Shown here in pieces: positions 1 to 64,000 of a stretch of DNA of 64,000 nucleotides; position 1 is the stretch's first letter, and each line of letters begins with the position of its first letter. The notes under the pieces are model-generated. The model saw only the letters and a program-made list of their open reading frames with translations, was not told the DNA's origin and did not search any database. The position numbers and the translations under genes were made by a program. Source of the DNA: Mobula hypostoma (taxonomy: Eukaryota); the NCBI RefSeq assembly GCF_963921235.1, contig NC_086097.1, positions 36,148,001 to 36,212,000 of the forward strand, given 5' to 3'.

Positions 1-624
1 ATCAGATTTCCCAAAATCCGGTCTCGCAATGGAACGTCCAGCGTTCCTGATGATGCACAAGTGAACTGGGATCCCAGGTATGGCAGGTGATATGTTGATG
101 ATATTTGGTGTTATGATACGTGGGTTATGGCTGAAGAAAAATTGGCTGGATTCGCTTAGCACTTTCATGCAAGGGTTTTATGCAGTGCGTCAAAAAAAAA
201 TAAAATTACAAAAATAAGCAAAAATAAAACTGCTAATGATTAGAAAAAGATATTTACCAGAGAACACAAATATAGCTATATAACCATGTCTAGTGTGAAC
301 ACCTGGCAGCTCGATATTGCTCTCTCTCTCCCCTATTGAAAGCAATCCACCCCATTTTTTTAGGCACCAAGACATTCCTTATTTAATTACCCACAGTTAA
401 CTTAAAACTACATATGAATTAAAAATATGATCCACTCACAATTTAGTTGCAATCATATTACACAAGAAACAGAAGTATCTACCTTAAATACAGTATACAA
501 ACAATATATACACATCCCCATATATTCCACCAGGTGTGGCAGGAAAGCACCATAAAGCCAACCTATTATAAGAATATACCAGAAGACTGTTACACTCCGC
601 GCAAAAACAAGAGTGTTTTTTTAT

Positions 625-670
625 CTCTTCTTCTTCTTCTTCTCTCTCTCTCCCTCTCTCTCTCTATCTC
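625..670. repeat. (CTT)n/(CT)n microsatellite
   Basis: tctcttcttcttcttcttctctctctctccctctctctctctatctc read directly. Confidence 0.9.
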
Positions 671-819
671 AATGTGCATGTGTAAGGAGATCATTTACCG
701 ACCGCTCTGCGCCACATTTGGATCGAGATTTCTTCCACCCAGGCTGATTGAAGTCCCAGCAATGATTTGAAAGACAAGGGTAGGTTGTTTCTCCTTTGCT
801 AAGCGCAGCACTCAATCCA

Positions 820-1450
820 TCAAGTGCTGCCTTAATATCTATCCTTGACAGTTTGTAAACTGTGGTTAGGACCAGAGAGGAGAACGGACAGCACTTAATT
901 ATTAGATCTTCCAGATCAGGAGAACAAAGAGTGTGACAAGACTACTACATCCGGGCATGTCTGAGTTTATCGTGAAACACAAATCCCCCACCTTGACCCA
1001 ATGTTCTGTGGAGTAAGAACCATCCGTCTGAAGCGGCATGTCCATGTTTCTGTGATATAGAGAATGCAGCAATATCTCGTTTCCCTCCGATACAACAATC
1101 TTGCCCTTAGGTCATCCATCTTGTCAATCAGTGACTATATATTTGCCAACAAAATACTGGGTGGAGGAATGTTTACACCTGTTTTAGTCTGGCTTGGAGT
1201 CCTCCCCTCCTCCAGCCATGGCGATCTACCTTTGCCCACCTAGAAGTGCCATACCTACATTCCTAAGATTCCAGTCAGCTGAGTCATTCAGGATATTGTA
1301 AAATCACCAGCTCGTTTACAAGGATTAAATGTACGATACTTAAAGGGAATTTACTGGCTGCAGATTGCAGTAATAGTAGTTCAAGAAAAGTATATCTAGA
1401 AGTTTTGAGTCGTCTGCAAAATGTCTGTGTATTGCCAGCACCACCTTGGT
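820..1450 (-). mobile_element. Degraded Rex1/Babar-type LINE, 5' part (endonuclease N-terminus)
   Basis: Minus strand reads PPPSILLANI*SLIDKMDDLRARLLYRR, typical of the Rex1-like ORF start; stops and frameshifts present; ends approximate. Confidence 0.55.
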
Positions 1451-1559
1451 ACAGGCTCCTGTAAAATGCTTACCTCACCTCATCAGAATATCAAAAACAG
1501 TGCTTCAGAGCATACTGGACTGATCTCCTGGTTTAATAGCTTTTCTGCACAAAAAAATA

Positions 1560-2660
1560 AAAACTTCTATCAATGTCATACCTTCAAGATGTGTTAAAGC
1601 ACTTCTAAGCCAATTAAGTACATTTTTCAAGTGTAGTCAAATGTGGGAAACCTGGCAGCCAATTTGCAAAGAGCAAGCTCCCAAGAATGTGATAATGAGC
1701 AGAAAATCTGTTTCAGTTATGTTGAAAGAGGAATAACTCAGATACTCTCCTCTGAATTAGTCCTGATGATGTCTCATAATTCTGGCTGAGAGAGTGGAAA
1801 GGACTTTCACTTAACAACAGATTCAAAACATAGGACCTGCAACAAAGCTGCAATCTCTTCGGCTATGTCCACACTAGACTGGATAAATCCGTAACCGAAG
1901 CTTTTTCTCTTCGTTTTGACCCTCCGTCCACACTGAAACGGCTTTTTCCTCCCCCCGAAAACAGACCTTTTCTAAAATGCTCTCCAGAGTGTGTAAATCT
2001 GAAAACACTGGTTGGGCGGTGTAGAGAGTACGGGGTAACCGGAGCTTTTTAAAAACGCCGTCATGACGTGCTGGAACAGATGGTGGTGGTAGCGTGGCAT
2101 TGTATTTGGTTTGGCACAACTCCCAGTCCACGTTCTCCCCTGCTTTGCTGACTTTGTAGTCGTTTGTAACTCGCAGAAGCAACTCGACTTTATCGTCTGT
2201 CCAAGTGAAAAAGTCCGGTCTGCTTTTTCCAGCGGAGGTTTTCTTTGTATTCCTGGAAGACATTGTTGAAAACTTTCTTTTGCTGTTGTTGTAGGTACTC
2301 TAGTTTTTGACCAATGGAAATAGCACAATGCCACCGCGGAAATGGAAATAGAATACCGTTTCCTCTTCGCTCCTTTTCTGTAGATGTGTCCTGCGCACGC
2401 CTAGTAGGAGGAGATTCGCCCAGATACCAGTTTTAATATGGACAGAGCTATTCCCAAAAACGCCTGGTGTGGACGCCTATCGTTTTAACGCGAAACCAGC
2501 ATTTTCAAAATTATCCGGTCTAGTGTGGACGTAGCCTTAGTATCACATGGAATACTTTCCAAGAACTTGGAGAGATTTGAACACAAAATCTTCCAAGTGA
2601 GAAATGAGTATGTGATCACTGAGGTTGCAGTGACACAACAATAGTAAAGATGAGCTAAAC
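1560..2660 (-). mobile_element. Ancient Deu-domain SINE-like fragment, interrupted by a Harbinger MITE at 1861-2536
   Basis: gcagccaatttgcaaagagcaagctcccaa and aagcacttc...agccaatt...gtgtagtca resemble the reverse complement of the DeuSINE core and tail; the sequence appears to resume after the MITE. Confidence 0.45.
1861..2536 (-). mobile_element. Non-autonomous PIF/Harbinger DNA transposon carrying a Myb/SANT-like ORF fragment
   Basis: 26-bp TIRs GGCTATGTCCACACTAGACTGGATAA / revcomp GGCTACGTCCACACTAGACCGGATAA (2 mismatches); flanks TTC/TTA; subterminal GTCCACAC repeats; ORF 2263-1874 contains FTWTDDKVELLLRVTNDYKVSKAGENVDWELCQTKY. Confidence 0.85.
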
Positions 2661-2980
2661 AAATCACCAGACCTCATTTCCTTTGAAAACAATCATTTAG
2701 GACATAAAGGTTATGCACCTCATGCTTTTAGAATATGTACCTTAACTGGACTCAGTTTGAGTAGTTACAGAACTGTAAACTCAAATTACTGGGAGCTTCA
2801 TCAAATGCAGGCTTCTCATTATCAGACCTTGATAAAAGCTCTCCTAAAATCTGCGCTTCTTTGACTCACTGTGACCTTTAGTGAAGACAGATTGATACAA
2901 CAATGAAGGTTAGAGACATAGAGAATGTGATTGTTATTCTGATTAATAACCCCAATCCAAACCAGGGAGATTTAACTACC

Positions 2981-3202
2981 AGCAACACACATCAAAGTTG
3001 CTGGTGAACGCAGCAGGCCAAGCAGCATCTATAGGAAGAGGCGCAGTCGACGTTTCAGGCCGAGACCCAGTCCTGACGAAGGGTCTCGGCCTGAAACGTC
3101 GACTGCGCCTCTTCCTATAGATGCTGCTTGGCCTGCTGCGTTCACCAGCAACTTTGATGTGTGTTGCTTGAATTTCCAGCATCTGCAGAATTCCTGTTGT
3201 TT
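2981..3202. mobile_element. Penelope-like element terminal repeat inserted as a perfect palindrome
   Basis: 88-bp arms 2981-3068 and 3081-3168 with a 12-nt loop; TSD GAGATTTAACTAC at 2967-2979 and 3203-3215; same tail sequence as the GIY-YIG-bearing copies at 39.1-40.0 kb and 43.1-44.0 kb. Confidence 0.9.
3069..3104 (+). ncRNA. Minimal type I hammerhead ribozyme motif (PLE-associated)
   Basis: AGTC-CTGACGA-AGGGTCTCGGCCT-GAAACGTC-GACT: stem I AGTC/GACT, CUGANGA core, short stem II, GAAA, palindromic ACGT in place of stem III, GUC cleavage triplet. Confidence 0.7.
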
Positions 3203-4239
3203 GAGATTTAACTACAACTGCTTTGATAATTTACCTAATTCAGCCAAGTTAAATGAGAATCACTAATAATCCCTTCAATCAAAATCAATTAAGTTATTCA
3301 ATAACTTATCTCCTTTACTTTGTGTAAGTATGGGATCAATCCTAATTTACACTAAGATTCAGGAGAGAAAATTGCTCCTTTAAATTTGGTGAACAATTAA
3401 TTCACCCCTTAAGGTCAAACTCTACTATTTCAGGAAAGTTTTATGGAGGTGATCTTAAATAGAATGGCTCCTCCCCTCCATCCCTTGCAAAGGTACTAGA
3501 AAGCATAATACTGTTCCACAAGTGAAAACCCTGACAAATATCAGTTTCATGTTACTCTCAGGAGCACAAAGCAATATGATGTGTGTTGCCAGGTGCCCCA
3601 AGATGTTTAGATCTTGTTAAATTGCTGACTGACAGCACATACTAATCCCCTGGTTACTCCATTTTGGTACCAGTTTAACAAACAACAAATGAATCTGTGA
3701 CACTCAGTTGCTGTGATGCTTGCCATGTGTAACACTTCCCTCCAAGGTTATAATGCAGTAATAGACACCAGTCAGCAGTGCAAAGATTTGGTATTTAAGT
3801 AGTTTGCATCTTGACAGGGCTCAAAACTTCTGTCTCCAAATTTCAGCAACTTTCCGAAGTTCCGAACATGTCACATCAATACTTTTCCATGTAGCCTAAG
3901 GGCCCCTTGAATTAGGTCGTCCACGTGGTAATAAGATATTAATAGATAATTTTATGAACCCAGGGATCTACTTGACAGTAAGCTTTTCAACAGTCTAAAA
4001 ACATCTAAGCCATTTGTGGTCTAATTATCCATTTGACAGTCAACATCGGGATCGGGGCCTTTCATCTGGACTGAAAGGGCGATGGCAGACTGGTAATAAT
4101 AAAAACGTGGAGGGAAAGGGTGAGCTAGAGCTGGCGGGCGATAGGTGGAACCAGGTGACGGGGGATGCTGATAGTGGGGTGGGGGAGGAGATAGTGACAA
4201 TGTCTCCAGAAGCTGGGAGGTAATAGGCAGAAGTGTAGG

Positions 4240-5610
4240 AATTACAAAAGGTTGGTTTGCAGGTGCAACAGGTTATCAAGAAGGCAAATGGAATGGTGGG
4301 CTTCGTTGCTAGAGGGATTGAATTTAAGAGCAAAGAGGTTATGCTGTAACCGTACAGGCACACTTGGACTATAGCGTGCAGTTCTGGTCTCTTTACTTCA
4401 GAAAAGATGTGCTGGTTTGAGAGGCAGTGGAGCGGAGGTTTGCCATGTTGATTCCAGTGATGGGAGGGTTAGCCTATAAGGAGACATTGAGTCACCTGGA
4501 ACTGTACTCACTGAATTCAGAATAATAAAAGGGACCTTACAGAAACATAAAATTAAGAGAGAAGCAGAAAATTTGTTTCCACTGGTGTGTGAGACGAAAC
4601 CAGGTGACATAGCCTCGAGGGAACAGATTTAAGATAGCGATGAGTGGAAGCTGGTTTCCCTAGGAAGTTGTGAATCTGGAATTCTCAAAGTTTCAAAGTA
4701 CATTTATTATCAAATAATGTATAATTTATAAAACCTTGAAATCTGCTTGCTTACAGGCAACCACAAAGCAAGAAACCCAAAAAGAACCGATTTTAAAAAG
4801 TAATAAAGGCCTACATCTGATGAGCAGGGAAAGGGGGACAAACACAGATCGTGCAAACAATGGAAGCGAGCAACAACATTCTGAACCAGAATGAGTCCTT
4901 GGATCCAAATCCTGGTGTAGAGCAGCCCGGTGTAGGCCATCAGGGAGCACAGCAGCCGGGGGCAGTCTTCATAGCTTCAGCGCAATGGAGAGAAGAGTAA
5001 ACATCGTGGGAGAACGAGTGAAATTGGTTGTTGCCTCCAATCCTGACACCAGGTCTTTTCAGTCTATCTGGGCCGGCATTCACATTGTCCAAACAGCATG
5101 TTGTACCTCGTACTAGGACCCAGACACTGCTGCCGTGAGAGGCTCCGAGCCTGGACCACGCTGCCCAGTCCAAAACTACTCTCGATTTCTCCAAATTGGC
5201 TTGGTGCCCAGAGCGATCCAACCTCACACCCAGGCCAGTTGTATGGGCATCAAAACTCTGCCTCAGCTTCTCCTCTCCAATTGGCTCACTCCATCTGCAC
5301 TGATTCTGCAACGTACCAACACGGTTCATCTCTCGAATCCGCTACGCCTTCGCTCGCCTCTTCATTGCTTGCAGTGATGATTTACCACAATTTACTTCAG
5401 AAAAGGTGTTATAGTCGAATTCTATGCCCAGATAAGCCGCAGCTACTACCATATTAAAGATATTTACAACACAGATATAGATTTTTGAATAATAGGGGAA
5501 TTAAGGGTTTTGGGGAAAGGGCAGGTAGGTGGAATGGAGTCCGCCATGATCCTATTAAATGGTGGAGCAGGCTCGAAGCCTACTCCTGCTTTTTCTTATG
5601 TTCTAATATT
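4240..5610 (+). mobile_element. CR1 LINE 3' fragment, split by an insertion at about 4686-5452
   Basis: VQQVIKKANGMVGFVARGIEFKSKEVML and LDYSVQFWSL are CR1 RT C-terminal motifs; the CR1 3' region resumes at about 5455 (gatatagatttttgaataataggggaattaaggg...). Confidence 0.7.
4686..5452 (-). mobile_element. Unclassified non-autonomous retroelement with a Rex-like 3' tail
   Basis: Left end aaagtttcaaagtacatttattatcaaa matches the reverse-complement tail of the Rex-like copies (cf. 13403, 38857-38879); no coding motif recognised; interrupts a CR1. Confidence 0.45.
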
Positions 5611-6689
5611 AAGGGCTGAAGATAATGAAATGTGATCAGAGAGAAAGGTGGCACATGGAATAACGGGATAGAGGTGAAGTAGGCAGAAGGGACTAGTAAT
5701 CGAGGGGAATTAGTGGGAGCAGTGTGGGTGATGGGAAGATTGAGAGGGTGGAGGAAGGAATAAGACATTGTGATGGGAGGAGGATTGCTGGATGCAGGAG
5801 GAGGAATATATTTGAGTAATGGTCAGAGAAGTGAATTACAGTTACTCAGCCTTTTGAAGATAAGAAACTTTGTGGTACAGAGAAAAACCACCTGGATTTT
5901 GCAGTGAGTGCCAAAACAACAGCAGTCATCTTTTATCTCATAGAAACCATCTCACAAGGATTTGGCACTCTCTCTGCAAAGAATTCTTTTCCCACATCGG
6001 AGATATCCGATTACTGGGTAGTTGGCCAGGGTATCAGCCAATCAATTAAAGAATTCTCACAGACAGGAAACCAGCAAGTAAACCATAAGTATTAACTAAC
6101 TTACAATCAGAAGTAAACACCAGATGGGTGAATGCTAAAACGGGCATATTATAAATGAAATAAAGATTATTCTAAAATAATTTTCTGAGGGAATCACGCT
6201 TATTAAATTGACATTTTTAGCCACATAGGCTGCTAATCAAAAGGATTTAAATTTCAGTTCCAAATTTAAAAAAAGTGAAGTGTTACATTTTCAGGAGTTT
6301 GATTTCAGTGGTAAGCATCCTGAAATAATTGATTATTAAAACTTATTTTGCATTGTTTTCTGTAGCTTCTGTTGGAGAAGGCTGCAGAACAAGGTCTACT
6401 GTGGAGGAGCAGGGTATCACAAACAGTAATTTGAGGATTCCTGGGATGACTGGATGCTGTTGCCTGATCTTCTTTTATAACAGCGAGCTGTATTAGGCTA
6501 CCACTATTCTCACTGAAATTTCCATATCAGTAGTTCAGCTACAGGTTTGCCATGCTCTTTATTTTCAGTTCCATGAAGAAATGGATAATGAACAGATAGA
6601 TTACTATTACCAGTTTTAAACTATTCATTGAACTGAATATTACCACCACTGAATGGATTAGTTCTCCTCTTAACCTGGGTTTCCCAAAT

Positions 6690-6933
6690 CTTCCTTAATG
6701 ATTATCAAACATCAAGGCCTGGACCTCTGTACCTCCCTCTGCAAATGGATACTGGACATCCTCATCAGCAGACTCATTACATTAGGATTGGTAACAACAT
6801 CCCCCTCTCACTGTCCATCAGCACAGGTGCACCTCAAGGCTGTATAGCCCCCTTCTCTATTCTCTGTACATACACTTGACTGTGTGGCTACGCACAACTT
6901 AACTTTTGCGAACAACACTACAGTTGTTTGCCG
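6690..6933 (+). mobile_element. Rex1/Babar LINE RT fragment (5' side of the LTR insertion)
   Basis: TSLCKWILDIL...ISTGAPQGC...PLLYSLY...FANNTTVVCR, the degenerate PQG and FADD RT motifs. Confidence 0.8.
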
Positions 6934-7777
6934 TGTGACAAGAATACACATAGATTACGATGTAGCTGTCCTGTGCTGGCACCAGTGGAAACAGCAGTTG
7001 GTCTGCCACCTGTCTTCAGGAGAGAGAGAGATAAGGAAAACAATGGAGCAGCATTTGGAGATGTTAATGAAGGAAGGAGAACTGTCAAGAGCGGCTCCCC
7101 CTTTGAACCCTGAACTGTTTGAAGTGATGGACAGGCGATACCCCAGCAGGGGGATAAAAAGGGACTGGTTCGCTAAGGCAGGACACACACACGACACCCG
7201 AGGTAACAAGACCCTGGAAACGGTGCGTCTCTCACAAGTCGGTGGGAAGTACCGGGCCATAAACGCACAGGGTAGAAAGGCACGATCGGCGGGAACCTGG
7301 TGTGTGTCCGCCCTGGCCTGGGTGCCAGGTTCACCGCAGGGAAACGATCGTATCTGGCAACGGAGGGGTCACGGTCGGTGACCTCAGATGACATCACAAA
7401 GGACTTGCCCGAAAGCTGACTGCGAAGGTCTGTGTGGAAGCCGTTTTGAATATTCATTCGTTTTGCTCTCTCCGCCCCCACCCCACTGTCCACGCCACGG
7501 CAGCGATTACTGCGAACTGAACTGAACTAAATTGAACCGAACTTTGCGTCACTTTGAAACTGGTCATTTACCCCTAGACAACAATAGAGCTTGATTGATC
7601 CTGAATTCTGTGTACATGTATGTTTATCATTGCTGAACTGTTGCATTTATTATCCTTTTGATTAGAGTACCGTGTTGCTTGTTTCTTTAATAAAACTTTC
7701 TTAGTTCTAGTAATCCAGACTCCAACTGAGTGATCCATTTCTGCTGGTTTGGCAACCCAGTTACGGGGTACGTAACA
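6934..7777 (+). repeat. 5' LTR
   Basis: TGTGACAAG...GTAACA; AATAAA near 7689; direct repeat of 11044-11907. Confidence 0.95.
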
Positions 7778-7781
7778 TAAG

Positions 7782-7807
7782 TGGGGTTCTCATCCGCGAT
7801 TTTGAAC
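7782..7807 (+). promoter_or_regulatory. Primer binding site, tRNA-Pro-like (degenerate)
   Basis: tggggttctcatccgcgattttgaac versus the complement of the tRNA-Pro 3' end TGGGGGCTCGTCCGGGATTTGAAC, 4 nt after the LTR. Confidence 0.7.
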
Positions 7808-7876
7808 GCTAAATTTGGGACGGAGTAAATTGATTGGGTCAAAATTCCCGAAAGAAAGAAAAGACAAACAGCAGAA

Positions 7877-8299
7877 ATGGAGGCTGAGGAAATTATAAAG
7901 GCGCCGACCTTGGAGGCATTAGAGGATGCCAAGAAATTGGAATTGGTAGCTGTGGCCAAACGGTTGAATCTTGCTAAGGGGAAGTCGACAATGAGGAGAG
8001 AGGAGATACACAGAGCTATCGTAGAGCACTATGTATCTAAGGGTGTGTTTCCCCAAGGCAAGCTGGAGGCGGTGTCTATTGAAAAACCTGCCGGAGACGT
8101 GGTACAGGTGCAGCTTGAAAAACTGAGACTCGAGCACGAGTTCCGGGTACGGCAGTTGGAGCGAGAAGAGAAAGAGAGGGACAGACAGTTGGAGCGAGAA
8201 GAGAAGGAGAGAGAGTTAGAAAGGGAAGAGAGAGAGTTAGAAAGGCGGGAGAAAGAGAAACAGTTAGAAAGGCAGGAGAAAGAGAAAGAGTTAGAAAGG

Positions 8300-8333
<34 letters not shown>

Positions 8334-9593
8334 TGGGAGCGAGAGGAGAAACAGAGGGAAAGGGAATTCGAGCTGGAGAAGTTAAAGATAAGGGCAGAGC
8401 AGGGGCTCGTGCTGAACCAAGGTGGAGGGTTCCGGGCGACCCAGGAGGTTAGGCTGGTTCCCCCATTTGACGATACCGACGTGGATCAGTACTTTCTCCA
8501 TTTCGAAAAAGTTGCTTTAAGTCAGGACTGGCCGAGGTATAAGTGGGTTGTTTTGCTTCAGAGTGTACTGAAAGGGAAAGCCCAAGAAGATTACTCAGCT
8601 TTGTCCGCGGAAGATGCCCAGAGGTATGAGGTGGTGAAAGACGCCATCCTCAGGATTTATGATTTGGTCCCGGAGGCATACCGGCAGAGGTTCCGGAATG
8701 CGAGGAAGCAGTGGGACCGCACGTATTTAGAGTTTGCCCGTGAGATGCAGACACATTGTGAGCGTTGGTGCGCCTCGAAGGGGGTAGAGGGGGATTATGA
8801 CAGACTGCTACAGCTGATCTTGATTGAGCAGTTTAAAGGTTGTGTCCCTGAGGGTATGAGACCCTACCTAGATGAGAAAGAGGCAGCCACGTTAGCCGCA
8901 ACTGCTAGGTTAGCGGATGAGTATGCGTTGACGCATAAAATGAAGTTTGCCCCGAGTAAAGGCTACCAGAAGGGTAGTCAGGACGGCGGGGAGAGTCCGC
9001 CGGAAAAGTCAGAAAGTAAGCCGGGGACTAGTGAGAAGGATAAGGTAGACCGGGAGCAGTCTGGTAGGAAGTCTCCTGGGGTCGTCTGTTATAATTGCGG
9101 GAAAGTCGGACACTTTGCGTCCAGGTGCTTTGCCCCAAAAAAAGAGACGGGAAAAGGGAAAACGGCGATTTTGACTGGCTGTATCGAGCTGGTAAATGAA
9201 CCGCTAGGACAGGACAGGTCTTATAAAGTTCAGGAAGGGCGCGAGAAGTTTATCTCGGCCGGATTGGTGTCAGTGAAGGAGGGGTTAAAACCAGTTCCAG
9301 TGCAGATATGGAGAGACACGGGAGCATGTCAGTCACTAATACTGAAGAGTGTATTAGAATTTAGCTCAGAGACCCAGACTGGGGAGGTCAAGGTCAAAGG
9401 TATTGGAGAAGGGACGGAGACAGTCCCTTTGCACCAGGTACACTTACAAAGCAACCTGGTCTCTGGACTAGTCACGATCGGGGTGAGGTCCGAATTACCG
9501 ATGAAAGGCATGGAAGTCTTGCTCGGTAATGACGTCGCCGGGGGATATCGTGTTCCCAGCCGTGAGATTGACAGGTCAGCCTGCCAGCATTGA
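7877..9593 (+). pseudogene. gag-protease: coiled-coil, SCAN-like capsid region, CCHC zinc knuckle, aspartic protease; one frameshift in a (GA)n tract
   Basis: ORF 7877-8452 joins ORF 8409-9593 across the GA run; VPEAYRQRFR...LILIEQFKGCVPEGMRPYL (SCAN-like), CYNCGKVGHFASRC, WRDTGACQSLI, VLLGND. Confidence 0.9.
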
Positions 9594-10920
9594 GGCCCCA
9601 CCCATGGACTCACAGGTTCATCACGGGACCGCGGTAGTAAATTTAGCTGAGACGTTTCTGCCAGCCTTGTACGAGAAGGGGGTAGAAAGTGAAAAGAAGG
9701 AGTGTAGTGAAACAAGAGGCAGTGAGGGAGCTGGGACAGACGTAGCATTAGCCAGGGAAGCATTTGTGCAGACACAGGAGCGAGACGAGGGGCTGATAGT
9801 TTTGGCAGAGACAGCTCTCTCTGACACAGACTTAACAAGGGAACCAGTAGGCTATTGTGTGGAGGAGGAAGTGCTAAGGAAGAAAGGGAAACCAAGTACC
9901 GTACCCGCAGATGAAGAATGGGGGGTGGTGCAAAAGAGTTATGGGGATGAGGTTTTTAACCTGGCCCACAAGGTACCCCCCGGTGGACATTTTGTGGTAC
10001 TGGAGGGAACAGTTGGTGGAATCATGAAAGAGGTTTACTGGCTGCCCAGGAGGAAGGATGTTATTGATTATGATCGACGCGAACTGAGACGGTCACAGGC
10101 TTTTGATATGCTAACAAACCTAGTCGGTGTTAGCGCGGAAATCAATGAAGCTAGGGTCCCCCCGATAAGAGAAAAAAACCATTTTGAAAAGATGAGTATG
10201 GTATCGACCAGATGGGAGAAGGCTATTGTTTTGGCCAGCTCTGCTGATGAGGTCTCTCCCTTAATCCCCGAACAAAGCGACTCTTTAGGAGAAGTAATTA
10301 AATGACTCGCACACGTGTGTTTGATTGTCCCGAGGCGATGCAAAGAACTGGGACGTTGGGTGGTGTCTGTTACATTAGGTCAGTTTAGCGGGCAACATCC
10401 ATATAGAGTGAGTAATTCAGTGACTAAAGGGCTGATGAACACAGAGGTGTGTATTGGCAATTTAATACGGCTGTCTGAAGCCAGCTTGATAGTGAACCTT
10501 GAAAAAAATTAGTTCGGCCACACGAAGGTCACTTACCTGGGAATTGTGGTGACACAGGGGCAGCTGGCAGCGATGCAAGGTACAGTGTAGGCTATCGCTG
10601 ACCTCCCAACCCCGACAGACAAGAGGGCCCTCAGAAGGCTCTTGGAGATGGTGGGGTACTGTAGGAAGTTTTGCAATAACTCTGCGGTCACTACCCCTCC
10701 CCCTCCTACTAAGCCCTTGCGAGAAAAAACTAAGTCGGAATGGGATGACCCTTGTTATTGTGGTCCGGGACAAAACCAAATGAGGGGTTACATTGATCGC
10801 AATTCATCAGTGTTTTTGGCCACTATGAAGTTTGCTAAGTTGGAGCCTGGTCTAAGGGATTATTAATAACACATATAAAAGGAACAGAAAATGTGATTGC
10901 TGACTGTCTGTCAGGTGTTG
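9529..10920 (+). pseudogene. Fragmented pol remnants in the order IN zinc-binding region, RT thumb, RNase H C-terminus
   Basis: SYGDEVFNLAHKVPPGGHF...IMKEVYWLPRRKDVIDY (IN N-terminus); VNLEKN*FGHTKVTYLG...PTDKRALRRLLEMVGYCRKFC (RT); HIKGTENVIADCLS (RH end); no DDE core and no YxDD seen. Confidence 0.8.
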
Positions 10921-11031
10921 ACAACTTCAAACTCGCTGTACTAGCCAAATAGCTGATAAAGATGTATATTTGTGTGTGTATCAAATAATATATTCATGTT
11001 TGTAATTTTTACCCCCCCGGTAAAAATCCTT

Positions 11032-11043
11032 AAAGCGGGGAAG
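11032..11043 (+). promoter_or_regulatory. Polypurine tract
   Basis: aaagcggggaag immediately before the 3' LTR. Confidence 0.8.
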
Positions 11044-11907
11044 TGTGACAAGAATACACATAGATTACGATGTAGCTGTCCTGTGCTGGCACCAGTGGAA
11101 TCAGCAGTTGGTCTGCCACCTGTCTTCAGGAGAGAGAGAGATAAGGAAAACAATGGAGCAGCATGTGGAGATGTTAATGAAGGAAGGAGAGCTGTCAAGA
11201 GCGGCTCCCCCTTTGAACCCTGAACTGTTTGAAGTGATGGACAGGCGATACCCCAGCAGGGGGATAAAAAGGGACAGGTTCGCTAAGGCAGGACACACAC
11301 ACGACACCCGAGGTAACAAGACCCTGGAAACGGTGCGTTTCTCACAAGTCGGTGGGAAGTACCGGGCCATAAACGCACAGGGTGGAAAGGCACGATCGGT
11401 GGGAACCTGGTGTGTGTCCACCCTTGCCTGGGTGCCAGGTTCAGCACAGGGAAACGATCGTATCTGGAAACGGAGGGGTCACGGTCGGTGACCTCAGATG
11501 ACATCACAAAGGACTCGCCCGAAAGCTGACTGCGAAGAATATCGAAGGTCTGTGTGGAAGCCGTTTGAATATTCATTCGTTTTTGCTCTCTCTCTCCTTC
11601 CCCCCACTGTCCACGCCACGGCAGCGATTACACTGCGAACTGAACTGAACTAAATTGAACTGAACTTTGCGTCACTTTGAAACTGGTCATTTACCCCTAG
11701 ACAACGATAGAGCTTGATTGATCCTGTTATCTGAATTCTGTGAACATGTACGTTTATCATTGCTGAACTGTTGCATTCATTATCCTTTTGATTAGAGTAT
11801 TGTGTTGCTTGTTTCTTTAATAAAACTTTCTTAATTCTAGTAATCCAGACTCCAACTGAGTGATCCATTTCTGCTGGTTTGGCAACCCAGTTACGGGGTA
11901 CATAACA
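11044..11907 (+). repeat. 3' LTR
   Basis: TGTGACAAG...ATAACA followed by the TSD GCCG. Confidence 0.95.
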
Positions 11908-11911
11908 GCCG

Positions 11912-12670
11912 ATTCTCAGATGGCAATGAGTCAGCTTATCGGAATGAGAGGGAGCACCTGGATGAGTGATGCCATAAAAACAACTTCTCGCTCAATGTCA
12001 GCAAAACTAATGAGCTTGTTATTGACTTCACGAAGGGGAAAGAGTGCAAACATGAGTCAGACTACATTGGGGAAATCGGTGGTGGAGAGAGTCAGCAGCT
12101 TTAAATTCCTAGGCTTCAATATATGACCTGGTCTGGGCCTAGCACATTTATATAATCATAAAGAAAGCATGCCAGTGTCTTTACTTTCTTAGGAGGTTCG
12201 GTTTATCATCAAACTTCTACAGATGTACTTTTCAAAGCATCCTGAACGATCTAGTAGAACAATGTGAATGTGCAGGAATGTAGGAAGATACAGAGCGTAG
12301 TGGACTCTGCTCAATACATCAAGGGTACATCCCTCCCCATTGGTAGCATCCATACTAGGCACTGCCTCATGCAGGCAACGTCGATCAACAAAGATCCCCA
12401 CCATCCGAGCCATGCCATCTTTTCATAGCTACCATTGGATAGGAGGTGCAGAAGCCCGAAGTCCCATACCACCAGGTTGAAAAATAGCTACATGTCTTCA
12501 ACCATTCAGTTCTTGAGCTAACCAGCAAAGCCTTAATCACTACAGTTCAGCAACTCTGAACACTTTGAGCTCTTTGCACTAAAATGGACTTTTTTCTGTT
12601 CTAATTGTTTTCTTGTAAAGAAAATTGTCCATACATGTACTTGTGCACATAACAAGAAACTCAACTTTGA
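11912..12670 (+). mobile_element. Rex1/Babar LINE 3' part (continuation after the LTR element)
   Basis: SDGNESAYRNE...NNFSLNVSKTNELVIDF...VERVSSFKFLG...KDPHHPSHAIFS*LPLDRR. Confidence 0.8.
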
Positions 12671-13399
12671 CTTTCTTATTTTACAAAAACATAGATTTTC
12701 AGATAACTTGTTAAGCTATTTATATTACGGAAATAATTGTGAATTGATTATCTAAATTATGTAAGTTTGAAATAAGGGAGTGACAGATATACCAGTAATA
12801 TGAATGCAGAACAAGAAGTTTCACTTTTCAGAGGATCACTGACCTTCAGAAATGTCCTGGATCATGCAGTGGGCGCAGATTCACTGCAAGTGTGTAGGAA
12901 ATCAACTAGCCCCTGAAGGAAGCTGATATCATAACATGCAGAAGTTAGTTGGGAATTTAGTTTATAGCTATTCTTGTCACCAGGCTTCTGGCGAGGAAGT
13001 GAGATCTCCCAGAATTTAATTTGCCGAGGATTAAGCCAAATATTCCTTGCCTTTTCATTTGGCTTTACTTCTCTGAGGAACAGTGCAGATGCTAAAGAAT
13101 GCTCGATTGTCTAGTCATTGGTTGCCAAGTTGAATATTTGTTCATTTTATTTCTCATTTAAGCCCAATCATTGAGGGGGTGTTGCACTTCCTGAAGTGTT
13201 GTCTTTCAGAAGAGCCATTATGCCAATCTCTCACAGTCCTATGCTAGTATTTAGATTAAACGGCCAATATAAAAATCTGATCCCTGAAGCTCTGATCAAT
13301 ATGTGTTCTCCTATAGCACAAATAAAACAGGATTATTTCTTCAATCAGGATCAAATATCGACCATCCATTTCTTTCCATAGATGCTGCTTGACTTGCGG

Positions 13400-13995
13400 A
13401 ATTCAAAGTAAATTGATTATCAGAGTGCGTATACGTAACCATATACAACGCTGATTTATTTTCTTGCAGGCATACTCAAATCCTTAATAGAATAACTATA
13501 ATAGAATCAATGAATGACTGTAACAAATTGGGCATACAATGAGTGTGCAAAAGACTACAAGCTGTTCAAATACAGATAGACAGATATTGGAAATGTGGGA
13601 TGAAGTATCCGTGAAAGTAAGTCCATAGGTTATGGGAATATTTCAATGATGGAGCAAGTGAAGTTATCCCCTTTGGTTTCAGGGCCTGATGATTGAGGGG
13701 TAATAACTTTTCCAGAATCTAGTGATGCAAGTCCTTAGGCTCCTCTATCTTCTTCCTGATGGCAGCAGTGAGAGGAGAGCTTGTCCTCGGTGGTGGGCGT
13801 CCCTGATGATGGATGCTGCTTTCCTACGACAACATTTTGTGTAGGTGTGCTCAATGGTGGGAACAGCTTTACCTGTGTGGACTGGGTAGTATCCACTATT
13901 TTTTGTACGATTTTCCATTCAAGGGCATTTGTGTTTCTATACCAGACTGTGATGCAGCCATTGAACATATTCTCCACCACACATCTACAGAAATT
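13400..13995 (-). mobile_element. Rex1/Babar LINE 3' fragment
   Basis: CRCVVENMFNGCITVWYRNTNALEWKIVQKIVDTTQS; tail ttcaaagtaaattgattatc. Confidence 0.7.
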
Positions 13996-14120
13996 CCTCC
14001 AGCTGTTTCTTTTTCCCTTCAGATTCCAGTACCTTCAGTCCCTTGAGCTGGGTTTACCTATTCAGCAATTCTGTCTGAATACACATTTACCTGTTGTGTT
14101 TTCTTCATTACAACAGTTAA

Positions 14121-14614
14121 GGCTGATTTATACCTCTGCATCAACTCGACGCCGTAGGTACGGCGTCGCCGCGAACCCTACGCAGATCTCTACGCCGTAG
14201 CCTGACGTGCGCCTCTCCCAAAATGTAACTACGCGTCGCAGACTGCAACAACTGTGATTGGTCCGCTTGGTAGCATCGCATTTCCTCCTACGCTGCAATA
14301 GCTTCCCATTGGGCGACTGAAGGGCAGGGAAGGAACTCTGGCTGCAATGCTTTCCATAAAGCTTTACAGACCTCCGAAATTATGGAGGCCACATTTCGCT
14401 TTTACGAAAAAAGATGCTCGCTTTAAACTTGTTTATCCCGAGAAAGACTACCATGACCATGAAGCCTTGCACGGGCAGGTGTGTGCGCACGTGCAACGTG
14501 CCTGAATTGCAGAGCGACGCAGACACACCAACGCACAAGTATAAATGCTCACAATGCACGCGGGCCACTTGCGTAGGTTACGCTGTCGAGTTGACGCAGA
14601 AGTATAAATCAGCC
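14121..14614. mobile_element. MITE, probably PIF/Harbinger
   Basis: 30-bp TIRs GGCTGATTTATACCTCTGCATCAACTCGAC / revcomp GGCTGATTTATACTTCTGCGTCAACTCGAC; TTA-like flank; CpG-rich, no ORF. Confidence 0.85.
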
Positions 14615-15494
14615 TTTGCTTCTCTTCTAAAGCTTTAAAAACAGTTGTAGGCATCTTGTGATATTTTATAACAAAATCAAATCACTCTATTTTCCAAACT
14701 GAGGATGCAATTACCCGGCCAAGGTTGACCATTGAAAATGGAGACTGAGAGCAGGAATGTTACTCCGGGGAGGATGCACTAGGCCCATAGAATTACTGTA
14801 CGCACAAGACAGGACAATAGCTGTGTAAACAGTCAGCAAACCACAAAACCAAGAGAAAACTGAAAATACAGGAGCTAGCAAGAGGGACTGAGAGTCTGAT
14901 GATAGTTGGATAACTGGGCACTAGGAATTCTACCTGTAAAAATTTTTAGTTAGTGAATAAGATAGTGTCTGTGATTTCAGACGCTCAGGGAGGAAACGTC
15001 GTAATTGTCTGTCTGACTTCATTTCCTGTTCTGAGTCTGTCTCCAATTCACTTCTGCCAGATTTGTTCTTCCTGGGGTGGATTAAAGGGAGCATGTTTAA
15101 TTATGCTGCCACTGTAATTGATACTGACCTCTGGTATACTGTTGAGCGACTTGTAAATCTCTGTCATATGATTGCAAGCACCATTCTGCCACATGGCCAA
15201 ATTAGCCTGTGGCATTAGCTCAGTTAAAAAGGCGAGTATTCTGACAAGGAGCGCCAACACACAGCTACTAGCACGGCAATTTGCACAGTGGGAGAATGAC
15301 AATGCTGGCCCGATGCAGGATTCTCTGGTTTAAAATGCTGGCAAAGTGTAGACTGAATCCTGCAAAGGTTCATCATTTCTGATTTTTAGCAAGATAGTGC
15401 TCTTTTAAGAAATACCTGGAAATTTTCTAAAGCTGGCAGATTTGTTCTAAAAAATTATTCCATAGGCAACATTAGCCGCTAATTGAAAATCAAA

Positions 15495-15655
15495 ATATCA
15501 GAAAATGCTGGAGATATTCACGATGTCAGGCAACATCTTTGAAAGAGACGCGGTTAACCTTTTGCTGGAGGGTTGCAGATCCAGAATGCTGACGGTTTCT
15601 CTTTCCACAGATGCTGCCTGACTTGCTGAAATTGTCCAACATTCTCCGACATTAC
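15495..15655. repeat. Old degenerate palindromic PLE-tail insertion
   Basis: gaaaatgctggagatattca...gtcaggcaacatctttgaaagaga is an imperfect reverse complement of tctctttccacagatgctgcctgacttgctgaaattgtccaacattctc. Confidence 0.55.
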
Positions 15656-16789
15656 AAATTACTTTGCTAACTTCATTGTCCCACAGACAAAACTGAGGTG
15701 AATAACCAGTTGAATTGCTACCGATGATTGGAGGATTAGCCTGTCCTGATGCAGGGTCTTGACCCAAGATATTAATTCGGAAAAGCCGAAGATTGAAGTC
15801 GAGAGCTCAGTGAGTCAGGAAGTAGGAGCCTGAAGAACGAAGTCAGAAGTTGGCAAGTCCAGAGGTAGAGGACCAATGTCTACAAGTCTGACAGTCTGGG
15901 GGCCAAAGACTGGAGGTTTGGAGACAGCCTGTCCTGAGGGTGGAGGCCTGTCTGTGTGTATGAGAGAGTGGGAAAGGGGCTTGTTTTACTGTTACTGTCT
16001 TGTTTTATGCTGTTGCACCTGCTTATGTTGTTTTGCTGAACACAGTAGGCATCCTATGTCAGTGCTGGAATGTAAGGAGGCACTTGTGGGCAGCCCCCAG
16101 CGCATCCTGGACTGTGCTGGTTGTTAATGCAAATGACACATATCACTGTATGTTTCAAATAAGTCTGAATCTGAGACACAGATGCTGCTTGGCTCCCTGA
16201 GTTCTTCCAGTTTCTGCTTTTGTGTTCTGAGAACAGCCTGTACTTTGAATATCTGAGGTATATTTTGAAACAATCTTAAAAGACAGATAACTTGTTAATT
16301 TAATAGAAATGTCAAAAACGTATTTTGTGAAGATTTTATTCCCTTTTTTCCCACTTCAGCCACTAACCTAGCCGTCTCTAAATAAAGTGCTGACCAGTCT
16401 GGTATGATGTGGACCTTTTCCCTGCACGCACACTGAACGTTACTAGGAAAATGTTCCTGTTACACTGGTGCTACAGAGCGTCACTAATAACTGCTCCTGG
16501 CAACTTGTCTATAATCACACTACTGCTGTAATTGCCTGTTTCCTGACTCTTGATCCTTTTTAAATATTAGTACAAAGTGATGCTCCCTTTGTACCGATGG
16601 AACGATCCCTAACCTGAGCCATCTGCTAGATATGCCAACAGGAAGCTCACCGAGCACTGCTCTACCTTTCTTTCAGCAAATTTTGAGTGAACTCCACCAG
16701 TCCGTTCTGTTTCATGCCCCCCCCCTTCCAGGCCGTAGTAGATCCCTGTGACATTTACAGAGCAAAGTCTGATGCACCTACATTAATCA

Positions 16790-17390
16790 CAATGAGGCTT
16801 ATTATCATTGGCATATGTCATGAAATTTGTTGTTTTGCGAATTCAGTACAGTGTAAGACATAAAAAATAAGAAATTACAACAAATAAATAGTGCAAAAGA
16901 GGGATAGCAAGGTAGTGTTCATGGACTAATGGACCATTCAGAAATATGACTGGAGAAGGGAAGAAGCTGTTCCTAAAATGTACATCTCCAGGCTCGTATA
17001 CCTCCTCCATGATGGTAGTAATGGGAAAGGGGCAAGTCCAGATGGTGAGGGTCCTTAATAATGGAGCCGGCTTTTTGAGCCTCCGTCTTCTGAAGAGTCC
17101 TCGGTGGTGGGGACGCTTGTGGTTACGACAGAGCTGTATGAATCTACAACTTTCAGTACTGTGCACTGGAACCTCTCATACCAGATGGTGATGCAACCAG
17201 TCAGAAAGCTCTCAACAGTACATCTGTAAAAATTTGAAAGAGTCCTTGCTGACAAATTGGATCTCCTCAAACAGCTAATGATATACAGCTGCTGGCATTC
17301 CTTCTTCGTGATTTTATCAATGTGTTGAGCCCAGAATAGACCCTTTGAGATGCTGACACCCAGAAAGACAAGTCAAAGTTCACAACAGTT
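16790..17390 (-). mobile_element. Rex1/Babar LINE 3' fragment
   Basis: LRRSNLSARTLSNFYRCTVESFLTGCITIWY...HFRNSFFPS. Confidence 0.75.
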
Positions 17391-18249
17391 ATTGGAATCC
17401 TCTTCATCATCTGATTCCATTGTAAATAGTCCTTCAAAGGCCCTACCCAATTCCTCTTGGACACCTAACATGATTATTATTGCTGCTGAAATTATCTGTT
17501 ACGTTCTTCTGCAGAACAGTGACTACGATTTAGAAACATTTGATTGACTGTAAAGTGCTTAAGGCCATGTTAAAAGACGTTGAAAGATGAATCTTACTTT
17601 TCTTCATTGATCTTTGGCTATTGTGCGACTTGCGACGCCTCTCACAAAGCCACAAATCCTTCTGTGTTCTGAATGCTATATACTTTTAACTTGGAAAAGC
17701 ATTTTTGTTTTGGTCTTTCACATGGTCATTTCACCATTTACGCTTGAACTTGCTGTGGGTTAAAACCTCCATACAGTGGTCAGTGGCTCCACAGAAACAT
17801 TCACTGCAGGTGACTGTCATGATGGCAGAAACAAGATAAACAACCCCATTTTTCAACCTTGATAGTTTCCCTTCACATTTTTAATTAATTTCTAGGATTT
17901 TAAGTAAAATTAATTATTTATTTAACTGTTTTAACTATCTTTAAATGTTATTTTTTGGAGAGTCATTGGAGAGTTTTAAAATTATTATAAATTTCTACCT
18001 TTCTGAGGCAGGGGCCTCAGGATCCAACACACATATTCATTTTAAAGAGAACTGAAATAACAGCTGAATAAGAAACTAGGTGAGGAGAGGGGAGAGAGAA
18101 TGGGATAGACATGGACAAGCCTTTCAGAGACTCATCTCAGTTATGTTGGGCTGAATGGTTTTGACTCTGCCAAGGGTTCTGTTATAAATCATCGTGAAAG
18201 ACAATTACTCAGCTTTATTGAGGGAGGGTGTCAGAAAAGATCAGCCTAT

Positions 18250-20260
18250 CAAGTTCAAGCTTATGGTCATTCAACCATAAATATGTGTACCACCACATGA
18301 GACAACATCCCTCTGAACACAGTACATATAACTCACACACACAAATAAATTAATATTACCACAAATAAAATTACAAATAATAAGGTACACATACGATACA
18401 TGTTAAACGTAAATATATAGCGCTACCGACGTTTCATACATGATGGGACCTAGGTGGTGGCAGGGAATTCATTAGTCTTGTGAGCAGGAGAAAGAAGCTG
18501 ATTCCCATCCTAACAGTTCTTGTCCTAGTGCTACGGTACATCCTGCCTGATGGTGGGGGGGAGGGATGGGGGGGTGTCAAAGAGATTGTTGGACGGCTGG
18601 GAAGGATCACTGACAATGCTGAGGGCCTCTGTACAGAGCCCTCCTGATAAATATCTCTGGGAAGCAAGGGAGACATCAACAATCCTCTCAGCAGTCCTCG
18701 TAATCGTTTGTAGGGACTCGTGGTCAGATGCCTTACAAATTCTTTACCAGACAGTGATGCAGCTGATCAGGGCACTCTCAATGGCACTCCTGAAAATACT
18801 AGTTGAAATGGGGGGAGGGAAAGAGTCTTAATCACCTCAATCTCCTCAGGAAATGGAGATGCCTCTGTGCTTTCTCGATCAGAGAAGTAATGTTGAGGGT
18901 CCAGGTGAGATCGTTTGTTATGTACATTTCCAGAAAACTGCTGCTCCTAACGCCCTCCATCGAGGAGGTGTGCTTGCGCAGTGGGGAGTGGTCAACCCGC
19001 ATCTTCCTGAAGTCTATTTGGTCACATCCACGTTGAGACTCGAGTTGTTACGCTCACACGTTTCTAGCAGCCGTTCTACCCCCTCTCTGTATGCTGTCTT
19101 GTCATCGTTATTGAAAAGGTCAACCACTGCTGTGTCAGCAGTGAATTTGATGATCCAGTTTGAACTGGATCTTGCTGTGCCGTCATGCGTCAGCTGCGTG
19201 AACAGCAGCTGGCCAAGCACACAGCACTGGGGAGTTAGAGATGTTTCTGCCAACAGGGGATGACTCTGGCTTTTCTGTCAAGAAGTCCAGGATCCAGTTG
19301 CAAAGAGAGGTGCTGAGACCCAACGAGGACATTTCACCCTCCAGCTTCTGAGGTTGATCATATTAAACATGAAGATGAAGTCAACAAACAGCAACTAGGC
19401 ACATGAGGGACAGGTGGACAGGACGGAATGGAGCTCAGAGGCGATGGTATCATCAATGGAACAATTTGTGTGATAAGCAAACTGGAAAGAGTCCAATGTA
19501 GCAGGAATATGGGATTTAACGCCATCCACAACCAGCTGCTCAAAGCACTTCATTATTGAAGCCACTGGACAGCAGTCATTGAAGCAAGTTCCCGTCACCC
19601 TCTTGGGATGATATGGCCACCTTGAAGCCCGACAGAACAGTGGACTGTTCCAGAGAGGTGTTGAAGATTCTGTTAAAACTTCAGTTAACTGGACTGCACA
19701 GTTCCTCAGCACCCGACAGGGTATGTTATCAAGCCCTGCAGCTGTACGTGAATTGATCCTCACAAAAGCTGTGGCCTATTGGTGTGCCTGCTCATTGGGG
19801 GGAAAGGGGGCCTTTCTCACTGGCACACCATTCTGTGCATAAAACTGAGAGCAATTGACATTCAGCCTGTCAGGAAGAGAAGTGTCACTGTCACTAGCCC
19901 GCAGGGTGGACCTGCAGTTCATTCTGGCCTGAATGCCCTGCCACATGCGCCCCGTGTCCCTGGTGTCACAGAAATGGCTCTGTGAATAATCCCATCTGCC
20001 TTCCTGATGGTGCGGGAAAGTGCAGCTTTTGCTGACCTGAGAGCTGTCTTGTCTCTCAATCTGAAGGCAGCATCCCAATCTCTCAGCCAAGCCCGGAACT
20101 CTGCTGTCAGCCATGGCTTCTGACTTGCCCTCACATAGATGTGTTTAACAACAGTGATGTCCTCTGTGCAATTCTCTACGTTCCCAGTCATAGATCTTAC
20201 CTGTTTATTGATGTAAATGTGATGGCTGCCTCCCTGAACATGTTGCAGTCTATGTTTTCA
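18250..20260 (-). mobile_element. Rex1/Babar LINE, about 2-kb 5'-truncated copy with RT domain (frameshifted)
   Basis: QKPWLTAE, AAGLDNIPCRVLRNCAVQL, IMKCFEQLV, LDSFQFAY, TPQCCVLGQLLFTQLTHD...IIKFTADTAVV, PSGRMYRSTRTRTVRMGISFF. Confidence 0.9.
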
Positions 20261-21729
20261 ATCGTCGCTTCTGCAAAGTGAATGATAAAACTTCTTCCAA
20301 TTGTTGATCTCGGTAAAACATTGTTATGTGTTCTCTTTCGAAACGGCAAATAAGATTGTCATAATTCTTTTAAAAAATAATGACCTTGAAAATAAGTGTA
20401 TTACAAATTGCCAGGCAACCAAGAAAACAAACAGTTCCCTTGGCAACAGGAAGAAAATTTTAAATGCACAGAGTATGTTTCCATCATTCCTTTATTTTCT
20501 AATATGTACTACTTTGTTTTAGTAATCACACCACTGTCTTTCACCACACACTCAGTGCAGCTCCATCCAACATTTAAAACCATCACCCAGGTTATCTCCT
20601 TTGTGATTGAGTAGCATTATATAACACGGTGGATCTGACATGAGCCCGGTCAGATCTACACACACCTCTAAGTGTCAACATTCAAAATGAAGCCAGCATG
20701 TGCAGGCTCAGCAAAGTTCATACTGGTTGGGCATGTTACATGGATAAGTTGAAGTTTACATATAAACTGGGCCGGCTAAATGCAAGCACGGTTATGTGCA
20801 GACGGATGCTGCCTCCAGGGACTACATCCCAATACTCTGTCACTCCCTGAGGTTTTCCAAGTAGTGACCAGCAAGTATCGCTGGACTTTAAACATCAACC
20901 TTAGCTCATAGTTATCACACTAATCTCCTTAAGAAGGAAGGTGGAGGCTCAAGCCCGCTCTGCAATGCAAACCTGTGATCTAGGCTCAGGCTTCAGGCTT
21001 CTGCTGAAGGGCTACAGCACTGCTGGTAGGCCTCATCTTTAAGTACAGTTTAGCTGAGGCCCACATGCTCTTTTCTTCAATATAAAAGAATACTTGATGA
21101 GTCACATGGATGAATAGATAATTTCACACAGTTTACTTACCAACATTTAGTTGTAAATCAGAAAAACAGAAGACTCTATACAGATGGGCCTCACCAGAGA
21201 TGCTCAACAGACTGGTAGCTGCATTTGCCTACAACAACGTGGTGTCCTTCTTCCCAGATAGTCTTAGAATGTGCTTTAGATATTTTGAAGTGAAATGCTC
21301 AAAGCCCAATGCAAATTGATACAGATAGGACTCCTTGTTGAGGAAGAAAGGGTGTAGAGAGCTCAGGTCATCCATTGACACATGCCAACCCGATGTATTG
21401 TGGGGAAAAATGCCTTCTAATCATGCAAAGGAACTTTCATGTCAGTGATACACACTGAACTGAAGCAAAATATTCTCTCAGTTATCAACCTTTCATAAAA
21501 ACACTTCCCTCAATTAAATATTGGGAAGACCAAAGCATCATCACGGAATTTTTGCCACCACCTGTTACCACTCTGTCAAACATCACCCGATTCCTAGGCC
21601 ATATCCAGAGCTGATCCACAACTTTCTCTTGCTTGAACAGAGGAAGTAATTGCAAATCCATCTCCAAAACTGCATATTTCCTCTTCCAAAACACTGTCTG
21701 TCTGCCCTGCATCTGCTACTGATGCCTTT

Positions 21730-22200
21730 ATCTACTCCAGACTTGATTACTTTAATGCTCAGATACACCACCTCCAATGTTCCATCCTCAATAAATCAAA
21801 ACTCTCCCACTTCCATCTGAAATCAGAACAAGTTTCTTCCACCCACCCATCAGCCCTGTGTTCTCTGGCCTACACTGGCTCCCAGTTTCAGTTTCAAAAC
21901 TATCGTCCTCACTTTGAAATTCTTCAAATGGTTTCGCCCTTCCTTCTCTCTGCTATCTTTTCCAGCCTTAAACTCTCAAAAACAAATTTGTTTTTCTCAT
22001 CCAATTCTTATTCGTCCAGAATCAATATTCCACCCTTAATGAACTGACTGCTTAAAATCTAACTTTTTGATCAACCCTTTGTGTCTTAAGGTCTCTTGGA
22101 TTCATCTAAAATCTATCCATATGGTTCAGATGTCACATTTTATTTGTTAATACCCCTATAAATCACCCTGAGACAATTCTAGCCATTAAAGATGCTATGT
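21730..22200 (+). mobile_element. Degraded L2 LINE 3' fragment
   Basis: SRLDYFNA and LHWLPV...FKTIVLTLK motifs. Confidence 0.5.
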
Positions 22201-23859
22201 TGAATTGTTTTGCAGACATACATTCATACAGCCAGATAGTTATACAGCAGAGAAACACACTCCTCAGCTCAACATTTCGATGGCACCTGTGATGCATATC
22301 TACACTAATCCTACTTGGGTGCATTACACCTTTATCCCACTACTCCTTTCCTATACAAAGCAAAGGAATTGGCTCGGTTTGGCAAAGAATTGTGAGATTT
22401 GCATTGTATTTTAATATATTAAAATATTAGAAAATGGAACAGAATGACAACTTAATTTTACTTCACCTTTCCAATGAAACTGCATGGCATTCCATGAAAA
22501 TACTCCCATCTATTTTGTCTCAAGCTCTGGGATATTGGTGTATAATCTGAAAGAGGCACAACTGAGCCGATCCCTTCACTATAATCTGCATGCCCAGCAG
22601 CCATGACACCACCAGCGGAGACGCAAGGGCAGGCTCCTGCAACCTCAGCTAACGCTCCCTCTTTTGACAAGGTGTCCAGAAGATACAATAAAGGGCTGGG
22701 CAACTGGAAGCTTATCACTTTGCCTCCAGCCATCTTTGTCCAAGTTGTTCCTTCCACAGAGATAGCACGTGAGGAAGATTGAACTACAAGCTCCATGGAA
22801 GCCTATAGACATAGATTGCAAAGTCAATCAAAACTTAGAAAGATGGTGTAGCTCTGTTCACTGTCTCTTTCCATATTTCACGTCTAATAGAAATGTTAAG
22901 AATTTATGTTGAATTTTAAATCACTATCATCCAATTAAATATCTATAGAACACGGCATAAAATCACCACCTACTTTGCCACGGATATCTGTACCTGGAAA
23001 TGACTGTGTTACAGCTCCATCTACTGCCATCATCTGAACCACGACTCTTCAATTTAGCTTGCTTTTTTAAAAAAAATCTGTGTTCAAATGCTAATTGCAC
23101 GACTTTTCAGCAGTACTGCAAGAGGAAAGTGCGAGCCCACTCATTTTGAGGCCAGGGATTTCCCTTTCAAAGTAGTAGTGAAGAATTTCAAAGCACTTTA
23201 CCTTGTAACTTCACTGGAACATTAAAGGACAGTCATTCTCCCATCAAATTCTGTCAGCTTTTCCCTGTTAGTACTCACTCAGATCAGACTTGAAGTAACT
23301 CTGGTCTGTCAGCCAAGTGTGCATGTTGACATTATTAAATCCACCTTCTCCAACCCACAACAAAACATCGCATCTACAAATCTGCCATAAGCTCTAAAAA
23401 ACTGTGTGGAAGAAGAAACAGTTCATTGACTCTGCTTCCCCGGCTGTGAATTAACAAGCTTCAGTATTAAACAGACAACATTGGCACCATCTCTCATGGC
23501 TTTAATCAATCCATACAAAACCAGGAGTTCAAAGGAAGGCAATCCTAGATACAAATTCACATTTTGCTCCACAGCACTGTAGTCCCATAAGCAAATCTAT
23601 GGTATTTTTAAAATTTTACCCACTCATTCCTCTCCCTGCTCCACCAGCAACTTCACATCAATGGAAACGACAGATTATGATGGCTTTACTGCAATTTGAA
23701 GTTAAGTGAATTTTATGTATTCCTTCCCAGGATGAGGATGTTCCTGTCAATATTGGCATCAATTGACCCTTTATAATTGCCTTGAGCGTAGGAGGCAGTA
23801 AAGAACCACAGTAATGGGCACAAGAGACGGCAGATACTGAAATCTGCCCCAAAAAAAAC

Positions 23860-24022
23860 ACTGGAGGAGCTCAACAGGGCAGGGTGCATTTGTTGGTGGG
23901 AGGGGCTGGAAAGTATTGTGGAATGCACCGTCAACATTCTGGGTCCAAATGACGGGTCTCAACCAAAAATGTTGACTATCCATTTCCCACCACAGATGCT
24001 GCTTGACCCACTGAGTTCAACC
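23860..24022. repeat. Old degenerate palindromic PLE-tail insertion
   Basis: ctggaggagctcaacagggcagggtgcatttgttggtggga versus tcccaccacagatgctgcttgacccactgagttcaacca; decayed hammerhead-like centre. Confidence 0.5.
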
Positions 24023-24479
24023 AAGATTACTTGTTCAACAACACTAATGGGTCTGAAGTCACAAGCAGGCTGAAAATGGTCAGGGTGGGGGGGCGAAATG
24101 TCCCTCTCTGAAGTATAACAGTGAAGATGAATATTATGTTTGCATTTTCTATGACACGAGTGAATCTACAACATGTTGAAATGCTGGAGTTCAGGCTGGT
24201 CTTTCTCCCCTTTTGGTCCATCCACCAAACCTGGACTTCTTTCTGGTGGTAAGTAGATTACTACACTCATGGGACAGCCATGATATTATCTTGCACCATG
24301 CAGTGGTCAGACCAATAGACGTTGTAAGAACTGAACTTCCTCAAAAAGCTCAGGCCGGATGAAGTACCCCAATCACCGAGCCAGTTCTCAAAGTACTAGA
24401 ACGGGTATGCAGATAGGTTAAAGTCTTTAGGTGTCTTAGGACTGCATTACCAAATTTAAAATCTTGCTTTAACTCCAAC

Positions 24480-25365
24480 TGCATGTTTGCAGATGACACC
24501 ACTTCAAAAAGTCGCATTTCAAATAAGGATGAGTTGGACTACAGGAAAGAGATAGAAAGCTTAGCTTGTGACAATGAACCTACCGTCAATGTCAGCAAAA
24601 CAAATGAGCTGGTCTTTGACTTCAGGAAGGTGTGTCAGTGCGCAAGCTCCTGTCTTTATCAGTGGTGTTGAGTTCAGAGGGTGAGGGCTTCAGGTTCCTA
24701 GAGTGAGCATTATCAATAGCCTATTGTGGTCCAACTACGCTGACAAAAGCTCATCAGCACCTCTACTTCCTCAAGAGGTGAAAGAAATCTGGTTTGTCAC
24801 TGTCTACCATTTCTAATTTTTATCAATGCATGAAAGAAAGCATGCTATCAGGATGCATCATGGCTTGGTGTGGGAAGTGTTCTGCCATTGCAGTAATTGT
24901 AGAGAGCTGTGGACACAGTTCACCACATTATGAAAACTAGTCTCCCATCATAGACTCTGTCTCAATAAAGTAGCCAGGTGAATCAAAGAGCCCACCCATC
25001 CTGGGCATTTGCTCTTTGCTCATCTTCCATTGAGCAGAAGATATGTTGATTCTTTTCCATTGATGCTGCTTGACCTTCTGAGTTCCTCTAGCATTTTGTG
25101 TGTTGCTTTGGATTTCTAGCATCTGCAGATTTTCGCGTGTTTAGAAGATATAAAATCCTAAAAGCACGCCCAATCAAGAACAGCTTCTATCACACTGTTG
25201 TAAGATTATTGAGCAGTTCTCTGGTACATTAAGATGGACGGTTAACTTTACAATCTACCTCGTTATGATCTTTCACTTTATTGTCTACCTGCATGCCACT
25301 TTCTCTATAGTTGTTACACTTTATTCCGTATTTTGTTATTGTTTTAACTTGTACAACCTCAATGC
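24480..25365 (+). mobile_element. Rex1/Babar LINE 3' fragment with an inserted PLE tail (about 25050-25142)
   Basis: MFADDTTSKSRISNKDELDYRKEIESL...VNVSKTNELVFDFRK. Confidence 0.75.
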
Positions 25366-25879
25366 AGAGGGTGAATCTGTCAGAGAGTGGTGAACCTGTG
25401 GAATTCTTTGCCACAGGCAGCTGTGGAGGCCAAGCCTTTACGTATATTTAAGGCAGAGGTTGATAGATTCTTCATTGGTCAGGCATGAAGGGATACGGGG
25501 AGAAGGCAGGAGATTGGGGCTGAGGGAAAAATTGGATCAGCCATGATGAAATGGTGGAGCAGATTCGATGGGCCAAATGGCCTAATTCTGATTTAGGTGA
25601 TTGCTAATATGCACTTAGTTATTCTTCTAAATTTGTTTTGCCAGGGATTCTAACCAGGAAAGAGTAGGAACAAAACTTAATAAATTACAAGAACCAAGTC
25701 AAGAATGACAAAAGCTCAGTCTGCATTGGTATTAATGCCAGTGTAGAGAGTTGGCTGCACTAACATGTAGACTAGCATTTACAGGTATGAATATGAGTGG
25801 AAACATTTAATAACAAGTTTCCAATTGCTGATAAATCCCATCAAGTAACTCCATTAAAGCATCTTTGTTCCACGATCAG

Positions 25880-27190
25880 TTCGACATCAATCATATAAAT
25901 ATCAGCAAAGTAATGGAAGGGGTCATCAATGATGCTATCATGCAGCACCTACTCGGCAATAACCTGCTTTCGGATGCCCAGTTTGGGTTCCGTCAAGGCC
26001 GCTCAGCTCCTGACCTCATCACCAAAGAGGTGAGGTGAGAGTGATAGCCCTCGACATCAAGGCAGCATTTGACCAAGTATAGTATCAAGGTGCCCTGGCT
26101 AAAATAGAGTCAATGGGAATTAGAGAGAAACCCCTCCACTGGTTGGAATCATACCTGACACAAAGGAAGATGGCTGTGGTGGTTGGAGGTCCATCATCTC
26201 ATCCTCAAGACATCACTGCAGGAGTTCTTCAGGGAAGTGTCCTAGGACCAACCATCTTCAGTAGCTTCATCAATGACCTTCCTTCCATCATAAGGTCAGA
26301 AGTGGGGATGTTCGCAGATGACTGCACAATGTTCTGCACCATTTGTAACTTTTCAGATAGTGAAGCAGTTCATACCTGGACAATATCCAGACTTGGGCTG
26401 ACAAGTGGCAAGTAGCATTCGAGCCATGCAAGTGCCAGGCAATGACCATCTCCAACAAGAGAGAATCTAACCATCATCCCTTGATATTCAGTGGCATCAA
26501 CATCACTGAATACCCTACTATCAACACCCTGGGGTTATCATTGACAGGAAACTGAACTGGTCTAGCCATAAAAACACTGTGGATTCCAGAGCAGGTCAAA
26601 GGCTAGGAATCCTATGGCATGTAACTCACCTCCCGACTCCCCAAAGCCTGACCACCATCTACAAGGCTCAGGTCAGGAGTGTAATGGAATACTCGCCACT
26701 CGCCTGGATGAATGCAGCTTCATCAACACTCAAGAAGCTCAACACCATCCAGTACAAGGCAGCCCACTTGATTGGTGCCCCTTCTACAAGCATTCAATCC
26801 CTCCACCATCGACAAACAGTTGCAGCAGTGTGTACTATCTACAAGATACACTGCAACAACACGCCAACGTTCCTAAGGCAGCACCTTCCAGACCCACGAC
26901 CACTACAATCGAGAACAGCAGATACCTGGGAACACCACCACTTGGTAATCTCCCTCCAAGTCACTCACCATCCTGACTTGGAAACATATCACCGTTCCTT
27001 TATTGTCGCTGGGTCAAAATCATGGAATTCCCTCCCTAACAGCACTGTGGGTGTACCCACACCTCAGGAACTGCAGCGGTTCAAGAAGGCTGCTCACCAC
27101 CACCCCCTCAAGGGCAACTAGCAATGGGTAATAAACGCTGGCTTAGCTGGCAATGCCCACATCCCGCAAATGAATAAACAAAAAAAATCA
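25880..27190 (+). mobile_element. CR1-group non-LTR retrotransposon 3' portion (RT plus tail)
   Basis: ALDIKAAFD, WLESYLTQRK, GVLQGSVLGPTIFSSFINDLP, MFADDCT, YKAQVRSVMEYSPLAW; tail gcccacatcccgcaaatgaataaacaaaa. Confidence 0.9.
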
Positions 27191-28281
27191 AAGAAGAAGA
27201 AAGATGTTAGAAGTGTAAGGTTGCGTTAATCAAATTATCGCAAGTCTTTTTTTTGGATAAGTAAAGAATGGTGTGAGAAGAGGGAGGGGTAGGGGCATAT
27301 TGTTGAATTAGAGAGTGTTAAGTGAGCTGAGAGACAGAGCGAGCTGGGAGATAGAGAGATATAGAGTGAGATAGCAAGAGCGCAAGTGTGAGGGAGCTGA
27401 GAGAGTGAGAGGGAGTAACTGAGTGATTGGTATGGTGAGTTCTCAATCACATCATCTGCATTTAGAGAGTAAATAATGTTCAGAGATATTATGCTTGCAA
27501 GGCAACTGCATACAGGATTGATCACCTGTAGGGAGAGGCCAGCAGGTGCATTTCAAGGTTAAAGTATGTACACTGCAGCAGACAGAGGTTCTGCTAATTT
27601 TTAATCTTTACATCATATCTTTGGAAACTTTATTGTACAAAATGTCATTTGTGATGTTTGCAGTGTTTTGTTTATGACGTCTGGTTGGGTTTGAATTAAC
27701 TGTTTAAAGGAGCTGAGTTGCACTGCTCTGTGAGCCTGATCAGATTTACCCTATCTGACAGGTTGGGGAAAACAGTCATCAGAACTCAGAAATAAAGCCA
27801 TAGGAGAAACCCCCTACACCCAAGTGATCGAGGACAGTGATGGAGCTCTGGCACTCCCCCATTTTGAAAACCACTTGCTCTGATGATAAGGGAGAGTTCC
27901 CTGGTGCTGCTCAGTACTATTAATGCCAACAAGTGAATATTGTGAGGGAGTGTCTATCATTCTATGACTCTCCTGTTGATTTTATCTTCAGTGTTAAAGA
28001 TACCAATACTTACCTGGCACGCAGTCTTCCACTGAAGGCTATAGGATCTTGTTACGCAATGCCTGAGATCATGAAGCATGTGATTTTAATCAGAGAGGGA
28101 AAATATAAATTGCAGTAAGTTGAGAAAATGAGGAATGAAAAGGATACCGTATTAGAGCTGGCCCTGGATGTAACATTGATGCAGAGTTGTACTGAAGAGG
28201 AGGAGTGTTTGGTCTTCTTTGTACCGCATGAACACAGTCTGATGACGTACCAACTCATCGTTCAGTCACAGAAGTGCAACG

Positions 28282-28805
28282 ACATTGAGTAGCCACTTTA
28301 TTAAGCACCTCCTGCATTTAAGAAGGTGGCCACTGAGTGTCTGTTCATGGTGTCTTCTGCTGCTGTAGACCACCCACTTCAGGCTTTGACTGCCGTGTGT
28401 TCACAGATGCGCTTCTGTGCACCACTGTTACTCGATTATTGTCGCCTTCCTGTCTGCTTGAATCAGTCTGGCCATTTGCCTCCGACCTTTCTCATTAACA
28501 AACTGCTGCTCACTGGATTTTTTTTTTTGTTTCCCACACTATTCCCTGCAAACTTTAAAGGCTGTTGTGTGAGAAAGTCCCAGGAGATCAGCAGTTTGAG
28601 ATATTCAAACCACTCTGTTCGGCACAAACAATCATTCCACGATCAAAGTCACTTAGATAATATTTCTTCCCCTTTCCGTTATTCGAAGTGAACAACAACT
28701 GAACCTCTTGACCACGTCTGCATGCTTTTATACACTGACTTTCTGTCACATAATTAGATATGTGCATTAATGCACAGGTGTACCTCATAAAGTGACCACT
28801 AAGTG
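28282..28805 (-). mobile_element. Tc1-derived non-autonomous DNA transposon, copy 1
   Basis: TIR-like ends agtagccactttattaagcacc / ggtgtacctcataaagtgaccactaagtg-TA; transposase N-terminal remnant GKKYYLSDFDRGMIVCA. Confidence 0.8.
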
Positions 28806-30550
28806 TACGTGCGAGATTATCTGAGTAGACCACAGCTACAGAAAGACCGAGATGACAGATTCAGAATAAGGCTTTGGGGTTCTCCACATATGGAGAAGTT
28901 ATTGTATGGTGTAGTGTCACTGACGTGCATCACAGGCAGATCCCCTCCCATCATCCCATCATCGGTAGCACCTATAGGAGGCACTACCTCAGGAAAACTA
29001 CATCCATCGAAGATTTCCACCATCCTTGCCATGCCATCTTTTTTTGCAGCTACCATCAGGCAAGAGGTAAAGGCTGAAGACGTACACCTCAAGTTCAAGA
29101 GCAGCTAATTCCCTTCAGCTCTTTGCTTCTTGAACTAACCAGCAAAACCTTAATCACTGCAGTTTATCAACATTATGATCACTTTGCACGAAGATTCTGT
29201 TCTTTTTGTTTTAGCTGCATTCTTTCTTGTAAAAATTTTGTATAATTCATCTTTAATTTCTTGTGAATGCTGCTTGTATGATCTGAAGTGCCGGTGATGC
29301 TGCTGCAAGGAGAGGGAAATTGAGAAGAGCTTTATTTGCCACACGTACATCGAGGGAGGCATACAATGAGATGTGTCGTTCGTGTCAATGATAAACACAG
29401 TCAGAGAACGTGCTGGCGGCAGCACCAGCAATGCGTGCCCTCAGCTTACTATCCCTGATAAAGTAAGGGTTCGTAAGTTATTCATTGCACCTGTGCTAAC
29501 GAGGATAAATTGGATTATAGACTATAACCATATCTGAAATTCGGGTGAGGGCTTCACACTTGTGACAGCGACGACAACGAATGTTGACTCATCACCACAG
29601 TGACGCCTCATTGACTTCAATCAACTAACAATAACAAACAGAACCTGTGTAATTGGCTTTATTTAAAGGAGCTCATTTCACGATGATAACCTGAGGGGAT
29701 TGTTGCTGTTGAGAAGTGATGCAGATCCATTGAGAGGTGATGCAGAACTAAACAAAAGAAACGATTAAATGAGGTAAATACATTCACTTCGTTAATGACC
29801 ACTGAGTGCACTACAACAGACCATCATTGACTAGGAACATGGTTAATCAATATCATCAAGCTTCAACTCTGAAATACCTGATTTCCCTGGAGAGCAAAAT
29901 ACTTCAGTCTTTAACATCCATAGCTATCTGAGTAGATAGCAGAGATACAAGGCTCCCGGAAAGAAGTTCTAAATTACCCAATCTTTATCTTAGTCTGTGT
30001 TCTTAGTTCTAAACTTCCCAGCTAGGAAAAACAGCCTTTCAGCATCTACTGTGTTGGTAGAAAAGATGTGGAGGTGCATGGGTCAGGGTTTGTGGGCAAT
30101 TGGACATTATAGTTAGGGTTAGGGGATAGAGGTGAGCGGCTGGAGAAGAGAGGGCTGTGGAGTTTAGGGTGTAGGGTAGGATTGGGAGGCCGGAGGAGAG
30201 AGGAGTGCGGAGCTTAGGGTTAGGTATAGGGTGGGAGATGGAGGTGAGGGTCCAGTGGGAAGAAGGGGTGCCTGGCAGGGAGAAGGTGGGCGGGGTGGGA
30301 GTCCCTTCAGGGAGAACCTGAAGATTCTGCATTTCTTGCTCCACCTACAAGATGATGTAAAGATCGACTCGTGTTACCTTCCACCTTATGTGCTGATCCA
30401 GGTACAGTATGCTAACCAGAAAAGTGTAAGGCTGGCTTCTTACTTGCCAAGGCTTGAAAGTTGGTACAGAAAATCAACAAGTGTGAGTGTGCATACACTC
30501 AAATTACAGCAATTGACTGATGCACTGTATCAGTATGAAGAAGAAGAAGA

Positions 30551-31035
30551 AGATGGTGGCACGATGTAGCGCGCAGTGGCCACTCCGGAATGAATATCTG
30601 TTATTTGTCAAGTAGGGTGCCGTGCACAATCCTGATTTGATGGAGACGGATGTGAGAGCATGGAGGAACATCTGGTGAAACTGCTGAAATGCCTGTTTCG
30701 CTGCCGCTGCTACTGTGTGATCCAGAATCTCCGGAGGGGAAGGCCCCGAGTCCTCGGCTTTGCCTGCTGCTTGGCGGCCGGGGTTGGGGTCGAAGCGCTC
30801 GGCAGAGATGGTGCTCGGTGCTGGAGGGCTGGTCGGAGGCTCGAAATTTTCGGACGGACTCAGAGTCGGCTGTGGTCAGGTGCTTCCAGGGTGCTGCATC
30901 AGCAAGTTTGCGACGCTGGAGGTTCATGGCAGGGAGAGTTTTTCTTCTTTCTACCACTTGTGTGAGATGATGGAGCTATCAGGACTTTGAGAAGTTTTTT
31001 ACCGTGCCCATGGTCTGCTGTTATCAATTTATGGT
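30551..31035 (+). mobile_element. Unclassified interspersed repeat (AAGATGGCGGC-initiated family), copy 1
   Basis: Co-linear with 41982-42550 over about 480 bp. Confidence 0.75.
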
Positions 31036-31049
31036 GAGAATAAAATCAG

Positions 31050-33380
31050 GCCTATAGGATGTTATGTAGTTAAACCATTTTTCCAGTATGAATAAAATTG
31101 TTCCAACTTATGATTAACAGATGTTGTTATCTTCTCCATTTTGTAAATGTCCATTGTAATTTCTATCCATACATTTAAAGTTGGGCTCTCCTGAGATAAC
31201 CATTTCCTGGTAAGGGTCTTTTTACCAGCCACCAGCAGTACATTCATTATATATTTATAATTATCTCTTTTCAACCATTCTTGAGGTATATACCCAAAAT
31301 AAATGGTCTTATTCTCTAAGTGTATTTATCTGTTAGTATATCATTGAAATTTGCAGAATATAACTTAATCAATCTACTCCCTGAACAAATAAGAACCAAG
31401 AAAAGTGAATAATAAAAAGAAAGGTAAGGAAGGTGTGATTCCAAGGCTGGGGTCTCCAGATGACCCTGGGCTGGGCTAGGAGAAAAGTCTAGCCATGGGG
31501 GACAGCCCCTCCTACCTGTGGGTTGAGGGCCCTCGCTGCAGTACCGATAAAAGTAATAAAAAAAACTCTGTCTATTACACAGAAATGATTTCCCTGTGTA
31601 TTCCTCCCATGTATATATTCTCATTTAGGTGGGGAAAAAGGAATGAATGAATGATTTTTTTTTAAACTGAGTAATATAAAATCCACATTATAACACGTAT
31701 TTCTCGAGATAGGTATATCACTGTCTATTTTTGCTTCTGTTTAGTTTATCAGCACTTTTAAAGTTAGCCAAACCTTATGACTCTTCTGGAGAAGGTGAGG
31801 GCTGCCCTCGGAGAACTGACGGTCTCTTCCTAAAATCCTTCTCTCGTCCTGTTCCCGTCCCCTGCTTTCTAGGTTCTCTTACTATTTCCCAAGCAGTTCG
31901 CGACAACTGCTCAGCCAGAGTTTCCTTTGGTTTGACCACGCTAATGTTGTTCATGTCTGTAGTCACCTCCTCCACCATCAGAGGCGATGCGTTGCTTCTG
32001 ATCTGGGCCGACATTTACGTGCCGGGTGCCACCTAATTAATTAGCTTGTTTATTTCGGCTTTTTTCTTAAAGATGTGCTGGGTGCGTCCTGGCTACCTCT
32101 GTACCCCTGCATGCTTCGCGGATCCGTATCGGTTGCTGCCCGGAGGGTGGGAGGCCACTGCACCACCCCAACCTCCGACGACTCAGTCTAACACACCATC
32201 ATCAGTGTGCTCGGCGCTGTCTTCCCGATTCCGGTAAGTGATACTACACTGTACATACATTATTTCTACTTTATATAGGCTGTGTATTTTTATGCATTAT
32301 TTGGCAGCTTCATAGCTTAAAGGTTACTGGAGAGAGTGTTTCTGCCGACAGCGCTTGAATGATTGTAGCGGCAATGATTGTAGAGAAGTATTTCTACCTT
32401 ATATAGGCTGTGTATTTATCATATCATTCCTGCTTTTACTATATGTTACTGGTATTTTAGGTTTTATGTGTTATTTGACATGATTTGGTAGGTTATTTTT
32501 GGGTCTGCGAACGCTCACAAATTTTTCCCATATATATAAATGGTAATTGCTTCTTCGCTTTACGACATTCCGGCTTATGAACTGTTTCATAGGAATGCTG
32601 TACCTTCGGATGGTGAGGGAAACCTGTATATGAACTTCCCGTTCCAAAACACTCTCTTCTTACCCCAGGCCCTTGAATCGAAGGAATCTAAGTACAATGG
32701 AGCGCGGTTTACCTTCTCTGTCTCCGGGAGGCCGCTGGACAAGCGAATGGGACGCCCTCTCAATTTCAATCTCCGTAGTCTGAGGAATCTCCAGCACTTC
32801 CTGCAGCAGCTTGTCTACAAAGTCCATCACCGACAATCCCTCCGCTCCTTCAAGAACATTATAACTCCTGTTATCTTTCCGTCGCGATCTTCCCTCCTGA
32901 TCAAGCAATTTACTTTCCTGTTGATTTAATATTTTTATTGCCTTGATTAGTATCTGTTCCACATTTTGCACACGATCTTCCATCTTCTCAATTCGAGTCT
33001 CTGCTACCGCTATTTTCTGACTGACATTGGCAAGCTCTGACTTGATATCATTGAGTTGCTGCTTTGTATCTTTCTGGACTTCCCTTATCTCTTCCAAAAT
33101 CCTTATCATATTTGCCACTTCTCCTGCACGAGGCCCAGCATCAGCCTCGCCGTCACACGCACGTGTAGGAGAGCCGCGCACTGTACCTCTCTCTTCCATA
33201 GGCTTCGCAGCGGTGCTTTTTATTAATCTCCATTCTTTTTCCCCATTCTTGCCCCCCTTATCAATTCAGATATTTTCGAAAGATCTTATATTTGATGGAT
33301 TAACGGGGCAAAATATGTGTTTTTCTGGAGGAGCTGTTAACTTAAGCTGCCATTCTGAACGATGACGTCACCGGAACCTC
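31050..33380 (-). mobile_element. L1/Tx1-clade derivative: 5'UTR, ORF1, spacer and only the last codons of ORF2 (HAL1-like), interrupted by a Tigger-like fragment
   Basis: ORF1 coiled coil plus LLDQEGRSRR...EGAEG...IEIERASH...KPRSIVLRFLRFK (33199-32660); ORF1 C-terminus at 32014-31775; ORF2 end AGKKTLTRKWLSQESPTLNVW...YKMEKIT (31274-31062). Confidence 0.8.
32010..32626. mobile_element. Tigger/pogo-like non-autonomous DNA transposon fragment
   Basis: Right end ccttcggatggtgagggaaacctg-TA (CAGGTTTCCC-type TIR plus TA); splits L1 ORF1; left TIR not found. Confidence 0.55.
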
Positions 33381-34227
33381 CGAAAATGGAGCGGTTTTGA
33401 ACTACCCATGCAAATCCCACATTGCACTCATTGTGTGGCTTGGGAAAACTCTGTGGTTGCAAGCTAAATGCAATGGCTGTTATTACAAATGGTCTTCTGT
33501 GTCGAAGCTTGACACTGCACCAGCAAATGCATTCATCCGGGTATCAGCACAGAGGGGAGGAGGAGCACGGGCAGACGCACCAGTTCGTGAAACCCCAATT
33601 TCCAGAATTAAACCAAGAGTAACTGATTTTATAATAACTTAGAGAAGGATGGGCAGTGTTGGACAACAACATAATGGAATGCACAGGGTGTCTAAGCACA
33701 TAGGTGACTTGAGCCTTGCTACACCATATAGGTAGCAAATGAAAGAAAATGGTGGCTCAACAATGCGTAGGGTTTGTAATCAGCTGGAGGATGTTTAACC
33801 ATTCTTGCGGATCATTTGTACAGGTTTGAGATGCTTTACATGGTCAATAATATTCTTAAGTGGAGAACATTATTCATTGAATGCTCCAGGAATGTAAAAA
33901 AAATTGGCTCTGAACTTTATTGCACAGTCAATAACCTATTGCCTCCTGAATAACCCGAAGATATTCTTCTTGCAAAAGTAGGAGAGAAGGGCTAGGTTGA
34001 TCTTGGAGTAGGATAAAAAGCTGGCACAGCATCATGGACTGAAGGGCCTATACTGTGTTATAACGTTCTTAAAAAAAAATAAGAAATGGAGGACTACTCC
34101 AAATCATAGCTTCTTAATAAACTACAGAGCTAGAAATTAGGTGCATGCAACCAACAGATAAGGTAAACACGAAACAATCATGCTCGCCTTCATAGGTCCG
34201 AACAAAAATACATAAGATGGGACATTA

Positions 34228-34781
34228 CATTCAGTGGCCACTTTAGTAGGTACTTCATTTATCTAATAAAGTTGCCATTGAGCGTACGTTGGTGGTCTTC
34301 TGCTGCTGTAAGCCAACCACTTCAAGGTTCAACATGTTGTGCATTCAGAGATGCTCTTCTGCACACCACTATTGTCACACGTGGCTGTCTGAGTTACCGT
34401 CACCTTCCTGTCAGCTTGAACCATTCTGGCCATTCTCCTATGACTTCTCACATTGACAAGGCATTTTCACCTACAGAACTGCCTCTGATTGGATTTTATT
34501 TTGTTTCTTGCATCATTCTTTGTAAACTCTAGAGACTATTGTGCGTGAAAAGATCAGCAGTTTCTGAGATATTTAAACCACCCCTTCTACCACCAATGAT
34601 TACTCCACAATCAAAAGTAACTTAGATCATGTTTCTTCCCCATTCTAATCTTTGGTCTGAACAACTGAATCTCTTCAGCGTGTTTTTTTTTGCATTGAGT
34701 TGCTGCCACATGATTGGCTGATTAGATATTTGCATTAATGAACAGGTGTACAGGAGCACCTAATAAAGTGGCCACTGTGCG
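34228..34781 (-). mobile_element. Tc1-derived non-autonomous DNA transposon, copy 2
   Basis: TA-cattcagtggccactttagtaggt ... acctaataaagtggccactgtgcg-TA; internally co-linear with 28282-28805. Confidence 0.85.
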
Positions 34782-34822
34782 TACACGGCAACTTTATAAA
34801 ACACTGGTTAGATCGCACTTGA

Positions 34823-34920
34823 AGTCCTGAAGAAGGGTGTCGGCCCGAAACGTTGCTTGTTTACTCTTTTCCATAGACACTGCTTGACCTGCTGAGCTCC
34901 TCCAGCATTTTGTGTGTGCT
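34823..34920 (+). mobile_element. PLE tail fragment with a hammerhead-like motif, inserted in a CR1 fragment
   Basis: agtcctgaagaagggtgtcggcccgaaacgtt...ccagcattttgtgtgtg; cttgaa on both sides. Confidence 0.65.
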
Positions 34921-37019
34921 TCCTTGAAATATAGTGTCCAGTTTTGGTTACTGTGCCATAAAGTGGATGTACAGATTGCAGAGATTTACCAGGATGGTGC
35001 CTGGATTGAAGGACTTAACTATGGGGAAAGGTAGTGTTTATCCTGGAGCGAAAGTACCTTGGGGGGGGGGGGGGTGACCCGATTTAAAAAAAAACTAGAA
35101 GCATAGAAAGGGTAGATAGTCAGAATATTTTCCCCAATAGGAGTATCAAGGTGAGAGGAAAGAGTTTTAAAGGGGATTTGAAGAGAAAGATTTTTTTTAA
35201 AAAACAGAATAGTTATTATCTGGAACTAGCTACCAGAGGAATTAATGGAATCAGATACAATCACTACATTTAAAATACATTTACAGACACATTTAAATAG
35301 GCAAGGGATTAAAAAAAAATACAGACCAAACGTAGACAAATAAAATGAGTGGGTAAAAATGTCAACATGAATGTGAAGGGATGAGGGACTTGTTACCGTG
35401 CTACATGAGTGTGATTCTGCAACAACTCCCAAAACTTTGGTCCAGAAACAGAGGCAGCATCGTGGGACCACAACACAAGTGACTCAAGTCAGTATTACAT
35501 ATGAACTTTGTCTTGCCCGGATAACTTTCAGAAAACTGGAAAAAGAGACACAGAAATCAAAACACACAAGACAAGTGCTCTATTTCTCAAACCAAAAGCA
35601 CAAATGAAAGGACTTCCTTGTAACATGCCATAAACAGAACATTTCCAAAACAAAATGACTACATAATTAACTTGTATGCAGTGTGAGACTATAGCATTTT
35701 ATGGTCACTGTCATTATTGAAATAAAATCACTGGAAATTCAGATGCGCACTACTGCACGCTATTCCATCATGGGGAAAATATATACACCAGCCACTTTAT
35801 TCACCTACTTTTAGTAATAAACAGTCAGTCTTAATCCTTGTTCAAAACTTTTGAAAGTTTTGGAACAATTGCAATTAATGGCATACTCTTCTGATTGAAA
35901 TTTGGCTTGCCAGTTGTGGTGGTGGGCTATACAAACATCCAATTCTGTAGGCAAAAACTGGTCTGCAAAGCAAACATTTCATTAGGAGAATGCATTTAGA
36001 GCTCTCACAGATATATAAACATCATTCTGAAAATGACCATTAGCCAAATAGGATGTCATTTTTAAAGAATCATACAAGAGTCACTGGAGTAAAAGCCCAA
36101 CTGCAAATCTGGTGTCAAGTCAATTTTGTACAAACCAAGGCCAATTGAAATTACATAGTGTTTTGGGTTAGACTGCATCTGGAACACTGAATAGTGTGCT
36201 CTCCCTATCTGTGACAAATATACTCACAAAGAAGGTTCACCAAATTAATTCCTGGGAAGCAAATCTTGCAGTTCAACTATCCTATACACTCTTAAGTTTA
36301 GAAGAATGAAAGGTGATTGAAACACACAAATTTATTTTTCTGGGACTTGCTTAAAAGGGAAGATGCCAGGAGGATGCTTCCTACTGTAGTTGAATTCTCC
36401 TGTGTTAAATGTGTTCACTGCCTAACACTTCTGTGGAAGGACAGTGAGATGCCTCCTATCTGCCCTTGCCTGAATGTTGTTCAGGTCCTATTGCATGCAG
36501 GCATGGTGGTGCTTCATTTACTGAGGAGCTACGAACCTACACCTACTTCTGAGCAGCATGGAATGAAAATCACTTTAAGCAGCTGAAAGTGTTTGGGCTG
36601 AGGACACTGACCTGAAGAACTCATAGTGATATCCTGGAATAAGATGACTGACATCCAGAAACCACAATCACGCCCTTTGGGTGAGGTATGACACCAATCA
36701 CGGGAGTTATTCCTCTTTGATGAACATTAACATCTATTTTCCCCAAGCACCTTACACTAGTGTCAAGTGCTGCCTTGATGTCACCTTACCTCTGGAACTG
36801 AGTTCCTTAATCCACGTGTTCATGAACATGCATGGCTCAATGCATGGTTAAAGAACAGAGCCTCATCTTCAAATCAAGCACATCCTATTGACCTATCACC
36901 CAAATGTACCTTTGTCAAACTCCCTCTGTTGCCATAACCATCACCTGATTTCATTACTTCTGCTCTCTATGGGCCACAACTTCCCTTTGATTCTCCCCCA
37001 CTTTCTCTGCAATTAAAGG

Positions 37020-37320
37020 CCTCTGAGTTTGGACAAGTCTAGAATTAGATGTCATGGGTTAAAGTGAAGTGTTTGAGGGCAACATGAGGTAGAACTTCTT
37101 CACTCAGAGGGTGGTGAGAGTGTGGAACTGGCTGCCAGTGCAAATAGTGGATGCGGGATCCATTTTAAATGTTATGAGAAGTTTGGATAACACATGGATG
37201 GGATGGATATGGAGGGCTATGAACCAGGTGCAGGTTGATGGGTTCAGACAGAGTAATGATTTGAACAAACTAGATGGACCAAAGGGCCTGTTTCTATGTT
37301 ATAGTGCTCTATGACTCTAC
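37020..37320 (+). mobile_element. CR1 3' end
   Basis: NFFTQRVVRVWNWLP; tail gggcctgtttctatgttatagtgctctatgactcta. Confidence 0.75.
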
Positions 37321-39081
37321 AAAACATTTCATTTTCCAGTTCCAATGAAAGGTCATCAAACATTCCCTCATCTTTTCCCAGTGGAAGAGTGAATAAGCTT
37401 ATGATTTTTAATTAGAAAGGTTGACTTGAAGTCAGGAGCTTAAAAGTGATATTTTGCTTTAGAGATGATAACAGAAATCAAGATTTTTACTTTGAGAAAT
37501 GTGCAAAATTAAAATACCCCACTATTAAATCTCAAAGTTTTGACAAAATCATAGAATCTTCACAGCACAGAAATAGGCCCTTCAGCCCATCTAGTCTATG
37601 CCAAACCATTTAACCTGCCTAATCCCATCGATTTGCACCGGGACCATAGCTCTGCATGCCCCCTACCATCTATATACCTATCCAAACTTCTCTTAAATGT
37701 TGAAATCACGCTTGCATGCCCCACTTGTGTTGGCAGCTCATTCCACGCTCAGAGTGAAGATGTTCTCCCCCACCACCCCATGTTCCCCTTCAACCTTTCA
37801 CCTTTAACCCATGAACTCTAGTTGCAGTCCCACCCAACACAGGTTTAAAAAATGCATACTAGTGGCAGCAGGCACCGAATTTGGTGGAAGGCTAACTCTA
37901 CAGAATTACTAAATGATCAAAGGATATTGCCATTGTTAATCTACTAATTTTGTCAGAAATTAGCCAACCATGGATTTGTATCGACCGCTTGTACTTACTG
38001 AACATGCAGCCTCACAATGTTACGGAAAACAAATCTAAATCATTCGTGATGGACTACAAATACCACAAGGTAAAAATAAATAGGCATGCAATCAATGTTT
38101 AATTAAAATATGCCTTGGCTTGAAAGATGCAGAGCTATTTATCCAAGTAATTAGGTGGAAGGGAAGTCTTCTTTCTGACAGAGGAAGTACAACGAGATAA
38201 GACTTAAACCCTGGACATACTTTGACCCCAGACTGGCGTCAACTATGTGCGTGTCTGCAAGAGAGCTATTTACTCACCTGTTTGATTATAATTAAATTGA
38301 TGGCTTTACATTTCAAAAACAAAGTAGAAGGGTAAGCAAACATCTAATCAGGAAAATGTTTTTGTTGCGAGGGAAAAGTGGGAGGAGCTGCAATATTGCT
38401 AAGCATCACTCACTGAAAGTACTCAAAACAGACGCACTACAAAAAACAGCCAGATTCCAGGAAGGCTCCAACAGATGCAAGAGTGGGAAATGAGACTGGA
38501 GACTGTTTGCAGCATGTGACAGAGAAATTTCTCGATGATAGATAGCTTTCCTTCAGATTTTTCTCATAGAGTGTGCTTTAACAAAACCAACTCTATTTGT
38601 TCTAGGCCCTTTCCTGACATCTGATATTACCACAGAATGGGTCCCACACCACCAGGTTCAGGGACAGTTATTACAACTTCGACAACTCGTTCTCAGTATT
38701 ACTTGATTATTTTTGCATTATTTGTTTTTTGTTGTATTTGCAGTTTGTCTTTTGCATATTAGTTGTTCATCAGTCTTTGTGTAGATTTTCATTGATTCTA
38801 TTGTATTTCTTTGTTAAAAGCACCTGAGTCGTATATGCTGACATATTCATAGGTTGATAATAAATTTACTTTGAACTTTAAGTGTACCAAGGAATTGCTG
38901 AGTTTTTCTATTCTTCCACAGAATGTAGGTGTCACTAAACTCTGCCTCTGCCTTTTATTTGCTGTTTCAATGTCAATATCAAAATTCAACACATGGATTT
39001 ATGTGGTTATGAAGTTATACAGAGGCCAGACCAGACACAAGTTGTAGATATCCTTCCCAAAATGGTATTAGAAATGCAGAT

Positions 39082-39988
39082 ACGAGGAATTCTGCAGATG
39101 CTGGAAATCCAAGCAACACACATCAAAGTTGCTAGTGAACGCAGCAGGCCAGGCAGCATCTCTAGGAAGAGGTACAGTCGACGTTTCAGGCCGAGACCCT
39201 TCGTCAGGACTAACTGAAGGAAGAGTGAGTAAGGGATTTGAAAGTTGGAGGGGGAGGGGGAGATCCAAAATGACAGAAGAAGACAGGAGGGGGAGGGATG
39301 GAGCCAAGAGCTGGACAGGTGATTGGCGAAAGGGATACAAGAGGATCATGGGACAAGAGGCATCCAGTGGGTTTTACTGAACACCTACGCTCTGTCTGCC
39401 AGAGAAAGCAGGATCTCCCAGTGGCCACACATTTTAATTCCACATCCCATTCCCATTCTGACATGTCTATCCACGGCCTCCTCTACTGTAAAGATGAAGC
39501 CACACTCAGGTTGGAGGAACAACACCTTATATTCCGTCTGGGTAGCCTCCAACCTGATGGCATGAACATTGACTTCTCAAACTTCCACTAATGCCCCACC
39601 TCCCCCTCGTACCCCATCCGTTATTTATTTATATACACACATTCTTTCTCTCTCTCTCCTTTTTCTCCCTCTGTCCCTCTGACTATACTCCTTGCCCATC
39701 CTCTGGGTTTTCCCCCCTCCCCCTTTTTCTTCTTCCCGGACCTCCTGTCCCATGATCCTCTCATATCCCTTTTGCCAATCACCTGTCCAGTTCTTGGCTC
39801 CATCCCTCCCCCTCCTGTCTTCTCCTATCATTTTGGATCTCCCCCTCCCCCTCCCACTTTCAAATCTCTTACTAGCTCTTCTCTCAGTTAGTCCTGACGA
39901 AGGGTCTCAGCCCAAAACGTCGACTGTACCTCTTCCTAGAGATGTTGCCTGGCCTGCTGCGTTCACCAGCAACTTTGACGTGTGTTGC
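39082..39988. mobile_element. Penelope-like element with an inverted terminal segment and GIY-YIG endonuclease C-terminus
   Basis: Minus arm 39082 to about 39357 is inverted relative to the plus arm at about 39743-39988; FTEHLRSVCQRKQDLPVATHFNSTSHSHSDMSIHGLL...LEEQHLIFRLGSLQPDGMNIDF; TSD TAGAAATGCAGAT / TAGTAATGCAGAT (39069-39081, 39989-40001). Confidence 0.9.
39176..39211 (-). ncRNA. Minimal hammerhead ribozyme motif
   Basis: Revcomp AGTC-CTGACGA-AGGGTCTCGGCCT-GAAACGTC-GACT. Confidence 0.7.
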
Positions 39989-41399
39989 TAGTAATGCAGA
40001 TGGAGTTTTGACAACTATTCTTTCATCTCAAGACACCAACTTTTTGGAAATCTGGGTTTATTTAATTAAACAAATTGCAAGTTTTCCAGTAAACTTGATG
40101 GGATTTGAATTCATTAGACAAAGCCTCAGTTCAGTTTAACATCCGCTATGTCAGTTCCTAATGTATGGTCTCAACCCAAATTGTTTCAAGATGCTGTTTA
40201 GCATGGTGTTCCTCCAGCAGATTAATTTTACCACCCATGTTACTTCCGCATACATTTGTATTGTACAATTCTAGTTATTTTTCCTTTTTCCCACCCCTTG
40301 AAGGCAAAGCTGTCCCAAATCAACTCTATCATGGTCATGCTTGGGCTGTGGGAGCTTCCTGTGTCCAAAACAGCTGCCATACTTCTCCAAGGACAATTTT
40401 GAAAAGTATTTTGTGGGGCGTCAGATGATTTGTGGACTGTGCTACATAAAGGCCGCATTTTTTTCCTGTTAGCTCTGTGAATTTAATTTCTGCTACTTGT
40501 CAGCCCCAGAATATTAAATCTACATTTGATAACATCACTCCGAGCTTTCTCCTGTCTCAAGTGCAGAGCAGTCAAATAGCTAAACTGTTTGCAATGGTTT
40601 CAGGAAACAGGAAGCAGATAATTAGAAGAGGATAAAGTTGTGCTTTATTCAATACATTGCCATTCTTCGTCCTAAATGAAAAATTAAACAAACAGAGTCA
40701 CTGAGTAATACAGCACAGAAACAGGCCCAGCAAGTCCATGCTGATCATTGAATACCCATCTCTACTCCTATTTGTTTCCAGTATTTGACCTATTGTTTCC
40801 TTAACACTGGCAATTCAAATGCTCATCCAGGTCCTCCTCAATTGTTGTGAGAGCATTCACCCAAACACCCCCAGTGGGCAGATCATTCCAGAAACTAACA
40901 ACCGGATGAAAAATTTCACCTTGGATCCTCAATAAAACTCTTAACCTTATTAATCTATACCTTTAGTTTATACACCTTCCAGCTTGCGGAAAAATTCTTA
41001 CTATATATTTTATCTATGCCCAATGTAATTTGGTGCAAATATAGGACTCTTAGGAGTACTGAGAAACAGAGAAGTCCTAACATGTGTCCAAGTATCCCCA
41101 AATCTGGTTCCTCCTCAGATTACTCTGCTCCAAAAAAAACAAACTCAGCCTATCCAATTTTTCCCTCATAGTTGAAACTTTCCGTCCAAGACAATATCTT
41201 CATTACAATCGTATCCTTTCTGTATTAGATCTGCAGTACTTTAAGTTCTTAATATTCAACAAGGTCTTGCAACCATAAAAAATAAGTTTACAAAAAAAAA
41301 CACCACCTTTGGTTGACCCCATAGAAGCTGTTGTCTCCAAGTGTGCTGCCATTTTACCAGAAAATGCAAAAAAAAGACAAGCTACCATTTAACTGAGTA

Positions 41400-42622
41400 A
41401 CAAATGAATTTAAACAAAATACAGAACAGATTAGAATATTGCCAACAGTACTATAAAATTTTTCCTAATAGTTATCAGAAGAATTTAGTCAGTGTATGCC
41501 ACCATTTTCTTTTGAATGTAAATACACAAAATTAGTGCAGATAATAGACTGCCTTCATATAATACTTTAAATGATTGCATTCCCCAAATCTTCATTTTTA
41601 TTGCAACATTCAAGATGATTGACAATACCTTCAACTTTTTTGTAGTGCCTAACTTGTTGAAGTGGTGAAATCGTTTCATTTTCACTTCTGGCCGTTTCAG
41701 GCATCTCCAAGCCTGAATGCTTGAAACCGCAGTGAGCAAAACAGTTCTGAATTGTCCTACTGCTTATTTCTTGCCAACTATCGGTGACAACGAAACACTT
41801 TTTTGAGCACAAACACATGCAACAGACGCTACTTAAAACTTTTGGCTCTAAGCATGGTGTAGTGACTAACAGCCACAGCACGTGCATGTGACTTATACTA
41901 GTTAGAAACTGTTCGTCAGAAACGATCTCCTGTTGCAATTAAGGAGCATGGTATCTCAAATATGAAGGAGATATGAAGGAGAAGATGGCGGCACGACGGC
42001 AGCGCGCGCGGCCTCTCTGGTGATGAATATCTGTAATCTGTCAAGTAGGGGACTGTGCACAATTCTGATTTGATGGAGACAGATGTGAGAGTATGGAGGA
42101 ACATCTGGAAAACTTCTGAAATGCCCGCTTCGCTGCCGCTGCTACTGTGTGGTAACCAGAATCTCCGGAGCAGAAGGCCAGGAAATCCTCGGCTTTGCTT
42201 GTTTCAGTGGCCGGAGCGAGGTCGAAGGCACTCGGCAGAGGATGGCGCTCGGAGGCTGTATCGGAGAGGCTGGTTGGAAGCTCGAAGTTTTTGGACGGAT
42301 GGACTCAGTGTCGGTTGTGGTCGGCTGCTTCCAAGGCATCGGCAAGCTGACGGTGCCTGGAGGTTTATGGCAGGGAATTTCTCCCTTTTGCCGCCTGCTA
42401 TCGGGGACTCGGGAGTCGATCGACTCGGGGACTTTTGAGACTTTTTTTTACTGTGCCCATGGTTTGTTCTTCATCAAATTATGGTATTGTTTTGCACTGC
42501 TGTAACCATATGTTATAATTATGTGGTTCTGTCAGTGTTAGTCTTTGGTTCTTGATTAACTTTTGTTCTTTACGAGTTGCCAAATAGAGTTGTCCTGTTG
42601 GTCCAATTAACCGGAATCCACT
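41400..42622 (-). mobile_element. Tigger/pogo-like DNA transposon remnant, interrupted at about 41982-42550
   Basis: DSWQEISSRTIQNCFAHCGFK (pogo DDE_1 C-terminal motif); TIR-like ccaattaaccggaatccact at the right end. Confidence 0.6.
41982..42550 (+). mobile_element. Unclassified interspersed repeat (AAGATGGCGGC-initiated family), copy 2
   Basis: Co-linear with 30551-31035; begins aagatggcggcacgac. Confidence 0.75.
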
Positions 42623-43109
42623 TTTCCAGCACATGGTTTTGATGAGGAAAGAAAACAGAGCAATTGGGGGAAGACTATGCGGTCACAGGGAATGTGCAAA
42701 CTCCACAAAAGCAGCAGAGGATAGAATCAAACCTGGGTCACTGGAGCTGTGAGACAGCTGCACCATCCACAGCACCAGAGAATGTCCTGCTGAAATCCTT
42801 CAGAGAATATGCATACTAATTAGATTAATGATCACTTTAATGTTATTTTCATTATAGTATAGAAATGTTGTGATGAGGTCATGTTTACAACATAGTTAAA
42901 TTCTTAAAGAAGCAATTGGAAGACCAGTGAATGTAAAATCAATGGAAGCCTTTTCCAATGTGCCAGTGTAAATGACACCCTTCAAAGGGCAGGATATGCA
43001 GAGACAGAAGTCAGCAAGTGGAAAAGGTCCATGGGAGGCTACAAATCAGAAAACAAGAAGCCAGATGGTTGGGAATGTTTTCCAATCCAGAAGCAGGAAA
43101 TTTGTGTTC

Positions 43110-43980
43110 TAGCAACACACATCAAAGTTGCTGGTGAACGCAGCAGACCAGACAGCATCTCTAGGAAGAGGTACAGTCGACGTTTCGGGCTGAGACCCTT
43201 CGTCAGGACTAACTGAAGGAAGAGCTAGTAAGAGATTTGAAAGTGGGAGGGGGAGGGGGAGATCCAAAATGATAGGAGAAGACAGGAGGGGGAGGGATGG
43301 AGCCAAGAGCTGGACAGGTGATTGGCAAAAGGGATATGAGAGGATCATGGGACAGGAGGCCCAGGGAGAAGGAAAAGGGGGAGGGGGGGAAAACCCAGAG
43401 GATGGGCAAGGGGTATAGTCAGAGGGACAGAGGGAGAAAAAGGAGAGAGAGAGAGAATGAATGTGTGTATATAAATAAATAACGGATGGGGTATGAGGGG
43501 GAGGTGGGGCATTAGCGGAAGTTAGAGAAGTCAATGTTCATGCCATCAGGTTGGAGGCTACCCAGACAGAATATAAGGTTTTGTTCCTCCAACCTGAGTG
43601 TGTCTTCATCTTGACAGTAGAGGAGGCCATGGATAGACATATCAGAATGGGAATGGGATGCGGAATTAAAATGTGTGACCACTGGGAGATCTTGCTTTCG
43701 CTGGCAGACAGAGCGTAGGTGTTCAGCAAAATGATCTCCCAGTCTGCGTCGGGTCTCGCTAATATATAAAAGGCCACATCGGGAGCACCGGACGCAGTAT
43801 ATCACCCCAGCCGACTCACAGGTGAAGTGTCGCCTCACCTGGAAGGGCTGTCTGGGGCCCTGAATGGTGGTAAGGAAGGAAGTGTAAGGGCATGTATAGC
43901 ACTTGTTCTGTTTACAAGGATAAGTGCCAGGAGGAAGATCAGTGGGGAGGGTTGCGGGGGACGAATGGACAAGGGAGTAT
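43110..43980 (-). mobile_element. Penelope-like element 3' portion with GIY-YIG endonuclease
   Basis: ORF 43838-43512 FTCESAGVIYCVRCSRCGLLYISETRRRLGDHFAEHLRSV...LEEQNLIFCLGSLQPDGMN; followed by the pyrimidine-rich 3'UTR and hammerhead tail. Confidence 0.92.
43175..43210 (-). ncRNA. Minimal hammerhead ribozyme motif (best-preserved core)
   Basis: Revcomp AGTC-CTGACGA-AGGGTCTCAGCCC-GAAACGTC-GACT. Confidence 0.72.
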
Positions 43981-44446
43981 TTCTTAGTTCTATGCTGGAA
44001 CTATTTCATTAATGTAAATTCCTGTAAAAATTACCGATTAACCACCGAGTTGGTAAACTATTTTAGCTAACTGCTTTGATTTCGGTACAGGATACTTAAC
44101 TAATGTCACCGAGTGTACTTCCCAGGCATACAGTATATTAACCATAATTTAGGGACCCAAGGAAATAAACTAACAGCTCTTCAGTGTTTTGCCAACATTT
44201 GCTTATAGAATAGTCTTTGCTTGAAAATAGGACAAAGATGGCCACATTTGATTGGATATACACTACACCAACAAGCAGTTAGGACCATTTCAATCTAGGT
44301 ATGGTGAAAAGGCACACATAATAACATTAGATATAATCAGATAATCTTATACCGAAAGATCTTGGCTTGTCTACAGGATATATTTTTGCCACTGCACGCT
44401 TAGAAAATAATACTGAGGTCAGCCTCAGAAAAGTACATTGCCTGTG

Positions 44447-44697
44447 TGTGGTAAACTATGTATGTATATATATATATATATATATATGGGTTAACTGTCT
44501 GGACATGCATGGACATGCCCCTCTGCTGACTGCTCCCGTGGCTCCACCCACAGACCCCTGAATAAAGGCGATTGTGTCACTGCTCCTCCCTCAGTCCAGG
44601 ACAGATACTCAGCATGGACGTTGGTCCATTTACTGTTAATAAAAGCCTTTCAGTATTTACACCACTCCAGTCTTTTGGAGTAATTGATAGTGCATCA
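44447..44697 (+). mobile_element. Solo LTR
   Basis: TGTGGTAAAC...GCATCA; 5-bp TSD CTGTG (44442-44446, 44698-44702); AATAAA motifs; internal (TA)n. Confidence 0.85.
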
Positions 44698-46204
44698 CTG
44701 TGTAGTGTAAAGGAAACTTCATACCACATTTTACTTCTGAACTGAAAGTCATTGATATTCCCACTTGGTAATGAAAGTGGAAAAGAGTCAGATACCCAGA
44801 ACTTTAGCCTTACAGTCTGATCAGCTATGAAATGCCAGGATAAGTGCCATTACAAAGTCCAAAATCTCTGGGTAAAAGACTGCATTCATTAACGGTGGCT
44901 GTGATGATGAGCCTGTTTCCGTGCTGTATAATTCGGCGACATGCAGCGCAGCGATAGAGTTTCTCAGTCAACAGTCTAGCACCAGAAACACTGCACTATG
45001 CAATGGAATTTCTAACCCACTAGCTTTATACCAAGCCGACAGGTGCCCCCAAATATTGGATCCCTTGCCTCAGTCAACTCAGTCCGGCAAACTGTAGGCA
45101 CTTGCTGGGCCAGTTAGACAATGAAAACAAAAGCAGGGACAAAGATTTGCATTTATTTTCATTCAATTACAGAATTATATAACAGAAATACAAAAGGTAG
45201 AATACCTGCATTATCTTTTGGGGTGCAAAGTAAACGTTGGTGTGGCAAAAAAAAAATCATACCAAAGATCCTGCCTTTTATATTTAAACACTAGAAGTGG
45301 ACATGCTCAGAAATGTTAAGAGGTACAGCATCTAGTTCAACTTGCTGGAATTTAATCTTTTCTAGTTAAATAGCCCAGTAATTCTGTCTACATTCCTGTT
45401 TGCTGCATCATCCAACAGTCCAGTGTGTTCTGCCTGCATAACCCAGCACTCATCATCCCCATCTCTGGTGAACATTGATTTGTGAAGTAGGATTGCACAG
45501 TGTTAATGTTACATTGGGATGACACTCAGTCACTCCTATTCCACCCCTCACTGCTGTAAACTGAAAGATATCATCTTTTTTTTTAAAAAAAAAGAAACAA
45601 AACTGACTTTTTTAGCAACTGAAATGCGACAACTTGCACAATGCTCTGTACTTGGCCTTGCGCTTTTTAAACATCATAGCCAGAGCTCAGTTGTGAGACA
45701 CTTCAAAGGAAGCATCCAGTCCGGCATCCCGACAGCTCCCAGGGAGTGCCGGTTGGTATCAGGTTAGCTGGTACAGTTCATTAACTGTGAGGGTATGCGG
45801 GACAACCAGGGTTTTATGACACCAGTGAAAGATCTAGCCCTAGACGTCAGTCAATTAATGTCAGATCCAAAAAGTGAAATGTGTGGTTGACAATGGGAAG
45901 AGAAGCTTTGGGCAGCAGGAAGGTGCAGATGATCTGGTCAGCTGGGTAGAAAAGCGGCAAATCCAAGGAAAGCAACATAATGCATTTGTAGAGATACAAT
46001 CAAGCAAGGGAATATTTAAAAAATACGAGGATGCTGAGAAGAAACAGGTGAATCAGAGAATAATTCTGCTGATACTTAAGTGTAGAAATAAAGGTCAATA
46101 AAGTGGATTTAAGCATGCAAGATGCTTTCATATATTACCAGAGAAAATAAAACCAAAGAGATAATGCTAGAACTGGATACAATAGTTAAATCAAAGCTTG
46201 AATG

Positions 46205-47697
46205 TTTTGTTTAGAACAGATTAAATGGGCAGCTAATATACGGAATCTCACATTTTGGTTATACTATATTAATCACGAGGACTGTCCCGGGTGGGTTTCT
46301 TTAGAAGCTAACTCGATTAATAAATTTTCTATTATCTCCCTTTTGGGATCTTCACTTCCTTTATCCTTAAGTAAGATAACTGAAAATGTGTTAGTCAAAC
46401 ATACTTTGAGGATTTGGATACAATTTAGAAATCACTTTGGTTTATTGAAATTCTCCCTTTCTAGTTCCATTTTTAAAAATTATTTTTTTAAGCCTTCTAT
46501 GACTGATGTAGTTTTTAAACAATGGGAAAGATTGGGCATTACATGCTTCCAGGATATTTTTGTGGGAGGAAGTCTTTCTTCGTCTGAACAATTGTCAACT
46601 AAATATAGTTTACCAAATACCCACTTTTTTCAGTACTTACAAATTAGAGATTTTCTGTGATCTCAATTATATACATTTCCTAATAGTTCTGATACGAACG
46701 TATCAGATGAAATTCTTAATATGAAATCATTTTATAATGGTTCAATATCCAATATTTATGATATGTTGTTGGGAATGAGAAATGATTCCTTAGACAAAAT
46801 TAAAAATCTTTGGGAATAAGAGTTACAGACCTCAATCTCTGAAGAAACTTGGAATGAGATTTTTAAATTGGTTAATACTTCATCGCTATGTGCTCATCAT
46901 TCCCTCCTACAATTTAAAGTGGTTCATACGACTTATATGACCAAGGATAAGTTACCTCATTTTTTTATAGAGATACATCTCCCTTCTGTGATAGGTGTAA
47001 CAATGGAGAAGCTTCACTTATTCATATGTTTTGGACATCCCCAAGTCTTGGAAAATATTGGAAGGAAGTATTCCAAACTTTTTCTGTACTCTTTAAAGTA
47101 AATTTTAAGCCTAATCCTTTGACTGCCCTATTTGGTATTGTTGGAAGGGAAGATATCATTTTGAAGACATCTGATCTGCACATTCTGGCTTTTATCTCTC
47201 TTATGGCTAGAATGGCGCTTTTGTTTAAATGGAAGGATGCTGCTCCGCCTAATCATGTTCAGTGGTTACGAGATGTTACGGCATGCCTAAATTTAGAAAA
47301 GATTCATTGTTCAATTTCTGAATCTAACCAAGATTTTCAAAATTTGAGGGGGCCGTTTTTAAATTTCGTAACCTTTGACTTCTTGTTAAAGTACAGAAGT
47401 TGGTTAATAGTATATTTTATTATCTGATAAGTTTTTTTTTCTTTTTTTGCCCCAAACAGCTTCGACTTTGGTAGTGGGTGTAGATCTCTTTTTTAACAAA
47501 ATTGTTTATATTCTAATATACGAATTAATCTAATCCATATGAATATAGAGTAAGGAGTTCATTAGTGTGATTCAATATACTGTATCTGGTATTATTATAC
47601 AAATGTTTGTATTTTTTCTTTTGTTTTATAATATGTATTCTCTTGAACTCTGTATTCTTCTATATAGAAATCAATAAAAAATATTGGAAAAGAAAGA
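46205..47697 (+). mobile_element. L1/Tx1-clade LINE, 5'-truncated ORF2 C-terminus, 3'UTR and A-rich tail
   Basis: WAANIRNL, HFFQYLQIRDFL, LLQFKVVH, CDRC...SLIHMFWT (zf-RVT), WK..PP...QWL; ends tcaataaaaaatattggaaaagaaag. Confidence 0.88.
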
Positions 47698-47891
47698 ACA
47701 GATTAAATGAAGGGAGACCAAAATGAGAGTTTTATTCAGAGAGAATACATTGAAAAGATCTATTTCCTTTAACAAAATGGTCAGAAACTGGAAGGCACAG
47801 ATTTAAAGCAATTGGTGCAAGGGTGAAACAAGAAAATTGTTTTCACTACAAGGGTGAAACAGGTCTGGAAATCATTGGAAACACAAGTGAT

Positions 47892-50341
47892 GGTTATGTT
47901 TGTTCTTAATAGAGACAAACTTGTGAGGGTAAAAAAAACACATTGTTTATTTACAGAATAACTTCAGCTTTACCACATTTTACTTGGAGCATTCCAGCTC
48001 AGCAAGAGCATGTTCACCATGTCACTTCCAATTCTGGGTGAACCGCCAGCACTGCACACAGGGAACTGAAGATTTTTTTATTATGTACACACATAATAAC
48101 ACGTCTTTCCCCTTTAAACAAACACAACAGTATGTCCTCATAAACCTGCAAGACACAATAATGCTTTCCAACAAAGATATTTGCATTAATTTCAATTGTA
48201 ATAAGCAAATACAGCCCCTTATTTACTCATCTCCTTTCAATCTGTCTCTGCAGCGGTTTGCTATTTGGTCTGCTATTCATTTCCACAGATGTATAACTTT
48301 CATTTGCTGTGTTCAGTCTGTTCTTGTTCTTGCTGTATGGCCATCATTTGCTCCAGATGCCTCATAATGGAGCCCTGGACTACATTCATGTGATCATAGA
48401 TAGCAACTCCTCCTGTTGGTCTCTGCTGACCTGTTGCTGTGTTTCTGACCTTAGGGACAGTGTGCTTTTCCCAGCTTTTTAATTTTCTGTTTCAACATCG
48501 GAGAGGATCATGGAGATATTTTTGGATTCTAGTATTTAACTGGAAGTCGATAAGAGACAGATTTTGAAGCACAGCTGCATGATGTGGAAGCAAGACTGGC
48601 GACCACTTCATCACGATCATTCTGTTCAGCACTGGCATCCTGACCATCATGCTGGTGTAGCTGGTACAGATGTCTATGGAAGGTGGAGTTCTTATATTTG
48701 TCCACTAGTCTGGTGCTCTCATGGATGCTGCTGAGTTTCTCAAATTACATCAGATAAGCATCCAAGCCCCAAAGACATCTGTGTACGTGAAGTGTAGTCA
48801 CTTTTGACCTGTGAAGCCGCTGCGAACACTCTTTCCACCAGACTGAGCTTGTCACATGCACTCAGACCTGATATTGGCTGAACTCTCTTTTCCTACAATC
48901 AGTAGCTGTGCCTTTAGGTGCTGCCCCCTGTGCTTGAAGGTCACTATAGAGTCCCCTTTTACTGGAACATTCTCTCCAGTGTAGCCTGTCACTTTCTGAT
49001 TTCACAGGATAAATCTTGTTGTTTACCTTGAGAGTCATGTAATCATCCACGGATAAGAGATTTACCTGGGCTCCAGTATCAAGCTTGAATGAAATTACTG
49101 TCTCATTCACAGTCACTGAAACAATCTACTCTGCTGTACCAGCACCAGCAGTCTGTAGAGAATCTACAAAAATTTCCTCCATTTCCTCAGCATCGGTGTG
49201 CACCTTTCTCTTGACAGCCTCAGCACTGCAGCACTTCACAAAATGATTCTTCTTCCCACACTTATTGCAGGACTTATCTTTGAAATGTACCTATCTTCAC
49301 ATTTGCTGCAATTACTGTTTGAGCCTAGCTCTTTGGTTTGTGGTTGCTTTGTGAAATGCCTTGTGCTCTGCCCCTCTGTTTTCACAGCATGCACTGTTTT
49401 TTCTGCCCCATGCAGCTCCTTAGCTTGTGCTCATGTGATCTCCACTGTCCTACACATATCGATAGCCTTTTCTAGTGTTAGATCTTTTTCATGAAGTAAT
49501 CTTCCCCTGAGCCCATTACTCAAGTTCTGAAAACTATTTTGTCTCTAACTAGAGAGTTTCACAAATCTGCAAACTCACAGGACTTACTCAGTGTGAGCAG
49601 CTCAACTAAGTATTGGTCAAAGCTAACACCTTGTTTCTGGTCACAGGAAAAGAACTGTTCTCTCCCAAATGTAACATTTTTACTTGGGACAAGATACTCC
49701 TCAGATGTTGTCATCAGAGTGTCCAATGTAAAGTCTGTCTCAATAACTTGAAAGCTGCTGTAGATGTCCAAAGCAACTTTGCCAATTACATGTAGAAAGA
49801 TAGACGCTTTCAATTTTGCCAATGCCCCACTGGCTCTGCTTGCTGCTAAATATGTACTGAATTGCTGTTTGAGGCATTTCCTATTATCAGCTAGATTTCT
49901 AGTAAACTGCATAGCTGCAGGAGGACTAAGTTATCCGTTTCAGAATTTTTGGGGTCTCACCTGGTATTCTCTTGGTGAATCCGGTGAACTTCAGCAGCTT
50001 CAAGACACAACATGCTCTCTGAGTGGCAGCTTCTCTTCATCAGAACCTGCGTCTCTCTCTTAGTCGCTCCTGCAATTCATTTACGCTCCGCATTTAGACC
50101 TCACGCTGACTTCCGACACCACATTACGTTTGTTCTTAATAAAGACAAACTTGCGTGGGTAGAGAACTAGCACATTGTTTATTTACAGAATGGCTTCAGC
50201 TCGGTCATATTTTACTAGGGACACTCCAGCCACCCCAAGAGAATGTGTGACCCATTCAGCAATGTCATTCCAGTTCCAGGTGAACCGCCCACATTGCACA
50301 CTGGGAAATGAAGTTCTTTGTTATGTACACACATAAGAACA
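47892..50341 (-). mobile_element. Small degraded Gypsy (Mag-like) LTR retrotransposon, gag-protease only
   Basis: LTRs of about 210-220 bp at 47892-48101 and 50122-50341; minus-strand PBS TGGTGTCGGAAGT (tRNA-Leu-like) at about 50109-50121; PPT AAAGGGGAAAGA at about 48104-48115; gag IFLHVIG...KNVTFGREQFFSCDQKQGVSFDQYLVELLTLSKSCEF; protease FKLDTGAQVNLL. Confidence 0.85.
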
Positions 50342-50378
50342 GAGACTACAGCTGCTGCATTCTGGAGCAAAAGATCAT

Positions 50379-50508
50379 CTGCAGGAGCAACCCAGTGGAT
50401 TAAGCAGCATCTGTGTCAGTACCTTCGTACAGGGCCTCCATCTGAAACATTGACAGTTCCTTCCTCTTGCAGATGCTGCTTGCCCCCACTGAGTTCCTCC
50501 AACAGATT
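50379..50508. repeat. Old degenerate palindromic PLE-tail insertion
   Basis: tctgcaggagcaacccagtggattaagcagcatctg versus cagatgctgcttgcccccactgagttcctccaacaga. Confidence 0.5.
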
Positions 50509-51785
50509 GCGTGTTGCTGAAGAAATAACTGCCCAAGATGGAGGTAGAGGCAGACATTGGCACTGCATGTAAACAGTCCTTAAATGTGTACCTTAGAAGC
50601 TGAAACCGGCAGGTTTATGGGACTAATGCTCAGAGGTGGATTAGGTAAGGTTGTTCTTTATCACATGGACACATGGACAGACTATCCCCCCCATATCGAA
50701 AATCTTCTGTGATTTTCACACAGGAAATATCTTTTTTTTTTACCTTGGTCAATTAATTGGTTCAGGTGACTTTCAAATCAATAAAAGTAGACTGCATTGG
50801 GCGTTTCCCTGGAATCCAGTGGTTGTTTGTTTAAAATCAATGGATTTGGCAGGAGACAGATTCTTGTCAAATTATCACTTCTGAACCAGGTACTGTTAAA
50901 ACACGTTCCAGTGATCCCCAGAATTTGTGTATTACTTCATTCTGAACTGCATTATCAGCAAACTTTAGATCCACATTTGATTTCTTTCTATGCTGCAAAG
51001 GATAAATAAAGGAAATTTATACTCATCAGATACTGTATGGTGTGAAGCGGTAAACTAAATCCTATAACAATTGGACAACAAAATGTTACCCTAGACCAGT
51101 GACTGAATCAGCACTAAATTATCAAATTTATTCAAAAAAGTAAGCATGCACAATTTGTTGCTTTGGAGATCAGCAAATGTTTTGAGAGAGAAATAAAAAG
51201 ATGGGCAGAGTACCACCTACCATTGTTGTGGTGGACAATGGACAACTTAATTTCGGAGATATTTCCCTCTCTCCCTACAGTTACCAGTGCCATCTCTTCA
51301 AATGTATATGAGTGAGACAGATCAGCTGGTGTGTAGTGTCACAGCAACCTTGCACTCATTGTCAGTGTCATGAAAAACTGTGGGTCAATTTTTTAAGAAA
51401 AATAACCAGATGGCTTGAGTCGCAAAAATAAATTGAGGTGCTTTTATTTACCTCAAAACAAAAACTGGGGAAAAAACTATATATATATATATATAGCCAC
51501 CCTCAGACTAAACACCAAAGAAAACTAACCCCAAAGCCTTGGTAACCTGAGGCTTATAACTGCTAAGCCCCTCCCCCTAGACCAACCAAAAGCTAATCAA
51601 CTCAATTATCTAATTAAAGATGGTATCCTCCACCATCAGCACACTGTTCAGGTTGTTGCTGCCTCGATATGAGACATCTCCATGCAACAGCTCTGTTTCA
51701 GACCCAGTCACTATTGCTGCTGGGGATGAGTGTTTTACTGAGTGCGCCATGTGCTGTCCGTAGTTAGTGATGGGCCTTCGTCACA

Positions 51786-51943
51786 TTACCACCCTCCTCT
51801 CCTGCAGCGGCAATGTTTGACAGTATTGACATGAAGTCCGCTGTAATGTTCTCCTTGCTTGCTTTGTGCCACACACAGAATCTGAAAGGTTGAAGTTCCA
51901 GGTACCACCTGGTCACCCTGGCATCCTGGCCCCTCACTGCATT
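51786..51943 (-). pseudogene. RNase H C-terminus plus PPT (sense orientation of the element)
   Basis: Minus translation NAVRGQDARVTRWYLELQPFRFCVWHKASKENITADFMS...GEEGGN running into the LTR; RH as the last pol domain is the Gmr1 order. Confidence 0.85.
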
Positions 51944-52720
51944 CAGGATCCCTCTAGGCCTCTTTCAGTTCACGGTGATGCCCTTTGGCTTACATGGTGC
52001 CCCAGCCACATTCCAGAGGCTTATGGACAGAGTGCTGCAAGGTTGTGTGGACTGCAGCGCTGCCTATTTGGATGATGTAGTCATTTTTAGCCTGACCTGG
52101 GAGGAACATCTGGAGCAGCTTCGTCGAGTCCTAGGTGCAATCAATGCGGCAAGACTTACACTCAACCTTCAGAAATGTGAGTGGGCCAGGCAGGAAACCC
52201 GGTACCTGGGGTATCAGTTGGGGAGAGGTGAAGTCCGGCCTCAGGTGGATAAAGTTGAGGCCATTCTGAACAGCCCCAGGCCCCGTACCAAGACCCAGGT
52301 CCAGTCTTTTCTTGGCCTAGTGGGCTGGTATCGACAGTTCATCCCTCACTTTTCAACCCTGGCAGCCCCATTGACCAACCTCACCTGCAAGTTGGCCCGT
52401 AATCCTGTGGAATGGAGTGAGGAGTGTGAAAGTGCTTTCCAGGGCCTGAAGGAGAAATTATGCTCTTCCCCTGTGTTACAGAGTCCTGACTTTGAACGCC
52501 GCTTCCTGGTGCGGGTGGATGCCTCAGGTGTAGGCATCGGGGCAGTACTGGCTCAGGGAGAGCCAGGTGAGGAACGTCCTGTGTTTTATCTCAGCAGGAA
52601 ACTTCTGCCCCTGAAACCCGGTACTCCACAATCGAGGAGTGTCTGGCAATCAAGTGGGTGTTGGACAGCCTCAGGTACTACCTTCTTGGGAGGGAGTTTG
52701 ACCTCCAGACGGACCACAGA
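51936..52720 (+). pseudogene. RT palm/thumb plus RNase H N-terminal part, inverted relative to the element
   Basis: TAFRIPLGLFQFTVMPFGLHGAPATFQRLM...AAYLDDVVIFS...FLGLVGWYRQF...VDASGVGIGAVLAQ...YLSRKLLP/ETRYSTIE-ECLAIKWVLDSLRYYLLGREFDLQTDHR. Confidence 0.93.
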
Positions 52721-52744
52721 ATCCAGGTCATGGATCTGTGGTCC

Positions 52745-52788
52745 GTCTGGTAAACAGGAGATCCTGGGTTCGAATCCCACCGCTGCCA
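52745..52788 (+). other. tRNA 3'-half copy forming an extended PBS (tRNA-Thr body plus tRNA-Leu acceptor end)
   Basis: GTAAACAGGAGATCCTGGGTTCGAATCCCA matches vertebrate tRNA-Thr and TGGGTTCGAATCCCACCGCTGCCA matches the tRNA-Leu(AAG/TAG) 3' end (sequences recalled from memory). Confidence 0.75.
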
Positions 52789-54929
52789 CAATATGTCACA
52801 AAAAACTGTGGGTCAATTGTTTAAGAAAAATAACCAGATGGTTTGAGTCGCAAAAATAAATTGAGGTGCTTTTATTTACTTCAAAACAAGACAAAAACTG
52901 GGAAAGATATATATATAGCCACCCTCAGACTAAACATCAAAGAAAAACTAACCCCAAAGCCTTGGTAACCTGAGGCTTATAACTGCTAAGCCCCTCCCCC
53001 TAGACCAACCAAAAGCTAATTAACTCAATTATCCAATTAAAGATGGTATCCTCCACCATCAGCACACTGTGCAGGTTGTTGCTGCCTCTATTTGAGACAT
53101 CTCCATGCAACAGCTCTGTTTCAGACCCAGTCACTATTACTGCTGGGGATGAGTGTTTTACCCAGTGCGCCATGTGCTGTCCGTAGTTAGTGACGGGCCT
53201 TCGTCACAGTCAGCAAGACCAAAGAATTGATTGTGGACTTCAAGATGAGGAAAATTGGGAGAACATCTACCATTCTTCATGGAAGAATCAACCTTGGAAA
53301 GAGTGGGCAGGTTCACATTTTTGGGTGTCAGTGTCTTGGAGGATCTATTCTGGGCCCAACACATTGATGCGCTCACAGAGATGTGCAAATTAAAGGCTCT
53401 ACTTTGTTAGGAGCTTGGGGAGATTTAGTATGTCACCAAAGACTCTTTTGTACTTCTATAGATGTTTGGTGGTTTGCATCGCAACCTGGCATGCTGAGTC
53501 TACAGCCTTTTTACTAGCTCCACCATGGGCACAACCATTTCCACCAATGCAGACGTTTTCACAAAGCAGTGCCTCAAGAAGTTGTCATCCATCATTAAGG
53601 ACCATCACAATCTGGGACACATCCTCCTCACATTGCTGCAGTCAGGGAGGAAGATCCTTACATGGACAGCAGGAGCCCTGGCTAACTGTTGAGAGACATT
53701 TGATTCCTTGAAGGCAAGAGCTCAGTCATTTCTTGTCATCCAGTTCATTATAACCTCTAGACATAAGAAATAACAGACAGACAATCTATCTCTTTATTTT
53801 CTCTCTCTTTAAACCAGCAGTAGAGATGTGCAATATATGGGGAACTAAACAGCCTGACTAAAGCAATTTATGTATCTGCCCCTCTGACAGGTTATATGCT
53901 GTATAGGGGAAATTGATAGACTCCGGTTCAAAACATCCTCCCTGAAGCTGCATTAGTGTATTATTAGTATGTTGCAACTTTCATAAAGAGTTTGCATCTT
54001 GCTCAGTAAACACTCAATAAACAGCCCTGTGCTGAATATTATAAAACCTTGCCAACTCTACGGGGTGAGATTATTGCACTTCTAAACATTAATGTGTAGA
54101 TGTCAATGTTAAAGGAAGCAGAACAGTAATAATCTGAGTAATTGAAGAAATAAATTTAGACTGATGGTAGTTTAGGTAACATGAGAGAAATGCTTTGAAA
54201 CCCTCATATTTGGTGTGTTTATAATATATACAGGGCCAATATATTCACCTGCTGTTTGCAAATAAGTTCTTCCCAGAGGGCTAGCTAAAACACCTTGCAA
54301 CATTTAACTTGCAAGAAAAAAGCACATTGGTCTTTGTAGCTTGTTAATAGTCTTTGCCAACAAAAAAGAAAATCATTTGAAAAAGGCAACACAAAATAAT
54401 TATAAGACATGATTGCAAAGTCTCAGATCTGTCAGCCTCTTTTTCCTGACAACTAATGTGAACCTAATGAAATAAACCTTTGCAATGCCCAATTCTGCCC
54501 TATCCTACATTATTTGGAACTCAGAGCCTGAAATGGAGTAGCCTCGGTAGAACAAGGACTCGTTGCACAAGTCTGTTGCACTCTTTTGCTATTTAAAAGA
54601 ATACACCATTGATGGTGGTAGACCTTGGTGGGACAATTTCAGAGTTGACAGAAGGTTTTCAAAATCCACATTGTACTACAACTAACAGAATGCTCACTAC
54701 ACCACTTAGCTGTGGGAAACTCCTGGAATGAGAGACTCAGGAATGATGCTGCCACTAACACGCCACATCAGTCGAGGTCATTTTGGATGTGGCTTGTGTA
54801 CCCTGGAGTCTATTCCCACATAGGCTTCAGAGATACCAGATCCCATATGGACCCCAGTAGCACAGGCTCTGGTTTCCCAAGTCTGTCTTCACTGACATCT
54901 CAGAACATTTGACCAAATCTCTAACCTTG

Positions 54930-55400
54930 TTTCCATTAATTGCCACATTACAGGAAGGATGCAGAAGCCTTAGAGATGGTGCAGAGGAGATTTACCAGGA
55001 GGTTACCTGGATTAGAGAACATGTCTTATGAGGTTAGGTTGAGTGAGCTAGGCTTTTCTCTTTGGAGCGAAAGAGGATGAGAGGTGATCTGACAGAGGTG
55101 TACAAGATGATAAGAAGCACATTTAGAGTGGACAGCCAGCACCTATAACCCAATATTAAAATGGCTAATACCAGGTGATCAGAGGAAAATGTAGCCAGAG
55201 GTTGGTTTTGTTGCAAAGAGTGGTGGGTGCATGGAACATCCTGGTGATGGAGGAAGATATATTAGCAATATCTAAGAAACTCTTAGACTTGCACGTGGAT
55301 GATAGAAAAATGGAGGGCTATGGGGTAGGGAAGAATTAGTTAGATCTTAAAGTGGGTCAATGCAACATCAAGGGTCAAAGAGCCTGTACTGTTCTATGTA
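54930..55400 (+). mobile_element. CR1 3' fragment
   Basis: PHYRKDAEALEMVQRRFTRRLPGLENMSYEVRLSELGFS...RMRGDLTEVYKMI. Confidence 0.85.
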
Positions 55401-56873
55401 ATATTCACTGAGAAGGCTCTCAGCCACGTTCCTCTGATTTATCCTCTCTCGTTGGAGATCTCAGATGCTTTGACACCTAACACCATCACAGAATTTTACA
55501 AAGGTATTGCAGGTCTATTCTATCACCCAATTTGCAACTCATCCCAGAAATGTATTTGCAAAATGAATGACTTTTTTAATCTATATTGATGTTGTTGAGA
55601 AAGTGGCATGTCAGGATTTATCAACATTGCAAACTCTCCAAAGGTGCAGACAGTAAGTAGTTGCATTCTCTTGACATTAGGACCGTATGCACAGAAATGG
55701 TTCCCGCTTCTTTAATGTACAGGTTGTAGTGGAACTGAAGACAAATTCACTCATGGGCAATACCATATATCATTGAAGCACTTGTAACTCCTACATTATG
55801 CCAGAGATGGTACTATTAAGCATTTTCAGTGGTTTCCCTTGGCCTAGTGACAAAGATTATCCTCTAGTTATGTGGTTTTCCATAAAATTATATGTAACTA
55901 AGCATGGTTGAGCAGAAAAATGAACACAATAATCATGTACAATAACACTAGTCTCTTGAAGATTTGATTCCAGAGGTGGGATAAATCCTCAGAACAAACC
56001 AAGCAGACGTTCAGTCTTTATCGCTACATGCTGCTCCTTGAGTAAATTTACCATGAGAAGGCAGCAGCTGTTGCTGGATAAGGAACAGCAAGGTGCCTAG
56101 CCATTTGTTAAGGAGTCATACTGGCTTTCAGGAGCAGGAGGAGGAGGGTGGAAGCAGCAGCCAGGGTGGCTCAACTCAGTATCTGCATCTTCATCAAGGA
56201 GAGAGTTACAGCCACTTCTGCCAGGTTCTTCCTACGTTGTTTGGTCCCCTGTTGTCCTTCCACCACCACATCCCTAACATCCTACCCAACAAAGGTTAGA
56301 AACCTGGCAGCTCTCCTACTGAGAATGCAAGGTCTCTCACTAAAACCCCGCCCTTGCATCTCCTGCCCAGTTGCCAAGGGAAGTTTGCCTATAAGAGCAA
56401 GCACCCTTTCAGACTGACTGTTCCAAGATGCAGTCACCTGAGGTGCTCCGATAGAAAGCAGCACAGGTCCCATACTGTTGGATCTTTAAAGGTGCAGACC
56501 ACTCTAGTCCGTATCAAGTATCACATTGCCCAGTTTTGTAAGTCATCCAAATCACACCAAGCACAATGCCACGTTAACACACCACATGTGGGCACTAGAT
56601 TTCTCAACTGCTGTTCACTCAGCCTAGCCCTTTGCCCTGCTCTTGCATTTGCACATGTTACGAATAGGATTCAGATTCATTTATCACATGTATATCAAAA
56701 CATACAGTGAAATGCATCATTTGCATTGACAACCAACACAACTCAAGACGGGGGGGGGGCAGCCCACAAGTATCGCCACACATTCCGGTGCCAACAAAGC
56801 ATGCCCTCAATACTCAGCAGAACAATGCAGAGCAGAACAAAATATCAGCAGCAAAACGAGCCCCATTACCCCC

Positions 56874-56874
<1 letters not shown>

Positions 56875-56917
<43 letters not shown>
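56875..56917. repeat. (CA)n microsatellite, about 21 units
   Basis: Read directly. Confidence 0.95.
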
Positions 56918-56923
<6 letters not shown>

Positions 56924-57479
56924 GTGTTTCATACTCAAGACAGGCTCTCTCCAGCAGATTTCGTTTTCCCAGTGAGTTTTCAGATTCAAGGATCCTGCAG
57001 TTCTCATAAAGTCTAGCCAAATTACACCACAGGGAACATTAAAGAATCACCTAATAAATGTACCTTCACCCTCGCTTTCTGGTTGTCAGCTGTATTGATA
57101 ATACAGTAATGTAGTTATCTAAGCTCAAGATGGAGGTGGCCAAGGGGTGTTTTGATTAAGGTATATAAAGTTACAAGAGGCATAGATAGACTACATAATC
57201 AGAATCCTTCCTCCCCCAAGGTGGTGGTATTTAAAAACAACAGGGCATGAATTTATTGTGAGAAGGGGACTTGAAGGGAAGGCTCTTTTTCGATACACAG
57301 AAAGTGGATGAATCTAGAGCACACTGCCAGAGGAAATTATGGAAAAGTTGAACTACATCAGAAAGAGTGATGTTTAGCAATTAGAAGCAAATTACTGCAG
57401 TCAAAACTCTGTAAAAGGTTCACAGCAGGAAAATAATAAATTCTCTCTGCATTCCTCCAAGCCAGATTCAGAATTTATT

Positions 57480-57930
57480 GCGTCATGAAGCTGTACAGCA
57501 TAGATACAGGCCCTTTGGCCCACTATATCTACGCCAACCATCTCTACTAATAGATGCAGGCCCCCTGACCATCAAGCTTATCTCTACTAATCCCAACTAC
57601 CTGCATTAATTCCATGTTCCCCCATGTCCTGCTCATTCGAGCACCTGCCCAAACACTCCTTAAATGTTGCCATTCTTTCTCCACCATCTTGCCTGGCATC
57701 GCATTCCAGATACCAACTATGAAAAATCTATCCCTCATTCGCTTTTAATTACCCGATTCTTACCTTATACCTGTGCCCTCTTGTTTTAGAGCGTCTTGCT
57801 GTGGGAAACGGACTCTAGCTACCTACCTTATCTATGCCTCTCATAATTTTATAGGGCTCTATCATGTCACCTCTCAGCCTCTTTGCTCCAGGGAAAACAG
57901 GTCCAGTTTATCCAATCTTTCCTGATAACT
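57480..57930 (-). mobile_element. CR1 3' fragment
   Basis: Revcomp contains gagaggtgacatgatagagccctataaaattatgagaggcatagataaggtag and the IVGIWNAMP motif. Confidence 0.7.
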
Positions 57931-58724
57931 CCTGTGGTCCAGAATGCTGTATTGAATAATGAAGATAGAAGTAAAGAGGATGATGTTGTGGAGACTGATA
58001 TATTAAAGCTGTTCAATCAAATAAAATTGATTTTTAAGGCAGTATAGAGAATTCATACAATGACTCCATTGCAAGAACACCCTTTTAGCCATCCAGCATC
58101 TTGGTACATCCTTAGGAAACGAAAAATGCAAGATATTCTTAATCCTTTAAGCAATGAACATTTGTCACAATGTTTGCATTAAACTTTTTTAAAAATTTAC
58201 ATTGCAAGCAAGGAAGTAGACTCCATTGTAAAACATGGTTGGATAAGGCGGACATGATTCAGTGATGTCAACATAATCCGCCCCATCTTCACTGGTCTCG
58301 TTATGCTAAACTGGAAGAATAAAGTTTGGGTCTGTACTCCACCCAACGTTGAAGTGAGAAATGCATTCAATATCTTCTAGATTTTAAGTGAACAAGTGAT
58401 CTATAGATATAAAGTTGTCTCTTAGAATTTCGTTCCAAAACACGTCGTAACAATTAAACTTACTCAATTAAAGGTATTTATGTATTAGCAAAAACATATG
58501 ACGAAGTATTTCATATTTGCTTGGCACTTCCAGGGGCAACCATTTAGTTTCTTTACTGATCACAGAAAGGACTGTACGTCATCTTGGATCCCTTCTACTT
58601 ATAACTGACATTAAAAGCACACACTAAAAGATTCGGTACACTGTTCCTTTTCAGGAGGTTGTGTGTAGTTTTTCTCGTCCATTGTGTAAACTGGCCTCTG
58701 CCCGGAAGTGGCAGGTTTTCTGTT

Positions 58725-58922
58725 ATTTACAGATATAGGGTGGAACAGGCCGTTCCGGCCTTCATGTCGCACCGCCCAACAACTCCGATTTAACCCTAAC
58801 CTAATCGCTGGTCAATTTACAATGATTAACTAACCTACCCGGTACGTCTTTGGACTGCAGAAGGAAACCGGAGGACTTGGAGAAAACCCACACATTCCAC
58901 AGGGAGGACGTACAGAGACTCC
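58725..58922 (-). mobile_element. V-SINE (HE1-like), truncated
   Basis: ggaaaccggaggacttggagaaaacccacacattccacagggaggacgtacagagactcc matches the reverse-complement V domain. Confidence 0.7.
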
Positions 58923-59049
58923 ATGTTATTGCTGACTTATTACTTGAAAATAAAATCATCTACAGAGATCAGCTTGTTTTGTGAAAATCCTTGCTGAATC
59001 ACAAATACTTCATTCTATGTCTTGTTTTCCTGTTGCAAATAGAAACTGA

Positions 59050-59318
59050 TTTATTTAGAGATATACCCTTGAACAGGCTTTCTGGTCCAACAAGCCTGAC
59101 TGCCTGGCAACCCACCCATTTAGCCCTAGTCTAATCACAGGACAATCTACAATGACCAATTAACCTAACTGGCACGCCGATAGACCGTAGGAGGCAACCA
59201 CAGCACTTGGAGGAAACCAGTGCAGCCACGGTGAGACTACAGAAGCTTCTTACAGACGGTGCCAGAACTGAACTCTGGCACTGCGAGCTACTAGAGCACC
59301 ATACTAAGCGCTACACGG
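59050..59318 (-). mobile_element. V-SINE (HE1-like), more complete copy
   Basis: Co-linear with 58725-58922; V-domain ggaggcaaccacagcacttggaggaaacc; tRNA-like head ...ctaagcgctacac. Confidence 0.65.
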
Positions 59319-59619
59319 TGGGGACATGATAAAAAGGTCAGATTTATCTAAAAGTCCACCAGTACTCAGTACAAAGTAAGTTGCCACACAAACAGCACCC
59401 ATTTAGTAGCGGTATCAATGAAAGTCCAATGCATATGGAAACATGCCTCAAAGAACGAAACCAAGGTTACCTGTATGTTGTAACAAATTCAGATTGCTGA
59501 TTTTTTATTATATTTTCATTTTAAAAGTGTATAGTCCACACCAGCTGGTGACCAAAACTGTCAGTAGAACACATGGGAGTATAAATGAAAGTCTAGGTAC
59601 ATGGACAAATAGGAGAAAG

Positions 59620-60090
59620 GCTGGAGAAGCAACAGTTCATATACCATCTGGATAGCCTCCAACCTGATGGTATGAACATCAATTTTTCTAACTTCTAATA
59701 ACTTCTCCCCCTTCCTCTTCTCTTTTTCCATTCTAGATCTCCTCTTCACCCTTCCCTTCTCCTCACCTGCCCATCAACTCCCTCTGGTGCCCCTTCTCCT
59801 TACATTTCTCCCATGGTCCACTCTCTTCTCCTATCAGATTCCTTCTTCTTCAACTTCTTACCACTTCCACCTATCACCTTCCAGCTTCTTACTTCATCCT
59901 CCCTCCCCCACCCACCCAACTTCCGCTATCATTTGCCAGCTTGTACTCTTTCTCCTCCCCATTCATATTCTCGCTTATTCTCCCTTCCTTTCCAGCCCTG
60001 ATGAAGGGCCTTGGCCTGAAATGTCGACTATTTATTCCTCTCCGTAGATGGTGCCTGAACTGCCTCCAGCATTTTGTATGTTTGTTGCTA
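59620..60090 (+). mobile_element. Older Penelope-like element 3' end with hammerhead motif (59994-60029)
   Basis: LEKQQFIYHLDSLQPDGMNINFSNF; agccctgatgaagggccttggcctgaaatgtcgact. Confidence 0.8.
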
Positions 60091-60734
60091 TAGGAAAATA
60101 TATTTCTTTTTAAACAAAGCTTTATCTTAATAAGCAGTTCACCAAGATGATAATAAGTTTTCACAAAAAAATTGTGCAAATCACCTGGGGAAGATGTGCA
60201 TCTATTTTCCTTTACTTTTCATAAAGTGCACATCCACTGCAAGACTTGTAAAAGTAAATTGATAACACAAGATACTTTGCATAAAGTCTTAATAGGCACT
60301 GTATATTCTCGGAGGAGAAAAGCAAGAGCAGACAAGGTATCTAAAGGCAATGCAAATGCCAATGCATTATACCATGTGGGAGATTTGCCACACACAAAAC
60401 ACCTGTCTTTAGAAACAGAACTGTGTCCTGGACAACACTGTTGATGTGGAGAATGGGGAGAGAAGTTAGGCAATGAAGCACAATAGACGTCAGGCTGACG
60501 GTTTATTTTCACCCAAAAACATTGCGAATTCTATTAGCCTTGTCATATTTTCTCTTCCTCTAATGGATTCTCTGCCCATTATAAATGACACTGGATGTGC
60601 TGCAAGATTTCTGAATCTGTCACCATTCGATTTAAACTTCATTCTGAGTTCAGCATTGAGATCAAAGTCTAAACTCAGTTTATTGTCGTATGAAGAGAGG
60701 GAATAAAGGGCTGCTGGTGAGTAGTGGTGTTTAG

Positions 60735-61030
60735 CAGTGGTCAGTGCTGGGACCACTTCTTTTTACGTTATATGTCAATGATTTGGATGACGGAATTGAT
60801 GGCTTTGTGGCCAAGTTTGCAGATGATACAAAGATAGGTGGAGGGGCAGGCAGTGTTGAGGAAGCAGAGAGGCTGCAGAAGGACTTGGAGAATGGGTGAA
60901 GAAGTGGCAGATGGAATACAATGTCGGGAAGTGTATGGTCATGCACTTTGGTAGAAGAAATGAAAGGGCTGACTATTTTCTAAATGGAGAAAAAAAATTC
61001 AAAAATCTGAGGTGCAAAAGGACTTGGCAG
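60735..61030 (+). mobile_element. CR1 RT core fragment
   Basis: SVLGPLLFTLYVNDLDDGIDGFVAKFADDTKIGGGAGSVEEAERLQKDL...KWQMEYNVGKCMVMHFGRRN. Confidence 0.9.
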
Positions 61031-63622
61031 TGCCCAGCAGATTCGATATGAGCAAGAGCACAGAGAGAAAGATTCTATGCTATGAGGATTAGGAAGTGAT
61101 GCTATGCTTTATTTTTCTTGTTGGTTCATGTGTTTGATCTGAATGGAGACTCCCATTTTGTAGATAGCTAGAGATGTTAGTCGGGTACAAATATGACACC
61201 AACACTGTGCTTCTTGTTACATTAAGTGCTAAGAATCCAGCAGGAGGTAAGTACCGTAACCCTTTAAAAATACTGCAGCTGCACCATTTGTACACTATTA
61301 GCAGCTATAAAATGGAGATGTAGCCCAAAGCACATTTAGCATTCCAACATGTTTAAAATAACTTTCTTTGTGAAAGAGCATTATAGATAAGGCTGCCTGA
61401 GAGAATAAAATAGTTGATAGGTTTATAAGTAACTCACAATCTTTAATAATTTACCACTAGATTTAATTTACAGAGATCAGTTCAAGAGGCAGAATGAAAA
61501 TCACAGAACTCTCCACTGCATTCCCCACTCTGATCTCATGGTATTTGGTCTCCGGCAGTGTCATAATGAAAGCAAGTGTAAACATGCTCCTCATCTTGTG
61601 TTTGGAGACAATGCAGCCCTCAGGCAATAATATTAAACTGAACATTTCAGATGAGCATCCATTCCTGTCTGTCAGATCAAGCCTCTTCTAACGTACAGTA
61701 ATCTGTAACATTAAGTCACTTTTGCTCCTCCACAGATGCTCCAGGTAGTCCCTTTCATTTCAGATTTCTACCAACCACCGTGTTCGACATCTCATGCTTA
61801 TAGCATTGCTCCCTTTTCCCTCACTTAACTAACACCTCCTCTGGATGATCAACTGAAACCAACAGGCATTCACTGCCCTCGTTTCGATGCCAATGGTATT
61901 AGTCTCCCCTGCACAATCTTGGCCTCCGTCCTATCACAGGTTTTCCCACTGTCCATGCCAACGCTCTCTGCGATGTAAAGGAGGCCTATTTCTCACATTT
62001 TCAATGCTGAGGAATGATCATGGATGGTAGGGGTATGGAGGGCAAAGGTCACTGCAGGTTGATGGCAGTAGGCAGTTTAAATGATTGAGCACAGAGAAGA
62101 TGGGCCGAAGGACTGCTTTCTATGCTGTACTTCTCTATGACTATCATGCTTAAATGTTAACTGTTTACCTCTTGTAGAAATATTGCCTGACTTGTTGAGA
62201 TTCCCTATCATTTTTGTTTTTAAACTTATGTTCTGAATTGCTTGATGTACCTGCATATTTATTTCCTGAATCACACAAACTAATGCACCAAGTATCTTCT
62301 TTCTATCAGGCAATCAAAAAGTATTCTGCTTCTCTTGCTCCTAATGTATCTTACAACTTAATATGTTTAGATCTCATTGCTGACTCTTCCTTTCCTCCCT
62401 GCAGCTCTACATCCATCGAACTTTAGTCTCTGTCGAACTGTATGTAATCTGCTATTCCAGAGCACCAGCAAGTGACCCACGGTTGTGTATGGATATTTTG
62501 TATAACGCTTCCAGCTCCTCACAATATAAAGAGTGGTATATTTGGCCGAGTGACAGCAGGGGGGATAAAGGACAGCAGATCAGCGATTCCCAGAAATAAA
62601 TTGTGGCTCTTCCTATAATGCTATGACAGAAGTTTACATTAAAAATTAATCCCCTCTTTATTGCAGATGTTTTACGATTATTTTGATATCCACTAAATCA
62701 TACATAACTATTTAAAGTTTTTTAACTGCAGCTCTCTGCCCCTTGTATTTCCCTCAGTCCATGTTATTTCCCTCACTGGGGTCTCTGAAAATAGCCAGTT
62801 GTACATCACATCGCATCAAATAAAAAACTCAAGAAATAAAAAGTGGCGTAGGTCACATCACTCCTTACAAGCTGATCGTGATCATGATCGACAGATGGAG
62901 CAGCAGCGATGGGCCAAATGGCCCGATTCTGCTCCTGTGTCTCATGGCCTTATTGAAAGCTGGGCTATGCAACAAAACTCCAAGTGCAAAATCTGATATA
63001 CAATTGTAACAGGTAGATTGGGTTGACGGGCAGAACCTTCTTCCCAAATCTACTCCCATGGATGGGGATGTCAAATACTAGAGAACATTGGTGGAAAGTT
63101 TAAAGGAGATTTATTGTTTATTTAGGAAATTTGTGAGGAGGTCCTTTACATCGAGGTTGGTAGTGAAAGTGGTTTATGATAGCAATGTTTAAGCATTGAG
63201 ACAAACACATGAACAGGCAGAGAATAGAGGGATATGGACCTTCGCAGGCAGATGCGATAAATTTAAATTGGCATCCTGATCAGCACAGACATCATGGACC
63301 TGCTCCTATTGCTGTACTTTGTGAAATGTATTTAAAAAACTATTAAACATTTAGAACTGAAGCACTACCCACCGTACTTAAAGCAATCATCTCTATTAAG
63401 GTCACAATACTCAATTAACATCTAAACTGGATTTTATTCCCCAGTTGAAATAGGCTTCAGTTTATTCTGTATGTTTTACAACTATTATGCATTTGATTTC
63501 ACAGTTTAACATTCCAAAAATGGCCTGAACTAAATGAAATAATCATCTTAAAGAGATTTAGTCTCAGATTCTGAAACTGTTTTTTTTTAAAAAGGGGGGC
63601 AATAAAACCACTTGGGAAGTTA

Positions 63623-64000
63623 AAGCAACACACATCAAAGTTGCTGGTGAATGCAGCAGGCCAGGCAGCATCTCTAGGAAGAGGTACAGTCGACGTTTCA
63701 GGCCGAGACCCTTCGTCAGGACTAACTGAAGGAAGAGCTAGTAAGAGATTTGAAACTGGGAGGGGGAGGGGGAGCAAAATGTGGTCGAAAAGTTGAAGAA
63801 CTGAAGAAATTACAGATGGGGAGCAGTGAGAGATGGTTTCACTGAACTCCCGTCGAAGAGAAGATTTAAACTTCTTCAGTGTAGGCATCACGGAAGAGGC
63901 TTCGCAGTAGTGAATTTAAAAACGTAAACACGAGGAATTCTGCAAATGCTGGAAATTCAAGCAACACACATCAAAGTTGCTGGTGAACGCAGCAGGCCAG
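63623..64000 (-). mobile_element. Penelope-like element: tandem terminal repeats flanking the ORF start (runs off the window edge)
   Basis: Tail copy 63623-63780 with hammerhead motif at 63688-63723; spacer encoding MMPTLKKFKSSLRREFSETISHCSPSVISSVLQLFDH; second tail copy from about 63930 to 64000. Confidence 0.8.

Follow-up and report, generated by a model that had tools for sequence, protein, structure and literature searches.

The window, i.e., the whole stretch of 64,000 nucleotides of DNA that was analysed, contains a short LTR element at positions 51366–53208, all the cis signals of which are on the minus strand. The features of the element and its borders are given below; ruler positions are counted along the internal sequence of a single long natural copy of the parent family, about 4.5 kb in length and used as three separate pieces.

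51361–51365, no strand: left copy of the target-site duplication (TSD), GTCAG, the same 5-mer being present on both sides
51366–51785, minus (element sense): 3' LTR, a direct repeat with 52794–53208
51786–51802, minus: polypurine tract (PPT), a purine run abutting the left LTR and common to other copies
51803–51923, minus (element sense): C-terminal coding end of RNase H, ruler about 4385–4515 in sense orientation, recognised by translation
51924–52720, plus (antisense to the element): inverted pol piece, ruler 3561–4361, 94% identity, Pfam RVT_1 and RT_RNaseH
52721–52750, minus (element sense): 30-nt RNase H piece, ruler 4346–4375 in sense orientation, part of an inverted repeat
52745–52773, minus: reverse copy of tRNA-Thr(AGT) from the T-loop to the anticodon loop, matching the genomic gene L124
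52774–52791, minus: primer binding site (PBS) of tRNA-Leu(TAG/AAG) type, 17/18 match to the tRNA-Leu genes L125–L127
52794–53208, minus: 5' LTR with a TATA-like run and AATAAA
53209–53213, no strand: right copy of the TSD, GTCAG

Both LTRs end in TG...CA. They differ by 17 substitutions over 409 aligned bases (4.2%, K2P 0.043) and by three gap events, and each is the closest match of the other among the 53 LTR starts compared. In minus-strand sense, TATATA occupies LTR positions 292–296 and AATAAA lies at position 333. The PBS sits 2 nt inside the right LTR, contains one mismatch and is of the Leu type at all three positions separating Leu from Thr, and at the other end of the internal part the C-terminus of RNase H runs, in translation, into the PPT. 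The initial annotation had assigned all these signals to the minus strand and had deduced an integrase-mediated insertion from the two LTRs and a perfect 5-bp TSD; both statements were borne out, the latter by the exact GTCAG on either side. As for the flanks, the 60 bp on the left are high-copy, a search for continuity of the interrupted repeat across the TSD gave no more than a single adjacent pair, a weak one, and the right flank gave no Pfam match.

The internal part comprises 1008 bp, more than 900 bp of which are pol-derived. Its main component, the inverted piece of 797 bp, includes the C-terminal half of RT with the YLDD motif and most of RNase H. The RVT_1 match (E 1e-18) covers profile positions 90–205 only, RT_RNaseH was also matched, and the RNase H reading frame is shifted, with a break near 52612. 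An antisense RT-RNase H gene with intact YLDD had earlier been placed at 51936–52720. The plus-strand pol sequence and both domains stand, and the limits have to be changed to 51924–52720; half of RT together with a frameshifted RNase H does not make a whole gene. The reported absence of gag, protease and integrase agrees with mapping to the ruler, by which no sequence of these genes was located inside the element, and the leader is also missing. The order of parts in the element sense is thus the 5' LTR, the 18-nt PBS, tRNA-derived DNA, sense RNase H (4346–4375), antisense pol (from 4361 down to 3561), the sense end of RNase H (from about 4372–4385), the PPT and the 3' LTR.

The parent family

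A search of the genome (3.48 Gb in 200 contigs) with the internal sequence gave 190 candidates, 40 of which were scored, and the 39 other copies among these proved to be 90–95% identical to the inverted piece. In the 29 other loci fetched, RT and RNase H are colinear into the PPT and the 3' LTR. The domain order in family copies is SCAN, zinc knuckle, protease, integrase, RT and RNase H. Integrase pieces, RT, RNase H and the PPT follow each other in this order in L081, an rve match (E 3e-12) was obtained for L079, and the SCAN capsid domain was found in L059 and L060, the latter having zf-CCHC and aspartyl protease downstream. Since integrase is upstream and RNase H is last in this family, it is RNase H that ends at the PPT.

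Judging from this domain order and the RVT_1 and RT_RNaseH profile matches, the parent is a Gmr1-like Ty3/Gypsy family. Elements of this type are said to have been originally described by Goodwin and Poulter in 2002. The same domain order is stated for Gmr1-like elements in the available text of the preprint bioRxiv 10.1101/2025.03.03.638093. The family shares with them Gypsy-type RT and RNase H, integrase preceding RT, and a SCAN capsid domain followed by protease, whereas the copy studied has kept only the LTRs, the PBS, the PPT and pieces of RT and RNase H, most of them inverted.

The tRNA segment and the junctions

ARAGORN found no tRNA gene in the 64-kb window, and Rfam gave ten weak matches there, none at the gathering score, with tRNA at 16.1 bits for 52732–52788. 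The tRNA-derived part of the element is a chimera, in which the tRNA-Leu genes L125–L127 match cDNA nucleotides 1–27 and the tRNA-Thr(AGT) gene L124 matches nucleotides 13–47, 15 nt being common to both matches. Over nucleotides 13–47 the single difference from L124 is the first anticodon base, read as G, and two further genomic matches to the segment carry the same G. Inosine-34, a tRNA modification, would be read as G, and the base observed fits inosine; it lies inside the 6 nt that the end of the tRNA-Thr segment has in common with the 30-nt RNase H piece, so the RNase H side may be its source. Two rounds of reverse transcription could also have combined a PBS of the Leu type with an extension of the Thr type.

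DNA derived from tRNA hardly arises behind a PBS after insertion, which supports a rearrangement before integration. This sequence of events, a premise of the initial annotation, is also supported by the exact TSD.

Part of the 30-nt RNase H piece forms a perfect inverted repeat of 16 bp with 52705–52720 and makes a fold-back junction. At the tip of this hairpin, two substitutions, absent from the other copies compared at this region, raise self-complementarity. The same 16 nt are present twice, in sense and antisense, which needs synthesis; in our reading, the duplicated bases and the tip substitutions are marks of a templated process. All three junctions on the RNase H side (4346, 4361/4375 and about 4372–4385) fall inside about 40 nt of the ruler. 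Two simpler routes to this structure were considered and rejected. A clean inversion of a segment with natural inverted repeats at its two ends does not fit, as the natural RT and RNase H sites have only short imperfect homology, and self fold-back of the nascent plus strand does not fit either, as the sequence after the hairpin goes into upstream RNase H and not back into the tRNA.

Breaks behind the primer binding site

A census of the genome with a pattern consisting of the LTR end and the PBS, with up to 2 mismatches, gave 65 sites, and the downstream sequence was inspected at every one of them (about 1.5 kb at 36 sites, about 370 nt at 29). Thirteen sites were set aside as belonging to other families with the same primer, leaving 52, two of them uncertain (L097 and L112); the sites are partly non-independent, since L045 and L062 are two ends of one element and L056 has two sites. 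Half of the family sites (26/52) continue into the normal leader, and the other 26 break, a proportion that is not an error rate, because short dead copies may persist preferentially. Of the latter, 10 run on into tRNA, 14 are broken at the PBS end and 2 no more than 16 nt away from it. The foreign sequence joined first has the antisense orientation in 13 cases (this copy is included, its 30 sense bases being passed over), the sense orientation in 7 and no mapped position in 6. As judged by eye, sites of the other families mostly keep their own leader (12 of 13; Fisher p 0.0097 against this family, in a small and mixed sample). Antisense pieces behind the PBS are a recurrent accident of the family (13/52 sites) and no property of this copy alone.

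Read-throughs into tRNA-Leu end at cDNA nucleotide 47 in five of nine cases (four of nine by the automatic rule); a single one stops at 46 and another at 43, and two go further. Nucleotide 47 is one base before G37, which in tRNA-Leu is m1G. Microhomology was analysed at 22 of the 26 broken sites, and an acceptor was found for 18 of them, this copy, L067, L097 and L101 being the exceptions. Exact microhomology of at least 4 nt is present at 12 of these 18 mappable junctions, as compared with 0.6–0.8% by chance (6008 random positions), and the median microhomology is below 4 nt at the other 6.

Microhomology is also used in DNA repair, and an inversion in place would leave the inverted piece upstream of the return point, where it is located here. 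An inversion and deletion of a normal copy after its integration, by microhomology-mediated chromosomal repair, is nevertheless very unlikely: repair accounts neither for the tRNA cDNA that continues the PBS in exact register in this copy and at nine other sites nor for the 14 sites broken at the end of the PBS, and the presence of the same 16 nt twice requires synthesis.

The same architecture (LTR, PBS, antisense piece, sense end, PPT, LTR and TSD) was found, each time with its own junctions, in three other complete elements. L008/L070 and L054/L016 have an exact TSD; in L069/L130 the TSD has one mismatch, and this element combines tRNA read-through with about 1.56 kb of antisense sequence and a return at 4410. 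For L072 and L055 the far end was not found, and L077 has no TSD. The inverted piece is upstream of the return point in 6 of the 8 antisense copies with a mapped return; in L054 and L063 it overlaps this point, which a stall of the minus strand does not predict.

All the junctions rest on the assembly, and in a high-copy family with 190 candidates repeat reads may be joined wrongly. Mis-assembly is, however, extremely improbable for this element, because an exact TSD, mutually closest LTRs and a Leu/Thr chimera in PBS register are not products of an assembler, and many distinct junctions of one type occur across contigs.

More can be said in favour of two steps, in which the parent first gained an inverted duplication of 800 bp by RNase H fold-back and, when its RNA was copied into DNA, the minus strand stopped a short way beyond the tip of the hairpin and was joined to strong-stop DNA that had been extended too far. 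In this case at least one round of transcription and movement would have taken place with the inversion already present. The deletion does end only 30 nt from the fold-back tip, long inverted duplications exist in the copies L006/L010/L063 and L077, and a second round of priming would agree with a Leu PBS followed by Thr sequence. Still, we consider this course of events rather improbable: the left junction has no second copy at up to 3 mismatches, the tree contains no sister, and L069, L070, L072 and L095 pass from the PBS or tRNA directly to antisense sequence, with no hairpin.

The copy number bears on the proposal of the initial annotation that the element is a mobilised TRIM-like parasite. 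Both the 40-mer of the left junction and the 30-mer of the tRNA/RNase H junction were found, at up to 3 mismatches, at this locus alone in the 3.48-Gb genome. No sister of this copy appeared in a star-like tree of 38 natural RT-RNase H fragments, which has low power (3 of 35 inner branches well supported). A 41-mer with 36 genomic matches lies wholly in normal RT sequence; it is not a junction and has no bearing on copy number. A junction search of this kind had been suggested in the initial annotation, according to which a single untranscribed copy would reduce the family to a one-off rearrangement, and one locus per probe is what was obtained. The rearranged element forms no family in this assembly; it is a single dead copy, decayed and with no sign of function.

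It is, therefore, highly improbable that we are dealing with a mobile defective-interfering family, the transcript of which is antisense to the pol RNA of its helper. The LTRs, PBS and PPT are kept, and 797 nt are antisense to the pol of the family with 94% identity. A weak hint that leaderless derivatives multiply comes from L018 and L021, which have the same PBS-to-1494 junction with different 3' flanks and group at 98/91, though they are just 94.6% alike overall. Against this reading, the rearranged copy is single in the assembly, its LTRs are 4.2% apart and hence not young, the leader and the gag region are missing, and three copies with a common PBS-to-337 antisense junction do not group. 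The idea that these three represent one lineage was also abandoned, with regard to the same star-like tree.

By general criteria, TRIMs share with the element two LTRs, a PBS, a PPT and a TSD, but its internal part is pol-derived instead of non-coding, and it is not amplified with different flanks. The TRIMs Helenus and Ajax are described in the available text of PMC10886601 as amplified non-coding families with tRNA-like or small-RNA sequence inside the LTRs. They resemble the element in being short and in having two LTRs, a PBS, a PPT, a 5-bp TSD and tRNA-like sequence; the element differs in existing as one copy, in containing pol sequence and in having its tRNA piece behind the PBS.

Origin of the element and comparison with known systems

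In our opinion, the element is probably a one-off insertion that goes back to a single defective round of reverse transcription, with failure of second-strand transfer and insertion of the product, dead on arrival, by integrase. A single round is preferred because of the tRNA-derived DNA behind the PBS, the clustered RNase H junctions, the exact TSD, the mutually closest LTRs and the unique junctions, as well as the same class of structures in relatives, the excess of microhomology and the read-throughs ending at nucleotide 47. Among the features indicative of aberrant second-strand transfer, the element has a deletion junction at which tRNA sequence continues the 18-nt PBS in register, an intact LTR pair of one round and an integrase-type TSD.

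The probable course of this round can be outlined as follows. The minus strand would have stalled in the RNase H region, leaving no copy of the PBS for second-strand transfer. Plus-strand strong-stop DNA, consisting of the LTR and the PBS copied from the tRNA-Leu primer, would have run on and may have switched to tRNA-Thr(AGT) by means of the 15 common nucleotides, copying it to the anticodon loop; the chimera itself is observed. Its 3' end would have landed on the minus strand through the 6 nt of microhomology and been extended by 30 nt, to give the junction seen in the DNA. For 797 nt to be copied backwards, the strand would next have moved to a template in the pol sense, the simplest candidate being the genomic RNA next to the stall that had not yet been copied. 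The antisense piece begins 15 nt past the landing point, and about 15 nt of RNA is left by RNase H behind a stalled polymerase; the offset may correspond to this remnant. The growing strand would then have returned to the minus strand near the end of RNase H by short imperfect homology, both strands would have been completed, and integrase inserted the product with the observed duplication of 5 bp.

The best reading of the element is thus the integrated product of a failed second-strand transfer with an inversion and a second tRNA, and about half of the PBS-bearing sites of the family are of this class. Its value is that of a detailed fossil of a reverse-transcription error, with four template switches, including the capture of a second tRNA, recorded between two LTRs. 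The census points to failed second-strand transfer as a potential main source of the defective LTR copies of a vertebrate germline and as a route to short non-autonomous elements and antisense retroelement copies. It is a doubtful extension that ordinary replication, through frequent failure of this transfer and frequent landing on the sense RNA, would seed LTR-driven antisense copies (13/52 sites), serving as a source of siRNA or piRNA that shuts the family down, with the tRNA tails as a read-out of modification and packaging. If true, this would be an LTR counterpart of twin priming, and the tails would show how germline tRNAs were modified, by stops before G37 and by inosine read as G, and which tRNAs were packaged.

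In the twin priming of LINE-1, one round of reverse transcription gives a 5'-deleted and 5'-inverted insertion with a TSD. The likeness lies in the single round and in the deleted and inverted product with a TSD, but there two ends of target DNA prime, whereas here strong-stop DNA would be the second primer and integrase performs the insertion. Older retrovirus work on strand-transfer errors was reportedly carried out by Pulsinelli and Temin. No account of PBS-linked inversions or of second-tRNA capture in Gypsy elements was found in the literature searched, in which older and subscription virology is thinly covered. Read-through of tRNA with deletion is already known from HIV, and the frequent inversion and the second tRNA are apparently unreported in that literature.

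HIV-1 proviruses with internal inversions, with or without deletion, are reported in the available part of PMC9278108 (two proviruses of one data set, 1.3% in each class). They are likewise integrated copies with inverted internal segments; that part of the article gives no mechanism, whereas here such segments occur at 13/52 sites and are tied to the PBS. The closest parallel is provided by Hardy et al. 2025 (PMC12657518), whose article, as far as its available text goes, describes deletion junctions of HIV-1 proviruses at which the PBS is followed by 7–54 nt copied from tRNA-Lys3. The 44 such sequences are ascribed there to read-through of m1A58 and to aberrant (delayed) second-strand transfer. 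In both systems the primer tRNA is copied beyond the PBS (by about 25–38 nt here) and marks a deletion junction, with the LTRs intact. In HIV-1, according to the same text, in which the word "invert" does not occur, the tRNA copied is the one that served as the primer, and it is on the minus strand that the transfer lands. In the family studied here, failed second-strand transfer of the sort seen in those rare proviruses appears to have left a germline record at 10/52 sites, where the landing is often antisense and inversions are a frequent outcome, and this copy contains, in addition, a second, non-primer tRNA.

Another retroelement in the window

Apart from the rearranged single copy at 51366-53208, one more element was recognized in the window, and its family is other than that of this copy:
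7829-10305, + strand, LTR-retroelement remnant with a SCAN and zinc-knuckle gag (Pfam) and a protease-like stretch

Facing, inverted and palindromic arrangements

Several loci of the parent Gmr1-like family in the searched genome (G000) have an unusual structure. L062 and L045 form a single element (G000:C5:106183739-106185730), in which two LTR-PBS units point towards each other; leader, gag and a portion of pol fill the roughly 2 kb between them, and a purine tract stands ahead of the far LTR. A comparable facing pair, separated by 337 nt of leader/gag, was found at L055. At L056 (1507-1588) and L104, LTR-PBS is joined via microhomology to the initial 63 nt of the LTR in reverse orientation, so that on this side the insertion seems to terminate with a U3 end. 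The junction is identical at the two loci.

The copy comprising L063, L010 and L006 (G000:C5:180059393-180064400) contains three RT-RH-LTR arms in alternating orientation. A TA microsatellite lies at the centre of the palindrome, about 1.85 kb long, that the second and third arms make up; they are 98% identical in the compared part, and the palindrome is a possible source of hairpin RNA.

Deletions and truncated copies

A deletion from the PBS to position 1494 (numbering along the internal part of one long natural copy), with 8-nt microhomology at its junction, is common to three copies (L102/L018, L085/L021 and L079/L012). Two of them cluster in the RT-RH tree and have different flanks, which weakly hints at a leaderless derivative that multiplied. 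Another deletion, of about 145 bp (343-488), is shared by L047, L048, L065, L071, L112, L115, L119 and L120 and serves as the marker of a subfamily variant; such a variant was the template of the antisense piece in L095.

Many copies (L078, L080-L082, L084, L087 and L088) retain RT-RH-PPT-3' LTR with no 5' LTR within 7 kb, and several begin near one common point upstream of RT.

tRNA-related sequences

In L067, L101 and L097, LTR-PBS is followed by tRNA-Leu read-through and then by non-element sequence; such loci may have arisen where strong-stop DNA was captured at a break. Sequences at G000:C1:10965753 and C2:241486045 resemble the 3' half of tRNA-Thr(AGT), with G as the first anticodon base, and are possibly further reverse copies of the inosine-bearing tRNA.
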